Shown here piece after piece: positions 1 to 64,000 of a stretch of DNA of 64,000 bases. How positions within the stretch are numbered: position 1 is the stretch's first letter; every line of letters begins with the position of its first letter. Position numbers and translations under genes: made by a program. The DNA comes from Pseudomonadota bacterium (lineage in GTDB: Bacteria > Pseudomonadota > Gammaproteobacteria > Pseudomonadales > Pseudomonadaceae). The stretch is from the NCBI GenBank assembly GCA_023388335.1, contig JAEWGL010000213.1:14186-78185 (forward strand). The letters run 5' to 3'. Below the pieces are notes generated by a model. It saw only the letters and a list, made by a program, of their open reading frames with translations. It did not search any database and was not told the DNA's origin.

Positions 1-165
1 CCCACCCGGGGTGTGCATGTGCCGAAACGGCGCGGCGCGCAACACCGCCCGCAGGGCGTCGAGCAGGGCCTCGACCTGGGGCAGGGCGAAGCCGGGCAGC
101 AGGACGGTCTGCGCGGCAAGCTGCTGGGGTTGGGGACCGAACAGGTCGAGGTCGGACTGGATCAT
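1..165 (-). CDS. alkB: Fe(II)/2-oxoglutarate-dependent DNA repair dioxygenase AlkB, first 55 codons only (gene runs off the left edge)
   Basis: Absent from the ORF track because there is no stop in the window. ATG at 165..163. Translation is MIQSDLDLFGPQPQQLAAQTVLLPGFALPQVEALLDALRAVLRAAPFRHMHTPGG. The APFRHMHTPGG block resembles the SPFRQMVTPGG block of E. coli AlkB as I recall it. Confidence 0.6.
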   Translation of the reverse strand, partial: MIQSDLDLFGPQPQQLAAQTVLLPGFALPQVEALLDALRAVLRAAPFRHMHTPGG

Positions 166-235
166 GGCGTCACTGTCGGGAAGCGCTGGACTGCGGCCAT
201 TGTACGCCGTCCCGTGCCCGGCGCGCGTCCACCGG

Positions 236-1183
236 TCACGCTGGCGTGGCTTGCAGTACGCAGCGGGCGATCTGCGCATCCTGCACGGCGACGCCGGTCA
301 GGTCGGCCAGGGTCACCTCGCGCTCATCGCTGCGCCCGGGAATGTGGCCTTGCAGCAAGTGCCCCAGTTCCCCCAGGCGCTGTTCGTCGATCAGGCCCGC
401 CCGCACGGCATGGGCAACCTCGCCATAGTGGCTGCACTGGCGAATCGAGTCGACGATCAGCCGATCGGCACTGGCCACCAGCGCGGGATCGAGCTCCTGC
501 TTGCCGGGCGCGTCAGCGCCCACGGCGGTGATGTGGGTGCCCGGTCGCAACCACTCGCGCCTGAGTAGCGGTTGGCGCGAAGGCGTGGCGCTGACGATCA
601 GGTTGGCGCCCTCGGCCACGTGCTGGGGATCGTGGGTCAGGGTGACCTGGAAGCCCAGGGCGTTGGCATGCTCCTGGAACGCGGCCAGCTGCTGCTCGCC
701 GCGGCCCCAGACGATGACCCGGCGGCAGGCGGTGACGGGCATCAGGTGCTGCAATTGCAGGCGCGCCTGCAGGCCGGTGCCGAGGATGCCGATGGCCGTG
801 ACCTGCGAGGGGGCCAACAAGCGGGCGACGATGCGCCCGGCGAGCGCAGTGCGCACGGCGGTCAGCCAGCCTTCATCCTGGAGCAGGGCCAGCGGCCGGC
901 CGGTATGGGCGCAGCACACCAACATCAGGCCATCGTTGCTCGGCAAGCCCTTGCCTGGATTGTCGTAGAAACCGGTGGAAACCTTGACCGTGAAGGTGTC
1001 GCTGCCTTCGACGAAGGCTGACTTGATGCAGCAGTCGCCATTGTTGGCACTGAACTGGAAGGCCTGGGTCGGCGGTGCCTGGACCTGGCCGTTGGAAAAG
1101 GCGATAAAGCCTTCTTCCAATCGCTGGGTAGCCAGCTCCGGGTCGAGTCGCGCGATGATCTGTGCTTTGTCGAGCAGTTTCAT
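236..1183 (-). CDS. ornithine cyclodeaminase / mu-crystallin family NAD-dependent enzyme
   Basis: 315-aa ORF with a Rossmann-like GILGTGLQA motif and overall OCD/mu-crystallin family character. Its ATG overlaps the upstream gene's stop (ATGA at 1180..1183). Confidence 0.85.
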   Translation of the reverse strand: MKLLDKAQIIARLDPELATQRLEEGFIAFSNGQVQAPPTQAFQFSANNGDCCIKSAFVEGSDTFTVKVSTGFYDNPGKGLPSNDGLMLVCCAHTGRPLALLQDEGWLTAVRTALAGRIVARLLAPSQVTAIGILGTGLQARLQLQHLMPVTACRRVIVWGRGEQQLAAFQEHANALGFQVTLTHDPQHVAEGANLIVSATPSRQPLLRREWLRPGTHITAVGADAPGKQELDPALVASADRLIVDSIRQCSHYGEVAHAVRAGLIDEQRLGELGHLLQGHIPGRSDEREVTLADLTGVAVQDAQIARCVLQATPA

Positions 1184-2157
1184 TGCACCGCCCTCAGGAA
1201 CTTCTCCAACAGAATATTGCGGCCGCAGAGCACCACGGCCACGCGTTTGCCACGGTACTCGTGCGCCAGTTCGCGCAGCCCGGCCACGGCGACCCCGGCG
1301 GCGCCTTCGATGATCCAGCGCTCGTTGGCGGCGACGTCACGCATGGCCTGGGCGATGGCCTGCTCACTGACCAGCACGGTGCGGTCCAGCAAGCGCTGGC
1401 ACAGCGGGAAGGTGATGGCGTCGGGCTCGACGCCACCGGCGGTACCATCGGAAAGGGTGTCTTGCTCGTCCATCTCGATGATCCGCCCAGCTTCCAATGA
1501 GCGCTGCAGCGTAGGTGCGTTGGCTGGCCAGCAGCCGATCACCTGTACGCCGGGGCGCAGGTGCTTCAGCGCCGTGGCGATGCCAGAGATCATGCCGCCG
1601 CCGCCCACCGCGACGAACACCGCATCCAGCGTGGGTAACTGTTCGGCCAGTTCCATGCCGATGGTGCCCTGGCCGGCGATGATCTGCGGGTCGTTGTAGG
1701 GCGAGACGAATGGCTTGCCTTGGCTGCGCGCCTGTCTTGCGGCTTCCAGCTCGACGCTGAGCGGGTCGGTGTCCAGGCTAATCACTTCGGCGCCCAGCGC
1801 ACGGATGGCGTCCAGCTTGACGGGCGATGCCTGGCGGGTGGTGTAGACCGTCACCGGCACGCCCAGGAGCCGCCCCGCCAGCGCCAGGCCTTGCCCGTGA
1901 TTGCCGGAGGACGCGGTGATCACCCCATGGGCGCGGGCCGATTCATCCAGCAGGCGCAGCGTGTTGCTGGCACCGCGGAACTTGAACGAGCCGGTGTGTT
2001 GCAGGTGCTCGCACTTGAAGTAGACCTCGCAGCCCGAGTCGGCGGAAAACCAGGTGCTGTGCGCCAGCGGGGTTACCGCCACCTGCGGGCGCAGGGCATG
2101 ATGGGCCTGGCTGATAGCCTGGTAAAGGTGGTCCAGGTAAGTGTCGTCGAGAGTCAC
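1180..2157 (-). CDS. PLP-dependent threonine/serine dehydratase-like enzyme
   Basis: 325-aa ORF with the PLP-lysine motif SFKFRGASN and a GGGGMISG glycine loop. GTG start at 2157 is preceded by AAGGAG. Confidence 0.85.
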   Translation of the reverse strand: MTLDDTYLDHLYQAISQAHHALRPQVAVTPLAHSTWFSADSGCEVYFKCEHLQHTGSFKFRGASNTLRLLDESARAHGVITASSGNHGQGLALAGRLLGVPVTVYTTRQASPVKLDAIRALGAEVISLDTDPLSVELEAARQARSQGKPFVSPYNDPQIIAGQGTIGMELAEQLPTLDAVFVAVGGGGMISGIATALKHLRPGVQVIGCWPANAPTLQRSLEAGRIIEMDEQDTLSDGTAGGVEPDAITFPLCQRLLDRTVLVSEQAIAQAMRDVAANERWIIEGAAGVAVAGLRELAHEYRGKRVAVVLCGRNILLEKFLRAVQ

Positions 2158-2249
2158 TGCGCAAGCTCCTTTTTGTAGAAAGTTCGTCCACCGTAGACAA
2201 ATAATCTACAACTGGCAACCTTGCTGCGCCGAGCAAGTAGCCCGGCGCT

Positions 2250-2894
2250 TCAATCGAGGTGCGCGTCGCGGGCGTGCTTGAGGTACTTGTACACCGTGGC
2301 GCGGCCCATGTTCAGCACGTTGGCCACGTAGTCATGGGCACTCTTGCCCTCGAAGGCGCCTTCGCTGTGAAGGGCCAGGACCAGGTCGCGCTTGTCGTCG
2401 CGTTCGAGCCGGTTCAGGCTCAGGCCGCGGGTCTTGATCCAGGCATGCAGGAAGGTGTTGATGCGATCCTGCCAGTCGTCACGGAACAGCGCCTCGGGCT
2501 GGGGCAGGATGCGGCTGGCCTGGAAGAACAGGTCCAGGGCCTGCTTGGCCTGTTCGAGCATCGAGACGTTGAAGTTGATGCAGATGAGCGCCGTCGGCTG
2601 GCCTTGCTCGTCGAGCATCACGCTGCTGATCGAGCGTAGCTTCTGTCCATCCCAGTTGAGTTTCTCGTATGGCCCGAGCACACGTTCACCGTGCAGTTCG
2701 GCCGGCAGGTCCTCCAGCGCGGAGTCATCGCCGACCTGGCGCTTGGACAGGTTGTTGGCCAAGTGCACGACGGTCTGGGTGGCCAGGTCATGGACCACCA
2801 CTTCGGCATGTGGGAACAGCAGCGTGGCGATGCAATCGGCGACCGTCTTGTAGTTGGCCAGGGCCGAGGCGGCGGGGGTGGCAGTGGAGGGCAT
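2250..2894 (-). CDS. YheO-like (PAS-like sensor + C-terminal HTH) transcriptional regulator
   Basis: 214-aa ORF. N-terminus (CIATLLFPHAEVVVHDL) and C-terminal HTH (GRATVYKYLK) are typical of the YheO family. It lies just upstream of, and on the same strand as, the dehydratase/OCD pair. Confidence 0.7.
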   Translation of the reverse strand: MPSTATPAASALANYKTVADCIATLLFPHAEVVVHDLATQTVVHLANNLSKRQVGDDSALEDLPAELHGERVLGPYEKLNWDGQKLRSISSVMLDEQGQPTALICINFNVSMLEQAKQALDLFFQASRILPQPEALFRDDWQDRINTFLHAWIKTRGLSLNRLERDDKRDLVLALHSEGAFEGKSAHDYVANVLNMGRATVYKYLKHARDAHLD

Positions 2895-3033
2895 GCGGAT
2901 TTCCGGCGGCGGGGGAGCGCGTCCATGCTAGTCCCTTGACCCTGGCCGGGCAAGGGTGGGCATGCCTGGGCCCGGCAAAATCAACACGCTCTATTTTTAC
3001 CATGACCGCGGGCTTGCACGGCCCTGCGCCCAC

Positions 3034-4425
3034 TCAGTTGCGGTCCAGCCACACTGTCTGGACATTGCAGAACTCGCGCACGCCGAAGTGCGAAAGCTCC
3101 CGCCCGAATCCGCTCTTTTTCACGCCACCGAAGGCTACGCGCGGGTCGGAGGCGCAGTAGCCATTGATGAACACCGCGCCGGTGTCCAGGGCCTCGGTCA
3201 TGCGTTGAGCCAGCTCGGCGTCGGCGGTGTAAATCGTCGAGGCCAGGCCGAAGTCGCTGTCGTTGGCCAATTCCACGGCATGCTCGGCGTCACGGGCGCT
3301 GATGATCGCGGCCACCGGACCAAACAGTTCCTGCTGGAAAGCGGTCATGTCACGGGTCACCCCCGCCAGCACGGTCGGCTCATAGACGTTGGCCGCGCCG
3401 TCGGCCTTCTTGCCACCGAGCAGCAGCGTGGCGCCTTCGGCCAGGGTCGCCTGAACCTGGCCGTCCAGCTCGTCGCGCAGGTCGAAACGGGCCATTGGGC
3501 CGATGTAGGTGTCGTCGTGCAGCGGGTTGCCAACGTTCAGCGCAGCGGTCGCTTCGACGAATTTACGAGTGAATTCATCGATCACAGCGTGCTCGACGAT
3601 CAGGCGCTTGGCGGCGGCGCAGACTTGCCCGGTATTCTGGTAGCGCCCCATCACCGCGGCCTTCACGGCGGCGTCGAGGTCGGCATCGGCCAGGACGATG
3701 AAGGGGTCGGAACCGCCCAGTTCCAGCACGCACTTCTTCAGGGCAGCGCCGGCCTGCGCACCGATGGCCATGCCAGCGCGCACGCTGCCGGTCAGGGTCA
3801 CGGCGGCGATCCGCGGGTCATTGATAGCGCGGGTCACGCCCTGGGGGGCGACGTTGATGACTTCGAACACGCCCTCAGGCAAGCCAGCCTGCTTCACGGT
3901 CTCGAGCAACAGGTAGGCGCTGCCCATCACGTTCGGTGCATGCTTGAGCACGTAGGTATTGCCGGCGATCAGCGCCGGTACCGCACCGCGCAGCACTTGC
4001 CAGATCGGGAAGTTCCACGGCATGACCGCAAGGATCGGCCCCATCGGACGGTATTCGATGCGCGCCTTGTTGTTCTCCACCTGCGTCGGTTCGGCAGCGA
4101 GCATGGCGGGGCCGTGCTCGGCGTACCATTGGCAGAGGTTGACGCACTTGGCGACCTCGCCACGGGCCTGGGCGATCGGCTTGCCCATTTCACGGGTGAT
4201 CATGTGCGCGAGCGCTTCGCCATTGGCGGCCAGGGCATTGGCCAGGCTCAACAGGTGCTCGCTGCGCTGCGCCAGGGGCTGGCGGCGCCATTGCGCGAAG
4301 CCGGTGCTGGCGCGTTCCAGCGCGGCGTCCAGCGCGGCATCGGTGTCGAAGGCGTAGTGGCCGATCTGTTCGCCGCTGTGCGGATCGACGGAAATGGCAT
4401 GGGTCAGGCTGCTGATCTCAGGCAT
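3034..4425 (-). CDS. NAD(P)-dependent aldehyde dehydrogenase (succinate-semialdehyde dehydrogenase-like)
   Basis: 463-aa ORF with ALDH motifs (VLELGGSDP, catalytic Cys in GQVCAAAKR, EELFGPV). Confidence 0.9.
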   Translation of the reverse strand: MPEISSLTHAISVDPHSGEQIGHYAFDTDAALDAALERASTGFAQWRRQPLAQRSEHLLSLANALAANGEALAHMITREMGKPIAQARGEVAKCVNLCQWYAEHGPAMLAAEPTQVENNKARIEYRPMGPILAVMPWNFPIWQVLRGAVPALIAGNTYVLKHAPNVMGSAYLLLETVKQAGLPEGVFEVINVAPQGVTRAINDPRIAAVTLTGSVRAGMAIGAQAGAALKKCVLELGGSDPFIVLADADLDAAVKAAVMGRYQNTGQVCAAAKRLIVEHAVIDEFTRKFVEATAALNVGNPLHDDTYIGPMARFDLRDELDGQVQATLAEGATLLLGGKKADGAANVYEPTVLAGVTRDMTAFQQELFGPVAAIISARDAEHAVELANDSDFGLASTIYTADAELAQRMTEALDTGAVFINGYCASDPRVAFGGVKKSGFGRELSHFGVREFCNVQTVWLDRN

Positions 4426-4480
4426 GGTAGGTCCCCTGTTTTATTCTCTGGAAGTGGAGCCAGCATAGGGGCCTGGGTCT

Positions 4481-4498
4481 TTATTAAAAACTGAATAA
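4481..4498. promoter_or_regulatory. candidate LysR-type (T-N11-A) operator in a divergent intergenic region
   Basis: Inverted repeat TTATT-N8-AATAA between the divergent aldehyde dehydrogenase (start 4425) and LysR gene (start 4533). Confidence 0.35.
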
Positions 4499-4532
4499 TA
4501 ATGAGCGAAACATTCACGTTTGGAGAAAGGCC

Positions 4533-5408
4533 GTGGACCTGGTGCAACTGGAAATCTTCAAGGCTGTAGCCGAGCACGGCAGCATCAGCGCCGCTGCCCA
4601 GCACATCCACCGGGTGCCGTCGAACCTGACCACCCGCATCAAGCAGCTGGAGCAGGACCTGGGTGTCGAACTGTTCATCCGCGAGAAGCACCGCCTGCGT
4701 CTGTCGCCAGCGGGCTGGAACTTCCTCGAGTACACCCGGCGCATTCTCGACCTGGTGCACGAGGCGCGCCTGACCGTGGCCGGTGAGGATCCCCAGGGCA
4801 CCTTCGCCCTCGGATCGCTGGAGAGCACGGCAGCGGTACGCATCCCGGCCTTGCTGGCGGCGTACAACCAGCGCTATCCCAAAGTGGATCTGGATCTCTC
4901 CACTGGTCCCTCGGGCACCATGCTCGAAGGCGTACTGGCCGGCCAACTGGTAGCGGCCTTCGTCGACGGGCCGGTGTTGCATCCGGCGCTCGAGGGCATG
5001 GCGGTGTTCGAGGAGGAGATGGTCATCATCGCGCCGCTCAATCACCCGCCGGTGACCCGCGCCAAGGATGTCAATGGCCAGAGCATCTATGCCTTTCGCG
5101 CCAACTGCTCCTACCGTCATCATTTCGAGCACTGGTTCGTCCAGGACAAGGCGGTGCCTGGCAAGATTCACGAGATGGAGTCGTACCACGGCATGCTGGC
5201 GTGTGTCAGCGCTGGCGCGGGCCTTGCCCTGATGCCCCGCAGCATGCTCGACAGCATGCCGGGCTGTAGCACCGTCAGTGTCTGGCCGCTGTCGCAAGAC
5301 GCGCGCTACCTCAAGACCTGGCTTGTGTGGCGCCGTGGTACGGTATCACGCAGCCTGAGCACGTTCGTCCAATTGCTGGAGGAACGCAGGGCACAGGCGC
5401 CTGCCTGA
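4533..5408 (+). CDS. LysR family transcriptional regulator
   Basis: 291-aa ORF with an N-terminal wHTH ([40 protein letters not shown]). GTG start after GGAGAA. Divergent from the aldehyde dehydrogenase. Confidence 0.9.
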
Positions 5409-5561
5409 ACCTGGACCCAGCATCGGCGCGCACGCCAAGTGGGCGGCGGATAGTGGAGCAATCGACTAGTGGAGGACTGGAGCCATGCACATCCCTCATT
5501 GCAGAGCCCGCGTGGGCACTGATAGGTCCGAGTACATTTGTACTCCGTGGCGCATCAGGGC

Positions 5562-6314
5562 ATGACCATGAGCCTGGATATGCAGCTGCAGGCCTTGAAT
5601 GACGACGGTTTCGTTTTGATTCCCGGTGTCCTCGACACACCCCAGGTGGCGCTGTTGCGCCGCGCCATCGACGGACTGCGGCCGATCCACTGGGATTACC
5701 AGGGCCTGCTCGAGCACTACAAGTGCGTGTTCAACCGCGACCCAATGTGGTTGCCTTTTCTTGACCTGCCTGGGTTGATCGAACTGGCCGAAGCGGCATT
5801 GGGTCCAGACTGCCACGTTATCGGCCAGACCGCCTGGCGCAGCCATCCTGGCTATCCGGGCATGGAACTGCACCTGGATCACCTGCCGCTGGAGCTGCCC
5901 GATTGGGTCTGGGCCAGGCCGGACTTGCGCCTGCCCGTGCAGATTTTCACGGCGCAACTGTATCTGAGCGATATCGACGCAGAGCTCGGCCCTACCTGGG
6001 TCGTACCTGGCAGCCATCGCTCAGGACGCAGGCCCGGCGAAGGCGAGGACAGCTGGCAGGGACAAGGGGCCAGGCCAGTGCTGTGCCAGGCCGGGGATGC
6101 CCTGGTGTTTCGTAGCGAGCTCTGGCATGCCGGTGGCGCCAACACCAGCGTGGACCGCGTCCGCGACATGCTCCAGGTGCATTACGGGCGGCGCATGGTG
6201 GCGCAGAAGTTCTCTCCGTATCTTGAGTGGCGCTTCAACCCCGACGTACTGGCGGCGGCCACGGCGCGCCAGCGGCGATTGCTGGGGGAACATGGCGAGG
6301 CGGAGTATGACTAG
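5562..6314 (+). CDS. phytanoyl-CoA dioxygenase (PhyH) family Fe(II)/2OG oxygenase
   Basis: ORF 5538..6314 begins with TTG, so I prefer the ATG at 5562; the start is uncertain. PhyH-like features include LNDDGFVLIPGVLD, HLDH and WHAGGAN. Confidence 0.75.
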   Translation: MTMSLDMQLQALNDDGFVLIPGVLDTPQVALLRRAIDGLRPIHWDYQGLLEHYKCVFNRDPMWLPFLDLPGLIELAEAALGPDCHVIGQTAWRSHPGYPGMELHLDHLPLELPDWVWARPDLRLPVQIFTAQLYLSDIDAELGPTWVVPGSHRSGRRPGEGEDSWQGQGARPVLCQAGDALVFRSELWHAGGANTSVDRVRDMLQVHYGRRMVAQKFSPYLEWRFNPDVLAAATARQRRLLGEHGEAEYD

Positions 6315-6611
6315 GTGTGTTTCGACCCGCAGTGGGCGCTCATAGCTGGAAACGCTGCGCTTCGACGCTCTGAGGCTGCCATTTCCCGGCTGCTGGGCAG
6401 GCAATGGCAGCTACAGGCTCATCCAAGGGCGGCAAATGACTTCCATCAAGTCCCCTAACTGGCTAATAATCCGAGAGTATTACAACTTGTTGCCTAGCGG
6501 ATAGGCAGCGTGAACACACTGGAAAACGAGGGGCTCAAGCCTCCATTGCCAACGGGGCGGCGCTGTCCAGGCGCTGGCCCGTCCGTGCCTGACATCAGGA
6601 GATTGTCAAAC

Positions 6612-7130
6612 ATGAAAACCCGTCTTGCCGCTTCGCTGGCTGCTGTCCTGGCCTTTACCGGGGCCAACCTTGCCCAGGCCGCTCAGATTTCTGGCGCCGT
6701 GGGCGCCACCAGCCAGGGCGACCTGACCTATCGCGCCGGCCTGTCGTTCGACTGGGACAAGAAATGGTTCGAAACCGGTACTGGCCACTTGAGCGGTTAC
6801 TGGGACGCGGCCTACACCTACTGGGAAGGCGGCGATGCCAGCGGCGCCCACTCGCTCTCATTCAGCCCAGTCTTCGTCTATGAATTCAGCGGTTTCACCT
6901 ATACCCCCTTCATCGAGGCCGGTATCGGCGTGGCGGCGTTCTCCAAGACCAACGTCGGTGACCAGCGCCTGGGCTCCTCGTTCAACTTCGAAGATCGGCT
7001 GGGCCTTGGCCTGAAACTGCCCGGCGAGCAGAAGGTCGGCCTGCGTGCGATGCATTACTCCAACGCTGGCATCAAGCAGCCAAACGATGGCATCGAGTCT
7101 TACTCGCTGTTTTACAGCAAGGGATTCTGA
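6612..7130 (+). CDS. pagL: lipid A 3-O-deacylase PagL (outer-membrane acyloxyacyl hydrolase)
   Basis: Internal ATG at 6612 after CAGGAG gives the signal peptide MKTRLAASLAAVLAFTGANLAQA. The mature sequence (QISGAVGATSQGDLTYRAGLSFDWDK...HYSNAGIKQPNDGIESYSLFY) closely resembles P. aeruginosa PagL as I recall it. Confidence 0.85.
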   Translation: MKTRLAASLAAVLAFTGANLAQAAQISGAVGATSQGDLTYRAGLSFDWDKKWFETGTGHLSGYWDAAYTYWEGGDASGAHSLSFSPVFVYEFSGFTYTPFIEAGIGVAAFSKTNVGDQRLGSSFNFEDRLGLGLKLPGEQKVGLRAMHYSNAGIKQPNDGIESYSLFYSKGF

Positions 7131-7190
7131 CTGAGCCCTGCCGTTGCCTGTGAGTCTTCGAGCCTCGCCTGACACGGCTTGGAGTGTTGC

Positions 7191-7263
7191 CTGCGGCTTG
7201 CCCAGCTGCTGCCCAGCTTGAATGCACGCTCACGCGTTATTCGAGCTGGGCAGCAGGCCGCAG
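7191..7263. repeat. large nested inverted repeat between convergent genes (possible bidirectional terminator or REP-like element)
   Basis: Perfect 13-bp arms CTGCTGCCCAGCT (7206..7218) and AGCTGGGCAGCAG (7244..7256), plus outer 7-bp arms CTGCGGC (7191..7197) and GCCGCAG (7257..7263). Confidence 0.5.
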
Positions 7264-7276
7264 CCAGCGGAAAAGG

Positions 7277-8167
7277 TCAGCGCACTCCCTTGATTGCCAG
7301 CACATTGCAGAGCGGATGCTCCAGCACATGCGCCGTGGTGCCGCCGAGGAATGCCTGCAACGCGTCATGACGGTGGTTGCCCATGACGATCACATCGGTG
7401 CGGCTGTGGCTGACGAAATGGGCAATGGCTCGGGTCGCGGCGCCCTCCAGGAAGTGCCTGCGCTCCAGTGCAATCTGGTGGTGATCGCCGAGGCGGTTGA
7501 AGGCCTTGTGCTGGGCATCCCGTACGCTTTCGTTGAAGCCGGGCATCGTCACCGTACCTGCGCCAAAGTCGGCGATGTGGGTCTTGGTCGCATCGCAGAC
7601 ATGCAACAGGTGCAGCTCGCCATTGCATTGCAGGGCCAGGGCATGGGCGGTGCGTATGACCTGCTCATCAAGGCTTTCGGCGGCGCCAGGGATGATCAGA
7701 TCGACGGCGGCGGCGATCTGGCGCGGCAGGGGGCAACGGATCTCGCTGACCAGGTGCACGGCGATCGGGCTTTCCCTGAGCAGTTGCCAGTCCAGGGGGG
7801 TGACGAGCAGGCGCTTGAGCACTGGCTCATGCTGCACGTCCTTGACCAACAGATCGCAACCCAGGCGCTCGACCTGTTGCAGCACGGCAGCCAGAGGGTC
7901 GCGGGTCAGTAGCAGCTCGGTGGAGACATCCAAGCCCCCATTGCGCAACTGCTCGGCTTCATCGGCCAGCCATTGACGGTTGTCGCTCAACAGACGCTCC
8001 CGCTCGCGTGGGTCCTCCATCAAGCCAAAAGTATCGACATCGTCGACGCAAACCGTGATGTCCAACAGCGCTCCACTGGACTCGGCCAATGCGGCCGCCC
8101 GTTGCAGGGCGGGCGTGTGGCGCATCTGCGGGCCGAGCATGACCAACAATCGCTGGAATCGACTCAT
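7277..8167 (-). CDS. tandem-domain universal stress protein (UspE-like)
   Basis: Internal ATG at 8167 is preceded by GAGGAGG (MSRFQRLLVMLGP...). Two USP domains; C-terminal ...VIVMGNHRHDALQAFLGGTTAHVLEH. Confidence 0.85.
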   Translation of the reverse strand: MSRFQRLLVMLGPQMRHTPALQRAAALAESSGALLDITVCVDDVDTFGLMEDPRERERLLSDNRQWLADEAEQLRNGGLDVSTELLLTRDPLAAVLQQVERLGCDLLVKDVQHEPVLKRLLVTPLDWQLLRESPIAVHLVSEIRCPLPRQIAAAVDLIIPGAAESLDEQVIRTAHALALQCNGELHLLHVCDATKTHIADFGAGTVTMPGFNESVRDAQHKAFNRLGDHHQIALERRHFLEGAATRAIAHFVSHSRTDVIVMGNHRHDALQAFLGGTTAHVLEHPLCNVLAIKGVR

Positions 8168-8243
8168 CTCACACCTCCTCGTGCGGCAGCCCCCCTTCAT
8201 GCCTGGCAATGGTGACCGGCGCCAGGATGCGCCGTGTCTTCCC

Positions 8244-8834
8244 TCAGTCTAGTTCGTGTTGACAGTCCGGCAGATCGATCGGCCTGTCGATGTCCAGCAG
8301 GATGCCCGGGTCATCGACTACCAGGGTGCGCACGGCGGCGCGCTGGCGCTGCAGTACCGCGCGTGCGCCCGTGTCACCCTGCAGCTGACAGAGCTCAGCC
8401 CAGAAGCGGCGGCCGAAGAGTACGGGGTGACCGGGCCTGCCCTGATAGGTGGGCACGCAGATATGCTCGGCGTCGATGCTGGCAACCAGGGCGTCGAGAG
8501 TGGCGGGCTGGATGAACGGCATGTCGGCGAGGAAGATCGCCAGCGCTTCGGCGCCGGAGGTCTGGGCGAGTTGCCCGACCCCGGCGGCAAGGCTGTGGCC
8601 CATGCCCAGACGGCTGCTGGCCGCTCGCACCACATGCACCTTGGCGGGCAGCGGCCGCGGCCAGGTCTCGTCGAAGCGTAGTACCAGCCAGACCTCCTGC
8701 AGCCGTGTACAGGGCAGGGCAAGGCTGGCCTCGAGCAGGGTCTGGCCATCGCCAAGGCGCTGCTGACGTTTGTCGCTACCGAACCGCTGGCTGTAGCCGG
8801 CGGCCAGTACCAGTGCGGCCACTTCACAGGTCAT
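8244..8834 (-). CDS. MobA/MocA-like nucleotidyltransferase (molybdenum cofactor cytidylyltransferase-like)
   Basis: ATG at 8834 gives MTCEVAALVLAAGYSQRFGSDKR, the LAAGxSxRxG motif of the NTP_transf_3 family. The longer GTG-initiated ORF in the track is probably an over-extension. Confidence 0.75.
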   Translation of the reverse strand: MTCEVAALVLAAGYSQRFGSDKRQQRLGDGQTLLEASLALPCTRLQEVWLVLRFDETWPRPLPAKVHVVRAASSRLGMGHSLAAGVGQLAQTSGAEALAIFLADMPFIQPATLDALVASIDAEHICVPTYQGRPGHPVLFGRRFWAELCQLQGDTGARAVLQRQRAAVRTLVVDDPGILLDIDRPIDLPDCQHELD

Positions 8835-9031
8835 GCGCAGGTTCCTTCGATCAGTGTCTGCCAAGGGTAGCCGAGCAGGCACAGGCGACCAAGTCGCTGG
8901 CTCGATACGGGCATGCGAAACTGCTCGCTACGGGCGATGCATGTGCCCTGGTGTTTACAGCGGTCCCCTGCGCCCGCGGACCATCGACTCGGGTATGATG
9001 CCCACCCATTCTTCTGATCGAGGCCTTCTTC

Positions 9032-9823
9032 ATGTCCCTGTCTGACGAGCAGATCGCGGAGTACCGCGCGTTCGCCGAGCAACTGGCCGACGCCGCGGCA
9101 GCGGCGATCCTGCCTTACTTTCGTGCCGAGCTGGCGGTCGAGGATAAAGGCGGGCGCCTGTACGACCCGGTAACCGTCGCCGACCAGGCCGCAGAGCAGG
9201 CCATGCGCACGCTGATCCAGGCACGTTACCCGGACCACGGGATTCTCGGCGAAGAACACGGCGTGGCCACCGGCAGCAGCCCACTGACCTGGGTGCTGGA
9301 TCCGATCGACGGTACCCGTGCCTTCATCACCGGCCTGCCGCTGTGGGGCACGCTGATCGCCCTGAACGATGGCGAGCGCCCTGTGGTCGGGGTGATGAAC
9401 CAACCCTTCACGGGCGAGCGCTTCATCGGTACACCGGCCGGTGCCTGGCGCGGCAATACACCACTGAAGGCCCGCGCCTGCACCGAGCTGGCCTTGGCGA
9501 CCCTGATGTGCACCACTCCGGACATGTTCGACACCCCGGCCCGCAAGACCGCCTTCGAGACGGTGGCTGGGCAGGCACGGCTGATGCGCTATGGCGGCGA
9601 CTGCTATGCCTATTGCATGCTGGCAAGCGGGTTTGTCGATGTGATTGTCGAGGCCAGCCTGCAGCCCTATGACGTGCAGGCGCTGATGCCGATCATCGAA
9701 GGCGCCGGCGGCATCATCACGGCCTGGGATGGCAGCACAGCGCAGCAGGGGGGGGCGGTGGTGGCGTGTGGCGATCCGCTGTTGCATGCCCAGGTGCTGG
9801 AGCTGTTGCGTCACGCCATGTAG
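9032..9823 (+). CDS. inositol monophosphatase family protein (HisN-type histidinol-phosphatase-like)
   Basis: 263-aa ORF with IMPase motifs (GEEHG, WVLDPIDGTRAFI, GGDCYAY). Confidence 0.85.
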   Translation: MSLSDEQIAEYRAFAEQLADAAAAAILPYFRAELAVEDKGGRLYDPVTVADQAAEQAMRTLIQARYPDHGILGEEHGVATGSSPLTWVLDPIDGTRAFITGLPLWGTLIALNDGERPVVGVMNQPFTGERFIGTPAGAWRGNTPLKARACTELALATLMCTTPDMFDTPARKTAFETVAGQARLMRYGGDCYAYCMLASGFVDVIVEASLQPYDVQALMPIIEGAGGIITAWDGSTAQQGGAVVACGDPLLHAQVLELLRHAM

Positions 9824-9870
9824 GCGTGCGCCTCGGCCCCAGATCTCCCGGCCAGAACCGCATCAGGACC

Positions 9871-12081
9871 TCAGCTGGAGTGAGCGACGCTGTCCTCCGG
9901 CAGATCATCCAGCGAATCTTCCTGGCCCGGCAACTGGGTGATCACACTGAAGTCCGTGACCTCGACAGCGCCGGCCCCGTAGCCCAGCAGGTGAAACGAA
10001 AACGCCTTGCGCACCCGCGGGTTGTCGAACCTGAACTCGATCTCCAGCGGTCGGTCGGCGGTCACGACCATCTCCCGCGGCAGGCCTACCTGTACGTCCT
10101 GCTCGAACTCCTTGGCCTTGAGCTGGAGGTAGGCATGGTGCTGCGGATCCAGCATGCGCACTTTCAGGCGGACGCGGGTATAGGAACCTTCGGGCATCTC
10201 CAGGTACTGCGCGCCGATCAGGTTATCGACCCAGTCGTCGCGGACCTGCTCGCGCAGCGGCAGTACGTCCGCGCTGCCGAACTGGTAGCGCTGGTTCAGT
10301 GGCGTGCGTAGCAGGGACTGGTCCAGCGCCGCGGCCCGCGCAGTCATGAGCCGGCCGGCAGCCGCATTGTCCTGGCCGAGGTAGTTGGCCTGGTCGGCAA
10401 TGAAGCCCGGGCTGGCATAGCGTCGGCAGCGCTGTTGGAAATCGCATTCGGTAAAGGTGCCTTGGCCATCGTGATAGCGCAGCTTGCCGTTGGTGAAGGA
10501 CATCATCTCGCGGCCGCTGGCATAGTTGCGGAACAGCGAGCGTCCGCTCAGGTGCGCCGGAATGGGCAAGCCGAAGTAATCGAGGAGCGAGGCGCTCAGG
10601 TCGACATGGCCGTAGACGCCGGACTTGAGGCGGGGTAGTTGCGCTTGCTCCGGAGCCAGGGTCAGGTTGAAGCCCCACGAGGAGGCCAGGCGTACGTCTT
10701 CGATACCGTGGGACTCGTCCGAGGTGACCACCACCAGGGTGTCCTTCAAGATCCCCTGGCGCTCCAGGGCATCGAGGAACTCGCCTACGGCATCGTCCAG
10801 GTAGGCGACGGCCGCTTGTTTGCTGGTGTCATAGCGATCCAGGTATTGCTGGGGAGCGGAGTAGGGCTGGTGGGTACCGACAGTCAGCAGGGTGAGCATC
10901 CAGGGCTTGTCCTGCTTGCTGATTTGCCCGACATAGTCCAGGGCGCCTTCGAAGAAGGCCTTGTCATCCTTGCCCCAGGCAAAGTCCAGGTAGTTGGGGT
11001 TGCTGAACCATTCCAGGCCATGGGTCGCATCAAAGCCGATATGCGGCATGATCTTGTCCTTGGCCATGAACCGCAGGCCGGCCCCTTGCAGGAAGTGCGT
11101 GGCAAAACCATGCTGGCGCAGCTGGGCGGGCAGGCATTCCTGATTGCGCTCTTGCTGGGTCAGCAGTTCGACGCCCTTGGGCGTGCCATTGTCGAGCTTG
11201 TCGTAGTCGCCACAGAGCATCGCATACAGGCCACGGATGGTCTGGTGGGTATGCAGGACATAGTCCGGGGTGTTCATTCCCCGCGCCGCCCAGCGGCTGA
11301 GGTTGGGCATGATGTCTTCGTCGAAGCGGCTGTGCAGCGCCTCGCGATTGGGACGCACGTAAGCGCCAGGAATGCCCTCGAGGGTAATCACCAGCAGGTT
11401 GCGGGCTTGGCCGGGGGCGCTCAGCAATGGCGTGCCGCTCAGGTCCGACTGGGTAAGGCCGGCCATGCGCGGCGGCGCTTCGAGCACTTCGCCGGACCAC
11501 CAGGTTTCGGCTTGGCGTTGCGCGTCCCCGACGCCTTCGGCGATCAGTTGATGAGGCAGGTTGAACTGGCGCCACTGGTCTGCATCACTGGGCGCCAGGT
11601 GCTGCGCGCCCCAGTGCGCCACCAGCAGCAGCGCCGGCAGGGCCCATGCTGCGCGAGGCAAGGCCTGGGACGGTTGTCCCCGGTTGGCCCACTGGATTGC
11701 CAACCACAGGATCAGGCCGACCGCCAGCGTGCCGCCTAACCAGGCATGGGCCAGGCCTCCACCGGTCGAGTTCTCGACGAAGTCTGGAGCCAACAAGTAA
11801 TGCAGATCGGCAACCGCCGGCAGCCTGCCGACCGCGCTGACCAGTTCGGCCGAAGCCACTGTCAGGCCCGTCCAGAACAGCAGCAACGGGAAGGCCAGCC
11901 ACCAGGGGCGGCGATGCAACAGGACCACCAGCAGGCTACCGATGGCGATGTCCGAGAGATAGCCGTGCGGATTCGACCAGCCCAGCGCCAGGCGCAGGCA
12001 CAAGGGAAGTAAAAGGACCAGGCCGACCAGGGTTACCAGTCGCGCATGGGGGTGCCGAATCCAGCTAGGGATGCCCTTCAC
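9871..12081 (-). CDS. membrane-anchored sulfatase / LTA-synthase (alkaline phosphatase superfamily) protein
   Basis: 736-aa ORF. GTG start after AGGAAGG. The N-terminal ~170 aa is multi-TM, followed by a sulfatase-type domain (VITLEGIP..., VVVTSDESHG). Confidence 0.8.
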   Translation of the reverse strand: MKGIPSWIRHPHARLVTLVGLVLLLPLCLRLALGWSNPHGYLSDIAIGSLLVVLLHRRPWWLAFPLLLFWTGLTVASAELVSAVGRLPAVADLHYLLAPDFVENSTGGGLAHAWLGGTLAVGLILWLAIQWANRGQPSQALPRAAWALPALLLVAHWGAQHLAPSDADQWRQFNLPHQLIAEGVGDAQRQAETWWSGEVLEAPPRMAGLTQSDLSGTPLLSAPGQARNLLVITLEGIPGAYVRPNREALHSRFDEDIMPNLSRWAARGMNTPDYVLHTHQTIRGLYAMLCGDYDKLDNGTPKGVELLTQQERNQECLPAQLRQHGFATHFLQGAGLRFMAKDKIMPHIGFDATHGLEWFSNPNYLDFAWGKDDKAFFEGALDYVGQISKQDKPWMLTLLTVGTHQPYSAPQQYLDRYDTSKQAAVAYLDDAVGEFLDALERQGILKDTLVVVTSDESHGIEDVRLASSWGFNLTLAPEQAQLPRLKSGVYGHVDLSASLLDYFGLPIPAHLSGRSLFRNYASGREMMSFTNGKLRYHDGQGTFTECDFQQRCRRYASPGFIADQANYLGQDNAAAGRLMTARAAALDQSLLRTPLNQRYQFGSADVLPLREQVRDDWVDNLIGAQYLEMPEGSYTRVRLKVRMLDPQHHAYLQLKAKEFEQDVQVGLPREMVVTADRPLEIEFRFDNPRVRKAFSFHLLGYGAGAVEVTDFSVITQLPGQEDSLDDLPEDSVAHSS

Positions 12082-12234
12082 AAAAAAACCTTCCTGCCAT
12101 CATTGCTTCATATAAGTATGGGGATGATATCAGGGGGCGGGCCTTTTGGCGGACTAATGGGCGCCAGAACGCACGGATGGAGAGCGCGGGTGCGGTATCT
12201 GCACGCTACGGTAGCGCCAAAGTGCATAACAATC

Positions 12235-12825
12235 CTAGGAACGGGGAACAGCGACTCGCACCCTGTCACTGGCTTGGCGCTGCGTGGCGCAGTCTGCCGG
12301 ATGCTCGCCGAGCAGGCGCGTCACGGCGAGCAGGGCCTGGGCGCGCCGTTGCGGCCAGTCGCCCTCGATCACCTGAATCCTTTGCCGATGTTGCGCTAGC
12401 CATTGCCAGCTGTCTTCGAAAAAGGTCTGGCGCTCGCTCAACTGCGGCTGGCAGCGTTGCCCGTCACCGACCCAGTTCACCCCCTGGGGGCTGAGCAGCA
12501 GGTGCAGGTCGTAACGACGCGCGAGCAGCGCCTGCCCGATCCATGGCGGGCAATCCCCGAACAGCACCCGGCTCCACAGCATATTGCTCAGCAGGTGGGT
12601 GTCGAGAATCAACAGTCTTGGCGCATGTTGCCGCGCCCGATCCTCCCACTCCAGCTGGCCTCGGGCGATCGGCGTGATGTCTGCATAGCAGGTGTCGCGC
12701 TGCTCCTGGTCAATGAAATGGCGCACGTATTCGCCAACCACCTCGCCGCCGAAGTGCGCCTGGATCTCGCCACTGAGCCAGCTCTTGCCGCTGGATTCGG
12801 GACCGCACAGCACCAGGACTTTCAT
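12235..12825 (-). CDS. NadR-type ribosylnicotinamide kinase-like P-loop ATPase (kinase domain only)
   Basis: 196-aa ORF with Walker A GPESSGKS. Its ATG overlaps the pnuC stop (ATGA at 12822..12825). Confidence 0.7.
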   Translation of the reverse strand: MKVLVLCGPESSGKSWLSGEIQAHFGGEVVGEYVRHFIDQEQRDTCYADITPIARGQLEWEDRARQHAPRLLILDTHLLSNMLWSRVLFGDCPPWIGQALLARRYDLHLLLSPQGVNWVGDGQRCQPQLSERQTFFEDSWQWLAQHRQRIQVIEGDWPQRRAQALLAVTRLLGEHPADCATQRQASDRVRVAVPRS

Positions 12826-13388
12826 GCCGCCACCAACGCGGGGTCACGCCGCCATTGTTGCCAGCCGCGCAGGGCGATCACGGTGAACAGGGCATATAGC
12901 GCGGCCGTCAGATACAGCGCCTTGTACAGGAACAGCCCAACGAAGATCACATCCAGCACGGCCCACAGCGGCCAGCATTGCACGCGTTTTTGCGCCATCC
13001 ACACTTGCGCGACCAGGCTGAAACCGGTCAGCGCGGCGTCCAGCCAAGGCTGCGCGGCGTCGGTCCAGGTCGCCATGGCGGCGCCCAGGGCCAGGCTTGC
13101 GAGCAACCCCACGCCCAGCCCGGCGAGCATCGGCGCGGTGTCCAGGCGGCTGACCTGGCGCGCGTCCTCGACCCGCTCCGGGCGTGTCCATTGCCACCAG
13201 CCGTACAGCTGCAGCACCGCGTACATCAGTTGCAGCAGCATGTCCGAATACAGCCGCACCTCGTAGAAGATCCAGCTGTAGAGCAGCACCATCACCAGGC
13301 CGATCGGCCAGCACCAAGGGTTCTGCTTGACGGTGAGCCAGACGGCGATGACACCGAGCACGGCGGCGAAGAGTTCCAGGCCGGACAT
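12822..13388 (-). CDS. pnuC: nicotinamide riboside transporter PnuC
   Basis: Internal ATG at 13388 gives MSGLELFAAVLGVIAVWLTVKQNPWCWPIGL, a typical PnuC N-terminus. Multi-TM protein, coupled to the NadR-like kinase. Confidence 0.8.
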   Translation of the reverse strand: MSGLELFAAVLGVIAVWLTVKQNPWCWPIGLVMVLLYSWIFYEVRLYSDMLLQLMYAVLQLYGWWQWTRPERVEDARQVSRLDTAPMLAGLGVGLLASLALGAAMATWTDAAQPWLDAALTGFSLVAQVWMAQKRVQCWPLWAVLDVIFVGLFLYKALYLTAALYALFTVIALRGWQQWRRDPALVAA

Positions 13389-13474
13389 CGGCGATCCTTG
13401 GCGGCTGCAAAAAGGGGGCGATTGTAGCTTGCCTGAGCGGGCGCAGGCCACACGCCCCTTGATCAAACGCTGGA

Positions 13475-15109
13475 TTACACGTGGAACTGACGCAACAACT
13501 GCTCCAGCTCATCGCTCAAGCGCCCCAGCGCCGCGCCGGCTTGGCTGGATTGCTGCGCGGCCTCGGCGGTTTGTTGTGACAGGCCGGCGGTCTCGGTGAC
13601 ATTGCGGTTGATCTCTTCAACCACGTGCGATTGCTGCAGGGTAGCGCTGGCAATCGAGGCATTGAGGGCGGTGAGGTTGTGCAGGGCCTGGCTGATGGCG
13701 TCGAGGCTGTCCCCCGCCTGGCGGGCTTCCTGCACCGTTTGGCGGGACGCTTCGCTGCTGGCGTCGATGGCTTGGACTGCGGCATCGGACTGACCTTGCA
13801 GGTGCTCGATCATGCTCTGGATTTCAGCAGTGGATTGCTGGGTGCGTTGCGCCAGCAGGCGCACCTCGTCGGCGACCACGGCGAAGCCACGGCCTTGTTC
13901 CCCGGCCCGAGCCGCTTCGATGGCGGCGTTGAGGGCCAGCAGGTTGGTCTGCTCGGCGATCGAGCGGATCACCTCCAACACCCCGCCGATGCGCGTGCTC
14001 TGCCCAGCCAGGGTGCGGATCACCTCCACCGCCTTGTCGATGGTCGCCGAAAGCCGGTCGATCTGCAGCAAGCTGCCGTGGATGGCCTGCTGGCCCTGTT
14101 GCACCTGCTGCTGGGCGTCGTGCATTTCGCTGGAGGCTTGCTCGGCGCTCTTGGCCACGTCCTGCACGGCATAACTGACTTCGTTGATCGCGGTCGCTAC
14201 CTGGTCCATCTGCAGCGATTGCTGGGCGCTGCGTTGCTGGGCCTGGCCTGCATTGTCGCCGACCTGCGAGGCCGAATGAGCCAGGGCATGGGCCGTCCCC
14301 TGCAGTTGGCCGACCACCCCTTGCAGCTTGCCGTTGAAGCGGTTGAAGTGTTCGCCCAGGTAGGTGATCTCGTCACGGCCATGGGTGTCCAGGCGTCGGC
14401 TGAGGTCGCTCTCGCCGCTGGCGATATTGCCCATCGCCTGCACGGCGTCTTGCAGCGGCCCGGCGATGCTGCGGGCGATCAGCAGCACCAGTACGGCCAT
14501 CAGCACGGCGATACCAAGTACCATCAGCGAGGCGTCGCGCACCTGCCGGGCGAATTCGGCCTGCATGTCGTCGATGTATACGCCCGAGCCGATCACCCAG
14601 CCCCAGGGCTTGAACAGCTGGATGTACGATGTCTTGGCTACCGGCTCGCTGGCACCGGGCCTGGGCCAACGGTAGTCGACCGTGCCGGCGCCCTGGCTGC
14701 GGGCGAGGGCGACCATCTCGTTGAATACGGCGAAGCCGTCCGGATCGCGGATGCCCGAGAGGTCTTGGCCGTCGAGCTTGGGATTGGCGGGGTGCATGAC
14801 CATCCTGGGGCCCAGGTCGTTGATCCAGAAATAGTCATCCTGGTCATAACGCAGGCCACGCACCACGCTCAGTGCCTGTTGCTGGGCCGCTTCGCGGCTT
14901 AGGGCGCCGGCCGCTTCCAGGCCCTGGTAATACGCCAGCACCCCAACGCTGACCTCGACCACATGGCGGGTCTGCTGGGCCTTGGCCTGATAGAGGTCAC
15001 CGTGGGTCTGGCGCAGCATCAGCGCGCCCAAGGCCATCAGCATCATTACCGCCACCAGCAGGATCAGCCACAAGCGGCGGCTGATGGACATCGCCCTCAG
15101 TGTCTTCAT
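13475..15109 (-). CDS. methyl-accepting chemotaxis protein with periplasmic Cache-type sensor
   Basis: 544-aa ORF with TM, sensor, TM, HAMP and MA domains. Contains the highly conserved signalling hairpin [37 protein letters not shown]. Confidence 0.95.
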
Positions 15110-15405
15110 GAACCATTACTCCGTCTTTTTTTATTGTTGCGGGCATCCAAGCACGCTTTCTCCCCCGCCCACACCCGACCAAGGGCTAAGTGTCTGGTTT
15201 GGCGTCCTATGTCACGTCGACGCGAGCCATTGCCAAGGCACTCTGATAGGATCTCGGCCGCCTTGGATGAAACCTTTAGGCTGCATGAACTTTTCAACTG
15301 GCTTTGCGACCAGGCGTCGCTGTAAAACAGCCGAGCCGTTCGCGGCACAATTACGAAATCAAAGAAGAAACGGACCTGCACCGCGCAGCGTTCCAGGGGG
15401 AAATA

Positions 15406-16236
15406 ATGGATTTTTGGAGCGCCTTGCAAGCCGTCATACTGGGGATCGTCGAGGGCTTGACCGAGTTCTTGCCAATCTCCAGTACCGGCCACCAGATCAT
15501 CGTGGCCGACCTGATCAACTTCGGTGGTGAGCGGGCCATGGCCTTCAACATCATCATCCAACTGGGCGCGATCCTGGCGGTGGTCTGGGAATTCCGGCGC
15601 AAGGTCCTCGACGTGGTGATTGGCCTGCCGCGCGAGCGTACGGCGCAGCGCTTTACCAGCAACCTGCTGATTGCCTTCATGCCGGCGGTGGTGCTCGGCG
15701 TGCTGTTCGCCGACCTGATCCACGAATACCTGTTCAACCCGATCACCGTGGCCGCCGCCTTGGTCATCGGTGGGGTGATCATGCTCTGGGCCGAGCGCCG
15801 GGAGCACAAGGTGGCGGTCGATCACGTCGACGAGATGAACTGGAGTCACGCCTTGAAGATCGGGTTGGTGCAGTGCCTGGCGATGATCCCCGGGACCTCG
15901 CGTTCGGGTTCGACCATCATCGGCGGCCTGCTGTTCGGCCTGTCGCGCAAAGCAGCCACCGAGTTCTCGTTCTTCCTGGCCATGCCGACCATGGTGGGTG
16001 CGGCGGTGTACTCGGGCTACAAGTACCGTGAATTGTTCCAGCCGGACGACTTCCCGGTGTTCGCCATCGGCTTCGTGGTGTCGTTCATCTTCGCCATGAT
16101 CGCCGTGCGCGGCCTGCTCAAGTTCATCGCCAACCACAGTTACGCGGTGTTCGCCTGGTACCGCATCGCCTTTGGCCTGTTGATCCTCGCTACCTGGCAG
16201 TTCGGCTGGATCGACTGGGCGACGGCGCAAGGTTGA
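15406..16236 (+). CDS. uppP: undecaprenyl-diphosphate phosphatase
   Basis: ATG at 15406 gives [29 protein letters not shown], the canonical BacA/UppP N-terminus. The [10 protein letters not shown] motif is present. Confidence 0.95.
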
Positions 16237-16238
16237 GC

Positions 16239-16685
16239 ATGGGCCGCGGTCCATCGAGCGCGCGCCGCGCGGCTAGTCAGGAGACGCCGCTGCGCGATCC
16301 GCGCACCAAGCTGCTGGCGTTCGCGGCGCTGTGCCTGCTGCCGCTGGGTGGGGCTGTGCAGATGGCACTTGGCGGCACCTCATGGTTGCCGCTGCTGGCC
16401 TACCTGCTGGTCAGCCTGCTGAGCCTGCTGTTGTACTGGCAGGACAAGCGCCAGGCACGGGTGCAAGGCCCGCGCACGCCGGAGAAAGTGCTGCACGCCA
16501 GCGAGCTGTGCGGCGGCTGGCCTGGGGCGTTGCTGGCCCAGCAGCTGTTTCGCCACAAGACTCGCAAGCCCTCCTACCAGGTGACGTTCTGGGCCATCGT
16601 CGCTGTGCACCAGCTTTTCTGGGTCGACCACCTGCTGCTGGATGGCCAGTGGCTGGGCACGGCCGTGGGGCCATTGCTCAGATAA
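16239..16685 (+). CDS. DUF1294 family membrane protein
   Basis: YWQDKRQA...RTPEKVLHASELCGGWPGALLAQQLFRHKTRKPSYQ is the DUF1294 signature as I recall it. The start is uncertain: TTG at 16233 overlaps the uppP stop, ATG at 16239. Confidence 0.7.
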   Translation: MGRGPSSARRAASQETPLRDPRTKLLAFAALCLLPLGGAVQMALGGTSWLPLLAYLLVSLLSLLLYWQDKRQARVQGPRTPEKVLHASELCGGWPGALLAQQLFRHKTRKPSYQVTFWAIVAVHQLFWVDHLLLDGQWLGTAVGPLLR

Positions 16686-17037
16686 GCAATCCGGGCTGCT
16701 GACGTTTGGGCAGGCGCTGCACCACCAGCTGGTGCGAGCGCTGCAGCAGCGCGCTGAGCTCGTCGCGTCCCATGGGGTAGGGTGGCGCCATGCTGATCCA
16801 GTGCGCCCGCGCCAGGTACGGTGCCGGGCGCACGCCCGGGCGGTCGACGTAGCCCAGAAACAGCGCGCTGTCGACCTTGAACGACAACCCGGCGCCGGCC
16901 AGGTCCAGTACCGCGAACATCTTGTTGCCCGCCACCGAGAACACCCGTACGCCACCCCATTTGTAGTCTTCCCGCGCGCCAGGCAGGCTCAGGCACAGCG
17001 CCACCACCTGCTCGGGGGTCATTCTTTTGTCAGACAT
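16678..17037 (-). CDS. MmcQ/YjbR family DNA-binding protein
   Basis: ATG at 17037 gives MSDKRMTPEQVVALCLSLPGAREDYKWGGVRVFSVAGNKMFAVL, typical of YjbR. The N-terminal 109 aa of the tracked ORF overlaps the LysR gene and is rejected. Confidence 0.7.
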   Translation of the reverse strand: MSDKRMTPEQVVALCLSLPGAREDYKWGGVRVFSVAGNKMFAVLDLAGAGLSFKVDSALFLGYVDRPGVRPAPYLARAHWISMAPPYPMGRDELSALLQRSHQLVVQRLPKRQQPGLLI

Positions 17038-17932
17038 AGCGCTCTCCACACGCCTCGAACGAGGCCACCAGATGGTCGATCCACACGCGCACGGCAGGCA
17101 ATACTCCACGCCGGTGCGTATACACTGCCTGCAGGTAGCCGCCGGCAAGCGACCAGTCTGGGAGCAGGCGCACCAGCTCGCCACGTTCCAGCTCCTGCTC
17201 GCAGTACATGATGGGCAGCGCGGTGAAGCCCAGGCCAGCCATGGCCGCCGTCTTGCGCACCACGAAATCGTCGATCGCCAGGCGCGCTTCCACCGCCACC
17301 TCCTGCTGTTGATCCCTGGGCCCGTACAGGCGCAGGTGCACCAGGCGGTCGGCTTCCACGGCACCTAGCGCCGGCATCTGTGCAAGCTGGGCTGGCTCGC
17401 GTACATGATTGGCAAAGCCCGGCGCGGCCACCAGTTGCATCTGTGCCTGGCGCAGACGGCGCGTCACCAGGGCTGGGTCCTCATCGCCCAGTTCACGCAC
17501 CCGCAGCGCCACGTCTACACCTTCGCCGACCAGGTCGACGCGGCGGTTGACCAGCACCATGTCCAGGTGCACCTGCGGGTACTGCTTGAGAAAGCGGGTA
17601 ATCACATCAGGCAGGAACGCCGTGGCCAGGGCCACTGGACAGGACACCCGCAGGCGCCCGCGCGGTTCGCTGGTCATGCTCGCCACGGCCTCGTCAGCCA
17701 TCTCGGCCTCCAGCAGCATGGCCTGGCAGTGGCGCAGGTAACGCTCGCCCACCGCGGTGAGCTTGAGTTGTCGGGTGGTGCGCTGCAGCAGACGCGTGCC
17801 CAGGCGCTCTTCGAGCTCGGCAATGCGCCGCGACAGGCGTGACTTGGGAATACCCAACAGGCGGCCGGCGGCGGCGAAGCCACCGGCTTCGACCACGCGG
17901 GTGAAGTAGAACAGGTCGTTGAGGTCTTGCAT
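17030..17932 (-). CDS. LysR family transcriptional regulator
   Basis: ATG at 17932 gives MQDLNDLFYFTRVVEAGGFAAAGRLLGIPKSRLSRRIAELE (wHTH). Divergent from azoR. Confidence 0.9.
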   Translation of the reverse strand: MQDLNDLFYFTRVVEAGGFAAAGRLLGIPKSRLSRRIAELEERLGTRLLQRTTRQLKLTAVGERYLRHCQAMLLEAEMADEAVASMTSEPRGRLRVSCPVALATAFLPDVITRFLKQYPQVHLDMVLVNRRVDLVGEGVDVALRVRELGDEDPALVTRRLRQAQMQLVAAPGFANHVREPAQLAQMPALGAVEADRLVHLRLYGPRDQQQEVAVEARLAIDDFVVRKTAAMAGLGFTALPIMYCEQELERGELVRLLPDWSLAGGYLQAVYTHRRGVLPAVRVWIDHLVASFEACGERYV

Positions 17933-17944
17933 GCGGAAGGTCCA

Positions 17945-17964
17945 TTGTCCTATCTGTGGGACAA
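17945..17964. promoter_or_regulatory. candidate LysR-type operator
   Basis: Perfect inverted repeat TTGTCC-N8-GGACAA, 13 nt upstream of the LysR start, in the LysR/azoR divergent region. Confidence 0.4.
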
Positions 17965-18063
17965 AGTAATGCATTTTTGCAGGCTTATCAGCTATTCGCC
18001 GGACCTGTAGGATTCTCTCCATCGTGATCGCCCCCGCTGCGGTCTTCATTACAGGAGAGTCCC

Positions 18064-18675
18064 ATGAAACTGTTGCACATCGATTCGAGCATCTTGGGCG
18101 ACAATTCCGCCTCGCGCCAACTGAGCCACAGCGTCGTCGAAGCCTGGAAGGCAGCGGACCCGAGCATTGAAGTGATCTACCGCGACCTCGCCGCGGACGC
18201 GATCAGCCATTTCTCCGCCGCCACCCTGGTGGCCGCAGGGACTCCGGAAGCGGTGCGCGATGCCGCGCAGGCTCACGAAGCGCGCCTGAGCACCGAGACC
18301 CTGGAAGAATTCCTGGCCGCCGATGCTGTGGTCATCGGTGCACCGATGTACAACTTCAGCGTACCGACCCAACTCAAGGCCTGGATCGATCGCGTCGCCG
18401 TGGCGGGCAAGACTTTCCGCTACACCGAAGCCGGCCCTGAAGGCCTGTGCGGTGACAAGAAGGTGGTGCTGGTGTCCACCGCCGGTGGCCTGCACGCCGA
18501 CCAGCCGACCGGGGTCGGCCACGAAGACTTCCTCAAGGTGTTCCTCGGCTTCATCGGCATCACCGACCTTGAGATCGTTCGTGCCCACGGCCTGGCCTAT
18601 GGGCCGGAGCAGCGCACCCAGGCCATCGACGCCGCCCAGGCACAGATCGCCAATAAGCTGTTTGCCGCCGCCTGA
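18064..18675 (+). CDS. azoR: FMN-dependent NADH-azoreductase
   Basis: 203-aa [24 protein letters not shown]...[27 protein letters not shown]. Confidence 0.9.
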
Positions 18676-18686
18676 GTCAGGATCTA

Positions 18687-18726
18687 AAAAAGCCGGCTGT
18701 CGCCTTGGGTGGCGGCCGGCTTTTTC
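18687..18726. terminator. bidirectional rho-independent terminator between convergent azoR and MFS genes
   Basis: AAAAAAGCCGGCTGTCGCC-TTGG-GTGGCGGCCGGCTTTTT: a GC-rich hairpin flanked by an A-run and a T-run. Confidence 0.6.
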
Positions 18727-19927
18727 ATGCCGAAGGCGCTGGCGAGCGCGCTCGGCGGGCGAGCAGCAGGGTCAGGCCGACGCCCGCCAATGCCAGCAGT
18801 GAGGCAACGCAGAAGATCGAGGCGTAGCCCAGGTGTGCAGCCACCGCGCCCATCACTGGGCCGGAGATGGCCAGGGCCAGGTCGAAGAACACGGCGTAGG
18901 CCCCAAGCCCCGCGCCCCGGCTGCTGCTGGGCACCTGCCTGATGGCTTCCACTCCCAGCGCCGGGTACACCAGTGACAGGCCAAACCCGGTCAGCCCGGC
19001 CCCGAGCAACGACCAGACGGGCGAGGGCGCCAGCCACAGCAGTGCCAGGCCCAGCACTTCGGTGCTCATGCAGGCGATGGCCACGCTGTAGCCGCCGAAG
19101 CGGTTGACCGCATTGACGAACAGCAGCCGCGAGAGGATGAAGCACAGGCCGAACGCACTCAGGCACCAGGCTGCGCCGATCCAGCCACGCTCCAGATAGT
19201 ACAGGGTGACGAAGGTGGTCAGCGTGCCATAGCCGATCGAGGCCAGGGTCAGCCCGACGCCGCAGGGCGCGACGCGCGCGAAAGCCGCCCAGAAGGGCAG
19301 TCGTTCGCCGCGCACCACGCTGATGTCGGTGCGTTTGCGCAGCACCGGCAGGGCGAGCAGGGCGAGGACCAGCAATGCAGGACCAAGCGCGCTGAAGTCC
19401 AGGGCATCGACCATCAGCACGCCGACCGGCGCGCCAATGGCGATGGCGCCGTAGGAGGCGATGCCGTTCCAAGAGATCACCCTGGCCGTGTGCTCGGCAC
19501 CGACCTGGCCAATCCCCCAGCTCAAGGTGGCCACGCCGATCAGGCCTTGGGCGATGCCCAGCAACAAGCGACCCACCAACAGCAACCCGAGACTCAGCAG
19601 CGGCAGGCTGAGCGTCCAGGCCGACAGCAAGGTCAACACGCCACAGGCGGCAATGCCATATAGGCCATAGCGGATCGCCTGCTTGCCGCCCAGGCTGTCC
19701 GCGACTCGTCCGGCGAATGGCCGGCTGAGCAACGTCGCCAGGTACTGCAGGCCAATGGTCACCCCGGCGACCACCGCGCCGAAGCCCAGCTGGTCGTGCA
19801 CATAGCCAGGCAGGACCGCGATCGGCAGGCCGATGCAGAGGAAGGCGATGAAGGTATAGAAGACGATCGACAGGATTTGCGTGGTGATCGAAAGCGTGCT
19901 GGCGGGGGCAGGCTGGTGCGCGGTCAT
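18725..19927 (-). CDS. MFS transporter (12-TM, YfcJ/YhhS-like)
   Basis: 400-aa hydrophobic ORF containing the MFS loop motif SRPFAGRVADSLGGKQ. Confidence 0.85.
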   Translation of the reverse strand: MTAHQPAPASTLSITTQILSIVFYTFIAFLCIGLPIAVLPGYVHDQLGFGAVVAGVTIGLQYLATLLSRPFAGRVADSLGGKQAIRYGLYGIAACGVLTLLSAWTLSLPLLSLGLLLVGRLLLGIAQGLIGVATLSWGIGQVGAEHTARVISWNGIASYGAIAIGAPVGVLMVDALDFSALGPALLVLALLALPVLRKRTDISVVRGERLPFWAAFARVAPCGVGLTLASIGYGTLTTFVTLYYLERGWIGAAWCLSAFGLCFILSRLLFVNAVNRFGGYSVAIACMSTEVLGLALLWLAPSPVWSLLGAGLTGFGLSLVYPALGVEAIRQVPSSSRGAGLGAYAVFFDLALAISGPVMGAVAAHLGYASIFCVASLLALAGVGLTLLLARRARSPAPSA

Positions 19928-20132
19928 GGGCTCGTTCGCTTGCGGGCGGGCGTAGGACCATGATGGCTGGCGGGCGGGGGAAATGAAAGCAGGCTAACGG
20001 ATTATTCGTCGGCTAGCGCCCTCACCTCAACACGGTACAACGGGCTGGGGTGAGGGGTACCGGACGAATCGCAGTCGGCCTGAAGCCTCTTCCTACGGGA
20101 GAAGTTTCAGGCCAACGAAGGACTATCGAGCC

Positions 20133-21719
<1,587 letters not shown>

Positions 21720-21781
21720 AGGGCTTACCTATCAATAACTTACGCAGCTGGAATTTCCGCTGATACCAATTTGATACCAAT

Positions 21782-22098
21782 TTAAAGCTTTTCCAGCTCG
21801 CCCCAGTCGGAGCTTGAGTTGATCCAACGGGCGTACGTCGACAGCAGCATCTGCATGCTGTGACCAAGCTGTTGGGAGATGAATGCGGGGTTGAGGCCTG
21901 ACATTAAGCATATTGTCGCATAGGTATGGCGGCAGTTGTATGGGGGCCGGTATCGAATCCCAATTCGTTGAGGGCTGACCGCCATTGGTGGTGCAGGTCT
22001 GAGGTCTGTTTGACTTTTTCGGAACGAAGGCCATGGTTTGCGAGATCATGACCTTCCTTGATCGTCATGGTGGTGCAAAGGGCGGCGGCCGACACCAA
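21782..22098 (-). pseudogene. tyrosine integrase remnant (C-terminal catalytic part only, frameshifted)
   Basis: Frame B (21782..21985) encodes ...IRYRPPYNCRHTYATICLMSGLNPAFISQQLGHSMQMLLSTYARWI, with HxxR, His and Tyr catalytic motifs. Frame A (21904..22098) encodes ...HHQWRSALNELG. The two join as ...ALNELG|IRYR... if one G is restored in the GGG run near 21960. The whole N-terminal half is absent. Confidence 0.7.
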
Positions 22099-22124
22099 CG
22101 CTGATCGGCTGGCTTAGCGAGCCA

Positions 22125-22154
22125 TTGATGAAATATGAGCAATATGCGTATACT
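22125..22154 (+). promoter_or_regulatory. sigma70-like promoter of the toxin/antitoxin pair
   Basis: TTGATG-18 nt-TATACT. The -10 element ends only 8 nt before the ATG at 22163 and there is no RBS, so the transcript may be leaderless or nearly so. Confidence 0.4.
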
Positions 22155-22162
22155 TTGACCCA

Positions 22163-22508
22163 ATGAGAACAGTCTTCTTTGAAACCACCACCTTCACCGC
22201 TACGGTAGGCGATTACCTAACCGACGATGAGTACCGGCAGCTCCAGTTGGAGATGCAGAACAATCCTCAAGCTGGCGATGTGATGCCGAGGACTGGTGGG
22301 TTTAGGAAGCTTCGGTGGGCTGATGGTCGACGCGGAAAGGGAAAGCGCGGCGGCTTGCGAGTCATCTATTACTGGCTAACTCGATGATGGCCAATTTTGG
22401 ATGTTCGCGATCTATGACAAGGACGAGCTGGAGAATCTGACCTCAGATCAAGAGAAGGCGCTAAAGGCAGCAATTGGCGCTGAATTGAAGAAGCGAGGCA
22501 AGAAATGA
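22163..22508 (+). pseudogene. RelE/HigB-2-like toxin, interrupted by a frameshift
   Basis: Frame 1 gives MRTVFFETTTFTATVGDYLTDDEYRQLQLEMQNNPQAGDVMPRTGGFRKLRWADGRRGKGKRGGLRVIYYWLTR* (stop at 22385). The +1 frame continues (L)DDGQFWMFAIYDKDELENLTSDQEKALKAAIGAELKKRGKK* and ends at 22508, overlapping the antitoxin ATG (ATGA). Together they reconstruct a full-length toxin of this family. Confidence 0.65.
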
Positions 22509-22819
22509 AAAAACGTGATCTGTTCGCTGAAATGATGCAGGGCGTTAGCGAAATGGCAGCGCAGCGCGAGGGTAAAATTACCCTGCGCCAGTACGAAGGT
22601 GAGGATTTACCCGTTCCCGAGGTAACAGCACGAGAGATTGTGGCGCTGCGTGAAAGACTGCACATGTCTCAGTCTGTATTTGCCAGGCAGATTAGAACCA
22701 GTCCAAGCACGCTAAGGAATTGGGAGCAGTCGAAGTCAAAGCCGAATGACCAAGCGGCGCTGCTGATTAAGCTCGTTCAGCGCTTTCCTGATATGGTCGA
22801 GCGCCTTAAGGCGGTTTGA
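22505..22819 (+). CDS. XRE-type HTH antitoxin (HigA-2/NadS-like)
   Basis: 104-aa ORF. REIVALRERLHMSQSVFARQIRTSPSTLRNWEQSKSKPNDQAALLIKLV is the typical HTH of antitoxins encoded downstream of HigB-2-like toxins. Confidence 0.8.
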   Translation: MKKRDLFAEMMQGVSEMAAQREGKITLRQYEGEDLPVPEVTAREIVALRERLHMSQSVFARQIRTSPSTLRNWEQSKSKPNDQAALLIKLVQRFPDMVERLKAV

Positions 22820-22889
22820 GCCGAGGAGTTTTACAACGCCCGGCCCTGCGCTGTAATGCTGTTCATTGAAGCCAAGCGTGACCTCAACT

Positions 22890-22933
22890 GGGGCTGCTTC
22901 GCAGCCCTTCGCGGGCAAGCCCGCGCCCACAGG
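22890..22933. repeat. P. putida-type REP (repetitive extragenic palindromic) element, single copy
   Basis: GGGGCTGCTTCGCAGCCCTTCGCGGGCAAGCCCGCGCCCACAGG forms two adjacent GC hairpins (GGGCTGC/GCAGCCC and GCGGGC/GCCCGC). It gives the characteristic spurious translation GAGLPAKGCEAAP (ORF 22736..22930). Confidence 0.5.
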
Positions 22934-23027
22934 GTTCAGCTAAATCAATGAGTTAGCGTGTGTTCTATGAGCGAGCAGAAGATGATCGACGTTTTTGCTG
23001 CTGTGGAGCGATCCTGAGCGGTTGCCA

Positions 23028-23714
23028 TCACTGAGCCTGGATCAGCTCAGCGCCCTGATTGCGCACGTTACCCACCTGCTTGCTCACCGGATACCACCGA
23101 AAGTCCTCGGCTGGACGGCACCCAGTCTGCACGATCTGTGCGGCCCGTTCGACTGGGGTAGTTGGGTCAAGCCACTCCCGAGCAGTTTCAGGCGTCAGTA
23201 CCAGTGGCTTGCGGTCGTGAATGTCGACCAACCCTTGGTCGGCGGCGGCCGTGATAATCACGAAACCATCCCGCTCATCAGGCTCAATGCCGCGGTGCAC
23301 CTCGGTCAGCGCCGCAAAGAACAATGGCTCCCCACTGGCTGCGCTGATGTAGTAAGGCTGCTTGCGCTTGGGGTCCTGCGGATCCGGAATCCACTCGAAC
23401 CATCCATTTGCCGGGGCCAGGGCACGGCCATTCGGCCACAGCCCTTTGAAGAAATTCCCTGCCATTACCGTTTCGGCCCGTGCATTGATGGGGTCAGGTC
23501 GCTTTCCCTTCGCCCAGAACGGCGACCATCCCCACTTCACTCGATCGACGCTCAGCCCTCCATCGACTGGCCGGATAAGCTCGACGCGGGTGGACGGCGC
23601 GACGTTGTAGCGATTGATCTGCTCATGGTCGTAGCCATTGATCACCATCAAGTCCAGCGAGAGCTGTTTCAGGTAGTGGTCCATTGCCTCATAGATTGAG
23701 TACCGTCCGCACAT
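23028..23714 (-). CDS. SOS response-associated peptidase (SRAP/YedK family, abasic-site sensor)
   Basis: 228-aa ORF starting MCGRY (catalytic Cys2), followed by RYNVAPS and INARAET motifs. Confidence 0.9.
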   Translation of the reverse strand: MCGRYSIYEAMDHYLKQLSLDLMVINGYDHEQINRYNVAPSTRVELIRPVDGGLSVDRVKWGWSPFWAKGKRPDPINARAETVMAGNFFKGLWPNGRALAPANGWFEWIPDPQDPKRKQPYYISAASGEPLFFAALTEVHRGIEPDERDGFVIITAAADQGLVDIHDRKPLVLTPETAREWLDPTTPVERAAQIVQTGCRPAEDFRWYPVSKQVGNVRNQGAELIQAQ

Positions 23715-23828
23715 TTCCTACCTCTCCCTTGGTCGAAAACCATTCTGCCAGGTTGACCCATCGCCCGATGCCTAGAACACCGAGGTGAAAGGGCGGCACC
23801 TTCAAGCAGGCCTGGACTGACAGTGACT

Positions 23829-24149
23829 TCAGTACTCCAGTCGGCGCACTGGGACGTTTCCACGCTTGTACTGCTGATACCCGGTATACGGCAGTAAGAC
23901 GGTATCGACGATGCCTGACGCGGCCATGTCCAGCAAGATAGTAAATGGCGCCCAGTGAGCGCCTGACCTGGCCGGTCCATTCAAATTGCAATACTGATAC
24001 GCAACGCCGCTATAGGCGCGAGGTATCGAGTGGCAACTTGTGCTCCATTTCGCCAGATCATCTACGGCCTTCGATTCATCCGAGACAGATCTGACGGTCC
24101 CGCATCCAGTCAGTGCTGCTACCAGCAAACCTGCAGTCCATAGCTTCAT
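23829..24149 (-). CDS. YceK/YidQ family lipoprotein (DUF1375)
   Basis: ATG at 24149 after AGGAGA. The lipobox is in MKLWTAGLLVAALTGC. C-terminal ILLDMAASGIVDTVLLPYT resembles the E. coli YceK motif ILDLPFSLVFDTLLLPID. Confidence 0.65.
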   Translation of the reverse strand: MKLWTAGLLVAALTGCGTVRSVSDESKAVDDLAKWSTSCHSIPRAYSGVAYQYCNLNGPARSGAHWAPFTILLDMAASGIVDTVLLPYTGYQQYKRGNVPVRRLEY

Positions 24150-24352
24150 AACGGCGCTCTCCTGTGATGGCCTGATCATAGCCTTTCCTAGGCCATCATG
24201 GGGCTGCCCAAATGTTGATCCAGCCTTCAATTATTTAGCGTTCATCAATGGCACCTACCTGTGGCGGCAGCAGCATCGCCGCCAATATCGTAGTGGCAAT
24301 TTGGCTTCATATGGTCTTTGATTTCCCTATACGTCTGTCTTGGAGGGGCAAA

Positions 24353-24562
24353 ATGGAAATCGCTGAGTGCTGCAGACAATCAAGGGATGCATATGATTAT
24401 GCTGATGACCCGCGCTTTTTCTTGGAAACTCAAAGAAGAAACCCGATAGGCTGGGAGATCATATTTTTTGACTGCCAGTACTGCGGCTCGCAGTGGAAGC
24501 GGCAGCGTGAAGCTTTTCAAGGGGGCGACTTGTACTGGGTGCGCCTTCAGCCACAGTCATGA
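24353..24562 (+). CDS. hypothetical small Cys-containing protein (69 aa)
   Basis: GGAGGGG RBS then ATG at 24353. Translation is MEIAECCRQSRDAYDYADDPRFFLETQRRNPIGWEIIFFDCQYCGSQWKRQREAFQGGDLYWVRLQPQS (CC...CxxC). AT-rich, and I recognise no family. Confidence 0.45.
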   Translation: MEIAECCRQSRDAYDYADDPRFFLETQRRNPIGWEIIFFDCQYCGSQWKRQREAFQGGDLYWVRLQPQS

Positions 24563-24656
24563 AGACTGCTTTTTTCAGGGATGATTCGTGCGCAACAGCT
24601 ATTCAAGCAAGCACACTCTTGGCTTTGGAATCTGGCGCGCTCGGCAGGCGTAAAAA

Positions 24657-24677
24657 AGCCCGGCCTTTAGCCGGGCT
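24657..24677 (-). terminator. rho-independent terminator of higBA
   Basis: Read on the minus strand: AGCCCGGC-TAAAG-GCCGGGCT followed by TTTTTTA, 14 nt after the higA stop. Confidence 0.65.
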
Positions 24678-24690
24678 CCGGAATCGAGCG

Positions 24691-24993
24691 TCAGGCAACG
24701 AATAAACGCTGCACTTGCTCGGCTATTTTCTCTCCATGCTCTTGCTCGGCCTTGCGCAATTCGTAGGCCGTTTGCAGGTTAAGCCAAAACTCTGGAGTAG
24801 TGTCCAGGCAGGCGGCAAGACGAAGCGCCATATCAGCAGAAACGCCACCGCGCTCAAGCAAGATATTGTTCACGGTAGGGGTAGAGACACCCAAAGCGCG
24901 AGCCAAGGCAGCGGCGCTAAAGCTTATCTCACTCTGAAAATCCTCGCGCAGAACCTCGCCAGGATGTACGGGTCGCATGCCATTCTTGAACAT
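24691..24993 (-). CDS. higA: HigA antitoxin (XRE-type HTH)
   Basis: MFKNGMRPVHPGEVLREDFQSEISFSAAALARALGVSTPTVNNILLERGGVSADMALRLAACLDTTPEFWLNLQTAYELRKAE is the canonical HigA/VapI pattern. Confidence 0.85.
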   Translation of the reverse strand: MFKNGMRPVHPGEVLREDFQSEISFSAAALARALGVSTPTVNNILLERGGVSADMALRLAACLDTTPEFWLNLQTAYELRKAEQEHGEKIAEQVQRLFVA

Positions 24994-25001
24994 GATCCAC
25001 C

Positions 25002-25280
25002 TCAATGATAGTCAACAATTTCAACGTTTTCAGGACCATCCCCAGTCCACACGAAGCATAAGCGCCATTGGTCATTGATTGGTATGCTGTGCTGCCCAGC
25101 ACGGTTTCCACGAAGAGACTCAAGTCGATTACCGGGCGGTGAACGCAAGTCTCGAAGCTCTTTAGCGGCATCCAGCGCGGCCAGCTTGCGCTCGGCGACT
25201 GATTTGATATCGGACCAGTGCCGCGTTTTCCCGGTGGCGAAGAGCGCTCCGGTATCAGCGCATGCGAAGCTTCGGATCAT
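25002..25280 (-). CDS. higB: HigB toxin (plasmid maintenance system killer, RelE superfamily)
   Basis: 92-aa ORF MIRSFACADTGALFATGKTRHWSDIKSVAERKLAALDAAKELRDLRSPPGNRLESLRGNRAGQHSIPINDQWRLCFVW, the canonical HigB pattern. Toxin-first order. Confidence 0.85.
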   Translation of the reverse strand: MIRSFACADTGALFATGKTRHWSDIKSVAERKLAALDAAKELRDLRSPPGNRLESLRGNRAGQHSIPINDQWRLCFVWTGDGPENVEIVDYH

Positions 25281-25293
25281 GATTCGTAAGGCT

Positions 25294-25342
25294 TAACGTT
25301 ATTCGTTATGCTTGAGTATACGCCGTTTCTCCAGGTACTCAA
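25294..25342 (-). promoter_or_regulatory. higBA promoter with candidate HigA operator
   Basis: Read on the minus strand: TTGAGT-16 nt-TATACT (25342..25315), followed by the inverted repeat TAACG-AATAA-CGTTA (25308..25294) just upstream of the higB ATG. Confidence 0.45.
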
Positions 25343-25929
25343 CGATGGGTTGATACCGTTTCACGGTGCTGTCGGGCACTGGTTCCGGTGCCGCTTGGCC
25401 GCTTTGACGAGCGAATCCGCTGAGGCTGTTGGCCGAGGTTGTGGCGAAGGCGCGCCTCAGGCAAGGATTATCCCGGGTTGCTCGCTGCGCGAGTGAACGG
25501 CATGGAAAGGAACGGCAAGGCGCTGAAAAGAACGGCGACAGCTGATCAAGACCGAACCTGGCCCGTACTGCCTGTCGCCATCTCGCTTTCGTGATTTTTG
25601 TCGCTCACCGGAACGAGCACGTCCACTTGTGATTGCAGCGGTACGGCGCGCGAGTGAAGGCGACGTCCGATACGCGAGTGAGGCCGCGTTTTGCCAGGGC
25701 CTCGGTGAGCTGGGCGAGTGTCTCTGCTTCGATAGTCATTGCTGTACCTCGTCAGATTTACTGTGCTTATGTTTCTGGACTCGGCGTCTGGCGGCAGAAT
25801 TCACTTTGATTTTTCTCTGTTTTCCGCTTGATGATGATCGGATGAGCGGCATCGAATTCATTCGAACGTCTTCGTCGTGGCCTCCCTCCAAGTTCTACAG
25901 ATCCGTTATTGCAGGGCAGAGGAGAAGCA

Positions 25930-26166
25930 ATGATGAAACCTACAGACGACCAGGACATTTCCCGAGACGACCTTGCGCCGCTCTCGCCAGACCCGCTGAG
26001 CCCGGGCCGTACGGATGTCAATCCATCCCGTGAGCCGGGCGTGGAGGAGCTGCCAGTCAACGAGGGAGAGCGTCCGCTCGATGATCAGGATACGGGTCTT
26101 GATCCTGGCCGGGTGCGCGAGGAAACCGACAACGCTGAGCTGGACAACCAGCCAAACCCGCGTTGA
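25930..26166 (+). CDS. hypothetical acidic, Pro/Asp-rich, probably disordered small protein (78 aa)
   Basis: GAGGAGAA RBS then ATG at 25930. Translation MMKPTDDQDISRDDLAPLSPDPLSPGRTDVNPSREPGVEELPVNEGERPLDDQDTGLDPGRVREETDNAELDNQPNPR. Confidence 0.55.
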   Translation: MMKPTDDQDISRDDLAPLSPDPLSPGRTDVNPSREPGVEELPVNEGERPLDDQDTGLDPGRVREETDNAELDNQPNPR

Positions 26167-26180
26167 GCTGGGAGCCGAAG

Positions 26181-26354
26181 ATGACTCAGACACGTCAAGG
26201 AGCGAGTCCCTCGGCCAATGAGCCGATCAACCCCGAACCCACCAACCCCCTACACCCCAGGGAAGAGCCAGCGGATGACGCCATCGATCGCGGGCTACCC
26301 GATCAGCCGGAACAATATCCGGATGAGCAGGATATGCCGCTGCCGAACGATTGA
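26181..26354 (+). CDS. hypothetical acidic Pro-rich small protein (57 aa)
   Basis: GGGAG RBS then ATG at 26181. Translation MTQTRQGASPSANEPINPEPTNPLHPREEPADDAIDRGLPDQPEQYPDEQDMPLPND. A strong terminator follows. Confidence 0.5.
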   Translation: MTQTRQGASPSANEPINPEPTNPLHPREEPADDAIDRGLPDQPEQYPDEQDMPLPND

Positions 26355-26382
26355 TCCGAACACTGTTGCAAGCATGCTCTTT

Positions 26383-26406
26383 TGCCCGCCGCAAGGCGGG
26401 CTTTTT
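26383..26406 (+). terminator. rho-independent terminator
   Basis: GCCCGCC-GCAA-GGCGGGC followed by TTTTTT. Confidence 0.75.
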
Positions 26407-26500
26407 TATGCGGGGGAGTAAAGGGCTATTTACGTCTGACGTCGACCGCAGCCGGCATTATGCGTAAAGTCCTACCCCACCCCAGCCACGGAACCCTGCC

Positions 26501-27001
26501 ATGTCCAACGCTTTCACCAAACTCTCGTCGCCCGTCGGTACGCTTACCTTGGTGGCACGGGGCGACAAGCTGGCGGCGGTACTGTGGGAACACGAGCGGG
26601 CCAATCGGGTACGCTTGGGCGAATTGCATGTGGACCAGGGCCACCCCGTGCTGCGGGAAACCGCACGTCAGCTGGAGGAGTATTTCGCCGGCAGCCGCGA
26701 GCGCTTCGAGCTGGAGCTGGATTTTGTCGGAACCGATTTTCAGCGCGCTGTCTGGGCAGCATTGCTGACCATTCCGTTCGGCCACACCCGCAGCTACAGC
26801 GAGATCGCCCGGCAGATCGGCAGGCCTGCGGCAGTGCGCGCCGTGGGCGCGGCCAATGGGCGCAATCCTATTTCCATCATTGCGCCGTGCCACCGGGTAA
26901 TCGGTGCGTCGGGCAGCCTGACGGGGTTTGCCGGGGGCTTGCAGGCCAAACAGTACCTGTTGGCGCTGGAAGGGCGCGAGAGCCTGGCGCTGGCATTCTG
27001 A
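26501..27001 (+). CDS. ogt: methylated-DNA--protein-cysteine methyltransferase
   Basis: 166-aa ORF with the active site IIAPCHRVIG and the TRSYSEIA helix. Confidence 0.92.
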   Translation: MSNAFTKLSSPVGTLTLVARGDKLAAVLWEHERANRVRLGELHVDQGHPVLRETARQLEEYFAGSRERFELELDFVGTDFQRAVWAALLTIPFGHTRSYSEIARQIGRPAAVRAVGAANGRNPISIIAPCHRVIGASGSLTGFAGGLQAKQYLLALEGRESLALAF

Positions 27002-27004
27002 AGC

Positions 27005-27247
27005 TCAGCCCAGCAGCCAGAGCAGCAATGACAGCAACGCCACCAGCGCAGTGCCAGCCAGCGCCGTGTATTCAAGCCGGGCGCGCTGTGCCTGGGCCTG
27101 CACCTCGCGCAGGTACTGTCCGGGCGGCGGTGCGTCCGGGCGATGGCGCAAGCCCTCGGCGATGTCCTTTAGGCGTCCCTGGATCAGCAGGCCAACCAAG
27201 GCATAGGTGAGGGCATAACCCGACAAGGCCAGCACCAGGTACTTCAC
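27005..27247 (-). CDS. small two-TM membrane protein (80 aa)
   Basis: Its GTG start overlaps the stop of the upstream C-N hydrolase (GTGA). Hydrophobic N- and C-termini. Confidence 0.5.
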   Translation of the reverse strand: MKYLVLALSGYALTYALVGLLIQGRLKDIAEGLRHRPDAPPPGQYLREVQAQAQRARLEYTALAGTALVALLSLLLWLLG

Positions 27248-27987
27248 GTCGCCAAGTCCATCAGCGGCAGGGCCGTGGCGCGTTGCGCGACGCTGTCGAA
27301 CAGCAGCAGGCCTTCTTCATCGGCGCCCAGAGCGGCCAGCAGTTGCCCGTGGCGATCCCAGGCGGCCGACTGGCCAGCGCCCATGCAGCCATCGGCCAGA
27401 CCGACACTGTTGGCCATGATCACCGAAAGGCCGAATCGCTTGGCTACCTGGGGGTAATGGGCAAAACCCTCTGCGATGCCCTTGGCGGTCTTGACCACGC
27501 TCACCAGGTACAGGTCTGCGCCCAATGCCCGCGCCTGCTCGGCGTGGCCGGCAAACATCGATTCGTAGCAGATGGCGGGGGCCAGGTGCTGTTCGCCGGC
27601 CTGAAATGCCAGCGACTGCTTCCCAGGGACGAACCAGGGCAATTCGTCTTCATGCAGGCGCTGCTTGGCGTAGACCAGCCTTGCCGCGCCTGGACGCAAG
27701 ATCGGCATGCCGATGCGTATCCCGTGATCGGTTGCCAGGGGCAGGCCGACAGCAATGACGATACCGTGCTGGTCGCTGAGCGCCTGCAGCGGATCGAGCA
27801 GGCCAGTGTCGGCCGGCCTCGCCAGCCCACGGGCCAGCGTCGGCTCGTAACCGCTCAAGGACAGTTCCGGAAAAACCACTACATCAGCTGCTGCTCGCGC
27901 CGCTTGGCGGACCACCTGCAGGTGACGCTGGAGATTGCCTTGCAGGTCGCCCCTGAGCGAGGCCAGTTGAGCGGCGCAGATTTTCAC
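27244..27987 (-). CDS. carbon-nitrogen hydrolase (nitrilase superfamily) protein
   Basis: GTG at 27987 after GAGGA gives VKICAAQLASLRGDLQGNL...VVVFPELSLSGYEP (catalytic Glu) and ...LAPAICYES (catalytic Cys). Confidence 0.85.
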   Translation of the reverse strand: MKICAAQLASLRGDLQGNLQRHLQVVRQAARAAADVVVFPELSLSGYEPTLARGLARPADTGLLDPLQALSDQHGIVIAVGLPLATDHGIRIGMPILRPGAARLVYAKQRLHEDELPWFVPGKQSLAFQAGEQHLAPAICYESMFAGHAEQARALGADLYLVSVVKTAKGIAEGFAHYPQVAKRFGLSVIMANSVGLADGCMGAGQSAAWDRHGQLLAALGADEEGLLLFDSVAQRATALPLMDLAT

Positions 27988-28115
27988 GGTCAGTCGTCCT
28001 CGACACAGTGGGGAGCAGCGATGCCTGAGAATACCTGTACAGGCTGTCGGAGGCATCCCTTCACCCGCGTATTACCGCGATCGCCCTGCGCTGTCTGCCA
28101 GGGATCCCAGGGTGC

Positions 28116-28628
28116 TCAAGACGCCGGCTGCGGCGCAAAGCGCTGCCTGAACCAGTCGCCGAGCATGGTCTTTTCCGCGAAGAGCCGGTCGTTGCTGGTC
28201 TGGCGGCCTGGCCGGCTGAGGTACATCTTGTCACTGACACGGTCGGAGGCCTGCTTTACCGGCTCTCCCCCGTTGGATAGGGTGTAATGCAGCTCGATGG
28301 TCGGCCAAGTGATATCGCGCATGAAGCGCACATCGTAGGCGCGGCTGTGCCAGGGTTCGTAGCGACCGGCCAGGTCGATATCGCGGATGTCGATGGTCAG
28401 TTGTTGGCCGGGCTGCAGGTAACGCTCGCCGAGCTTTTGCAGGTGCAGGGTCAGGGCCTTCATGACTTCGACGTCGGCGCCGCGCTCGTAACCTTGACTG
28501 TTGAGACTGGCATCGCGAAATTTCTCCGGATGGTCGAAACGTACCTCTACCGTCGAGGCCGGGTTGGTTTGCGCCATGCTGCTGCACGCCAACAGTGACA
28601 GCGCGGCGCAGATAAGGACGGAACGCAT
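28116..28628 (-). CDS. DUF3016 family periplasmic protein
   Basis: 170-aa ORF with signal peptide MRSVLICAALSLLACSSMAQ and the IDIRDIDLAG motif I associate with DUF3016. Confidence 0.65.
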   Translation of the reverse strand: MRSVLICAALSLLACSSMAQTNPASTVEVRFDHPEKFRDASLNSQGYERGADVEVMKALTLHLQKLGERYLQPGQQLTIDIRDIDLAGRYEPWHSRAYDVRFMRDITWPTIELHYTLSNGGEPVKQASDRVSDKMYLSRPGRQTSNDRLFAEKTMLGDWFRQRFAPQPAS

Positions 28629-28731
28629 GATGTACCTCCAGGCGGGACTGCTTGCCTGCTCATTCTACGCTTCTTGGGCATGCGCCAGCAGAGCAGCCGG
28701 CACAACCTGCTGCGCTGGCGTATGAGCTGGG

Positions 28732-28920
28732 TCAAAACCAAACCAGATGAGCAAGCACGCCGAGGGCCAGGAGGATCAGCACGGCGCCCGAGCAGCATCC
28801 GTACACCGTCTTCCAGACTAGGCTATGGGCCTTGTAGCAGGCGCGGCTGTGGCAGGCACGGCGGCTTTCTATCCAGGGCAGGGCAGGATCACGCCAGAAT
28901 TCGCTGTGGGCTCGGGTCAT
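28732..28920 (-). pseudogene. N-terminal remnant of an AraC-family regulator (AraC_N type)
   Basis: MTRAHSEFWRDPALPWIESRRACHSRACYKAHS... matches the characteristic start of AraC_N regulators that pair divergently with LysE exporters. After about 35-47 aa the similarity is lost and the frame stops at 62 aa. The HTH domains are absent. Confidence 0.45.
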
Positions 28921-29037
28921 GTTCGCCAGTCTGCCGGGAACTGTCGTCCAATGACTGTTGCGCCGATTAACCCTGCCACTGTGCTTGACCCCGCTATCGC
29001 CAGACGTGACGCTTCACCAATCTGCAAGGAGAAAACC

Positions 29038-29661
29038 ATGGACCTGTCGAGTCTGCTGCTGTTCGTGCCCGCCTGCTTCGCCCTGAACATGGCCCCTGGG
29101 CCGAACAATCTGCTGTCGCTGCACAACGCCAGCCGCTACGGCCTGCGCACCGCCTGCGTGGCCGGTGGTGGGCGATTGCTGGCGTTCAGTGCCATGATCG
29201 CCCTGGCGGCCATGGGCCTGGCCGTGGTGCTGCACACCAGCGAGTACCTGTTCCTGGTGATCAAGGTGCTGGGCGCCACCTACCTTTTCTACATCGCCTG
29301 GCAACTGTGGCGTGCGCCGGTGGGCGAGGCGGCGGCGCTCAGTGATCCGCCGCGCGGCATTTGGCGCCTGGCGCGTCAGGAATTCTGGGTGGCGGCGGGC
29401 AACCCCAAGGCGATCCTGATCTTCACCGCGTTCCTGCCGCAGTTCGTCTCGGTCGGCAGTACAACCCCGGTAAGTGAGCAGTTTCTCACCCTCGGTACGC
29501 TGTTCCTGCTGTTGGAGTGGGCCGCGATTGCCTTGTACGGCGCGCTGGGCGCCTATATGCAGCGCTGGTTCAGCCAGCCAGGACCACGCCGGTTGTTCAA
29601 CCGGGTCAGTGCGTCGCTGCTCGGTTTTGCCGGCGTGGGGCTGCTGGCGGCGCGGCGCTAG
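29038..29661 (+). CDS. LysE/RhtB family amino-acid exporter
   Basis: ATG at 29038 after AAGGAGAA gives MDLSSLLLFVPACFALNMAPGPNNLLSLHNASRYG, the canonical LysE N-terminus. Confidence 0.85.
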   Translation: MDLSSLLLFVPACFALNMAPGPNNLLSLHNASRYGLRTACVAGGGRLLAFSAMIALAAMGLAVVLHTSEYLFLVIKVLGATYLFYIAWQLWRAPVGEAAALSDPPRGIWRLARQEFWVAAGNPKAILIFTAFLPQFVSVGSTTPVSEQFLTLGTLFLLLEWAAIALYGALGAYMQRWFSQPGPRRLFNRVSASLLGFAGVGLLAARR

Positions 29662-29666
29662 ATTGC

Positions 29667-29942
29667 TCAGTCACGGTAGAACACCTGCACCAGATGAAAG
29701 CCGAACTTGGACTTGATCGGGCCATGCACCACGCGCAGGGGCTTCTTGAAGATCACCTGGTCGATGGCGCCGACCATTTGCCCAGGGCGGACTTCGCCGA
29801 GGTCGCCGCCGCGCTTGCCGGACGGACAGGTGGAGAACTTCTTGGCCAGCACGTCGAAGGCCTCGCCGTTGGCGATGCGCTGCTTGAGCTGTTCGGCTTC
29901 GGCGGCGGTCTTGACCAGGATGTGGCGGGCTTGTGCTTTCAT
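29667..29942 (-). CDS. ppiC: parvulin-type peptidyl-prolyl cis-trans isomerase C
   Basis: 91-aa ORF MKAQARHILVKTAAEAEQLKQRIANGEAFDVLAKKFSTCPSGKRGGDLGEVRPGQMV...FGFHLVQV. Confidence 0.9.
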   Translation of the reverse strand: MKAQARHILVKTAAEAEQLKQRIANGEAFDVLAKKFSTCPSGKRGGDLGEVRPGQMVGAIDQVIFKKPLRVVHGPIKSKFGFHLVQVFYRD

Positions 29943-29973
29943 GAGGTACCTGTGCGACGGGCAAAAGCCGCCA

Positions 29974-31932
29974 TTATGCCTGATCGCGCAGCTCCGCGCG
30001 GTCGCGGAACTGCTCCAGCGCTTCGGGATTGGCCAGGGCGTCGGTATTCTTTACCGGCAAGCCATGCACCATGTTGCGGATGGCCAGCTCCACCAGCTTG
30101 CCGCTGATGGTCCGCGGAATATCGTCGACCTGGACGATCACCGCCGGCACATGCCGGGGCGTGGTGAACTGGCGGATCACCTGGCGGATGCGCGCTTGCA
30201 GGGGGGCGTCCAGCTGCAGCCCTTCGCGCAGGCGCACGAACAACACCACGCGCACGTCGTCGCACCACTGCTGGCCGATGGCGACGGACTCGACCACCTC
30301 TTCGACCTTTTCCACCTGACGGTAGATTTCGGCGGTACCGATACGCACACCACCGGGGTTCAGCACCGCATCGGAGCGGCCATGGATCGCCAGCCCGCCT
30401 TCGGGGTATTCCTCGGCGTAGTCACCCTGCGCCCAGACGCCGGGAAACTGGCTGAAATATGCCTCGCGGTAGCGCGAACCATCGCTGTCGCCCCAGAAAC
30501 CCAAGGGCATGGCGGGGAATGCCCGGGTGCAGACCAGTTCGCCTTTTTCGTCGATGACTGGCCTGCCGTCCGCATTCCACACCTCGACAGCCATGCCCAG
30601 CCCCTTGCACTGAATTTCGCCCCGTCGTACCGGCAGGTTCGGATTGCCGAGGACGAAACACGAGACGATATCGGTGCCGCCGGACATCGAAGCCAGGCAG
30701 AGGTCGGTCTTGATCTCGCGGTAAACGTAGTCGTAGCTATGGGGCGACAAGGGCGATCCGGTGGACATGATCAGTCGCAGGTTGGCCAGGCGATGGCTCT
30801 CGCGAGGCTTGAGGCCTTCTTGCTCCAGCGCGGCAAGGTACTTGGCGCTGGTGCCGAAGGCATGAATGCCCTCGGCGTCGATCAAGTCGAACAGCCGCTC
30901 GGGACCGGGATGAAAGGGCGAGCCGTCGTACAGCACCAGGGTTGCCCCCACGGACAGACCGCTGGCCAGCCAGTTCCACATCATCCAACCGCAGGTGGTG
31001 TAGTAGAACAGTACATCGTCGGCGTTGAGGTCGTTGTGTAGGGCGTGTTCCTTGAGGTGTTGCAGCAACACGCCACCGGCGCGATGGACGATGCACTTGG
31101 GCACGCCGGTGGTACCGCTGGAATAGAGGATGTACAGCGGGTGGTCGAAGGGCAGCGGGGTGAACTGTGGGTCGCCACCGGGTTGATAGAAGTCATCCCA
31201 CAGGCTTACCTGCCGCGCCGAGAATTCTTCGCCGCGAGTGCCAGGGCGGGTGTAGGGCACTACCACTACGTGGTGCAGGCAGGGCAGCTGGGCGAGCACT
31301 TGATTGACCTTCTCCACCTGCTCGACGGACTTGCCGGCATACTCATAGCCCGCGCAGACGATCAGTAGCTTGGGCTCGATCTGGCCGAATCGGTCGATGA
31401 TACCGTGGGTGCCGAACTCGGGCGAGGAGCACGACCAGATTGCGCCGATACTGGCGCAGGCGAGCATCGCCACCAGCGTCTGCCAGGTATTGGGCATAAC
31501 CGCCGCGACACGGTCACCCGGCTGTATGCCCACGGCCTGCAAGGCGCGTTGCAGACCCGCCACATGGGCCGCCAGCGCCGCGTGGTCGAGCACCTCGCGG
31601 CTGCCGTCTTCACGTACGGCGATCACGGCTGGACGGTCGTCGCGGCGCAGCAGCAGGTGTTCGGCGAAATTCAGCGTGGCGTCGGCGAACCAGCGCGCTT
31701 CTGGCAGGCTGGTGCCGTCATCGAGCACTTCGGTAGGGGGTGTGTCCCAGCGCACATGGAAGTACTCGGCCAAAGATTGCCAGAACGCGGCACGCTGCTC
31801 GATGCTCCAGCGGTGCAAGGCTGCGTAGTCATCTAGCGCCAGGTCGAAGCGCAGGTTGACCCAGCGGCGAAAAGCCTCCATCCGGCTGGCCTGGACCTGA
31901 GCGGTGGATGGCTGCCAGAGCATTTCGTTCAT
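29974..31932 (-). CDS. acetoacetyl-CoA synthetase (acetoacetate--CoA ligase)
   Basis: 652-aa ORF with an AMP-binding motif (YSSGTTGVPKCIVH) and an N-terminus (MLWQPS...RMEAFRRWV) typical of acetoacetyl-CoA synthetases. Confidence 0.9.
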   Translation of the reverse strand: MNEMLWQPSTAQVQASRMEAFRRWVNLRFDLALDDYAALHRWSIEQRAAFWQSLAEYFHVRWDTPPTEVLDDGTSLPEARWFADATLNFAEHLLLRRDDRPAVIAVREDGSREVLDHAALAAHVAGLQRALQAVGIQPGDRVAAVMPNTWQTLVAMLACASIGAIWSCSSPEFGTHGIIDRFGQIEPKLLIVCAGYEYAGKSVEQVEKVNQVLAQLPCLHHVVVVPYTRPGTRGEEFSARQVSLWDDFYQPGGDPQFTPLPFDHPLYILYSSGTTGVPKCIVHRAGGVLLQHLKEHALHNDLNADDVLFYYTTCGWMMWNWLASGLSVGATLVLYDGSPFHPGPERLFDLIDAEGIHAFGTSAKYLAALEQEGLKPRESHRLANLRLIMSTGSPLSPHSYDYVYREIKTDLCLASMSGGTDIVSCFVLGNPNLPVRRGEIQCKGLGMAVEVWNADGRPVIDEKGELVCTRAFPAMPLGFWGDSDGSRYREAYFSQFPGVWAQGDYAEEYPEGGLAIHGRSDAVLNPGGVRIGTAEIYRQVEKVEEVVESVAIGQQWCDDVRVVLFVRLREGLQLDAPLQARIRQVIRQFTTPRHVPAVIVQVDDIPRTISGKLVELAIRNMVHGLPVKNTDALANPEALEQFRDRAELRDQA

Positions 31933-31963
31933 GCGGCGTTCTCCTCGGGATGCCCAGTCTTGG

Positions 31964-32431
31964 TTATTTCACTTTAGCCTCTTGCAAGGCCGCGGAAGAC
32001 GACCAGACCCGATAGCGGATCTCAATGTCTTTGGCCGCATAGATCACCAGCGGCAATCTGCTGTTGTAGGCAGTCATATGGGGCGCGGCGAATACGAACC
32101 CGGTGCGTTTTTTATCGTCAGGACAACCCATCAGCGTGCTGGCCGGTCCGTGCAGGCTATCAATGCGCAGATAGCTATAGCCCCAGCCTGGGATGTCACG
32201 GCTTTCGAAAGCGCCACCAAAGAAGTGTTTGTTGCAGTCGACCTCCATGGACTTGCCGGCAAACAGCTCGACCTTGTACAGCGACTCGTCTACCTGCGCC
32301 GGCAATTGCACGACGTGGCGGGTGAAACCTGGTTCAGGCTCCGGAAATGGCTTGAGATCAGCGGCCAGCGCCGATTGAACCATTAACAGGAAGAGCGCAA
32401 GCGCGGTTGAGTAGCGGGCGTAATAACGCAT
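31964..32431 (-). CDS. eco: ecotin (periplasmic serine-protease inhibitor)
   Basis: ATG at 32431 after AGGAGG, followed by a signal peptide. Collinear with E. coli ecotin as recalled (VELFAGKSMEVDCNKHFFGG...GWGYSY...STLMGCPD...YNSRLPLVIY...IRYRVW). Confidence 0.85.
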   Translation of the reverse strand: MRYYARYSTALALFLLMVQSALAADLKPFPEPEPGFTRHVVQLPAQVDESLYKVELFAGKSMEVDCNKHFFGGAFESRDIPGWGYSYLRIDSLHGPASTLMGCPDDKKRTGFVFAAPHMTAYNSRLPLVIYAAKDIEIRYRVWSSSAALQEAKVK

Positions 32432-32563
32432 AGTTATTGCCTCCTGGCATTTTGATTGGGAACTGATGTACATACTGAATCGCAGGTCCATCGGATTGCC
32501 AGACTAACGGTCGTCGATTCCTTGTCCCATCTTCAAGTTCTTCCCGGCCACTCGCCTGTCCTA

Positions 32564-33334
32564 CTATTGTGCCAACCATCCCCCATCGATGTTCCAAGCC
32601 GCCCCCCGCACCTGGCTGCCGGCCTCGCTGCAAAGAAACCCTACGAGTTCGCCCAGGTGTTCGGGCGTGACAAAGGCCAGGGAGGGCTGCTTCTCGGCGA
32701 GCAGGTCGCGTTGCGCCTGATGCGCATCGGTGCCATCCGCGGCGCGGTCGTCGATCTGTTTCTGCACCAGCGGCGTGAGCACCCAGCCGGGGCAGATGGC
32801 GTTACAGGTGACGTTGCTGCTGGCCGTCTCCAGGCCTACCACCTTGGTCAGCCCGACCACGCCGTGCTTGGCGGCCACATAGGCGGCCTTGCCGGTCGAG
32901 CCGACCAGGCCATGCACCGAGGCGATATTGACGATCCGCCCCCAGTTACGTGCACGCATACCCGGCAGCACCCGCTGGGTGGCGTGGAACACCGCCGATA
33001 GATTGAGGGCAATGATCTTGTCCCAGGCCTCTACAGGGAACTGCTCGACCGGCGCCACATGCTGGATGCCGGCATTATTGACGAGGATGTCGACGGCGCC
33101 GAACGTTGCCTCGGCAGTGCTGAACAATGCCTCTATTTGGGCCACATCGCTCAGGTCGGCGGGGTGGTGGATGACCTTCGCTGCGTGACGGGCGACCTCA
33201 TCGATGGCTGCCTGGACATCGCCGAAGCCATTGAGGACTATGTTCGCCCCAGCCTTGGCCAGTACAAGGGCGATGCCCAGGCCGATGCCGCTGGTGGAAC
33301 CGGTGACTACCGCTGTCTTGCCGTGCAGACTCAT
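32564..33334 (-). CDS. bdhA: 3-hydroxybutyrate dehydrogenase (SDR)
   Basis: ATG at 33334 after AAGGAG gives MSLHGKTAVVTGSTSGIGLGIA. YVAAKHG catalytic motif. Genomic context with acetoacetyl-CoA synthetase. Confidence 0.88.
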   Translation of the reverse strand: MSLHGKTAVVTGSTSGIGLGIALVLAKAGANIVLNGFGDVQAAIDEVARHAAKVIHHPADLSDVAQIEALFSTAEATFGAVDILVNNAGIQHVAPVEQFPVEAWDKIIALNLSAVFHATQRVLPGMRARNWGRIVNIASVHGLVGSTGKAAYVAAKHGVVGLTKVVGLETASSNVTCNAICPGWVLTPLVQKQIDDRAADGTDAHQAQRDLLAEKQPSLAFVTPEHLGELVGFLCSEAGSQVRGAAWNIDGGWLAQ

Positions 33335-33371
33335 GGAATGCTCCTTGGCTATGTCGCTGACAATAATGAGG

Positions 33372-34388
33372 TTAGGCGCGCGGATCGAAGGCCTCGCGCA
33401 ATGCATCGCCGATGAACACCAGCAGCGAGAGGATCAGCGCGAGGGCGAAGAAGGCCGTGAAGCCCAGCCAGGGCGCTTGCAGGTGCTGCTTGCCCTGGGT
33501 CACCAGCTCACCCAGCGAGGCGCTGCCGGCGGGCATGCCGAAGCCGAGGAAATCCAGCGCGGTCAGGGTGGTGATGGCACCGGTGAGCATGAATGGCACC
33601 AGGGTCAAGGTGGCGTTCATGGCATTGGGCAGGATATGCCGCAGGATCACCTGGCTGTCCTGCAAGCCTAGGGCCCGCGCCGCCTTGACGTATTCCAGGT
33701 TGCGCCCGCGCAGGAACTCGGCGCGCACCACGTCCACCAGGGCCAACCATGAAAACAGCGCCATGATGCCCAGCAGCCACCAGAAATTCGGCTCGACGAA
33801 GCCGCTGAGGATGATCAGCAGGTAGAGCACCGGCAAGCCCGACCATACCTCCAGCAGCCGCTGGCCGAGCAGGTCGACCCAGCCACCGTGGTAGCCCTGC
33901 AATGCCCCGGCGGTGATCCCGATCACAACGCTGATCACGGTCAAGGCAAAAGCGAAGAGCAGCGATACCCGCGTGCCGTAGAGTACGCGGGCGAGGACGT
34001 CGCGGCCCTGGTCATCGGTGCCCAGCCAGTTGACCGTCGAAGGCGGACTGGGCGTGGGCACCGGCAGGTCGTAGTTGGGTGTGTCGGCGCTGAAGGGGAT
34101 CGGCGCGAACATCATCCACCCGCCTTGGTCGGCAATCAGCTGACGCACGTACTGGCTACGGTAGTCGGGCTGGAACGGCAGCTGCCCGCCGAACGCCTGC
34201 TCGGTATGGCGCTTGAGGGCTGGCATGTAGAGCTCGCCCTGATAGCCGAGCAGCAGCGGTTTGTCATTGGCCACCAACTCCGCGCCCAGACTCAACAGCA
34301 GAAGGACGCCGAACAGCCACAGCGAGAGCCAGCCACGGCGGTTGCGGCGAAAGCGTTGCAGACGACGGCGTGACAGGGGCGAGAGCAT
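33372..34388 (-). CDS. yejE: ABC transporter permease (YejE-type, peptide/opine family)
   Basis: Multi-TM protein. Its ATG shares one nucleotide with the yejB stop (TGATG). Confidence 0.85.
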   Translation of the reverse strand: MLSPLSRRRLQRFRRNRRGWLSLWLFGVLLLLSLGAELVANDKPLLLGYQGELYMPALKRHTEQAFGGQLPFQPDYRSQYVRQLIADQGGWMMFAPIPFSADTPNYDLPVPTPSPPSTVNWLGTDDQGRDVLARVLYGTRVSLLFAFALTVISVVIGITAGALQGYHGGWVDLLGQRLLEVWSGLPVLYLLIILSGFVEPNFWWLLGIMALFSWLALVDVVRAEFLRGRNLEYVKAARALGLQDSQVILRHILPNAMNATLTLVPFMLTGAITTLTALDFLGFGMPAGSASLGELVTQGKQHLQAPWLGFTAFFALALILSLLVFIGDALREAFDPRA

Positions 34389-35446
34389 CAATGCGCCCTC
34401 GTGCTGAAGTCGATGCGTGGGTCGAGCAGGGTGTAGCTCAGATCACCGATCAGGCGGATCAGCAGGCCCGCCAGGGTGAAGATGAACAGCGTGCCGAACA
34501 CCACCGGGTAGTCCCGTGACACCGCGGCCTCGTAACTCATGCGCCCCAGGCCATCGAGCGAGAAGATCACTTCGATCAGCAGCGAGCCCGCGAAGAACAC
34601 GGTGATCAGTGCCTGTGGCACGCCCGCCACCACCAGCAGCATGGCGTTGCGCAACACATGGCCGTAGAGCACCCGTCGTTCGCTCAGGCCCTTGGCCCGC
34701 GCCGTGACCACGTACTGGCGGGCGATCTCGTCGAGAAAGGCGTTCTTGGTCAGCAGGGTCAGGGTAGCGAAGCCGCCGATCACCAGGGCACTGACTGGCA
34801 GTACCAGGTGCCAGAAATAGTCGGCGACCTGGCCCAGCAGGCTGAGCTGATCGAAGTTTTCCGAAACCATCCCGCGCACCGGGAACCAGTTCAGCGAGGT
34901 GCCGCCAGCGAACAGCACGATCAGCAGCAGGGCGAAGAGGAAGGAAGGCAGGGCATAGCCAATCACGATCAGCGCGCTGCTCCAGGCATCGAAGCGGCTG
35001 CCGTGGCGTACCGCCTTGCGGATGCCCAGGGGGATCGACACCAGGTAGGTGATCAAGGTGGCCCAGAAGCCCAGTGACAGGGTCACCGGCAGCTTCTCCA
35101 GGATCAGGTCGGTGACCTTGGCACCACGGAAAAAGCTGCTGCCGAAGTCCAGGCGGGCGTATTGGCCGAGCATCAGCCACAGGCGCTCCGGCGCGCTCTT
35201 GTCGAAGCCGTACTGGCGCTTGATCTCGTCGATCAGCTTCGGATCCAGGCCGCGGCTGGCCCGGGACTCACCATGCACGATTTCGACCCGTGCGCCCGGC
35301 GCACCACCACCGACGCCTTGCAGGCGGGCGACGGCCTGCTCGACCGGGCCGCCCGGGGCGGCCTGGACGATGGCGAAGTTGAGCAGCAGGATCGCCAGCA
35401 GGGTCGGGATGATCAGCAGCAACCGGCGCAGGATGTAGGCGGTCAT
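34388..35446 (-). CDS. yejB: ABC transporter permease (YejB-type)
   Basis: ATG at 35446 ([34 protein letters not shown]) overlaps the yejA stop (ATGA). Confidence 0.85.
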
Positions 35447-37338
35447 GGCGTGTCCTTGCGGCGTTCGGCCATCTGCGCGTCGGTCAACGCTGTCGGGCTG
35501 ACCTCCCACCAGGTGTCCAGGCCTTCGTCATAGGCGGCCTCGACCTTGGGCCGGCCAAAGCGGTTCCACCAGGCGGTGGAGCTGCCGGGTGGGTAGTAGT
35601 TGGGGATCCAGTAGTAGTTCCACTGCAGCACCCGGTCCAAGGCACGGGCATGGCGTTGCATGTCGACCTGGCTGTCGGCGCGCACCAAACCGTCGAGCAG
35701 GCTGTCGACAGCCGGGTCCTTCAGGACCATCAGGTTGTTCGAACCCGGGTCGTTGGCCGCGGCCGAGCCGAAGTAGTTGTACAACTCGGTGCCCGGCGAG
35801 AGCGTCACTGGATAGCCGGTGACGATCATGTCGTAGTCTCGGTCCATCAGGCGATTGATGTACTGCGCGGCGTCGACGTTGCGGATGTTCAAGGTGACGC
35901 CGATCTGCGCCAGGTTGCGCTTCCACGGCAGCAGCAGGCGCTCCAGGCCCGATTGACCATTGAGGAACGTAAAGCTCAGCGGCTCGCCCCGGGCATTGAC
36001 CAATTGATCGTCTCGGGGCTGCCAGCCGGCGGACTCGAGCAACGCCAGGGCCTGCAGTTGCTGGGGGCGGATGATGCCGGAGCCATCGCTGATCGGCGCC
36101 GTGAACACTTGGCTGTAGACTTCGTCCGGCACCTGCCCGCGCAAGGGCTCGAGCAGCTTGAGCTCGGCGGCATCCGGCGGTTCACGGGCGGCCAGGGGGG
36201 TGTTGGAGAATAGGCTCTGCTGGCGGATGTACAGGTTGCGCATCATCTGCCGGTTGCTCCACTCGAAGTCCCACAGCAGCCCCAGGGCCTGACGCACGCG
36301 CCGGTCCTTGAACATCGGGCGCTCCAGGTTGAACACGAAGCCCTGGGCAGTCTGAGGTTTTTGCCGGCCCAGGTGGGCGCGTTGCAGGCGGCCGTCGTCC
36401 AGGGCAGGCCCGGCATAACCGAGGGTATAGGCGGTGGCGGAGAACTCGCGGTTGTAATCGTAGCCACCGCCGCGCAGCACCTGGCGGGCCACCTCGGTGT
36501 CGCCGAAGAACTCGACACGGATGCGGTCGAAGTTGAAGCGGCCCCGGCTTACCGGCAGGTCGCGGGCCCACCAGTTGGGGTCGCGTTCGAAGGTGATGCT
36601 GCGTCCGTTGTCGATCCGGCCGATGCGATAGGGGCCACTGCCCACCGGCTTGCTGAAGCCGGCGCCGTTGGCGAAGTCGCGCTCCTGCCAGTCGTGGGCC
36701 GGCAGCACCGGCAGGCTGGCCAGGTCCAGCGCCAGGGTCCGGCTGTGCGGCTGCCTGAAGTCGAAGCGCACCGTCTGCGGGCCTTCGACCACCACGTCGG
36801 CGACATCGGCGAACTGGGTGCGGTAGGTGAGGCTGCCCTTGCTCATCAGCAGCTCGAAGGTGAAACGCACATCCTCGGCCCGTATCGGTTTGCCGTCGGC
36901 GAAGGTGGCCCGCGGATCGAGCTCGATGCGCAGCCAGGCATCCTGCGGACCGCGCTCCAGGCGCCGGGCGATCAGTCCGTAGACGGTGTAGGGCTCATCG
37001 AACGAGCGTACCGCCAGCGGGGAATAGAGCCAGCCATTGACTTCAGTGACGCCGGTGCCCTTGTCGATATAGGGCAGGATATGGTCGAACTGGCCGATCT
37101 CGATGGCCGAGCGGCGCAGGCTGCCGCCCTTGGGGGCGTCGGGATTGACGTAGTTGAAATGCTGGAAGTCGGCGGGGTAGCGGGGTGTCTCGCCGTAGAC
37201 GGTGAGGGCATGGCTTGGGGCGGCATGGGCGTGATTCAGGAACAACACCAGGCAGAGCAGCAGCAGGCATAAAGCATCGCGGGGCAAGCCCACGCCCACG
37301 TATTGGTGAGCGCGAGCTTGCCCCGTGATGGCTGCCAT
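35443..37338 (-). CDS. yejA: extracellular solute-binding protein family 5 (YejA-type)
   Basis: About 630-aa ORF with a signal-like N-terminus. The start is uncertain (TTG at 37341 or ATG at 37338). Confidence 0.85.
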
Positions 37339-37348
37339 CAAGACGGGA

Positions 37349-37630
37349 TCAGTCCTGGCGGCTGGTCACTTCCAGCAGGTGATAGCCGAACTGCGTCTTG
37401 ACCGGACCCTGGACCACGTTCACCGGCGCGCTGAAGACCACGGTGTCGAACTCCTTGACCATCTGGCCCGGACCGAACGAACCCAGGTCACCGCCTTGGC
37501 GGCTGGATGGGCAGGTGGAGTTGGCCTTGGCAACTTCGGCGAAATCGGCACCGGCTTCGATCTGGGCCTTGAGTTCGTTGCACTTGTCTTCAGTGGCGAC
37601 CAGGATGTGGCGGGCAGTGGCTTTGGCCAT
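37349..37630 (-). CDS. ppiC: parvulin-type peptidyl-prolyl isomerase C, second paralogue
   Basis: ATG at 37630 after AAGGAG gives MAKATARHILVATEDKCNELKAQIEAGADFAEVAKANSTCPSSRQGGDLGSFGPGQMV...FGYHLLEV. Confidence 0.9.
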   Translation of the reverse strand: MAKATARHILVATEDKCNELKAQIEAGADFAEVAKANSTCPSSRQGGDLGSFGPGQMVKEFDTVVFSAPVNVVQGPVKTQFGYHLLEVTSRQD

Positions 37631-37740
37631 GGGAAATACTCCTTGGGAAAACGCCAAGCCTAGCGCAAAACGTAGAGGGCTGTCTTCAGGTCGTGGCGAC
37701 GATGGGGTTGCAGTCCGCCGCCCCCCTTTGCATATCGCCC

Positions 37741-38802
37741 TCAATGCTGTCCGGCCGCTTTGCGCAACAGCGCTTCGGTCGAGGCCCAGCCCAAGCAACC
37801 GTCGGTGATCGACACGCCGTACTTCAATGCGCCCTTGCCCAGCGGCTGGCAGCCGTCGAACAAGTGGCTCTCGAGCATCACGCCGACCAACGTGCGGTCG
37901 CCCGCGGCACGTTGTCCCAGCACATCCTCAAGTACCGCGGGCTGGCGTGCCGGGTCCTTGCCGCTGTTGGCGTGGCTGCAATCGACCATGATGCGCGCCG
38001 CCAACCCGGCCTTGGCCAAGCCTTGACGTGCCTGCTCGACATCGGCGGCAGCATGGTTGGGCCCCTTGTGGCCGCCGCGCAGCACCAGGTGGGTGTCGGG
38101 GTTGCCGAGGGTTTCGACGATGGCCGGGTAGCCCTGGGCATCGATGCCGAAGTGCCGGTGCGGATGCGAAGCGCTGCGGATAGCGTCGCAGGCGATGGCC
38201 ACGCCGCCATCGGTGCCGTTCTTGAAGCCGACCGGCAGGCCCAGGCCACTGACCATCTCGCGGTGGATCTGCGACTCGGTGGTGCGTGCGCCGATGGCGG
38301 CCCAGCTGAGCAGGTCGTCGAAGTAGCCGGCGGCCATCGGCTGCAGCAGCTCGGTGGCAATGGGCAGTCCGCGTTCGAGCATGCCGAGCATCAAGCCACG
38401 GGACAGGGCCAGGCCGGCATGCATGTCATCGCTGCCATCCAGGTGCGGGTCGTAGGCAAGGCCTTTCCAGCCGACGGTAGTGCGGGGCTTTTCGACGTAG
38501 GCGCGCATCACCAGCAACAACTGGTCGTCAACCTCGGCGGCGAGGGCGGCCAGGCGGTCGGCGTATTCCAGCGCCGAGCGCGGGTCGTGCAGCGAGCATG
38601 GGCCGACGATGACCAGCAGGCGCGGGTCGCGGCCTTCGAGGATGGCGCGTACGGCCTCACGGTGCTGTTCGACTTGGTGGGCAAGGGCAGTGCAGAGCGG
38701 CATCTGCTGCTTGAGCAGGTGCGGGCTGGGCAGGCGTTGGCTGACGGCGGTGTTGGCCGCTTGGGGCTGGGTCAAGGGCAGGGCGAGAGAAGACGATTGC
38801 AT
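37741..38802 (-). CDS. class-I (AroF/G/H-type) 3-deoxy-7-phosphoheptulonate (DAHP) synthase
   Basis: 353-aa ORF with ...DPRLLVIVGPCSLHD..., KPRTTVGWKGL and IGARTTESQ motifs. The feedback specificity (Phe, Tyr or Trp) cannot be read from the sequence. Confidence 0.95.
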   Translation of the reverse strand: MQSSSLALPLTQPQAANTAVSQRLPSPHLLKQQMPLCTALAHQVEQHREAVRAILEGRDPRLLVIVGPCSLHDPRSALEYADRLAALAAEVDDQLLLVMRAYVEKPRTTVGWKGLAYDPHLDGSDDMHAGLALSRGLMLGMLERGLPIATELLQPMAAGYFDDLLSWAAIGARTTESQIHREMVSGLGLPVGFKNGTDGGVAIACDAIRSASHPHRHFGIDAQGYPAIVETLGNPDTHLVLRGGHKGPNHAAADVEQARQGLAKAGLAARIMVDCSHANSGKDPARQPAVLEDVLGQRAAGDRTLVGVMLESHLFDGCQPLGKGALKYGVSITDGCLGWASTEALLRKAAGQH

Positions 38803-38853
38803 GGCGATTAGATTCCCTGGGCGGACGGCGGGTTCAAGCCCGCGCGGTCGGCC

Positions 38854-39003
38854 CTATCGAGGTGTTCGACAATTGGCCGGGTTGGCGTCGTGTGTTGAGT
38901 TGCCACCAGGCAGGAACCGATCGGAGGCGGCAGGCTGGCCCGAACGGGATTGGCTAAATCGCCAGGCGTAGGTGCTTGGGTAGAGGTAGGTGGCGTAGTT
39001 CAT
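38854..39003 (-). CDS. candidate leader ORF 2 (49 codons, Tyr-rich N-terminus) immediately upstream of DAHP synthase
   Basis: Not in the ORF track (<60 aa). GAGGA-7 nt-ATG at 39003. Translation MNYATYLYPSTYAWRFSQSRSGQPAASDRFLPGGNSTHDANPANCRTPR*, with 4 Tyr, 1 Trp and 1 Phe in the first 16 codons. Confidence 0.35.
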   Translation of the reverse strand: MNYATYLYPSTYAWRFSQSRSGQPAASDRFLPGGNSTHDANPANCRTPR

Positions 39004-39041
39004 GGATCAATCCTCGGTATGAATAGGTGTGGTTCGGCCGG

Positions 39042-39079
39042 AAAAACAAAACCCCCGGTCGGGAGGCCGACCGGGGGTT
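39042..39079 (-). terminator. strong rho-independent terminator between the two leader ORFs
   Basis: Read on the minus strand: AACCCCCGGTCGG-CCTC-CCGACCGGGGGTT (a perfect 13-bp stem) followed by TTGTTTTT. Confidence 0.8.
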
Positions 39080-39129
39080 GAGTATTCTCGTGTTCGGCGG
39101 CCCCTCGAGAGTGGGCGCCGGTGTGGGTA

Positions 39130-39264
39130 TCAGCGGCGCCTGTGGCTAAACCAATACCCAAAATAGAAGCTGGCAGGAGCGACCGCCGGGCAACCGGCCA
39201 CGGCCAACCCAGGGCGCGCGGTGCGACCGGTATGACGAGCGAGGTTGAGGGTGGCGTTTGGCAT
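39130..39264 (-). CDS. candidate leader ORF 1 (44 codons) ending in an F-Y-F-G-Y-W-F run
   Basis: Not in the ORF track (<60 aa). GGAGAG-4 nt-ATG at 39264. Translation MPNATLNLARHTGRTARPGLAVAGCPAVAPASFYFGYWFSHRRR*. The aromatic codons TTC TAT TTT GGG TAT TGG TTT lie at 39168..39148. Confidence 0.45.
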   Translation of the reverse strand: MPNATLNLARHTGRTARPGLAVAGCPAVAPASFYFGYWFSHRRR

Positions 39265-39288
39265 GTTGCTCTCCAGTTGATGGCCCCG

Positions 39289-39318
39289 AGCTTACTGCAG
39301 GCGGCGAGTGGGTTTCAA
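39289..39318 (-). promoter_or_regulatory. sigma70-like promoter upstream of leader ORF 1
   Basis: Read on the minus strand: TTGAAA-18 nt-TAAGCT, about 25 nt upstream of the leader ATG and 36 nt downstream of the acyl-CoA dehydrogenase stop. Confidence 0.35.
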
Positions 39319-39353
39319 TGACTAAATGCAATCACGGCAATGATTAAGGCCTA

Positions 39354-40505
39354 TCAAAGTGGATAGTGCTTGAGCTCCCGTGCAATGAGCATGCGCTGGA
39401 TTTCGCTGGAGCCTTCGTAGATCTGGGTGATTCGCGCATCGCGGTAGTAACGCTCGACCGGATAATCCTCCAGGTAGCCATAGCCACCATGGACCTGGAT
39501 GGCCATCGAACAGACCCGCTCGGCCATTTCCGATGCGAACAGCTTGGCCTGGGAGGCTTCGCTCAGGCAGGGCTTGCCCGCGGTTCGCAGGCGTGCGGCA
39601 TGCAGGATCAACAAGCGGGTGGCGTTGACCTGCAGCTGCATGTCGGCGAGCAGGTTGGCGATGCTCTGGTGCTCGTTGATCGGCTTGCCGAACTGGATAC
39701 GCTCACGTGCGTAGACCAGCGCGGCCTCGAACGCTGCGCGGGCGATGCCCAGCGCCTGCGCGGCGATGCCGATGCGCCCGCCTTCGAGGTTGGACAGGGC
39801 GATGGCCAGGCCCTTGCCGCGCTCACCCAGCAGGTTGGCGGCGGGGATACGGCAGTTGTTCAAGGTGACCGCGCAGGTGTCGGAGGCGCGGATGCCCATC
39901 TTGTGCTCACTACGGTCAACCACGAAACCTTCGTTGTCGGTCGGCACCAGAAACGCCGACAGGCCTTTCTTGCCCAGTTCTGGATCGGTCACGGCAAACA
40001 CGATGGCAAGGCCTGCTCGGCGGGCGTTGCTGACGAACTGCTTGGCACCATTGATCACCCAGTGGTCGCCGTGCAGTTCGGCACGGGTACGCAGGTTGTG
40101 GGCCTCGGATCCGGCCTGGGGTTCGGTCAGGCAGAAACAGCCGATCACCTCGCCGCTGGCCAGGCGCGGCAGCCACGCCTGTTGTTGCTCGGGATTGCCA
40201 TAGGCCAGCAGCGGGCCGCAACCGACCGAGTTGTGGATGCTCATCAGGGCGCCGGTGGCCCCATCACCAGCGGAAATTTCCTCCACCGCCAGGGCATAGG
40301 CCACGTAGTCGGTGTAGCTGCCGCCCCAGTCCTCGGGGACGACCATGCCGAGCAGCCCCAGCTCACCCATCTTCCGGACCACACTGTCGTCGATCCAGCC
40401 GGCCTTTTCCCAGGCCTGGGCATGGGGTGCGATTTCGCCACGGGCAAAATCCCGGGCCATGTCGCGGATCATGATCTGCTCTTCGCTCAGTTCCAGGTCT
40501 TGCAT
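39354..40505 (-). CDS. acyl-CoA dehydrogenase
   Basis: ATG at 40505 ([29 protein letters not shown]...). C-terminal [18 protein letters not shown]. Confidence 0.92.
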
Positions 40506-40521
40506 CTGTGTACTCCCGTGC

Positions 40522-41592
40522 TCACAGGCCTTCGAAGAATTGCTCGACACGCTGGCGATCAAGCTCGGCCAAGGTCGGCGGGTTCCAGCGTGGCTGCTTG
40601 TCCTTGTCGATGATCAGCGCGCGCACGCCCTCGATGATGTCGCCGTGCTCGAACCATTGCCGGTCCAGGTGCAGCTCCATGGCAAAACAGTCTTCCAGGC
40701 TCAGGCGCCGACCGCGACGCAGCATCTCCAGGGTAACCGCCATCGCCAAGGGCGAACGGGTTTCCAGCTGATCGGCGGTGGCCAGCGCCCATTGGTGACT
40801 GTCGGCCACGGTTACCGTGCGCAGCTGCTCGATGATGCTGGGTACGTCGGGGAGGGCGAAGAAGTGGTCGATCACCGGCCGCAGCTTCTCCAGCGGCGCA
40901 TCCCCCAGCACCTGGGTACCGAGTTTTGCCAGCAGGCCCTGGAGGTCTTTGAGCGGCTGCTCACCGAAGCTCAGGCGGTCGAGGCCCTCGTCGAGGACGG
41001 CCAGCTTGTCGCTCCCCAGGTACCAATCGGCCAGCCCGCAGTAGAGGGCATCAGCAGCCTGGATTTGGGCGCCGCTGACACCAAGGTAGGCGCCCAGTTC
41101 GCCAGGCATGCGCGACAGGAAGTAGCTGCCGCCAACATCCGGGAAGTAGCCGATGCCCACTTCCGGCATGCCCAGGCGGCTGCGCTCGGTCACCACGCGC
41201 AGATCAGCGCCCTGGGCCAGGCCCATGCCGCCACCGAGGGTGAAGCCGTCCATCAGCACCAGGATAGGTTTGCGGTAGTGATGAATGCATAGGTCGAGGG
41301 CATATTCCTCGACGAAGAAGTCATGGTGCAGGTGGGCGCCGGTCTTGAAACTGTCGTACAGCGAGCGGATATCGCCGCCGGCGCAGAAGCCCTTGGGGCC
41401 TTCGCCTCGCAGCACTACGGCCTGTACCTGGCTATCCTCGGCCCAATCGTCCAGGTGCCGCTGCAGGCTGCGGACCATGTCGAGGGTGAGGGCGTTGAGG
41501 CCGGCAGGGCGGTTGAGGGTCAAGTGTCCGATGCAATTGCGGACATCGGCCAGTACGGGGGCCGACGCAGAGGTATCAGCATGCGCGGTCAT
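40522..41592 (-). CDS. enoyl-CoA hydratase/isomerase family protein (3-hydroxyisobutyryl-CoA hydrolase-like)
   Basis: 356-aa ORF. Crotonase fold ([23 protein letters not shown]) with the long C-terminal extension typical of HIBCH-type hydrolases. Confidence 0.88.
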
Positions 41593-41764
41593 CGCGGTCT
41601 CCCTGCTTTGTTATTGATTTCCAAGTGAAGTCTGGCGGCGCTGGAGGATCGAGGGATCCTAGCAGCGCGCTTTTGCTCAGCGCAATCGGCAAAACTGCAG
41701 CAGCTGTCTGCATTTTTACCGTAGGGGTTGCTTGGTCCCGCAGGTGTTTTGGCGTGCTCTGCAC

Positions 41765-42772
41765 TCAGCGTGGCAGACGTCCGCTGACAAAATGCGCGAT
41801 ATCGTTGTAGCCCGGCGTCGAGGCATGCCCTGGGGTGACCAGCGAATCAATGAAGGCTTCGTCTTCGGACGTCACCTTCACTTCCAGGGCGCCACTGTAA
41901 GTGTCCCACTGCGCTTCGGTACGCGGGCCGACGATGGCCGAGCTGACCAGACGGTTGTTGAGCACCCAGGCGATGGCGAATTCGACGATGCCGACGCCCT
42001 TGGCCTCGGTGTAGGCATGGATCTTCTGGGCGATGGCCAGCGACTCCTGGCGCCATTCGGTTTCCAGAATGCGCTTGTCCTGGCGCCCGGCGCGGCTGTC
42101 GGCATCCGGCGTTGCCCCAGGGGCGTACTTGCCGCTGAGCACCCCGCGAGCCAGCGGGCTGAAGGGCACGATGCCCAGGCCATGATGGGCGGCTGCGGCG
42201 AATTGCTCAGGCTCGGCCTGGCGGTTGACGATGTTGTACAGCGGCTGGCTGACCACCGGCTTTGCCACCCCCAGCCGCTCGGCCACGTTGCAGATCTCGG
42301 CAATGCGCCAGCCACGGAAGTTGGACACGCCCCAATGGCGGACCTTGCCCTCGCGCAGCAGATCGCCGATGGCCCTGACGGTGACCTCGAGCGGTACGTT
42401 GTGGTCTTCGCGGTGCAGGTAGTAGATGTCGAGGTAGTCGGTGCCCATACGCGACAGTGTCGCCTCGATGGCGTTGAACAAATGCTTGCGCGACAGGCCG
42501 CTGCGATTGGGCAACCCTTCTGCCGGGCCGAAGCCGGCCTTGGAGGCGACGATCCAGTCCTGACGGTGACGGGCAATGGCTTCGCCGACGATCTCTTCGG
42601 AGCGCCCGCCATTGTAGACGTCGGCGGTGTCGATGAAATTGATGCCCTGGTCCCAGGCCTTGTCGATGATGCGCAGCGAGTCTTCGGTACTGGTCTGCTC
42701 GCCGAACATCATGCTGCCCAGCGTCAAGGCGGAAACCTGCAGGCCGCTCTGGCCCAGAGGACGATAGATCAT
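41765..42772 (-). CDS. aldo/keto reductase
   Basis: 335-aa ORF MIYRPLGQSGLQVSALTLGSMMFG...INFIDTADVY...YYLHREDHNVPLE. Confidence 0.9.
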   Translation of the reverse strand: MIYRPLGQSGLQVSALTLGSMMFGEQTSTEDSLRIIDKAWDQGINFIDTADVYNGGRSEEIVGEAIARHRQDWIVASKAGFGPAEGLPNRSGLSRKHLFNAIEATLSRMGTDYLDIYYLHREDHNVPLEVTVRAIGDLLREGKVRHWGVSNFRGWRIAEICNVAERLGVAKPVVSQPLYNIVNRQAEPEQFAAAAHHGLGIVPFSPLARGVLSGKYAPGATPDADSRAGRQDKRILETEWRQESLAIAQKIHAYTEAKGVGIVEFAIAWVLNNRLVSSAIVGPRTEAQWDTYSGALEVKVTSEDEAFIDSLVTPGHASTPGYNDIAHFVSGRLPR

Positions 42773-42963
42773 GCTCGAACATCCCTTTTAGCAATGAATG
42801 GGGTCGGTTCGTTGTACACAGATCCACCGCGCTTTGAAAGCCTCGCGCAGGGATTGGCCCTACCTGCGCGGCATGGCGGTAGACGCGTTGGGTAGCGTGA
42901 TGGCGTACGTGTGGGAGAGGCGACGCAGGCGGCGCGCTGGGTAGCGAGCGTGCCGCTTTTACT

Positions 42964-44292
42964 TCAGTCGGCGCGGGCCAGGGCAGGCGAGCCCGGGCGC
43001 GAGACGCGCAAGGCGACCAGGCTGCCCAACACGATCAGTGCGGCCAGCGAGTACAGCGCAATGTCGGTGGAACCGGTCTGGTCCTTGATGAAGCCAACCA
43101 GGTACGGGCTGAGGAAGCCCGCCATCTGCCCGACCGAATTGATGATCGCCAGACCGGCAACGGCGGTACCGACACTGAGCAGGGCGGTCGGCATCGGCCA
43201 GAACATCGGCAGGCCGGTCAGCGCGCCCATGGTCGCGATGCTGAGGCCGAGGATGGCGATCATTGGGGTGCTGGCGAAATTCACCGCGATCAGCAGGCCG
43301 ATCGCGCCCATCAGCATCGGTACCACGAGGTGCCAGCGCCGCTCGTTGCGCAGGTCCGCCGAGCGGCCCACCAGCAGCATGAACACCCCTGCCAGCAGGT
43401 AGGGAATGGCGCTCAGCCAGCCGATCAGCAAAGCGCTGTCAAAGCCCAGGGTCTTGATGATCGACGGTAGCCAGAAATTGATCGCATAAACGCCGCTCTG
43501 GATGCAGAAGTAGACGAAACCGAAGGTCCAGATCAAGGGGTTGGTCAGTACCGCGAGCAGGCTGTCACCGGTCGTTTTCGGCTTGCTGGCTGCGTCGGCG
43601 GCAAGGTCGGCGGCGATTATCTGGCGCTCGGCCGGGCTTAGCCAGTCTGCCTTCTGGTAACCGTCGCTGAGCAGCTTTATCGCCAGGCAACCCAGCAACA
43701 CGGTGGGCAGGCCCTGGATTAGGAACAGCCACTGCCAGCCGGCAAGGCCATGCTGGCCAGCGGCGAAATGATCGAGGATCCAGCCAGAGAAGGGGCCACC
43801 CAGCAAGCCCGACACCGGAATCGCCGACATGAACAGCGCCATGATGCGGCCGCGCCGATCGCCCGGAAACCAGCGCGACAGGTACAGCACCACGCCTGGG
43901 AAGAAGCCGGCCTCGGCGGCGCCGGTGAACAGGCGCAGCACGTAGAACTCCATTGGCGTGGTGACGAACAGCAGGCAGGTCGACAGGCTGCCCCAGGCAA
44001 TCATCATCAGGGCGATCCAGCGGCGCGGACCGAAGCGGTTCAACGCCAGGTTGCTGGGCAGGCCGCAGAGCACGTAGCCGATGAAGAAGATCCCGGCGCC
44101 TAGGCCGTAGACGGTTTCGCTGAATTGCAGGGCGTCGAGCATCTGCAGCTTGGCAAAGCCGACGTTGACCCGGTCCAGGTAGTTGAACAGGTAGCAAATG
44201 AATATGAATGGAATCAACCGCAGGGTGATGCGCCGATACAGCGCATCGCGGGTGACGTCTCGGCCTTGGTCAGGGACAGGGCTGTGTGCCAT
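42964..44292 (-). CDS. MFS transporter, anion:cation symporter (ACS) type (tartrate/glucarate/glycerate-like)
   Basis: ATG at 44292 (MAHSPVPD...LYRRITLRLIPFIFICYLFNYLDRVNVGFA). The start is uncertain. 12 TM. Confidence 0.85.
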   Translation of the reverse strand: MAHSPVPDQGRDVTRDALYRRITLRLIPFIFICYLFNYLDRVNVGFAKLQMLDALQFSETVYGLGAGIFFIGYVLCGLPSNLALNRFGPRRWIALMMIAWGSLSTCLLFVTTPMEFYVLRLFTGAAEAGFFPGVVLYLSRWFPGDRRGRIMALFMSAIPVSGLLGGPFSGWILDHFAAGQHGLAGWQWLFLIQGLPTVLLGCLAIKLLSDGYQKADWLSPAERQIIAADLAADAASKPKTTGDSLLAVLTNPLIWTFGFVYFCIQSGVYAINFWLPSIIKTLGFDSALLIGWLSAIPYLLAGVFMLLVGRSADLRNERRWHLVVPMLMGAIGLLIAVNFASTPMIAILGLSIATMGALTGLPMFWPMPTALLSVGTAVAGLAIINSVGQMAGFLSPYLVGFIKDQTGSTDIALYSLAALIVLGSLVALRVSRPGSPALARAD

Positions 44293-44449
44293 GATTAACT
44301 CTCTGTTGTTATCTAGATGCAGCAAATGCCTGATGGCTGCCGCCGGACGAGTCTCGGCGAGTGGATCGCGACTGTCTTTGTGCTTTTGCACAGTCATCGG
44401 CGCCGCGCGTTAGGCCTGGGAACAAGCCTCCGACTCCAAGGACCCCTTC

Positions 44450-45547
44450 ATGTTCGAACTGGACCACGACCTGGCGCAGGATATCGTCGACCGGGCGATG
44501 GCCATTTTGCCCTACAACGTCAATGTGATGGACAGCCAAGGGCTGATTCTTGGTAGTGGCGAACCTGAGCGTATCAATACCCGGCATGAAGGCGCGCAAT
44601 TGGTGCTGGCCAACGGGCGTATCGTCGAGCTGGACAGCGAGGCCGCCAGATGCCTCAAGGGCGTGCAGCCGGGTATCAACCTGCCGCTGTTGCTCGACGG
44701 TCGGCTGATCGGCGTGCTGGGCCTCACCGGCGATCCCCAGCAGCTTCGCACCTACGCCGAACTGGTGCGCATGACCGCCGAAATGCTCCTGGCCCAGCGC
44801 CATCTGCAAGTGGAGCAGCAGTGGCGCCGGCAGCGCTGCGATGACTTGCTGGCCTTGTTGCTGGGCGGCAGTGGCGACTCCCCGCGACTGATCGACGAAG
44901 CGCAACAGCTGGGCCTCAAGCCACAACTGCCGCGTGTTCCCTGTCTATTTGAACTCGATGGCGGGCCTGAAGCGCAGGCCCTGGGCAGCTGGCTGATGAG
45001 CCGCTACCCGGACAGCTGGTGCGTCAGCCCGGCGCGGCAGTCGCTCTTGTGGTGTCGGCCGACAAGCCTGGCGGTGGACGAGGAACGCCTGCTCGAACGG
45101 CTGCAGCGTCATGGCTGGCAGGTCCAGCGCCTGGCCCTGGGCAGTGTGGCGCAGAGCCTGGAGCAACTGCGCCGAGGTTACCGGCGGGTGCGTGATCTAT
45201 TGGCCTATGGGCGCGACGTCTTGCCGAACGAGCGCCTGTTGAGCCTGGCGCGGTATCGGTTGCCGGCGATGCTATGGCGCCACCGTAGCGATGATGCACT
45301 GGATGAATTGCTTGAACCTCTGCAGCGGATTCGGGCCAAGGACAGCACGGGGCAGCTGCTGGCAACGTTGCGCGCCTGGTGCGCGCATGATGGCCAGAGC
45401 CAGGCGTGTGCTGATGCGTTGGGCATTCACCGCAACAGTCTGCGGTATCGACTGGACCGGGTTGCTGAGTTGGCGGAGGTGGATCCTTTGCGGTTCGAGG
45501 GGTTGTTGAGTCTGTATCTTGGCTTGCAGTTGTTGGCGCCTGAATAG
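44450..45547 (+). CDS. CdaR/PucR family sugar-diacid regulator
   Basis: 365-aa ORF MFELDHDLAQDIVDRAMAILPYNVNVMDSQGLILGSGEPERINTRHEGA..., with a C-terminal PucR HTH (LGIHRNSLRYRLDRV). Confidence 0.9.
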   Translation: MFELDHDLAQDIVDRAMAILPYNVNVMDSQGLILGSGEPERINTRHEGAQLVLANGRIVELDSEAARCLKGVQPGINLPLLLDGRLIGVLGLTGDPQQLRTYAELVRMTAEMLLAQRHLQVEQQWRRQRCDDLLALLLGGSGDSPRLIDEAQQLGLKPQLPRVPCLFELDGGPEAQALGSWLMSRYPDSWCVSPARQSLLWCRPTSLAVDEERLLERLQRHGWQVQRLALGSVAQSLEQLRRGYRRVRDLLAYGRDVLPNERLLSLARYRLPAMLWRHRSDDALDELLEPLQRIRAKDSTGQLLATLRAWCAHDGQSQACADALGIHRNSLRYRLDRVAELAEVDPLRFEGLLSLYLGLQLLAPE

Positions 45548-45710
45548 GGTCGGAAACTCAAGGCATGCGCCACCGCGATGCGCCGCGCGCACGGCGCCCG
45601 ATCTCAAAAGGCATATGCCCAAATAACCCTCTCCCCTGTTGTGCATCCGACAGAGGCCCCAGCCCTCGACAAGTGTCAGCATGCCCACTATCTGGATCAG
45701 GAGAATTCCA

Positions 45711-46853
45711 ATGAAAATCGTCATCGCCCCCGATTCTTTCAAGGACAGCCTCGACGCTGCCGGTGTCGCGCGTGCCATCGTTGTGGGGTTGTCAGAAGTG
45801 CTGCCCGAAGCAGAGCTTGTCGAATGCCCGATGGCTGATGGGGGCGAGGGCACCATGGAGGCAATCCTGGCAGCCTGCCATGGCGAACTGCGTAACATGA
45901 CCGTGCGTGGCCCCCTGGGCGAGGATGTCATAGCCGGTTGGGGATGGTTGGCCGACAGCCAGACGGCGATCATCGAGATGGCCCAGGCCAGCGGCCTGCA
46001 GTTGCTCACCACCGCGCAGCGGGATGCATGCCGCAGCAGCACTTGGGGTACCGGCCAATTGATCGCCGCGGCCCTGGATGCGGGGGCGCGGCGGATCGTC
46101 CTGGCCATTGGCGGCAGCGCCACCAACGACGGCGGCAGTGGCATGCTGCGTGCCCTTGGCCTGCGCCTGCTGGACGCTGAGGAACAAGCGCTGGAGGAGG
46201 GTGGGCTGGCCTTGTCGCGGTTGGCAAGGTTGGATGCCAGTGCTCTGGACCCTCGCCTGGCCGCGGTGCAGGTGGAGGTCGCTGCGGACGTCGACAACCC
46301 GCTGTGTGGGCCGAATGGCGCTTCGGCGATCTTCGGCCCGCAAAAAGGCGCCAACCCGGACCAGGTCGTGGCGCTGGATCAGGCGCTAGGGCATTTCGCG
46401 GATCACTGCGCGCTGTGGCTGGGCGAGGACGTGCGCGAGTCACCGGGTTGCGGTGCCGCCGGTGGCATGGGCTTCGCTGCGAGGGCGTTCATGGGGGCGC
46501 AATTTCGTCCCGGCGTTGAGGTGGTGGCCGAGCTGGCCGGGCTCGATGAGCTGGTCCGGGGCGCGGACCTGGTGATCACCGGCGAGGGCCGCTTCGATGC
46601 CCAGACCTTGCGGGGCAAGACCCCCTTCGGCGTGGCCCGGGTCGCCAAGCGCCATGGCGTCCCTGTGGTAGTGATCGCGGGGACCTTAGGCGAGGGGTAC
46701 CAGGCGCTGTATCCCCATGGCATTGATGCCGCGTTTGCCTTGACCAACGGCCCGATGAGCCTGGAGCAGGCCTGCGCCAATGCCGCGGCGCTGTTGCAGG
46801 CGCGAGCGGGTGACATCGCGCGGCTGTGGTGCTGTGCGCGTAACGCCAGCTAG
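45711..46853 (+). CDS. glxK: glycerate kinase
   Basis: ATG at 45711 after CAGGAGAA gives MKIVIAPDSFKDSLDAAGVARAI. GGSATNDGGSGML motif. Confidence 0.92.
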   Translation: MKIVIAPDSFKDSLDAAGVARAIVVGLSEVLPEAELVECPMADGGEGTMEAILAACHGELRNMTVRGPLGEDVIAGWGWLADSQTAIIEMAQASGLQLLTTAQRDACRSSTWGTGQLIAAALDAGARRIVLAIGGSATNDGGSGMLRALGLRLLDAEEQALEEGGLALSRLARLDASALDPRLAAVQVEVAADVDNPLCGPNGASAIFGPQKGANPDQVVALDQALGHFADHCALWLGEDVRESPGCGAAGGMGFAARAFMGAQFRPGVEVVAELAGLDELVRGADLVITGEGRFDAQTLRGKTPFGVARVAKRHGVPVVVIAGTLGEGYQALYPHGIDAAFALTNGPMSLEQACANAAALLQARAGDIARLWCCARNAS

Positions 46854-46875
46854 ATAAGGCAACGACGCCGGTCCT

Positions 46876-47832
46876 TTATTCTGCCCTGAGCAAGTCCTGG
46901 CTCGGGACTGGAGACAGGACCGCCAGATCGCCAAAGCTCTGCGCTGCGTCGATGTAGCGCAGCGCCGATTTGGCATCCTTCCAGCCCACATAGCTCATCA
47001 ACGCCTTGAGCTCCCAGCCGTTGCTGGTCGCCCAGGTGGCGAAACCGCGGCGCAGCGAATGCCCTGTGTACAGCGCGGCCGGTACGCTAGCGCGTTCCAG
47101 CATGCGTCGCAGCAGGCCGATCAGGCTGTTGCTGTTCAACGCCTCCTCGCCCAGGTTGCCCCAGCGATCTAGCTTGCGGAACACCGGTCCCCCGGCAATG
47201 CCGGCCACTTCGATCCATTGCAGGTAGGCACCAACCGGGCATAGCGCCTTGAGCGCCGGTGCCCGGTGCTGCACGCCGTGCGCCTGGCGGTCGCCCTTGC
47301 TTTGCGGCAGGAAGATCGTCATCCCCACGCCGGCTTGCGCCTGGATGTGCTCGACCCGCAAGCGCGCCAGCTCGTCTCCCCGAAAGCCGCGCCAGAATCC
47401 CAGCAACAGCAAGGCCGCATCGCGTCGGGCGCGCAGCAGAGCTGGCAGGTCGTTCTGCTCGCGCGCGGCCCGGGCCTCTTGCTCGAATCCAGCCACAGCC
47501 GTCTGCAGATGCTCCAGTAACAAGGGGGCCGCCTGCTTGGGCAGCGTCGGATGCAGCGTGCGGATGCCGCGCAGCACTTGGCGCACGAGTGGCGCTTTGG
47601 TCGGATCGGGAAAACCTTGACTTACATGCCACTGACTCAACGCCGCCAGGCGCTGCTTGAGTGTGCTCACCGCATGCTGCTGCGCGTGCTCGGACAGGTA
47701 GCGCGCAACGCTTTCGGCCGTCGCTGGAAGGAAGCCGCCCCAATGGGATTCGAAATGCTCGACGGCCGCTTGATAGCTACGGCGCGTGTTTTCGCGCGTG
47801 GCCGCTTTTACGTAGTGCTCGACGCTGTTCAT
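46876..47832 (-). CDS. tyrosine site-specific recombinase (XerC/D-like, no arm-binding domain), apparently intact
   Basis: 318-aa ORF with candidate catalytic residues in context: GFRGDELARL (Arg), GHSLRRGFAT (His-x-x-Arg), WKDAKSALRYID (His/Trp position and Tyr). Confidence 0.88.
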   Translation of the reverse strand: MNSVEHYVKAATRENTRRSYQAAVEHFESHWGGFLPATAESVARYLSEHAQQHAVSTLKQRLAALSQWHVSQGFPDPTKAPLVRQVLRGIRTLHPTLPKQAAPLLLEHLQTAVAGFEQEARAAREQNDLPALLRARRDAALLLLGFWRGFRGDELARLRVEHIQAQAGVGMTIFLPQSKGDRQAHGVQHRAPALKALCPVGAYLQWIEVAGIAGGPVFRKLDRWGNLGEEALNSNSLIGLLRRMLERASVPAALYTGHSLRRGFATWATSNGWELKALMSYVGWKDAKSALRYIDAAQSFGDLAVLSPVPSQDLLRAE

Positions 47833-48012
47833 CGCGGGTTACCGGACCGGTGTACTCGGTGAGGGTGAATTTAAGCCATTCTACCTCCTTACATGCGATA
47901 AGCCGTGATTATTTAATGTGAGCTTAGCCTTGTTTTAAGGCAGCCGATACAGCAAAATCAATACGTAATTACAGGGTACGTACCACAGTACGAAATCGTG
48001 GGAGTTAACAGC

Positions 48013-49005
48013 ATGGCGCGGGGCGGGATCAACAAGGTAGTGGTGCAGAAAGCCCGCCAGGCGCTACTGGCGCGTGGCGAGCACCCCAGCATTGATGCAG
48101 TACGTATCGAGCTGGGTAATACCGGCTCCAAGACCACCATTCACCGCTACCTCAAGGAGTTGGAAAGCCTGCAACCTTCAACCCCGCTCACGGCGCCTAA
48201 CCTCAGCGCCCAGTTGGGCAGCCTGGTGGAGCAGTTGGCTACTCAGCTTGAGGAAGAAGGGCAAGCGCGCATCGATGCCGCTGAAGGGGCGTTCAACCAA
48301 GCGCGTGATCAGTTGCAGACGCAGCTGGACCTGGCCCAACAGGCGCTGGCGGCCGCGCATCTGCAATTGGAAAGCCAGGCCAAGGCCTTGGCCGCCGAAT
48401 CCGCGGAACTGGCGAGCAGCCGTAGCGCGCTACAGGCCGAGCAACAGCGCAGCGCCAGCCTTAACCAGTCCCTGGGCGAACTGCAGCTGCGCCTGGCCGA
48501 CAAGGGTGAGCAGGTGCGTTCCCTTGAAGAGAAGCATCAGCATGCCCGCGATGCCCTTGAGCACTACCGCAGCGCCAGCCGCGACCAGCGCGAACAGGAT
48601 CAGCGACGGCATGAGGCGCAGGTTCAGCAATTGCAGGTCGAGCAGCGACAGCTGCAGCAGGGGCTGATCGTCAAGCAGGACGAGCTGACCCGGTTGCACA
48701 GGGATAATGAGCGCCTGGTGGTGGAAGCCCGGCAGCGCGACCGTGAGATACGCCAGCGGCAGGCCTATCTCGAACAGCGTGATGAAGAAATTCAGAGCCT
48801 CACCACCGCCTTGGCCCAATTGCAGGGCGCGCGGGATGAGCTGCTGCGTCAATTGGGTGAGTCGCGCGCGCAACAGGAGGCGCAACGCCGACTTGCCGAG
48901 AACGATCAGCTGCGGCTGGAGCAGTTGCATGCCGAGTTGCACGCCTGCGCCGAGGCGCTGCGCGAGTCTCAGGAGCGACCGGTGGAGGATGCGACGGGGA
49001 AATAA
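48013..49005 (+). CDS. KfrA_N-type DNA-binding protein with long Q/E/L/R-rich coiled coil
   Basis: GGGAG RBS then ATG at 48013. MARGGINKVVVQKARQALLARGEHPSIDAVRIELGNTGSKTTIHRYLKELE is the KfrA N-terminal DNA-binding motif. The remaining ~270 aa is heptad-like. Confidence 0.7.
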   Translation: MARGGINKVVVQKARQALLARGEHPSIDAVRIELGNTGSKTTIHRYLKELESLQPSTPLTAPNLSAQLGSLVEQLATQLEEEGQARIDAAEGAFNQARDQLQTQLDLAQQALAAAHLQLESQAKALAAESAELASSRSALQAEQQRSASLNQSLGELQLRLADKGEQVRSLEEKHQHARDALEHYRSASRDQREQDQRRHEAQVQQLQVEQRQLQQGLIVKQDELTRLHRDNERLVVEARQRDREIRQRQAYLEQRDEEIQSLTTALAQLQGARDELLRQLGESRAQQEAQRRLAENDQLRLEQLHAELHACAEALRESQERPVEDATGK

Positions 49006-49095
49006 ATAAAACTCTGACGCTTTGCTGCTTTCTCCTAATAAGGATCAGCCGATCCACCCGCATGCGGGCGGCGACTCATTCAGCGAGGAGACAGC

Positions 49096-49323
49096 ATGCA
49101 ACAGACACTAGGCGAGCCCAAGCGGGCCACCGCAACCGACCGAGGGATTTTCATGCACGAACCCGACACCAAGCGCCATCCAAGCGAAGGCCCGCATTCT
49201 TCCGACAAGGCTACCAAAGGTGATGACCTTGACTTCGATCCGGATTCGCCGGATCTGGAGGACCCGCAGGTGGATCCCGTAGGCCCGGCCAAGGCGCCAT
49301 TGGATGACGACACCAAGCCGTGA
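49096..49323 (+). CDS. hypothetical acidic, Asp/Pro-rich small protein (75 aa)
   Basis: GAGGAGA RBS. Sequence ...KGDDLDFDPDSPDLEDPQVDPVGPAKAPLDDDTKP. A hairpin follows. Confidence 0.55.
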   Translation: MQQTLGEPKRATATDRGIFMHEPDTKRHPSEGPHSSDKATKGDDLDFDPDSPDLEDPQVDPVGPAKAPLDDDTKP

Positions 49324-49330
49324 AACGACA

Positions 49331-49353
49331 AGGCCCCGCTGATGCGGGGCCTT
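49331..49353. terminator. hairpin between convergent genes (probable bidirectional terminator)
   Basis: AAGGCCCCGC-TGAT-GCGGGGCCTT. Confidence 0.55.
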
Positions 49354-49359
49354 GTGGCC

Positions 49360-49611
49360 TCAGCCTTCGAGCTTTTTCGCTTCCTCAACGCCCGATGCTG
49401 ACAACTTGATGGGGTAGTTAATGCTGATCTCATGGTCGGCGCTTACGCTGACGCTACCGTCATGGATCAGGCCATGATCCTGCAGGGTCTTGAGCATGCC
49501 GGCGACAACTTTCTCGCCCCGGTAATTGTCCAATACTTCCTTGCCAAGCCCTTGGGGATGGGCATGCAAGAGGCGGGTTAGGACTTCCTTTTGCAGTGCA
49601 TCGTTACTCAT
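49360..49611 (-). CDS. hypothetical protein (83 aa)
   Basis: An ORF 30 nt downstream of the DUF4142 gene on the same strand. I recognise no family. Confidence 0.45.
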   Translation of the reverse strand: MSNDALQKEVLTRLLHAHPQGLGKEVLDNYRGEKVVAGMLKTLQDHGLIHDGSVSVSADHEISINYPIKLSASGVEEAKKLEG

Positions 49612-49641
49612 GAACGGGCCTCGCTGTTTGTACGGCGGTGA

Positions 49642-50142
49642 TCACTTGCCATGTGTGGCCTGAAGCTGCTTGGCCTCTTCCAGGTGGTGCTCGAGTTTAG
49701 GCAGGGTCTCGCTGGCAAAAGCCTTGAGTTCAGGCTTGTCGGAGGAAGTGGACTCTTTCTTGAACAACTCCACCGCCTTTTCGTGGGCATCGACTTGGTT
49801 GTTGATATAGGACTTGTCAAAGGACTCTTCGCGCCATTCCAGGATCACTTTCTTGACCTTGTCGGTCAGCGCCGCCTCATCAGGAGGAGTAATGTCCAGG
49901 TTGCGGGCGATATCGCCTAGTTTCTGGTTGGCCTGGGTGTGGTCGGTCACCATCTGCTGGGCAAATTTCTTGATTTCCGCATTCTGGCTCTTCTCGAGTG
50001 CCAGGTTACCCGTGACCACTTCGGCGATGCCGGATTCGGTTGCCGCTTCGACAAAATCATCGGAAGTTGCCGCCATCGCGTGGATCGAGCCGATACCCAG
50101 CACGAAAGACAGGCCAAGCTGCTTGAGGAACAGGTTGCTCAT
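49642..50142 (-). CDS. DUF4142 family (ferritin-like four-helix) periplasmic protein
   Basis: AAGGAG RBS and a signal peptide. Repeated motif ...FAQQMVTDHTQANQKL... / ...YINNQVDAHEKAVELF.... Confidence 0.8.
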   Translation of the reverse strand: MSNLFLKQLGLSFVLGIGSIHAMAATSDDFVEAATESGIAEVVTGNLALEKSQNAEIKKFAQQMVTDHTQANQKLGDIARNLDITPPDEAALTDKVKKVILEWREESFDKSYINNQVDAHEKAVELFKKESTSSDKPELKAFASETLPKLEHHLEEAKQLQATHGK

Positions 50143-50307
50143 GGCGTACTCCTTTTAATGGCGCGACCTCAGTGTCGCGTATGGTTGAGCGCTGAAACCC
50201 TGCAAAGGTTTGATTTATTTTCCGTGCGGGAGTGCCAAAGGCATTCCTGTGGAACGATGACCCTCATCGACGCTCACAGCCTTATGGATTGATCAAGGAG
50301 AGCGAGC

Positions 50308-50550
50308 ATGAACATCGAACGCAGCATTCCTGAGCTCGAAGCCTGGTATGCCCAATATGACGACGAGAGCTACCGGCGCGAATCGCCGGATGCCTACAGC
50401 AACGGGCTGCGCCACACGGCTGACGCCCTGCTCAAGGACGGCGCGATCGACCTGGACGACTGGCAGAAGCTCACAGACCTTGTCGATGATGCGGAGCGTC
50501 GCGGGCTGGGCGATGCCGTGGAGGCCCAGGTCGATGATCCCACTACCTGA
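50308..50550 (+). CDS. hypothetical acidic protein (80 aa)
   Basis: AAGGAGA RBS. It ends 12 nt upstream of xthA. Confidence 0.5.
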   Translation: MNIERSIPELEAWYAQYDDESYRRESPDAYSNGLRHTADALLKDGAIDLDDWQKLTDLVDDAERRGLGDAVEAQVDDPTT

Positions 50551-50562
50551 AGTGACAGTCCG

Positions 50563-51357
50563 ATGAAAGCCTTGAAAATCGCCACTTTCAACATCAACGG
50601 TATCCGCAGCCGCCTGGCCGGGCTGCTCGACTGGCTGTCACGCGAGCAGCCCGACATCGTCTGCCTGCAGGAGCTCAAGGCGCCTGACAAGGATTTCCCC
50701 CGTCAGGCCATCGAAGAGGCCGGCTATGGCTGCCTGTACCACGGCCAGGTGTCATGGAACGGCGTGGCCATTCTGGCCAAGGACAGTGAACCACTGGAAA
50801 TTCGACGCGGCTTGCCAGGAATGGAAGAGGACACCCAGAGCCGCTACCTGGAAGCCGCCGCCCACGGACTGCATATCGCCTGCCTGTACCTGCCAAACGG
50901 CAACCCGCAACCGGGTCCCAAATTCGAGTACAAGCTACGCTGGTTCGACTGCCTCATCGCCCATGCACAGAGCCTGCAGCAAAGCGATCATCCGGTGATC
51001 ATGGCCGGTGATTTCAACGTGGTACCGACGGACCTGGATATTTATGACACCCGTTCCTGGCTCAAGGATGCCCTGCTGCAGCCCGAATCCCGGGCCTGCT
51101 ATCAGCGCCTGCTGGACCAGGGCTGGGTGGATGCGATCCGCCACCTGCATCCCGAGGAACGCGTCTATACCTTCTGGGACTACTTTCGCAACCACTGGCA
51201 GCGCAACGCCGGGCTGCGCATCGATCATCTGCTGCTCAACCCAGCGTCGGCACCGTACCTCAAACGCGCTGGGGTGGATGCCTGGGTCCGCAACGAGCCA
51301 CATGCCAGCGATCATGCGCCGGTATGGATCGAGCTGGGCACGCGCAAGCGTCGCTGA
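50563..51357 (+). CDS. xthA: exodeoxyribonuclease III
   Basis: 264-aa ORF MKALKIATFNINGIRSRL...DIVCLQELK...SDHAPVWIEL. Confidence 0.93.
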   Translation: MKALKIATFNINGIRSRLAGLLDWLSREQPDIVCLQELKAPDKDFPRQAIEEAGYGCLYHGQVSWNGVAILAKDSEPLEIRRGLPGMEEDTQSRYLEAAAHGLHIACLYLPNGNPQPGPKFEYKLRWFDCLIAHAQSLQQSDHPVIMAGDFNVVPTDLDIYDTRSWLKDALLQPESRACYQRLLDQGWVDAIRHLHPEERVYTFWDYFRNHWQRNAGLRIDHLLLNPASAPYLKRAGVDAWVRNEPHASDHAPVWIELGTRKRR

Positions 51358-51438
51358 GTACAGGACCCACCGGGCCCTCAAGGACCTGGCCGGAGCAGAC
51401 CTCGCGGAGCAAGCGGTTGCAGCCAGCCCTGGTGTTTT

Positions 51439-52152
51439 TCAGTCTCCAACCCCGGCCACAGGCTGCAGTTGCCAACGTACGGCACTGACGCCTTTCTCCA
51501 GGCTGACCCGGCTGACCAGGCGCTCGAGTTGGCCGGGCGCATCGGGTGTACCGAGCAGCTCGGCCCGTACTTCCAGGCGTACAGGGTCGGGCAGATCCTC
51601 GCTGTGCAGCGACTGCAGGCGCAAGGCGGGGTCGGTGAGACTGTGCAGCATCAAGCTGCGCACCTGGATCTCTTCTTCGGCGCGGCAGGTGATGCGCACC
51701 TCGAAGCGTTGCTCGACCTCGGTAGCCGGTACCACCTGCTGCTGGTCCAGGCGCTGGGCGATGTCGCGTAGCAGAATGTTGGCGCACAGCACCACCAGGC
51801 TGCCCAGCGTGGCCTCGAGCAACAGGCCCAGGCTGCACAACACGCCGATGGCGGCGGTACACCATAGGGTCGCCGCGGTGTTGAGGCCGCGAACATTGAA
51901 GCCGTCACGCATGATCACGCCACCGCCCAAAAAACCGATGCCCGAGACGACATAGGCGGCAATGCGTGAAGCATCGGAGGGCTCCATGCCCGGTACTGCC
52001 TGGGTCATGAGCACGAACAGACAGGCGCCGGTGCTGACCAGCGCATTGGTGCGCAGGCCGGTCAGGCGTTGACGCAATTGGCGCTCGGCGCCGATCAGGG
52101 CGCCCAGCGCCAGGGCGATGCTGACACGCAGCAGAAACACTTTCCAATCCAT
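51439..52152 (-). CDS. mgtC: MgtC/SapB family membrane protein
   Basis: ATG at 52152 gives MDWKVFLLRVSIALALGALIGAERQLRQRLTGLRTNALV, the canonical MgtC N-terminus. A C-terminal ACT-like soluble domain is present. Confidence 0.85.
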   Translation of the reverse strand: MDWKVFLLRVSIALALGALIGAERQLRQRLTGLRTNALVSTGACLFVLMTQAVPGMEPSDASRIAAYVVSGIGFLGGGVIMRDGFNVRGLNTAATLWCTAAIGVLCSLGLLLEATLGSLVVLCANILLRDIAQRLDQQQVVPATEVEQRFEVRITCRAEEEIQVRSLMLHSLTDPALRLQSLHSEDLPDPVRLEVRAELLGTPDAPGQLERLVSRVSLEKGVSAVRWQLQPVAGVGD

Positions 52153-52575
52153 AGCAAACCTCTTCCACGGGCCATGGACCCGTACGAGCGCGCCGGAGGA
52201 CGGCGCGGTGGTCAAAAAACGTGAGTGCGCAGGACCACGCGGTCGCTCGCCTGTAGCGGGCAAGACACCGGGAAGAGAGGGAGGCACGAGCTGTTAAAAG
52301 CTGGGATGACCACCGTCTACCGAAGGCGGCGAGACAGTGGCAGGAAGACTGCCGGACTAGCTCGCCGTGTGGACCTGTCGCAATCGACTGGGGCTACTGT
52401 CCAATGCAGGACTCCTGTTCAGGCATGCAGAAATGCGTCGCGGAAAGTAACCTTGCGAGCCGCAAGGGTCAAGGGTGAAAACATGACAATTGGCGTCTGA
52501 ATGATGGCGTTTTCATGAAAAGACGGTGGCCAGGTGGTAGGCTTGCCACCTCCCGCAACCCCCCGGATTTGCTAC

Positions 52576-53037
52576 ATGCTCTTCAATCTTGCCGTGATGA
52601 TCGGCACCCTTGTGGCCATGGAAGGTGTCGGCACGCTGGCTCACAAGTACATCATGCATGGCTGGGGCTGGTGGCTGCATCGCTCGCACCACGAGCCGCA
52701 TCTTGGCATGCTCGAGACCAATGACCTGTATCTGGCGGCCCTCGCGCTGATCGCCTCGTCGCTGGTGGCGCTGGGCAAGGCCGGTTATGCGCCGCTGCAA
52801 TGGATTGGCGCGGGAGTGGCCAGTTACGGGACGCTCTATGTACTGGCCCATGACTGCTTCTTTCACCGCCATTGGCCGCGGATGCCGCATCCGCGCAGCC
52901 GGTACCTCAAGCGGCTGCACCGCGCCCATCGGCTGCACCACGTCATCAAAGGCCGCAACAGCGTGTCGTTCGGGTTTTTCTATGCGCCGCCGCTGCATGT
53001 GCTCAAACGCCAGTTGCGTGCGCGCAAGCGGGGCTGA
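52576..53037 (+). CDS. beta-carotene hydroxylase (CrtZ)-like fatty-acid-hydroxylase superfamily protein
   Basis: ATG at 52576. Histidine boxes AHKYIMHGWGWWLHRSHHEP and HRAHRLHH. About 150 aa with 4 TM, like CrtZ. Confidence 0.7.
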   Translation: MLFNLAVMIGTLVAMEGVGTLAHKYIMHGWGWWLHRSHHEPHLGMLETNDLYLAALALIASSLVALGKAGYAPLQWIGAGVASYGTLYVLAHDCFFHRHWPRMPHPRSRYLKRLHRAHRLHHVIKGRNSVSFGFFYAPPLHVLKRQLRARKRG

Positions 53038-53043
53038 ACGTGC

Positions 53044-53943
53044 TCAGCGTGCCGCCTCGCGCTCGGTGGCGGGGGCGGCCGCCGCGTGGCCACGGCTGAC
53101 GAGCCAGCCAAAAGCGGCCGCCGTAAAGAACATGATCAGGCTGTAGATCGCCGCGGGCACGGCCATGGTCGCGTTGTTCAACAGGCTCGGACTCAGGGCC
53201 AAGGCAATCGCCAGGGTCCCATTGTGAATGCCGATCTCCATGCCGATGGCAATGGCCTGGCGCTTTGGGATGTGCAGCAAGCGTGGCACGAAATAGCCAA
53301 CGCTGAGGCTGAGCAGGTTGAACAGCAGGGCCGCCACGCCCACCAGCGGCGCGTACTCGACCACGGTCGCCCAATCCTTGACCAGCGCCAGGACGATGGT
53401 GAAGGCCAGGAACAAGGCCGCCACCCCTTTCATCGGCCGCTCCATGCGCGCAGCAAAGGCAGGCGCATAGCGGCGGATCAGCATGCCCAGGCCCACCGGT
53501 AGCAAGACAATGGCGAACACCTGCAGGACCTTGGCGAATTGCAGCGGGATGGCCTGGTCCGACTCCATGAACCAGGCCAGCGACAGGTTGACCAGTAGCG
53601 GCATGGTGAGGATGGCGATCAACGAGTTGACCGCGGTCAGGGTGATATTCAGTGCCACGTCACCGTGGGCCAGGTGGCTGAACAGGTTGGCTGTGGTGCC
53701 GCCAGGGGATGCGGCCAGCAGCATCAGACCGACCGCCAGAGCCGGTGCCAGGCCAAAGCCGTTGGCGATCAGGAAACAGATGAAGGGCAGCAGCAGGATC
53801 TGGCAGGCCAGGCCGATCAGCACCGGCTTGGGGTACTTCACCACGCGGGCGAAGTCGGCCAGGGTTAGCGACAGCCCGAGGCCCAGCATGATGATGCCCA
53901 GAGCGATGGGCAGGAACGCGGTGAGCAGGGGAGAGGCGGTCAT
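53044..53943 (-). CDS. bile acid:sodium symporter (BASS) family transporter
   Basis: ATG at 53943 (MTASPLLTAFLPIALGIIMLGLGLSL...). ASPGGTTANLF motif. Confidence 0.85.
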   Translation of the reverse strand: MTASPLLTAFLPIALGIIMLGLGLSLTLADFARVVKYPKPVLIGLACQILLLPFICFLIANGFGLAPALAVGLMLLAASPGGTTANLFSHLAHGDVALNITLTAVNSLIAILTMPLLVNLSLAWFMESDQAIPLQFAKVLQVFAIVLLPVGLGMLIRRYAPAFAARMERPMKGVAALFLAFTIVLALVKDWATVVEYAPLVGVAALLFNLLSLSVGYFVPRLLHIPKRQAIAIGMEIGIHNGTLAIALALSPSLLNNATMAVPAAIYSLIMFFTAAAFGWLVSRGHAAAAPATEREAAR

Positions 53944-54244
53944 GGGCAATCTCGCGCAAGAGGATCCCAGCGAGTGTAGCTGCAAGTTCAAGGCTGCAAG
54001 CTGCAAGCGCAGCGCCATGCCCACAAGCACCGCAAACCACTTGTGGCTTACGCCTTGAAGCTTGCCGCTGCGGTAGATCGCGGTTTTTTCCAGGGACATG
54101 CCCCGTCATGCCGCTCCATGATACGGGGCACCGCGTTCTGCCATGTGGTCCCATCAGTTCTAACATCCCGAAACAGAATCGCCCGCCGGCGCGCGGCAGG
54201 ACAGCTAGCCTGAAAAGTTTCCAGATTGTTTTGGGAGCTTTCCT

Positions 54245-55153
54245 ATGTACGGACGTCGCGATGTCCTACGCGCCAGTGCGGCATTGGGCCTGCTAGCCGC
54301 CAGTCCGCTGTTGCGCGCCGAATCCCCTTCCGGCCTGCTGACCCGGAAGATCCCTTCGACCGGGGAGCTATTGCCCGTCATCGGTGCCGGCACTTCCGGC
54401 AGCTTCGAGGTCGAGCCCGGCTCACCCCAATACGAGCAGCTCAAGGCGGTGCTCAAGGCATTCTTCCAAGGCGGCGGCAAGGTCATCGATACCTCGCCCA
54501 ATTATGGCGGCGCCGATGCCATTCTCGGCCAGTTGCTGGAGGAGGGCGGCTGGCACCGGCGATGCTTCATTGCCACCAAGATCGCTGCCGACAGCCATGA
54601 AGCTGCTGTTTCTCAGTGGGCCAGAAGTCTCAAGAGCCTGCGCACCGACAAGGTCGATCTGCTGCAGATCCACAACCTGCGTGATTGGCAGCGCCAGTTG
54701 CCTTATGCCCACGAGTTGAAGCAGCAAGGCAAGACCCGCTACGTCGGCATTACCCATTACCTGGCCAGCGGTCAGGACGCCGTGGCTCAGATCCTGCGCA
54801 AGCATCCGCTGGATTTCATCCAGATCAACTATTCGGTGAATGCTCCAGAGGCCGCCCGTGAGCTGCTGCCGCTGGCGGCGGACAAAGGCGTGGCGGTGCT
54901 GATCAATCGCGCCTTCGACGACGGTCGCCTGTTTGCCAAGGTCAAGGACCAGGCCCTGCCCGCGTGGGCGGCGGAGGCGGGGATCGGCAGTTGGGCACAA
55001 CTGTTTCTCAAGTTCGCCATCAGTCATCCTGCCGTGACTGCGGTGATCCCCGCCACCGGCCGTCCGGACCGGCAGCTCGACCAGCTCAAGGCAGGCAGCG
55101 GTCCCTTGCTCAGCGATGCGCAGCAGCAAGCGCTGATCAAGCAGTTCGCCTAA
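54245..55153 (+). CDS. aldo/keto reductase with Tat-type signal peptide
   Basis: MYGRRDVLRASAALGLLAASPLLRAE (twin-Arg signal) followed by an AKR fold (VIDTSPNYGGA, DLLQIHN). Confidence 0.85.
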   Translation: MYGRRDVLRASAALGLLAASPLLRAESPSGLLTRKIPSTGELLPVIGAGTSGSFEVEPGSPQYEQLKAVLKAFFQGGGKVIDTSPNYGGADAILGQLLEEGGWHRRCFIATKIAADSHEAAVSQWARSLKSLRTDKVDLLQIHNLRDWQRQLPYAHELKQQGKTRYVGITHYLASGQDAVAQILRKHPLDFIQINYSVNAPEAARELLPLAADKGVAVLINRAFDDGRLFAKVKDQALPAWAAEAGIGSWAQLFLKFAISHPAVTAVIPATGRPDRQLDQLKAGSGPLLSDAQQQALIKQFA

Positions 55154-55157
55154 GCCC

Positions 55158-56456
55158 ATGCGCAATTGGAAGGCACGACTGGGCAAAGGCTTCACGCTGC
55201 AGCCAGGAGAATGGCCGCCCGTGCTCGCCGGTCTGGCGCTGTTCTACCTGCTGTTCACCGGCTACTTCATGCTGCGTCCGGTGCGCGAGACCATGGGCGT
55301 GGCAGGGGGCGTGGACAACCTGCAGTGGCTGTTCACCGGCACCTTCATTGTCACCCTGGTGTGCCTGCCACTGTTCGGCTGGCTGGCCTCGCGGGTCCAG
55401 CGGCGGCGCATCCTGCCTTGGACCTACGGTTTCTTCGCCAGCAACTTGCTGGTTTTTGCCGGGCTTTTCGCCCAGGATCCGGATGACGTCTGGAATGCGC
55501 GGGCCTTCTACATCTGGCTATCGGTTTTCAACCTGCTGACTATCTCGCTGGCCTGGAGCGTGCTGGCCGATCTGTTCTCCAGCGAACAGGGCAAGCGCCT
55601 GTTCGGGCTGATGGCCGCCGGGGCCAGCCTGGGCGGGCTGAGCGGACCTATCCTCGGCGCCGTGCTCGTCGCCCCGCTCGGCCATGTCGGCTTGCTGATA
55701 CTGGCTAGCCTGCTCCTGCTGGCCAGCATCGGCGCGACCCTGTACCTGCACCGCTGGCGTGATCGTCATCCACTGCCGGCGCACACCGCGCATCCCGATT
55801 CCCGCCCGCTGGGCGGCAATCCTTTCGCGGGTGCCACGGCGGTGTTGCGTTCGCCGTACCTGCTGGGCATTGCCCTGTTCGTGGTGCTGCTAGCCAGCGT
55901 TAGCACCTTCTTGTACTTCGAGCAGGCACGGATCGTCAGCGAGACCTTTACCGACCGCACCCGGCAGACCCAGGTGTTCGGTCTGATCGACGCTGTAGTC
56001 CAGGCGTTGGCGATCCTCACCCAAGTGTTCATTACCGGACGCCTGGCACGGCGCCTGGGGGTCGGCGTATTGCTCGTGGCCGTGCCGCTGTTGATGACGG
56101 TAGGCTTTCTGTGGCTGGCCCTGGCGCCGGTGTTCGCGGTGTTTGTGGTGGTCATGGTGGTGCGCCGGGCTGGCGAATACGCGCTGGTTCGCCCGGGACG
56201 GGAGATGCTTTTTACTGTTCTGCCACCCGATGAGAAGTACAAGGCCAAGAACTTCATCGACACCGTGGTCTATCGCGGCGGTGATGCCCTGAGTGGCTGG
56301 GTCAAGCGCGCCTTGGACCTGATGGGTGATCATCCACAGTTGGCAATGGTGATCGGCGCAGGGATCGCGGTGGGCTGGGGTGTGACCGGCGGCTGGCTCG
56401 GTCGCCGGCAAGCACGATTGGAAACGCGCGACGCCGACACCGGATCACTTGGTTAA
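55158..56456 (+). CDS. MFS-type transporter (Npt1/TLC-like N-terminus)
   Basis: 432-aa, ~12-TM ORF. The N-terminal FYLLFTGYFMLRPVRETMG resembles NTP/NDP-exchanger-like MFS proteins. The substrate is unknown. Confidence 0.65.
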   Translation: MRNWKARLGKGFTLQPGEWPPVLAGLALFYLLFTGYFMLRPVRETMGVAGGVDNLQWLFTGTFIVTLVCLPLFGWLASRVQRRRILPWTYGFFASNLLVFAGLFAQDPDDVWNARAFYIWLSVFNLLTISLAWSVLADLFSSEQGKRLFGLMAAGASLGGLSGPILGAVLVAPLGHVGLLILASLLLLASIGATLYLHRWRDRHPLPAHTAHPDSRPLGGNPFAGATAVLRSPYLLGIALFVVLLASVSTFLYFEQARIVSETFTDRTRQTQVFGLIDAVVQALAILTQVFITGRLARRLGVGVLLVAVPLLMTVGFLWLALAPVFAVFVVVMVVRRAGEYALVRPGREMLFTVLPPDEKYKAKNFIDTVVYRGGDALSGWVKRALDLMGDHPQLAMVIGAGIAVGWGVTGGWLGRRQARLETRDADTGSLG

Positions 56457-56476
56457 TTGGGGCGCCAAAGATAGTT

Positions 56477-56524
56477 TTCGCTTTATTTAATGCCGTCGGT
56501 CCGACCGCTTGGAAATAAAGCGAA
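56477..56524. repeat. perfect 12-bp AT-rich inverted repeat with nested hairpin
   Basis: TTCGCTTTATTT (56477..56488) and AAATAAAGCGAA (56513..56524). The 24-nt spacer contains GTCGG-T-CCGAC. Confidence 0.6.
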
Positions 56525-56603
56525 TCACGGCCGCCGCGGGGTACTCCCAACCTATGAGCATGGCCCCGTCATGCGTTTGCGTAACGACTTGAGGTGAATG
56601 ATC

Positions 56604-56777
56604 ATGGCTAACAAACAGACCGGCAGCCAGGGCGGAAAGGAAAACTCTGGCAACTTCGCCAACGATCGGGAAAAAGCAGCCGAAGCAGGCCGTAAAGGCG
56701 GACAGCAATCCGGCAGCGGCAAGGCGGGTGGCATGGCGCCCGATAAAGATTCTGGCCGCAAAGGCGGCCGCTCTTAA
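56604..56777 (+). CDS. KGG-repeat general stress protein (YciG-like)
   Basis: Not in the ORF track (57 aa). GAGGTG RBS. Translation MANKQTGSQGGKENSGNFANDREKAAEAGRKGGQQSGSGKAGGMAPDKDSGRKGGRS, with repeated (R)KGG motifs. Confidence 0.7.
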   Translation: MANKQTGSQGGKENSGNFANDREKAAEAGRKGGQQSGSGKAGGMAPDKDSGRKGGRS

Positions 56778-56847
56778 GTGACGGCTGCGCGGTGCCAGGT
56801 TGCAGGATCCTGGCGCCGCGATCAGGCCGATTGATCGGAGAACTCCT

Positions 56848-57039
56848 ATGCGAATAGCCCCACTGCTAGGCCTGTTGGGCAGTCTCTTGCTGCTCAACGG
56901 CTGCTTCGACCGCGACGACCACCCGGCCAAGGATGCCGACCCCAGCAAACCTTCCTTGCAGATGCAGAAACCTGATGCGTCGACCACCTCTGGCGCCCCT
57001 GCGCAACAGCCGTTGCCATCGCCTGAAAAGGACAACTGA
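56848..57039 (+). CDS. small lipoprotein (63 aa)
   Basis: GGAGAA RBS then ATG at 56848. The lipobox is in MRIAPLLGLLGSLLLLNGC. The mature part is Pro/Asp/Ser-rich. Confidence 0.55.
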   Translation: MRIAPLLGLLGSLLLLNGCFDRDDHPAKDADPSKPSLQMQKPDASTTSGAPAQQPLPSPEKDN

Positions 57040-57057
57040 TCGTTGGAGGGCCCAGGT

Positions 57058-58401
57058 ATGACGGTCATGATTCGCAATGGCGCCACTACGGCGGTGCCCT
57101 TGCCTGAACAGGCAACCTATAAGGCTCGTTACCAGGCCATGCTCGAGGGTAACAGCAGCGATAGCGCCAGTTGGCTCGCCAGCCAGTTGGACCGCACCGA
57201 CGGCCTGCCTGATACCTTGCCAGCTTCACCCTCTGCCTTGTTCCATTGGACAAATCACGCTGCTGGCGAGGTGGCGCAGGCCTATGCGCGCTATCTTGAA
57301 CAACGCCGCCAGGGCAGCCCTCGCCAGTACTTTGCCAACCGCGCCCAAGCGCTGTATTTCATCCAGCAGGTCGCGCCGACCAAGGCGGTCGATGGCGCCT
57401 GGCTGCAAGGCACCTTGCGCCATTGGCGCGACCCGCGCTTTCACGGCCTGATCCGTACCTACCTTGAAGAGCTCGGCGACGGCGATGCACGCGGCAACCA
57501 TGTGCTGGTGTACCAGCGCCTGCTCAGCCATCTCGGCTGCCTGGAGCCCGTACTGCTGGATGATGAGCGTTATCTGCAAGGCGCGATCCAGTTGGCCCTG
57601 GGTCTCAATACGCAAGCCTTCCTGCCAGAAGTGATCGGTTACAACCTGGGGTATGAGCAGCCGCCTTTGCACCTGTTGATCACCACCTTCGAATTGGCGG
57701 AACTGGGCATCGACGCTCATTACTTCCGCTTGCATGTAACGATCGACAATGCCGCCAGCGGCCACGCGCAGAAGTCGGTGCAAGCCCTGCATCTGCTGTT
57801 GCCTGAAGGCGATTGGCAAGACTTTTACCGCCGCGTGGCGCGCGGCTATCGCCTCAACGACCTGGGCATGGACACCCCCAGCCTGATCGCCGGCTTCGAC
57901 CTGCACGGTGAGTTGGTGTCAGCACTCGAGCGCAAGCGCAGCTTCGGTCAGTACATGCATTCGGATTACTGCAAGCTGCAAGGTCGGACCATCAACCAAT
58001 GGCTTGGCGAGCCCGGCAGCATGCCCGCCTTCCTCGAAGCGCTACAGGCCCAAGGCTGGATCAAGCGCGACCAGCAGCCGTCGCAGAGCCGCTTCTGGGG
58101 GCTGATCGAGGGGCCCGCGGCGCCCATGATCGGCGTCTTCACGCCCTACGAGATGCAGCTTTGGCATGACTGGATTGCCGGCAGCTGGCAGGCGCCGCCT
58201 TGTCGTCGGCTGCAGCCGGGCAGTTGGGAGCCCGATACGCGGCAATCATCAACATCAGTCAGATGCGCAGAAGCGTTGCCTGATGACATCGATGGATTGA
58301 TCGAGCGCATGGCCGGCAACCGGCATGCCTTGCCAGGCGGCCTGCAGGCCACCCAGGCCTACGGGAAACTCACCGGATTGTCCCATGGGAGACCTTGCTG
58401 A
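57058..58401 (+). CDS. heme-oxygenase-like diiron oxidase/oxygenase (HDO; iron-containing redox enzyme family)
   Basis: GGAGGG RBS then ATG at 57058. Candidate metal-ligand helices are YLEELGDGDARGNH, EVIGYNLGYE and LHVTIDNAASGH, giving an E...H / E / H-x3-D...H pattern as in the SznF/CADD/UndA-type family. Confidence 0.7.
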   Translation: MTVMIRNGATTAVPLPEQATYKARYQAMLEGNSSDSASWLASQLDRTDGLPDTLPASPSALFHWTNHAAGEVAQAYARYLEQRRQGSPRQYFANRAQALYFIQQVAPTKAVDGAWLQGTLRHWRDPRFHGLIRTYLEELGDGDARGNHVLVYQRLLSHLGCLEPVLLDDERYLQGAIQLALGLNTQAFLPEVIGYNLGYEQPPLHLLITTFELAELGIDAHYFRLHVTIDNAASGHAQKSVQALHLLLPEGDWQDFYRRVARGYRLNDLGMDTPSLIAGFDLHGELVSALERKRSFGQYMHSDYCKLQGRTINQWLGEPGSMPAFLEALQAQGWIKRDQQPSQSRFWGLIEGPAAPMIGVFTPYEMQLWHDWIAGSWQAPPCRRLQPGSWEPDTRQSSTSVRCAEALPDDIDGLIERMAGNRHALPGGLQATQAYGKLTGLSHGRPC

Positions 58402-59354
58402 TGCTGTTGAACGAAGACCAGATCCAGGCCGATGAAGCCTTGCTGCAACTCGGCCGTCGACTGAGCGCCGACGGTTACCAGTTCACCTGCGTGACCCCAG
58501 CGACCCAGGCGCGCAACAACGCCCGGACCTCGGCACAGCGGGCCCACACCTTGCGCGATGTGTTTGGCTGGAATCGACCATTTCCGGCGTCTTTGCTGTC
58601 GGCCGACGAGCTACAGCAGCTGCGTGCCGCGCAGGTGCTGGAGGAGCAGGGCGAATTGCTGCGCAGTCGAGTGCGCTGGTCCAGCCTCAACGACCTGTTG
58701 CTGGTGCATTCGGGCTACCCCACCGACGCGCAGGATGCAGTGTTCTTCGGCCCCGACAGCTACCGTTTCGCGCAGGTGATCAGCGATCACCTGCAGCATA
58801 GTTTTGCCCACCTCCATCACGCACTGGACATCGGTTGCGGCAGTGGCATCGGCGCCTTGCTGATCGCCAGCGCGGCCCGTCATGCCCAGGTCACTGCGGT
58901 GGACATCAACCCATTGGCCCTGCGTTATGCCGCGATCAACGCGGCACTGGCCGGCCTGGGCAATGTGGCGGTGGCGCAGAGCGATCTGCTCGAAGATGTC
59001 ACCGGTACCTTCGATCTGATCGTCGCCAACCCACCCTATATGCTCGACGCCGATGAGCGCCTGTACCGTCATGGTGGCGGCCCGCTAGGGGCGGCGTTGT
59101 CCGTGCGCATCGTCGAACAGGCTCTGCCGCGCCTGAGCCCAGGCGGCAGCTTGCTGCTGTACACCGGGGTGGCGGTCGTCGAGGGCAAGGACGCCTTGCT
59201 CGCCGCGATCCGCTTGCGCTTGGCCGGACCCGAGTGGCGTTGGTACTACCGCGAGCTGGACCCGGACGTGTTCGGCGAGCAGCTCGAAGAAACCGGTTAT
59301 GACCAGGTCGAGCGAATCGCCGCTGTCGCCCTGACCGTCACCCGCGCCAGTTGA
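58401..59354 (+). CDS. class I SAM-dependent methyltransferase with NPPY motif (HemK/PrmC-like N-methyltransferase fold)
   Basis: Its ATG shares one nucleotide with the HDO stop (TGATG). Motif I LDIGCGSGIGALLIA and motif IV DLIVANPPYM. Confidence 0.8.
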   Translation: MLLNEDQIQADEALLQLGRRLSADGYQFTCVTPATQARNNARTSAQRAHTLRDVFGWNRPFPASLLSADELQQLRAAQVLEEQGELLRSRVRWSSLNDLLLVHSGYPTDAQDAVFFGPDSYRFAQVISDHLQHSFAHLHHALDIGCGSGIGALLIASAARHAQVTAVDINPLALRYAAINAALAGLGNVAVAQSDLLEDVTGTFDLIVANPPYMLDADERLYRHGGGPLGAALSVRIVEQALPRLSPGGSLLLYTGVAVVEGKDALLAAIRLRLAGPEWRWYYRELDPDVFGEQLEETGYDQVERIAAVALTVTRAS

Positions 59355-59365
59355 GCGCTACGACC

Positions 59366-60529
59366 ATGGCCGCGCCTTGCAATTTCGGCATCGAGGAAGA
59401 ATACCTGCTGGTGGATCGTGCCAGTGGGCAGGTGTTGGCTCGACCTTCGCTGGCGGTGGCCAGGTTATGCCGCGAGGTAATGGGCAAGTACCTGGCCGAG
59501 GAGATGTTCCGTAGCCAGATCGAGATCGCCTCCCCAGTGTTTGGCAACCTGCACCAGGCGCGCGAGTTCTTCACCCAGAGTCGACAGCATCTGGCCAAGG
59601 CGCTGGCCGAGGAAAACGTCGGGCTGTTCTGCGCGGCCAGCCACCCTTCGTCGCTGTGGCTACGTCAGCAGCCTCGGCCCACGCCGCACTATCGACAGAT
59701 ATTCCAGGACTATCAGCACGTCGCCCGGCGCAGCCTGCTCTCGGGTCTGCATGTGCATGTCGGTGTGCCGGAAGGCTGCGACCGTATCCAGCTGATCAAC
59801 CGGGTGCTGTATTGGCTACCGCTGCTGCTGCTGCTCAGTACCTCGTCTCCGCTGTGGGGCGGGCAGGTCACCGGCTACATGAGCTATCGGCGGGTCATCT
59901 GTGGCGAGTGGCCGCACATGGGGCTGCCCGAGCCGCTCGCTGACTGGTCGGCCTACCAGCGCTATCGGACCTTGTTGCACCGCACCGGGGCGCTGGCGGC
60001 GGATGGCGCGCTGTGGTGGGCAATCCGGCCATCCCATCGGTTTCCCACCGTCGAACTGCGAATCACCGATGCTTGTCCGCGGCTGGAAGATGCTCTGTGC
60101 ATTGCCGGGTTGTTCCGGCACTTGGTCGAGCACTGCGCGGTGCCGCGCTACGATCCGCAACCGCTGAGCCGGGAAATACGCTGGGTGACCCAGGAGAACT
60201 ACTGGCGCGCGCTGCGCTACGGCCGCCAGGGAACCTACATAGGGGTGCACGACCAACATCCCGTGACTGCCTTGGGCTGGCTTGCCCAGGCCCAAGCCCA
60301 GTTCGGCTGTGATACGGCTGACGCCGACCGGGCGTTCCAGCATGCCCGGCGGATCCTTACCGAGGGCACCAGCGCCGAACGCCAGTTGGCCAGCCTGGAG
60401 CAGGCCCGGCGCGGAGGGCTGGACCACCGCCAGGCGCTGCGCGTGGTCGTCGACGAACTGCTGGAAGAGGCCGTAGCCGATGATGGCCATGGTGCCTCGA
60501 CACCCATCGCCCTGCAGGGGCAAGCCTGA
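59366..60529 (+). CDS. carboxylate-amine ligase, glutamate-cysteine ligase family 2 (YbdK-like)
   Basis: FGIEEEYLLVD N-terminal motif and GLHVHVGV. The start is either TTG at 59351, overlapping the methyltransferase stop, or ATG at 59366. Confidence 0.85.
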   Translation: MAAPCNFGIEEEYLLVDRASGQVLARPSLAVARLCREVMGKYLAEEMFRSQIEIASPVFGNLHQAREFFTQSRQHLAKALAEENVGLFCAASHPSSLWLRQQPRPTPHYRQIFQDYQHVARRSLLSGLHVHVGVPEGCDRIQLINRVLYWLPLLLLLSTSSPLWGGQVTGYMSYRRVICGEWPHMGLPEPLADWSAYQRYRTLLHRTGALAADGALWWAIRPSHRFPTVELRITDACPRLEDALCIAGLFRHLVEHCAVPRYDPQPLSREIRWVTQENYWRALRYGRQGTYIGVHDQHPVTALGWLAQAQAQFGCDTADADRAFQHARRILTEGTSAERQLASLEQARRGGLDHRQALRVVVDELLEEAVADDGHGASTPIALQGQA

Positions 60530-60553
60530 TCGATAAACGTGGAGGCACCTGAA

Positions 60554-60787
60554 ATGAACGAACTCCTTCCCTACTTCTGGACCGCCATGGCGGTGATCGT
60601 CCTATTGCTGGACCTCTGGGCCATCGTCAGTGTATTGCGCAGTCAGAAGTCCCAGGGCACCAAGCTGATATGGGTCCTGGTGCTGTTGCTGCTGCCGGTC
60701 CTTGGGCTGATCATCTGGGGCATTGCAGGTCCGCGGGGCATCAAGCCTGGGTCCGGACCGACCTCGCCGGAACATAGCAAAGGCTAG
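60554..60787 (+). CDS. PLD-nuclease N-terminal (PLDc_N) domain small membrane protein
   Basis: GGAGG RBS then ATG at 60554. Two TM segments, with LWAIVSVLRS...TKLIWVLVLLLLPVLGLIIWGIAGPR. Confidence 0.65.
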   Translation: MNELLPYFWTAMAVIVLLLDLWAIVSVLRSQKSQGTKLIWVLVLLLLPVLGLIIWGIAGPRGIKPGSGPTSPEHSKG

Positions 60788-61236
60788 CTCGCCCCATCCC
60801 GGCTGATGATCGAGATCTTGCCGTTGCGTTCGACGATGGCGTATCGGATCTGGCTGACGTCCGTGAGGCCCTGATTGGCGCGCGCCGACTCGAGAATATC
60901 GTCCTCGGTCAATCGCGAGCGGCGCATGCGGCCATGCAAAAAGTGTCCGTCCTCGACCACCACGGTGGCATGCCCGTCAAGCAGCCGGGCCACGCTCAGC
61001 GAGTTGAGCTTGACCAGTGACAGGCCCACGTCCAGCACGATCAGCGTGGCAATCACCAGCACCGCATTGGTGAACGAGAAATCCTCCCCCAGCAGCGCTT
61101 GCTGGGTAGCTTCGCCGATGATCAGCAGCAGGACGAAATCAAAGGTCGTCAGATCCGCCAACGAGCGGCGCCCGGCAACCCGAAACAACACCATCAGCGC
61201 CACATACATGGCACCTGCGCGCAAGACTGAATCCAT
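60784..61236 (-). CDS. DUF421 (YetF-like) membrane protein
   Basis: 150-aa ORF. ...RVAGRRSLADLTTFDFVLLLIIGE... is typical of DUF421. Confidence 0.75.
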   Translation of the reverse strand: MDSVLRAGAMYVALMVLFRVAGRRSLADLTTFDFVLLLIIGEATQQALLGEDFSFTNAVLVIATLIVLDVGLSLVKLNSLSVARLLDGHATVVVEDGHFLHGRMRRSRLTEDDILESARANQGLTDVSQIRYAIVERNGKISIISRDGAS

Positions 61237-61245
61237 GTCGTTTCC

Positions 61246-61755
61246 TCAGGGATAGACGAAAGTGGAAAAGCGCACGGCGCTGTCTGGGCCAACCCGTGCG
61301 GTGCCACTGAACTGACCGATATTGTCGTTGCGCAGCGTCACGTACAAGGTGGCAAAACCGTCCCGGTCCGTGCCCAGGTGGAGCAGCAGGGCACGTCCCT
61401 GGGACACGGAAACCAGAGGTTGAGGTTGCAGCGTCTCTATCGTGAGGTCGCGGAACATGGAACCGCCAAGCAGCAGCGTGGCTTCTGAATCAGGCTTGCC
61501 CTGCACGCGGATGCGCAGCTGCTCCGCGGCGCCGTTGCGGGTGAACCGTGCATACTCCACTTGCACCCGCCCGTCGGCGCTTCTCACCGTGCGTTCGCTG
61601 AGCGGGCCGTTGCCGAACAGGCCTGCCAGGCTCAGGCCGACCACGCCCACCAAGGCGTACCAGCCCAGACGCTCGAAGCGCCAGACCCGCCGTTGCATGC
61701 GCATGTCTTCGCTGACAGGGTAGTGCCGGGCCGACTCTTCATCCGTGTTCGCCAT
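61246..61755 (-). CDS. hypothetical single-TM protein (169 aa)
   Basis: An ORF with good coding character, lying between pncC-like and DUF421 genes on the same strand with 9-27 nt gaps. Confidence 0.5.
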   Translation of the reverse strand: MANTDEESARHYPVSEDMRMQRRVWRFERLGWYALVGVVGLSLAGLFGNGPLSERTVRSADGRVQVEYARFTRNGAAEQLRIRVQGKPDSEATLLLGGSMFRDLTIETLQPQPLVSVSQGRALLLHLGTDRDGFATLYVTLRNDNIGQFSGTARVGPDSAVRFSTFVYP

Positions 61756-61782
61756 GGCTCTGCGTCTCCTGGGTAGCGCGTG

Positions 61783-62289
61783 TCAGGCGCGCTCGCCACG
61801 TAACCAGCGTTGATGGAAATGCATCAGTTGCACCAGCCCGTGCAAGGAAGCCTGGTGCAATACCGTATGACGGTCGCCGAAGAATCGCTCGGTGCGACTG
61901 AACACAGCCGCCGTCGGCAGTTCGGCAAAGGCCCAGGCGAAACACAAGGTACCGGGTTGTATGGCACCCTGCGGCTCGGGGCCGGCGACGCCAGTGGTGG
62001 CGATGGCGACGCTGGCCGGGCTGTCGGCCAGCGCGCCGAGGGCCATTTCCCGGGCGACTTCCTGACTGGTCAGGCCGAACTGTTCGATGGTCCGTGCCTT
62101 GACCCCGAGCAGGCGCTGCTTGGCGTCTGGGGAATACACTACATAGCCGCTTTCGAGTACGCAGCCGGTGCCGGTCTTTTCGGACAGCAACGCTACCATC
62201 CTGCCGGCTGTACACGATTCGGCGGTGGTTAACAGCAGGCCGTGGGCCTTAAGGTAGTTCTCTACCTGGTCGATCGGATCGTGGGCCAT
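61783..62289 (-). CDS. pncC: CinA C-terminal domain / nicotinamide-nucleotide amidohydrolase PncC-like
   Basis: 168-aa ORF containing LLLTTAESCTAGRMVALL...YVVYSPDAKQRLLGV. Confidence 0.85.
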   Translation of the reverse strand: MAHDPIDQVENYLKAHGLLLTTAESCTAGRMVALLSEKTGTGCVLESGYVVYSPDAKQRLLGVKARTIEQFGLTSQEVAREMALGALADSPASVAIATTGVAGPEPQGAIQPGTLCFAWAFAELPTAAVFSRTERFFGDRHTVLHQASLHGLVQLMHFHQRWLRGERA

Positions 62290-62469
62290 GATTTCTCGCC
62301 TAGTACGTTTCTCATGTGGTGGACGCTAGTGCCCACAGATTGGTTCAGACCGCTTACGGCAACCATCGGTCGGTGCCTTCGCTGCCCGGAGCAAACCTTC
62401 TGAGCCTGTGTGCGCTCGAATGTCCAGTACCTGCGCCAGCCGGCGCCACAACCCCTCAGGAGGTGGCCA

Positions 62470-63378
62470 ATGCCCAAGAGCAAACCCCAAGATCAGTACA
62501 GCATGCAGAACCCGCTTACGCAGTATCCGCAACCACCTTTTCCCGCGCAGACTCAGCCCGAGCCTGGCCTGGATGCGAAGATGAACCCCGAGCCTGACCA
62601 CGGCGAACAGACTTACAAAGGCTTTGGCCGGCTCGCCGGACGCAAGGCGCTGATCACCGGCGCCGACTCAGGTATAGGTCGTGCCGTGGCGATTGCCTAT
62701 GCCCGGGAGGGGGCTGACATCGTGCTCAACTACCTGCCGATCGAGCAGGCCGATGCGCGCGAAGTGATCAAGCTGATCGAAGCCGAAGGGCGCAAGGCCA
62801 TCGCCCTGCCAGGCGATCTCAAGGATGAGGCCTTCTGCAAGCAGCTGGTCGATCAGGCCCATGAGCAACTGGGCGGCCTGGACATCCTGGTCAATGTCGC
62901 CGGCAAGCAGATTGCTCGCAAGGACGTGGGCCAGGTCAGCAGCGAGCAGTTCGACGCGACCATGAAGACCAACGTCTATGCCTTGTTCTGGCTATGCCAG
63001 GCGGCTGTGCCGCTGATGCCGGCCGGCGGCACCATCATCAATACCGCTTCGATCCAGTCCTACCAGCCTTCGGCGACGTTGCTCGACTACGCCACCACCA
63101 AGGCAGCCATCGTCGCCTTTACCAAGGCCTTGGCCAAACAGGTGATCGAGCGCGGTATTCGAGTCAACGCCGTGGCGCCGGGACCGATCTGGACGGTGCT
63201 GCAACCGAGCGGCGGACAACCCCCGGAGAAGATTCCCGATTTCGGCAGCCAGACGCCCATGAAGCGGCCCGGCCAACCAGCCGAATGCGCCCCCTTGTAT
63301 GTGCTGCTTGCCTCGCAGGAGTCCAGCTACATCACCGGCGAGATCTTCGGCGTCACGGGCGGTAATCCGCTGCCGTAG
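62470..63378 (+). CDS. SDR family oxidoreductase (YghA / general-stress-protein-39-like)
   Basis: AGGAGG RBS then ATG at 62470. The N-terminal [34 protein letters not shown]... leader is typical of this SDR subgroup. [10 protein letters not shown] motif. Confidence 0.9.
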
Positions 63379-63613
63379 GGCAGAACGAGTAAACCTTCGG
63401 CAGGTGGCACAGTCACTGACAGTAAGTGCCCGCGATTGCGGGCCGTGGAGGTGACTGATGAAACTGGTCTGCCTGTTGCGTGGTTGCCAATGGCGTGCCT
63501 TGCGCATTCGCGAGGTCGCCGGGCTTCACTGTCATTGCTGTGAACGTTGCGGCGCCCTGCGCTATTGCGCGCCGGGCGCTGTGCTCGATCAATCACACTA
63601 GGAGCCGCCGGTC

Positions 63614-64000
63614 ATGGCAAGAGCCATCTGGAAGGGTGCGATCAGCTTCGGCCTGGTGCACATTCCCGTCAGCCTCAACACTGCGGTGCGTACTGAGCGT
63701 GTCGACTTTGACTGGCTCGACAAGCGCAGCATGGACCCGGTGGGCTACAAGCGCATCAACAAGGTCACCGGCAAGGACATCGACAAGGAAAACATCGTCA
63801 AGGGCGTGGCGTACGAGAAGGGCCGCTACGTGGTGATCAGCGAGGAAGAGATTCGCCAGGCCCGCCCCGAGGCGACCCAGACCATCGATATCTTCTCGTT
63901 CGTCGATGCTGGCGTGATCCCCCTGCAGCACTTCGACACGCCTTACTACCTGAGCCCTGACCGGCGCGGTGGCAAGGTCTATGCCTTGTTACGCGAGACC
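63614..64000 (+). CDS. ku: Ku protein (non-homologous end joining), first 129 codons; runs off the right edge
   Basis: Not in the ORF track (no stop in the window). AGGAG RBS. Translation MARAIWKGAISFGLVHIPVSLNTAV...YYLSPD is the canonical bacterial Ku N-terminus. Confidence 0.9.
   Translation, partial: MARAIWKGAISFGLVHIPVSLNTAVRTERVDFDWLDKRSMDPVGYKRINKVTGKDIDKENIVKGVAYEKGRYVVISEEEIRQARPEATQTIDIFSFVDAGVIPLQHFDTPYYLSPDRRGGKVYALLRET

Follow-up and report, generated by a model that had tools for sequence, protein, structure and literature searches.

A candidate Phe/Tyr/Trp-responsive attenuator in the leader of a DAHP synthase gene coincides with the Pseudomonas sRNA P15

The window analysed here, a stretch of 64,000 nt, encodes on its minus strand a DAHP synthase, and searches against family models (Table 1) bear out the identification of this gene made in an earlier note on the same DNA. 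An acyl-CoA dehydrogenase gene lies upstream in the same orientation and ends 275 nt before the start of an intrinsic terminator stem (39079), and the end of the terminator is separated from the DAHP synthase ATG by 240 nt. Two small open reading frames are found in this interval, namely ORF1 (39264..39130, 44 codons) upstream and ORF2 (39003..38854, 49 codons) downstream of the terminator. All elements described in the earlier note were recovered on the minus strand at the positions given there, with one correction: the distance between the ORF2 stop codon and the DAHP synthase ATG (38802) is 51 nt and not 52 nt.

Table 1. Features of the DAHP synthase upstream region, given in coordinates of the window.
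Feature	Position	Strand	Basis
Acyl-CoA dehydrogenase gene	40562..39354	-	upstream, co-oriented with DAHP synthase
Likely sigma-70 promoter, TTGAAA (39318-39313), 18-nt spacer, TAAGCT (39294-39289)	39289..39318	-	sequence and conservation
ORF1 with SD: GGAGAG 39274-39269, 4 nt, ATG 39264, TGA 39132-39130	39130..39274	-	sequence
Match to Rfam RF00627 'Pseudomonas sRNA P15'	39052..39172	-	covariance model, 110.4 bits
Putative control codons TTC TAT TTT GGG TAT TGG TTT (FYFGYWF)	39148..39168	-	sequence
Hairpin 1 (1:2): UGGGUAUUGGU 39160-39150 with GCUGAUACCCA 39134-39124	39124..39160	-	MFE folds
Alternative helix 2:3: GGCGCCG 39140-39134 with CGGCGCC 39120-39114	39114..39140	-	constrained folds
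Hairpin 2 (3:4): CGGCGCCC with GGGGCCGCCG (39104-39095)	39095..39120	-	folds
Predicted antiterminator 4:5: GGGGCCGCCG 39104-39095 with CGG-U-CGGCCUC 39073-39063	39063..39104	-	truncated-transcript folds
Intrinsic terminator 5:6: 13-bp stem, CCUC loop, UUGUUUUU tail	39042..39079	-	sequence, folds
ORF2 with SD: GAGGA 39015-39011, 7 nt, ATG 39003, TAG 38856-38854	38854..39015	-	sequence
Possible H-type pseudoknot in ORF2: helix A 38947-38940/38924-38917, helix B 38931-38926/38907-38902	38902..38947	-	
GC-rich hairpin directly after ORF2 stop, ending beside DAHP synthase SD	38819..38853	-	folds, comparison
DAHP synthase SD AGGGAA	38818-38813	-	read from sequence
Type I-alpha DAHP synthase (AroF/G/H family), 353 aa	37741..38802	-	NF009395 514 bits, TIGR00034 443 bits

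The peptide encoded by ORF1 is MPNATLNLARHTGRTARPGLAVAGCPAVAPASFYFGYWFSHRRR, and six of seven consecutive codons towards its end specify Phe, Tyr or Trp. This run is the only one with at least six such codons among ~128,000 seven-codon windows in the six frames of the 64 kb. ORF2 is Tyr-rich at its start and stands out in a similar manner, since among the 1387 ATG-started open 16-codon stretches counted in the window it alone has six Phe, Tyr or Trp codons; the start of ORF2 proposed earlier, a GAGGA placed 7 nt before the ATG, is upheld as well. Searches with both peptides from putida-type and fluorescens-type loci against NCBIfam and Pfam (E <= 10) gave no match, including to PheL, TrpL, HisL, TnaC, SpeFL and other curated families of leader or arrest peptides. 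Database homologues of the ORF1 peptide are all annotated as 'hypothetical protein'.

An Rfam scan of positions 37500-40500 (E <= 10), an analysis suggested in the earlier note, returned a family that had been missed there. Specifically, the region covers model positions 1-119 of 119 of RF00627 with 110.4 bits (gathering score 70; E = 4.8e-23). Apart from P15, the scan gave one chance-level match to anti-hemB (15 bits vs gathering score 49.5) and no riboswitch family. When read in the frame of ORF1, the consensus of the RF00627 model is UAU UAU UUU GGG UAU UGG CUU AGC CAC UGG CGC GCC UGA. P15 has been found by sRNAPredict2 and confirmed by northern blotting in P. aeruginosa PAO1, where a band of ~180 nt plus other bands was detected; its upstream neighbour in PAO1 is divergent and a co-oriented gene of 1092 nt starts 221 nt downstream (Livny et al. 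2006). Livny et al. 2006 and Rfam treat P15 as an sRNA gene without mechanism, the entry type in Rfam being 'Gene' and not leader or cis-regulatory, and a 2008 paper made the guess of a 'riboswitch' from synteny. Our search of the literature on P15, PA2943 or aroF together with attenuation found no paper describing P15 as an attenuator. The novelty claimed in the earlier note has therefore to be narrowed: the RNA itself is already catalogued, and it is the reading as an attenuator alone that appears to be undescribed. Furthermore, the P15-like architecture extends to Halomonadaceae, Salinisphaera, Cernens and Thiopseudomonas with scores below the RF00627 gathering score.

The comparison comprised 80 DAHP synthase loci, about 55 of them orthologous, ranging from Pseudomonas to Halomonadaceae. 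The whole leader is conserved upstream of the orthologous DAHP synthases (L001-L054 and L061 of our sample), and the leader ORF with its SD-ATG, the aromatic codons, the terminator and both mutually exclusive helix sets are shared by about 55 species. Paralogue loci of ~55% identity in Pseudomonas lack the leader, as do the more distant relatives compared. A lack of conservation of the small ORFs or their aromatic codons, which the earlier note had named as evidence against its own proposal, was not observed in about 55 orthologous loci, and alignment of these regions showed the aromatic codons and compensatory stem variants to be retained. In the window as well as in every orthologous locus, P15 precedes the DAHP synthase gene in the same orientation, and this is probably the gene regulated by the leader.

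The orientation and proximity of the acyl-CoA dehydrogenase gene in the window might suggest that the terminator merely ends the operon of this gene, that the DAHP synthase promoter is situated downstream of 39042 and that the small ORFs are accidental. However, an acyl-CoA dehydrogenase is encoded upstream in only one of the 80 loci, the leader remains linked to the DAHP synthase where a different gene lies upstream, and terminator and leader occur at all orthologous DAHP synthase loci. (Presence or absence of this gene was used here, the strand of upstream genes by naive ORF calling being unreliable in GC-rich DNA.) The divergent upstream gene in PAO1 and the extreme aromatic content of both ORFs in the window argue against this explanation as well. 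Terminator and ORF2 SD are separated by 40 nt of variable sequence that contain no conserved promoter. Upstream of ORF1, an element resembling a promoter is conserved. This sigma70-like element had also been pointed out before and was found where it had been placed; in the form TTGAA-N17/18-(G)TAAGCT it is kept across Pseudomonas loci at a constant distance from the leader SD, and Halomonadaceae loci show TTGCCAA-N-TAGGAT at this position. A generic promoter consensus scan scored the TTGAAA/TAAGCT element below threshold because its -10 hexamer matches at only 3 of 6 positions. Judging from its conservation, we consider it the likely promoter of the leader, and a terminator that only closes the upstream operon appears highly improbable.

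With regard to ORF1, GGAG(A) precedes an in-frame ATG by 6-8 nt in nearly all orthologous loci (about 50 lineages), with the ATG placed 78-117 nt upstream of the codons for GYWF. The resulting peptides of 39-53 aa have a variable N-terminus and carry the putative control codons at their nearly invariant end, [FY]Y[FY]GYWFS. Aromatic codons occupy the three positions preceding GGG in 36/49, 42/49 and 44/49 distinct orthologous sequences, respectively, as a mixture of TTT, TTC, TAT and TAC, so that both the amino acid and the synonymous form change. Over these 49 sequences the aromatic fraction is 0.59 in the frame of ORF1 vs 0.08 and 0.17 in the other frames, and Phe, Tyr and Trp codons occur in the leader of every lineage compared. 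These patterns suggest that ORF1 is translated. Synonymous sites, too, show no variation within the core GGGUAUUGGUUUAGC, and part of the apparent codon conservation must therefore be attributed to the RNA level.

The RNA from the aromatic codons to the terminator can be divided into six segments. Hairpin 1, the counterpart of the first stem in the Rfam P15 consensus, had escaped the earlier note; it has the aromatic codons as its 5' strand and a 3' strand that includes the ORF1 stop codon. Hairpin 2, the second stem of Rfam P15, is formed in all lineages when a ribosome is placed at the stop codon. The terminator is the last stem of the model and is conserved in all orthologous loci; its 13-bp stem (39079..39050) is perfect, as described earlier, contains 10 G-C pairs and is followed by TTGTTTTT, ending at 39042. 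Helix 2:3 (RNAduplex -15.8 kcal/mol) formed in constrained folds only with a ribosome holding segment 1. The partner of segment 4 in the predicted antiterminator consists of the whole terminator loop and the inner half of the terminator 5' arm, and this pairing (RNAduplex -19.7 kcal/mol) comprised 4-10 pairs in the stalled state of 56/56 sequences. Three alternative pairings that had previously been aligned by hand were thus reproduced by RNAduplex and constrained folding.

The alternative helices also vary between lineages in a manner that maintains pairing. For helix 2:3 the variants GGCACGCCU:AGGCGUGCC, GGCGUGCC:GGCACGCC and GGUGUGCC:GGCACACC are still complementary, and for 4:5 compensatory variants were identified as GGGUUGCC:GGCAACC, GGGCUGCC:GGCAGCC and, in locus L061, GGGAG-CCUGGCC:GGCUGG-UCUCC. 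In MAFFT whole-leader alignments the register of the helices differs from clade to clade, and we therefore compared cognate with non-cognate duplexes in an alignment-free way. Helices 2:3, 3:4 and 4:5 each favour their own partner over those of other lineages, with mean energies of -18.2 vs -15.3, -16.8 vs -14.7 and -14.9 vs -12.5 kcal/mol for cognate and permuted partners, respectively (0/5000 permutations in each case, in a comparison that ignores phylogeny). Stems hardly vary within Pseudomonas, so that a few deep lineages supply most of the covariation signal.

The behaviour of the switch was modelled by folding truncated transcripts of 56 sequences with the ribosome represented as a mask. 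In all 56, placing the ribosome at the stop codon led to 3:4, and a stalled ribosome gave 2:3 together with 4:5. Folding thus recovered the mutually exclusive helices, and a stalled ribosome is predicted in silico to favour read-through, a direction that could not be derived by eye before. Truncated transcripts were used since equilibrium MFE folding is uninformative here, the 13-bp terminator winning in every masked state. For the same reason the switch must operate kinetically, like those of trp and his, with kinetics being modelled by transcript truncation only. In some lineages including that of the window, 4:5 is the MFE structure of the truncated RNA also with the ribosome at the stop codon, so that discrimination there rests on 3:4 forming first.

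Two other readings of the conserved RNA have to be weighed against these results. P15 might be a trans-acting sRNA gene only, with an untranslated ORF1 whose aromatic 'codons' are conserved merely as RNA, in agreement with the Rfam type, the discovery of P15 as an sRNA with a discrete ~180-nt band and the lack of variation of the GGGUAUUGGUUUAGC core even at synonymous sites. Such an sRNA would, however, not account for an SD and in-frame ATG kept in about 50 lineages despite diverging sequence between them, for codons 5' of the stem that are exchanged among TTT, TTC, TAT and TAC yet remain aromatic, for the ORF1 stop codon retained within segment 2 or for the strict linkage to one DAHP synthase orthologue, and compensatory variants in 2:3 and 4:5 would be needless for it. 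We regard it as improbable that P15 acts in trans alone. A role in trans besides the one in cis is possible since terminated attenuator RNAs can act in this way, as described for rnTrpL of Sinorhizobium in PMC7968998. A highly structured RNA of conserved sequence would also be expected of a riboswitch or of an attenuator bound by a protein (e.g. TyrR/PhhR-type or TRAP-like) without a ribosome-stalling sensor. No riboswitch family was matched in the scan described above, though, and the conserved core consists of small hairpins with alternative pairings and offers no ligand pocket. Furthermore, this reading leaves the SD-ATG, the open frame, the pattern of aromatic codons, the position of the stop codon and the 12-nt spacing between the Trp codon and segment 2 unexplained, and we consider it quite improbable.

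The observed anatomy, its conservation, the lineage-covarying complementarity of the helices and the family match, together with the linkage to one gene, support the Phe/Tyr/Trp attenuator put forward in the earlier note. We propose, with a probability of roughly 80%, that this region forms the 5' leader of the mRNA for DAHP synthase and that its P15 part is a six-segment ribosome-mediated transcription attenuator of the his-like kind. We infer the following course, in which both ORFs are taken to be translated and which extends to the direction of switching and to all of the physiology. Transcription would start ~15 nt upstream of the SD of ORF1. When charged Phe-, Tyr- and Trp-tRNAs are available, the ribosome would pass FYFGYWF and reach the stop codon inside segment 2; as the ribosome at the stop codon would cover segment 2, segment 3 would pair with segment 4. 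The 5:6 terminator would then form and the transcript end near 39042, giving the short 'P15' RNA. Without any translation, hairpins 1:2, 3:4 and 5:6 would form and lead to termination too. If any of the aromatic tRNAs is short, the ribosome would stall on the Tyr, Trp or Phe codons and hold segment 1, and segment 2, which starts 12 nt after the Trp codon, could pair with segment 3. Segment 4, thereby freed, would pair with the inner 5' arm and the loop of the emerging terminator, the terminator would be blocked and RNA polymerase would continue. Read-through transcripts would carry a translated ORF2, with Tyr-rich codons followed by W-R-F, whose stop codon abuts the hairpin beside the DAHP synthase ribosome-binding site or, in Halomonadaceae, overlaps that site.

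The earlier description of two tandem leader ORFs holds for ORF1 and is overstated for ORF2, which is not followed by a terminator. ORF2 is nevertheless conserved and probably translated. Its SD-ATG is conserved among the orthologous loci, its length differences are all multiples of 3, its stop codon stays aligned with the following hairpin and its +1 and -1 frames are not conserved among loci. Within ORF2, every nucleotide of UGGCGAUUUAGC (38964-38953) is invariant, and the rare CGA codon of the invariant UGG-CGA-UUU-AGC is fixed. Another CGA is fixed near the end of ORF2, and CGAACAC (38868-38862) is conserved. Most loci of the putida and fluorescens types show a distance of 108 nt from the Trp codon to the stop codon. 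An H-type pseudoknot inside ORF2 can tentatively be proposed from a gapless 65-nt alignment from Pseudomonas to Halomonadaceae, in which 93.6% of cells are paired vs 18-54% when the pairing partners are shifted by 1-3 columns; its pairs are mostly invariant, with a single pair changed on both sides, and it is missing from loci with a short form of ORF2. Folding of the ORF2 region as a single sequence gave no more stability than shuffled sequence (z = -0.48). For the short-form group, the GC-rich hairpin after ORF2 was the sole consensus structure, with two of its pairs changed on both sides. The ORF2 stop codon of Halomonadaceae is placed -4 to +5 nt relative to the ATG of the DAHP synthase, and in Pseudomonadaceae ORF2 is C-rich and G-poor (C/G 1.5-2.2).

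Several specific roles of ORF2 were considered and rejected. Sequestration of the SD through pairing of GGUUCC[UGC]CUGG (38918-38906) with CCAGGGAAUC is contradicted by the upstream strand, which varies freely between species. A programmed frameshift at UUUAGC, with a 7-nt spacer and the pseudoknot, lacks an X XXY YYZ heptamer and a conserved shifted-frame ORF; the -1 frame meets UAG at once, and the +1 stop codon follows after 28 to >1200 nt among loci. Stop codon read-through fusing ORF2 to the DAHP synthase would be in frame in the window, but the frame of the two relative to each other is not kept across loci, where the stop codon has offsets of -50, -51, -52 and -54. A further possible pairing, of UGGCGAUU(U)AG (38964-38954) with CUAAUCGCCA where the DAHP synthase begins (38811-38802), was seen in putida, aeruginosa, stutzeri, oleovorans-type and two Halomonas loci. 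It is absent from the fluorescens group and others, and masking it raised the predicted accessibility of the ribosome-binding site only in lineages that have the pairing. The predicted change in ribosome-binding-site accessibility is small and lineage-dependent.

From its conservation and its position, ORF2 might couple or gate DAHP synthase expression, via translation or via Rho-dependent termination. One could envisage a two-stage device in which the P15 attenuator is followed by ORF2 as a separate sensor without a choice between terminator and antiterminator, a proposal that we put forward as doubtful. Candidates for such a second stage may be Rho-dependent attenuation, gated translational coupling or a nascent-peptide arrest reading free aromatic amino acids. 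If true, cells could integrate tRNA charging and a second signal at the point where the shikimate pathway is entered. A simple logic in which stalling on ORF2 lowers coupling would oppose the first stage.

P15 has been listed since 2006 as an sRNA without assigned function, and it would gain a testable one if the attenuator reading is correct, namely that of a Phe/Tyr/Trp-sensing attenuator of DAHP synthase. Entry into the shikimate pathway would then be under the control of tRNA charging in Pseudomonadaceae, Halomonadaceae and neighbouring groups, where E. coli uses TyrR and TrpR. Deletion of the leader or of the terminator could deregulate a DAHP synthase isoenzyme in Pseudomonas putida engineered for aromatic chemicals. 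UNN codons are decoded by MiaA-modified tRNAs. The control codons of the P15 leader are all UNN, and the attenuator would through them bear on the reading of transcriptomes and of tRNA-modification mutants. It would also bear on sRNA catalogues, which include terminated leader transcripts among the sRNA genes. The conserved ORF2 in turn constitutes a well-defined problem.

Among known systems, RF00627 P15 is the same RNA as that in the window, with the same hairpins, terminator and position relative to the downstream gene; it is catalogued as an sRNA gene, whereas we describe it here as a candidate leader-peptide attenuator with a putative translated ORF and a defined antiterminator. Control by Rho or translation that depends on an upstream ORF is known from Salmonella mgtL/mgtA, tnaC/tnaA and speFL/speF. 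ORF2 resembles these in being a probably translated upstream ORF with conserved special codons, in its C-rich, G-poor composition in Pseudomonadaceae, as of a Rho-loading site, and in a stop codon beside downstream control structures, a resemblance that does not imply membership; no sequence similarity of ORF2 to the mgtL, tnaC and speFL peptides was found in NCBIfam/Pfam. The his leader follows a six-segment scheme with A:B, C:D and E:F against B:C and D:E. The enterobacterial his, pheA (pheL), pheST and trp leaders share with P15 a short ORF with control codons for the pathway product, the terminator and the exclusive helices set by the position of the ribosome. Unlike these, P15 mixes three amino acids in a long peptide with the control codons at its end, has no sequence homology to them as judged from unmatched NCBIfam/Pfam leader-peptide models, and precedes the gene for the first enzyme of the common aromatic pathway, a step that is controlled by the TyrR and TrpR repressors in E. 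coli (PMC11802643). The closest analogue appears to be aroR-aroF of Corynebacterium glutamicum, where an aromatic-codon leader peptide is likewise encoded upstream of a DAHP synthase gene. According to the summary of Neshat et al. 2014 given in PMC11802643, the aroR leader peptide (Phe-Tyr-Phe) attenuates aroF, stalling raises aroF transcription, and the system responds to Phe and not to Tyr supply. It belongs to another phylum, has no sequence relation to P15 and is a simple switch in comparison with the six segments of P15, and its Phe-Tyr-Phe stands against the Phe, Tyr and Trp codons and the second conserved upstream ORF of the P15 leader.

Our analysis points to a leader-peptide attenuator that senses Phe, Tyr and Trp in front of the DAHP synthase gene and coincides with the Pseudomonas RNA P15, a reading to which we give a probability of about 0.8. 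The elements described in an earlier note, namely a promoter element, two small ORFs (ORF1, the leader ORF, and ORF2, a second upstream ORF) each with SD and ATG, their aromatic codons and a terminator, were all borne out when positions 39330 to 38800 of the minus strand were read, and two family models confirmed that the downstream gene encodes DAHP synthase. ORF2 does precede the DAHP synthase ATG as described, with a gap of 51 nt, not 52. Both aromatic runs are extreme: FYFGYWF in ORF1 is the sole seven-codon window with at least six aromatic residues among about 128,000 windows in six frames, and ORF2 is the only one of 1387 ATG-started open 16-codon stretches to hold six aromatics.

Features of the DAHP synthase leader and pairing strands of its helices in different lineages
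Feature	Position or sequence	Strand	Basis
Promoter-like element	TTGAAA 39318-39313, 18 nt, TAAGCT 39294-39289	minus	sequence reading
ORF1 SD and start	GGAGAG 39274-39269, 4 nt, ATG 39264	minus	sequence reading
ORF1	44 codons, stop TGA 39132-39130	minus	sequence reading
Control codons	ORF1 codons 32-38, TTC TAT TTT GGG TAT TGG TTT, 39168-39148	minus	sequence reading
Hairpin 1, segments 1:2	UGGGUAUUGGU (within control codons) : GCUGAUACCCA (holds stop codon)		Rfam structure and folds
Hairpin 2, segments 3:4	CGGCGCCC : GGGGCCGCCG		Rfam structure and folds
Small hairpin	between 3:4 and terminator 5:6		Rfam structure and folds
Terminator	13-bp stem 39079-39050, UUGUUUUU tail to 39042	minus	sequence scan
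ORF2 SD and start	GAGGA 39015-39011, 7 nt, ATG 39003	minus	sequence reading
ORF2	49 codons, stop TAG 38856-38854	minus	ORF reading
Candidate H-type pseudoknot	38902..38947; CGUUCGG/CCGAUCG and GCCGCC/GGUGGC, interleaved; loops 8, 1, 9 nt	minus	
DAHP synthase gene, type I	ATG 38802	minus	NF009395 514 bits; TIGR00034 443 bits
Helix 2:3, putida group	GGCGCCG:CGGCGCC		
Helix 2:3, citronellolis and stutzeri types	AGG.GCGCCUG:CAGGCGCCCU		
Helix 2:3, L047	GGCACGCCU:AGGCGUGCC		
Helix 2:3, most Halomonadaceae	GGCGUGCC:GGCACGCC		
Helix 2:3, L045	GGGGUGCGCC and matching partner		
Helix 2:3, L048	GGUGUGCC:GGCACACC		
Helix 4:5, variant	GGGUUGCC:GGCAACC		
Helix 4:5, variant	GGGCUGCC:GGCAGCC		
Helix 4:5, L061	GGGAG-CCUGGCC:GGCUGG-UCUCC		
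Helix 4:5, L047	GCCUGA:UCAGGC		
Sub-threshold leaders (L038, L039, L045-L054, L047, L049, L061)	~100-400 nt upstream of DAHP synthase match		

Among 80 loci collected around DAHP synthase relatives (L numbers), the leader precedes the orthologues L001-L054 (protein identity 59-88%) and L061, in Pseudomonas, Stutzerimonas, Halopseudomonas, Halomonadaceae, Salinisphaera and other groups, and was not found 5' of the ~55%-identical Pseudomonas paralogue or of more distant relatives. Judging from these sequences, only one Pseudomonas DAHP synthase isoenzyme would be under control of the P15 leader. The Pseudomonas loci with the second type I enzyme (L062-L078) carry neither an aromatic leader ORF nor P15-like sequence upstream. 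The N-terminus of ORF1 is divergent and its C-terminal end nearly invariant in every leader-bearing locus, reading [FY]Y[FY]GYWFSH[WR]RA and then stop in Pseudomonadaceae and ..GYGYWF.xGVP.. in Halomonadaceae. GGAG(A) lies 6-8 nt before an in-frame ATG, itself 78-117 nt upstream of GYWF, in almost all of these loci. Of 49 distinct sequences, 36, 42 and 44 have an aromatic codon at the three successive positions that precede GGG, with TTT, TTC, TAT and TAC mixed; Phe, Tyr and Trp codons all occur in every lineage with the leader, and the aromatic fraction in a ten-codon window is 0.59 for the ORF1 frame, compared with 0.08 and 0.17 for the two alternative frames. Amino acid and synonymous codon drift but the aromatic class persists, the pattern predicted by selection on decoding; selection on peptide or RNA sequence alone would not yield conservation of the class only. 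The ORF1 core GGGUAUUGGUUUAGC is invariant at synonymous sites too, which implies a constraint on the RNA as well. An explanation of P15 as a riboswitch or protein-dependent element seems very improbable. Both the small ORFs and the aromatic codons proposed earlier are kept in related genomes upstream of orthologous DAHP synthases.

An Rfam scan, as the earlier note had suggested, matched 39172..39052 (minus strand) to RF00627, "Pseudomonas sRNA P15", along the whole model, scoring 110.4 bits where the gathering score is 70. Its consensus reads in frame UAU UAU UUU GGG UAU UGG CUU AGC CAC UGG CGC GCC UGA, so the aromatic and stop codons are part of the family signature. Rfam types the family as gene, not cis-regulatory, and in P. 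aeruginosa PAO1 P15 was predicted and then detected by northern blot, with a ~180-nt band and others in exponential and stationary phase (PMC1524904). A role of P15 solely as a trans-acting sRNA appears very improbable to us. No description of P15 as a leader-peptide attenuator was found in the literature searched. The ORF1 and ORF2 peptides had no NCBIfam or Pfam family match, and in the protein collection homologues of ORF1 are annotated only sporadically, as 'hypothetical protein'. At its gathering score RF00627 detects the leaders of Pseudomonas, Stutzerimonas and Halopseudomonas and misses those of Halomonadaceae, L047, L049 and L061. The same leader ORF, alternative helices and terminator occur below this score in Halomonadaceae, Cernens, Thiopseudomonas and Salinisphaera, so the architecture is wider than the Rfam model and its 'Pseudomonas' name.

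That the terminator is simply the end of an upstream operon is extremely unlikely, since the acyl-CoA dehydrogenase gene lies upstream in only one of the 80 loci and, in PAO1, P15 lies 221 nt 5' of a co-oriented 1092-nt gene with a divergent adjoining upstream gene (PMC1524904). The leader element belongs with the DAHP synthase gene and not with the upstream operon. TTGAA-N17/18-TAAGCT is kept a short way 5' of the ORF1 SD among Pseudomonas loci, with TTGCCAA...TAGGAT at the same place in Halomonadaceae, and the ~40 nt from terminator to ORF2 SD vary freely between loci. Since a consensus promoter scan gave the element no score (its -10 hexamer matches at three of six positions), its promoter function is one that we infer. 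An A/T-rich block (39319..39330, minus strand) adjoins the -35 hexamer on its 5' side and is conserved in Pseudomonas, as TGCATTTAGTCA in the window and AGAAATTACTGA in the fluorescens group; it is no TyrR-box-like palindrome and may be a UP element or a regulator site. The leader is flanked upstream by the acyl-CoA dehydrogenase and a 3-hydroxyisobutyryl-CoA hydrolase-like gene (39354..41592, minus strand) and downstream by a PpiC-type prolyl isomerase (37349..37798, minus strand), a synteny common only to the window and L001 (P. putida strain 31303, 88% DAHP synthase identity), which assigns the window to the P. putida group.

The leader RNA contains six consecutive pairing segments, whose stems hardly vary within Pseudomonas; deeper lineages differ yet keep complementarity, and the compensatory changes that had been proposed as a check were found between deep lineages for helices 2:3 and 4:5. 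In an alignment-free test over 20 lineages each segment was scored against its own partner and against those of other lineages; cognate and permuted means were -18.2 and -15.3 kcal/mol for helix 2:3, -16.8 and -14.7 for 3:4, and -14.9 and -12.5 for 4:5, each with 0 of 5000 permutations at least as good. Phylogeny is left uncorrected in this test, and what it shows is several compensatory events and not 20 independent ones. The Rfam structure of P15 is the terminated conformation. Because the terminator was favoured under every ribosome mask in equilibrium folding, transcripts ending before its 3' arm were folded instead as a kinetic proxy; the modelled ribosome covered 12 nt, counted from the first base of the codon in its A site. 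When it was placed at the stop codon, 3:4 had formed in every lineage before the terminator was made. With the ribosome stalled at a Y or W codon, segment 2 (GGCGCCG, which begins 12 nt past the W codon) paired with segment 3, and segment 4 (GGGGCCGCCG) with CGG-U-CGGCCUC, the inner half of the terminator 5' arm and the loop; this 4:5 helix has 4-10 pairs in all 56 sequences and at least five in 54. Since helix 4:5 would cross the outer stem of the terminator, this helix and the terminator are mutually exclusive, and stalling is therefore predicted to give read-through, which answers, for masked folds, a question that the earlier note had left undecided. A stall on an aromatic codon would lead via 2:3 and 4:5 to a blocked terminator and read-through, and smooth translation, or none at all, to termination.

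ORF2 is also conserved, with its SD GAGGA, ATG and a Tyr-rich start (MNYATYYRYD.. in most loci, MNYATYLYPSTY in the window). From Pseudomonas to Halomonadaceae the nucleotides UGG CGA UUU AGC do not vary, and CGA ACA C is conserved near the end; the Arg codon at both fixed positions is CGA, which is rare in GC-rich genomes and translated slowly there. From W codon to stop, most putida- and fluorescens-type loci have 108 nt and others 99, 105 or 111 nt; length thus differs by multiples of three and the stop stays aligned with the following hairpin, which is evidence for translation of the frame as far as its stop. Between conserved blocks substitutions show no third-position bias, making it probable that the peptide itself is not under selection. 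A GC-rich hairpin directly after the stop ends beside the DAHP synthase SD and is the sole consensus structure in the short-form ORF2 group, where both bases of two pairs have changed; in Halomonadaceae the stop lies -4 to +5 nt from the DAHP synthase ATG. Both layouts suggest that the end of ORF2 translation is coupled with DAHP synthase initiation. A W/F stall raises predicted ribosome-binding-site accessibility only in some lineages. Frameshifting in ORF2 and stop read-through were excluded.

Putida- and fluorescens-type loci and Halomonadaceae (L001-L035, L044-L054) share a gapless 65-nt block in ORF2, beginning 7 nt after UUUAGC. Two interleaved helices there could form an H-type pseudoknot, with 93.6% of cells paired against 18-54% in slid controls and nearly all pairs invariant, so that covariation lends the pseudoknot little support; the helices coincide with the conserved residues RSG, AA, SDR and GG, where the selection may act on the peptide or on the RNA. 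In Pseudomonadaceae, ORF2 (38854..39003, minus strand) and its orthologues have ~35-40% C and ~20% G (C/G 1.5-2.2), whereas C/G is 1.0-1.35 in the DAHP synthase gene and ORF1 is likewise unlike ORF2; this composition, absent in Halomonadaceae, would suit a Rho-loading site and is typical of Rho utilisation sites. UGGCGAUU(U)AG in ORF2 (38964..38954, minus strand) is complementary to CUAAUCGCCA (38811..38802), which reaches as far as the first base of the DAHP synthase ATG. Between SD and ATG, a CGCCA or UGCCA box occurs in putida, aeruginosa, stutzeri and oleovorans-type loci and two Halomonas loci, not in the fluorescens group; the pairing could be a lineage-specific ribosome-binding-site trap opened by a ribosome on W-R-F, or chance. 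The UGGCGAUUUAGCC of ORF2 (38964..38953, minus strand), whose nucleotides stay invariant in Pseudomonas through to Halomonadaceae, non-preferred UUU and CGA included, is closely similar to UGGUUUAGCC of ORF1 (39153..39144, minus strand), with an inserted CGA as the difference; the two units may stem from a duplication.

The RNA is already known (RF00627) and the mechanism is of a well-known kind, so neither is unprecedented. What seems new is the link between P15 and attenuation, the wider taxonomic range, the switch direction and the conserved ORF2, which is the part that could prove new; a 20-year-old orphan sRNA gains a functional assignment, useful for engineering. The control codons of ORF1 and ORF2 (UUU, UAU, UGG) are all UNN, and UNN codons are read by MiaA-modified tRNAs. 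Deletion of miaA in P. aeruginosa is reported to raise shikimate, shikimate-3-phosphate, Phe and Tyr, credited there to the trpL leaders; the text makes no mention of the leader of the DAHP synthase, the PA2943 orthologue (PMC13434334). The closest functional analogue of the P15 leader is aroR-aroF of Corynebacterium glutamicum, where the leader peptide aroR, with its Phe-Tyr-Phe, precedes aroF and stalling on it raises aroF transcription (PMC11802643). In mechanism the P15 leader stands closest to the his, pheA, pheST and trp leaders of enterobacteria. The his leader has a six-segment layout with A:B, C:D and E:F against B:C and D:E, which the P15 leader matches. The E. coli DAHP synthases are controlled by TyrR and TrpR.

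Follow-up and report, generated by a model that had tools for sequence, protein, structure and literature searches.

The window analysed here, a stretch of DNA of 64,000 nucleotides, contains three consecutive genes encoding a heme-oxygenase-like dimetal oxidase (HDO), a SAM-dependent methyltransferase (MT) and an ATP-dependent carboxylate-amine ligase. Which task do these proteins perform, and do they act together? An earlier note on this DNA had suggested a small-molecule pathway, and could name no characterised pathway with this gene trio; our literature search likewise found none.

Organization of the operon

The ORFs, junctions and coordinates described previously were all reproduced in a check of the ORFs and the sequence (Table 1), as were the quoted motifs YLEELGDGDARGNH, EVIGYNLGYE, LHVTIDNAASGH, GCGSG and ANPPY, and the gene models agree with those called on a metagenome contig encoding the identical protein. 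The HDO gene starts 18 nt past the lipoprotein-like ORF, with GGAGG placed 8 nt 5' of its ATG. Its stop codon TGA (58399-58401) has one base in common with the ATG of the MT gene (58401-58403), an overlap that bears out the translational coupling suggested for the trio. The ligase ATG (59366) is situated 11 nt past the MT stop, which an alternative TTG start (59351) overlaps, and 24 nt separate the ligase stop from the start of the PLDc_N gene, whose ATG is again preceded by GGAGG at 8 nt. This arrangement is far above chance and is seen again in 80 Pseudomonas genomes and dozens of other contigs.

Table 1. Features of the locus (positions in the window)
Feature	Position	Strand	Size or basis
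MFS transporter gene, just 5' of the KGG gene	55158-56456		
Conserved non-coding block 5' of the KGG gene, candidate promoter or operator	56486-56560	+	upstream alignment
KGG-repeat stress protein gene (YciG-like hydrophilin with KGGQ)	56604-56777	+	57 aa; PF10685
GC-rich conserved hairpin (12 bp), KGG/lipoprotein intergenic	56788-56820	+	folding, covariation
Lipoprotein-like ORF	56848-57039	+	63 aa; lipobox LLNGC
HDO (DtpC family; core gene)	57058-58401	+	447 aa
MT, NPPY-type, SAM-dependent	58401-59354	+	317 aa
YbdK-family ATP-dependent carboxylate-amine ligase (facultative member)	59366-60529	+	387 aa
PLDc_N small two-TM membrane protein	60554-60787	+	77 aa
Cassette of YetF/DUF421, 169-aa hypothetical and CinA/PncC-like genes, between operon and SDR gene	60784-62289	-	PF04239/PF20730, PF02464
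YghA/PRK06128-type SDR oxidoreductase, recurrent module partner	62410-63378	+	NF004782

The operon had been described as consisting of the trio. Its true start is probably marked by the KGG gene and the hairpin that follows it, as judged from gene spacing and covariation. The KGG protein (37.5 bits against PF10685, cutoff 20.4) is encoded upstream on the same strand in 54 of the 80 Pseudomonas loci, and the distance from its stop codon to the lipoprotein ATG is 41-70 nt in 48/61 loci. The intergenic hairpin has a fold energy of -35.8 kcal/mol (z = -2.8), and six of its ten consensus pairs show compensatory changes among 25 loci. It resembles a terminator or an attenuator; a U-tract is missing from most copies, and the next ribosome-binding site follows after only about 15-30 nt. 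From this spacing we infer that transcription probably proceeds from the KGG gene through a leaky hairpin, covering the KGG, lipoprotein, HDO, MT, ligase and PLDc_N genes.

Alignment of 17 regions upstream of the KGG gene revealed an invariant CGAATC (56521-56526), a conserved TTATTTAA.GCC..GGTCCGA and ACTCC..ATG; a search for a sigma-70 consensus promoter across positions 56300-61400 found none. The predicted lipoprotein, directly 5' of the HDO gene in 60/80 Pseudomonas loci (50-85% protein identity), had no match in family searches. The PLDc_N protein (46.6 bits against PF13396, cutoff 23.3; 3e-12) is an occasional last operon gene product, encoded in only six of the 80 loci, five of which are arranged MT-PLDc_N-SDR.

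Identity of the encoded enzymes

Far from being an orphan, the HDO is a full-length homolog of DtpC (ABUW_2437 / A1S_1385), a genetically characterised desiccation/oxidative-stress protection factor of Acinetobacter baumannii, with which it shares 38% identity across 415 of its 447 aa (E = 4e-94). In both proteins the PF14518 core is flanked by the same extensions at the N- and C-terminus. Membership of the HDO family was upheld by the PF14518 match (89.4 bits, cutoff 28.9; 3e-25), the predicted fold (AF2 model, pLDDT 90.8) and the candidate ligands E138, H148, E200, H226, D230 and H236, which are invariant in 161/161 sequences. Three of these (E138, H148 and H226) correspond to the mutation-sensitive DtpC residues E143, H153 and H232, all conserved.

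No sequence-level PDB match was found for the HDO; its best fold matches in the PDB were HrmI, SznF, BesC and CADD, with HrmI and SznF at the top. The heme-oxygenase-like helical bundle, PF14518 membership and the ligand set (three His and three carboxylates) are common to the N-oxygenases HrmI/BelK and SznF, to BesC, CADD and UndA, and to the window HDO, but the relationship to this group is remote only (TM 0.35-0.5, 16-18% identity). Compared with the group, the window HDO carries additional domains at the N-terminus (about 100 aa) and the C-terminus (about 180 aa). The last ligand motif is H-x3-D-x2-H in SznF and CADD, versus H-x3-D-x5-H, with a helix break, in the window HDO. Unlike SznF, the latter has no cupin domain, and its link is to stress protection, not natural-product synthesis.

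In A. baumannii, loss of dtpC leads to desiccation sensitivity and H2O2 build-up, the metal ligands of DtpC are required for survival and for preventing H2O2 accumulation in dried cells, and the protein is redundant with the catalase KatE (10.1101/2021.08.11.455981; PMC13232832). DtpC alone complements a dtpC katE double mutant, and dipyridyl rescues dtpC mutants; iron sequestration, ROS scavenging and small-molecule biosynthesis were left as options by the DtpC authors (PMC13232832). A DtpC-like domain also exists fused to an H2O2-producing LodA-type oxidase, and in other LodA-like proteins a catalase-like domain takes its place (PMC4417212).

The assignment of the MT as an NPPY-type N-methyltransferase was confirmed by the PF05175 MTS match (65 bits, cutoff 23; 8e-18), the ANPPY motif and the nearest folds, which are those of AerE (aeronamide Asn N-methyltransferase; TM 0.76), GenN (gentamicin 3''-N-methyltransferase; about 0.58) and PrmC (0.49). 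All of these share the class I SAM fold and NPPY with the MT at about 20% identity, and AerE and GenN also its two-domain architecture. The likeness to HemK/PrmC pointed out earlier stands as regards the enzyme type (profile match to PrmC, E = 3e-15), but the MT is closer to AerE and GenN, and it scores under every cutoff of the PrmC/HemK equivalog models. Its N-terminal domain is family-specific, as are the invariant motifs FGWN.PF, VFFGPD.YRF, YRHGG and DPDVFGE.

The ligase is a YbdK-family protein, as proposed, by its matches to PF04107 GCS2 (209 bits, cutoff 21; 1e-61), NF010039 (carboxylate-amine ligase; 456 bits, cutoff 371) and TIGR02050 (348 bits, cutoff passed), and is homologous to YbdK (PDB 1r8g) over about 300 residues (5e-27). 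It belongs to the NF010039 clade instead of that of E. coli YbdK, whose model NF010040 gave 146 bits (cutoff 425). To our knowledge, E. coli ybdK lacks the fixed operon context found for the window ligase.

Conservation and genetic neighbourhood

In every one of the 80 Pseudomonas loci the HDO gene is a direct neighbour of the MT gene, as it is in 35/52 other high-GC loci. The HDO stop codon overlaps the MT start codon in most cases, and the one-base overlap recurs in 59/111 loci, including distant taxa. The ligase gene lies directly 3' of the MT gene in 63/80 Pseudomonas loci but only 9/52 others (gaps mostly -8 to +14 nt), and is missing without remnant from 17/80 Pseudomonas loci and from most other taxa. 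HDO-MT is the only tightly conserved pair, and the ligase is optional. Seventeen of the 52 high-GC loci are without the MT, and those looked at had unrelated neighbours. Across the P. putida group the locus is chromosomal and near-universal.

Acinetobacter dtpC is co-transcribed with katE, usually without an MT or ligase gene, whereas katE is absent from the Pseudomonas loci (0/80), which have instead the translationally coupled N-methyltransferase, usually followed by the ligase. Some Acinetobacter species carry a full-length homolog of the MT (39% identity) within their dtpC-katE island; that of A. schindleri is located elsewhere, beside a pirin gene. DtpC may protect cells alone, because A. 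baumannii-type loci have no adjacent MT or ligase gene and the 120 nearest relatives found for the Acinetobacter MT include none from A. baumannii.

DtpC loci and the window share several kinds of neighbour, i.e. a KGG protein, a YghA-like SDR and a CinA-like protein. The SDR (589 bits against NF004782, cutoff 481) is encoded no more than 6 kb away in 29/80 Pseudomonas loci, in 13 of them on the same strand and within 250 nt past the ligase or PLDc_N gene; it adjoins dtpC-katE in 17 of 28 Acinetobacter loci, and stands directly 5' of an MT homolog in loci L092, L094 and L098. The CinA-like gene flanks dtpC in 20/28 Acinetobacter loci, and the complete three-gene cassette recurs in 6-7 Pseudomonas loci. 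By its predicted gene content (KGG, YghA-like SDR, CinA, YetF, PLDc_N), the locus is a general-stress or desiccation island and not a classical biosynthetic cluster. The earlier statement that no exporter gene is adjacent needs correction, given the MFS transporter gene just 5' of the KGG gene.

Possible role of the locus

We consider the locus to be, with a probability of roughly 55%, the P. putida-group version of the DtpC desiccation/oxidative-stress module, with the three enzymes sharing a single nitrogen-containing substrate, either a peptide or a small metabolite. The ligase would form an amide bond of the gamma-glutamyl type, the MT would methylate an amide or amine nitrogen, and the HDO would oxidise the compound with O2 or H2O2. 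Either this chemistry or the compound made by it would reduce the damage that peroxide and iron cause in dry or non-growing cells. The module could not do without the HDO as its core; the MT would usually accompany it except in the A. baumannii group, with the ligase as an accessory. Such a one-substrate reading supports the protective small molecule among the options of the DtpC authors, and the coupled MT and frequent ligase offer a concrete lead to DtpC chemistry. The earlier interpretation is supported in part.

The enzymes might also be co-expressed but independent stress proteins forming no pathway, which we regard as possible though rather unlikely. The HDO would protect by itself, either as an iron binder or through slow removal of peroxide or superoxide at the dimetal site, and the MT and ligase would have unrelated targets (e.g. 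protein methylation, or synthesis of gamma-glutamyl-cysteine-type thiols). This agrees with the complementation by DtpC alone, the dipyridyl rescue and the iron and ROS options (PMC13232832), as well as with the A. baumannii-type loci, the facultative ligase and the mixed character of the whole island. However, adjacency in 80/80 loci and a one-base overlap kept across distant taxa are typical of proteins acting together, the MT family follows the island in some Acinetobacter too, and an enzyme of 447 aa with a site for two metals is a poor iron store.

Modification of a protein or peptide seems improbable. Here the HemK/AerE-like MT would methylate a Gln or Asn side chain of a protein such as the KGG hydrophilin from the operon head, which contains GGQ, and the HDO and ligase would act on the same protein. 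The closest MT relatives AerE and PrmC are indeed side-chain amide N-methyltransferases, KGGQ occurs in the KGG proteins of 48/52 Pseudomonas loci, their genes lie immediately 5', and the carboxylate-amine ligase superfamily includes the Pup ligases, whose targets are proteins. Yet some KGG proteins have K in place of Q after GG, and a KGG gene lies nearby in only 1 of the 52 other high-GC loci, 35 of which have the HDO-MT pair; the substrate of GenN, which is just as closely related, is a small molecule, and we know of no HDO acting on a protein other than itself.

We give an equally low chance to a classical secondary-metabolite cluster producing a bioactive N-oxygenated, N-N or N-nitroso compound or a metal-binding one, comparable to SznE/SznF (streptozotocin) and FlcA-E (fluopsin C). 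Most HDOs with a characterised structure serve in biosynthesis, the top fold matches HrmI and SznF are N-oxygenases, an N-methyltransferase with an ATP-dependent ligase is a typical tailoring set, and a transporter gene is at hand. Against this, family searches of the neighbourhood found no cupin domain, NRPS, PKS, regulator or resistance gene, the MFS synteny is kept in only 31/80 loci, the near-universal locus lies among stress genes, and the DtpC phenotype concerns desiccation and H2O2, not an antibiotic (10.1101/2021.08.11.455981; PMC13232832). The streptozotocin analogy is weak, given the missing cupin domain, the distance to SznF (TM about 0.35) and an MT resembling AerE/GenN.

Ergothioneine (EgtA-E) and fluopsin C synthesis offer an analogy of logic only, with an iron oxidase and a methyltransferase yielding an antioxidant or metal-binding small molecule, and the Egt pathway, like the window, includes a GCS2-type ligase. 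Homology goes no further than the superfamily: the window ligase scored 15.9 bits with the EgtA model TIGR03444 (cutoff 370.8), and no EgtB, EgtD or lyase genes were found at the locus.

The displaced MT gene of A. schindleri, the high-GC loci without MT and the Pseudomonas loci without ligase count against the module reading. The linkage of the SDR in Pseudomonas and Acinetobacter alike, the fold of the MT, whose nearest matches methylate nitrogen in a peptide (AerE) or a natural product (GenN), and the LodA-type oxidase/DtpC-like fusion speak for it.

The HDO protein and its relationship to DtpC

Five tightly packed ORFs were found on the plus strand at 56848-60787, exactly as the earlier note had drawn them, and Pfam and NCBIfam searches agree with its family calls for the heme-oxygenase-like dimetal protein (HDO), the methyltransferase (MT), the carboxylate-amine ligase and the PLDc_N protein. 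Independent gene calls on a metagenome contig encoding an identical HDO yield the same gene models. The best relatives come from the Pseudomonas putida group.

Features of the operon and its surroundings (window coordinates)
Feature	Position	Strand	Basis or remark
sRNA P15 of Pseudomonas, full-length	39052-39172	-	Rfam RF00627, 110 bits (gathering score 70)
MFS transporter, weak match to TLC ATP/ADP transporters	55158-56456	+	directly upstream of the KGG gene
KGG-repeat stress protein	56604-56777	+	PF10685
Lipoprotein-like ORF, 63 aa	first of the five packed ORFs (56848-60787)	+	ORF scan
HDO, 447 aa	57058-58401	+	PF14518
MT, 317 aa	58401-59354; start codon overlaps the HDO stop codon TGA by one base (58399-58403)	+	PF05175, 65 bits
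Ligase, 387 aa	59366-60529; start 11 nt after MT	+	PF04107/NF010039
PLDc_N protein, 77 aa	start 24 nt after ligase	+	PF13396
Hypothetical protein, 169 aa	61246-61755	-	no Pfam/NCBIfam match
YghA-like oxidoreductase (SDR)	62410-63378	+	NF004782, 589 bits

The only Pfam domain found in the HDO, PF14518, covers residues 100-266 and scores 89.4 bits against a gathering cutoff of 28.9. The AF2 model of the protein (pLDDT 90.8, pTM 0.91) has only HDOs as its top PDB fold matches (HrmI, SznF, BesC and CADD; probability ~1.0). Both results uphold the assignment to this class, with fold matches that are remote (TM 0.35-0.59, identity 16-18%); sequence searches of the PDB with the single protein and with a profile detected no relative. 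The putative metal ligands (E138, H148, E200, H226, D230 and H236) are invariant in 161/161 family members from the collected loci, and their D-to-H spacing is x5, not x2.

An exhaustive search recovered 914 representative family proteins at E<=1e-3, 137 of them at <=1e-30; members occur in Gamma- and Betaproteobacteria and also in eukaryotes, one of them an amoebozoan. Ten long members were searched for an HDO-MT fusion, and no MT domain was found in them. Four distant full-length members (P0169, P0172, P0178 and P0182 in alignment A1) have lost at least one putative ligand around H226/D230/H236 and may represent non-catalytic paralogs.

The window HDO shares 38% identity over 415 residues (E = 4e-94) with DtpC (ABUW_2437; P0273 in the representative set), a desiccation-tolerance protein of Acinetobacter baumannii. 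The alignment takes in residues 39-438 of 447, i.e. also regions outside the HDO core, and places E143, H153 and H232 of DtpC opposite E138, H148 and H226. Three of the putative ligands thus correspond to residues essential for DtpC function, since each of the substitutions E143A, H153A and H232A abolishes protection (PMC13232832). Judged by its sequence, the window HDO is a member of the DtpC family, whose role is known genetically and not biochemically. The low-GC metagenome loci carrying an HDO homolog are those of Acinetobacter, in which this homolog, the ABUW_2437/DtpC of the literature, lies between the genes for a CinA-like protein and a large catalase, with a YghA-like SDR and KGG-type genes beside them.

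A study from 2026 reported that dtpC is co-transcribed with the catalase gene katE, that one of the two is enough for desiccation survival, and that DtpC and KatE each keep down mutagenesis and the build-up of H2O2 in dried cells (PMC13232832). Its authors describe the Pseudomonas homologs as uncharacterised and propose no mechanism, listing iron sequestration, scavenging of reactive oxygen species and synthesis of a protective small molecule as options; a methyltransferase is not mentioned in that paper (PMC13232832). A. baumannii has one other major desiccation determinant, a KGG-domain protein encoded in the dtpC cluster (10.1101/2021.08.11.455981). In our locus sets katE adjoins dtpC in 21/28 Acinetobacter-type loci, whereas it is absent from the window and beside the HDO gene in 0/80 Pseudomonas loci. 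Co-transcription with katE characterises the locus and not the protein. In Pseudomonas sp. J380, FXO12_02520 (an "iron-containing redox enzyme" of ~459 aa, which we regard as a candidate ortholog only) is induced by dipyridyl along with katE, dps and sodA.

The methyltransferase and the ligase

The MT carries a GCGSG motif and ANPPY at residues 209-213, NPPY being invariant in its family. Its scores against the PrmC/HemK models all lie below the cutoffs (TIGR03534, 77.4 bits vs 199.1; TIGR00536, 73 vs 115.5; TIGR03533, 63.9 vs 229.7), and a search of PDB sequences with the family profile matched the catalytic domain only (residues 127-256), with PrmC as the best hit. The N-terminal domain and architecture of the MT also differ from those of the PrmC/HemK release-factor methyltransferases. 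The structure predicted with Acinetobacter homologs (pLDDT 82.6) most resembles over its whole length AerE (TM 0.76), a methyltransferase acting on the side-chain amides of Asn residues of a ribosomal peptide, followed by the aminoglycoside N-methyltransferase GenN (~0.58), with PrmC at 0.49. Given the failed cutoffs and the AerE/GenN-like predicted fold, the MT is best described as an N-methyltransferase of a distinct family, and this fold would suit either a small molecule or a peptide/protein as substrate. The N-methylating type proposed from the NPPY motif in the earlier note stands.

The assignment of the third enzyme to the YbdK-type ligases is confirmed by scores above the cutoffs of NF010039 (456 bits vs 371), TIGR02050 (347.7 vs 176.4) and PF04107 (209.4 vs 21), and by a match to YbdK in the PDB (E = 5e-27). 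The protein falls in the NF010039 clade, outside that of Escherichia coli YbdK. An EgtA-type ligase of ergothioneine synthesis was considered and discarded (TIGR03444, 15.9 bits vs a cutoff of 370.8). YbdK-type ligases are not known to have an assigned physiological function.

Conservation of gene order and expression

The MT gene directly follows the HDO gene in 80/80 Pseudomonas loci from reference genomes and in 35/52 other high-GC metagenome loci. The one-base overlap of HDO stop and MT start recurs in 59/111 loci, and nearly all others have a gap of <=14 nt. The ligase gene comes next, mostly at -8 to +14 nt from the MT gene, in 63 of the 80 Pseudomonas and 9 of the 52 other high-GC loci, and is missing without a remnant from the remaining 17/80. 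Hence the co-occurrence expected for the three genes holds for the HDO-MT pair and only in part for the ligase. Pseudomonas palmensis BBB001 has two HDO-MT loci (L049 and L057), one with and one without the ligase gene. The MT-less high-GC loci that were examined have unrelated neighbours (e.g. cyanophycin synthetase-like ligases and ABC transporters) and indicate no alternative partner of the HDO.

Only 3 of the 28 Acinetobacter-type loci have an MT gene nearby. Their order is dtpC>, katE>, <MT, <SDR, in which MT lies on the same strand as, and just downstream of, SDR, and the encoded homolog shares 39% identity with the window MT over its full length. The MT family is common among environmental Acinetobacter, and in A. 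schindleri the gene is located elsewhere; none of the 120 best matches in the MT homolog search comes from A. baumannii.

An SDR gene lies beside dtpC-katE in 17/28 Acinetobacter loci and within 6 kb of the operon in 29/80 Pseudomonas loci, in 13 of which it comes straight after the ligase or PLDc_N gene in the same orientation. The window SDR is set apart from the operon by a cassette on the other strand (YetF, the 169-aa hypothetical protein and CinA), an arrangement common to 6-7 other genomes. The 169-aa protein is the middle gene of this cassette, which is conserved in several Pseudomonas loci. PLDc_N (+) and YetF (-) converge, their 3' ends sharing 4 nt (60784-60787), and no terminator-like structure was found between them. 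To our knowledge, the coupling of an HDO to an N-methyltransferase, a YbdK-type ligase, an SDR and a KGG gene is undescribed in the literature searched; queries combining HDO, ligase and methyltransferase returned no match, and those for a carboxylate-amine ligase in P. putida nothing relevant.

At the upstream edge, the lipoprotein gene is present in 60/80 Pseudomonas loci and a KGG gene precedes the operon on the same strand in 54/80, with 41-70 nt between its stop codon and the lipoprotein ATG in 48/61 loci. A GC-rich hairpin separates the two genes (56788-56820); its arms show compensatory changes among genomes in 6/10 pairs, and only 15-30 nt lie between it and the next ribosome-binding site. 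A sigma-70 promoter scan of 56300-61400 found no site, and the sole plus-strand terminator-like site in this interval falls inside the MT gene, where it is probably due to chance. From the missing sigma-70-like promoter and the short hairpin spacing we infer read-through from the KGG promoter, by which the downstream genes would be expressed in a ratio set by the hairpin.

A conserved non-coding block with an invariant CGAATC precedes the KGG gene (~56486-56560). The KGG-less Pseudomonas loci L041, L043, L046, L049-L053, L064, L066, L070 and L071 have a conserved upstream region of their own, ~160 nt before the lipoprotein/HDO genes, which shares with this block the pattern ACGAAT(T)C ... (G/A)ACTC(G/C) at similar spacing; the pattern may mark a promoter or operator that both groups of loci have in common. 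In the presumed KGG 5' UTR there is a short conserved hairpin (56557-56575, alignment A6), with ACGGC...GCCGTGC in most genomes and a weaker form in the window. In P. putida KT2440 the mRNA of the KGG protein PP_3963 is reported to be Rsm-bound; a tie to the window locus was not found.

Possible roles of the operon and other features of the window

We consider it somewhat better than an even chance (about 0.55) that the operon is a stress-protection module, in which the HDO, the MT and, where present, the ligase would act on one common nitrogen-containing substrate, perhaps together with the SDR. As a result, dry or non-growing cells would suffer less damage mediated by peroxide and iron. Homology, ligand conservation, conserved coupling and stress context are observed here, protection and the need of the metal ligands for it were demonstrated for the relative DtpC, and we infer the shared substrate, the reaction order and the transcription model of the operon. 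A rather less probable alternative is that the HDO protects alone and is simply expressed alongside the other enzymes, as the situation in A. baumannii would favour; the conserved stop/start overlap of the HDO and MT genes speaks against it.

It is improbable that the pathway modifies proteins, e.g. through methylation by the MT of the GGQ motif that most KGG proteins carry, and this idea is weakened by the HDO-MT pairs of other taxa, which have no KGG gene. Equally improbable, and the least supported of these readings, is a classical secondary-metabolite cluster with the streptozotocin-like logic suggested in the earlier note. This reading is disfavoured because, in comparison with SznE/SznF, the HDO has no C-terminal cupin domain and only remote likeness to SznF (TM ~0.35), because the locus is chromosomal, near-universal and set amid stress genes, and because its characterised homolog, DtpC, has a stress phenotype.

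Within the stress-protection reading, a more tentative proposal is that HDO, MT and YbdK-type ligase make or turn over a new protective compound, an N-methylated, oxidised amide or gamma-glutamyl derivative with antioxidant or metal-binding properties. If so, the desiccation tolerance that depends on DtpC would rest at the molecular level on a chemistry widespread in Proteobacteria, and a YbdK-type ligase would for the first time have a physiological role. Few known factors contribute more than DtpC to the survival of the hospital pathogen A. baumannii on dry surfaces, and the translational coupling of DtpC orthologs in Pseudomonas and many other Proteobacteria to an MT, usually followed by ligase and reductase, makes the small-molecule option testable. 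The operon, no surprise in kind, offers a direct experimental route to the question left open by the DtpC paper, and a physiological setting for the long-orphan YbdK-type ligases and the new N-methyltransferase family. The findings also suggest a conserved stress module that bears on how soil- and plant-associated pseudomonads survive drying.

A hint at the chemistry comes from P0268, a distant family member of 1398 aa, in which LodA_N and LodA_C are fused to an HDO domain resembling DtpC (32% identity over 312 aa). LodA-type quinoprotein amino-acid oxidases are H2O2-producing enzymes, and in a survey of LodA-like proteins the fusion partner was a catalase-like domain or PF14518 (PMC4417212). 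This choice of partners parallels the DtpC/KatE redundancy in Acinetobacter and, by analogy, suggests that the HDO domain might handle peroxide or the oxidase product.

In 31/80 Pseudomonas loci the MFS transporter gene, along with those of an aldo-keto reductase and a BASS/SBF transporter, is syntenic with the operon. P15 was the sole match in an Rfam scan of the window, with no RNA element detected close to the operon; tRNA genes were likewise not found in the window. At 21500-26000 the G+C content falls to 53-58%, against 63% window-wide, with short ORFs only and no long coding-like ORF; this stretch may have been acquired horizontally as an islet, or it may hold several small genes.
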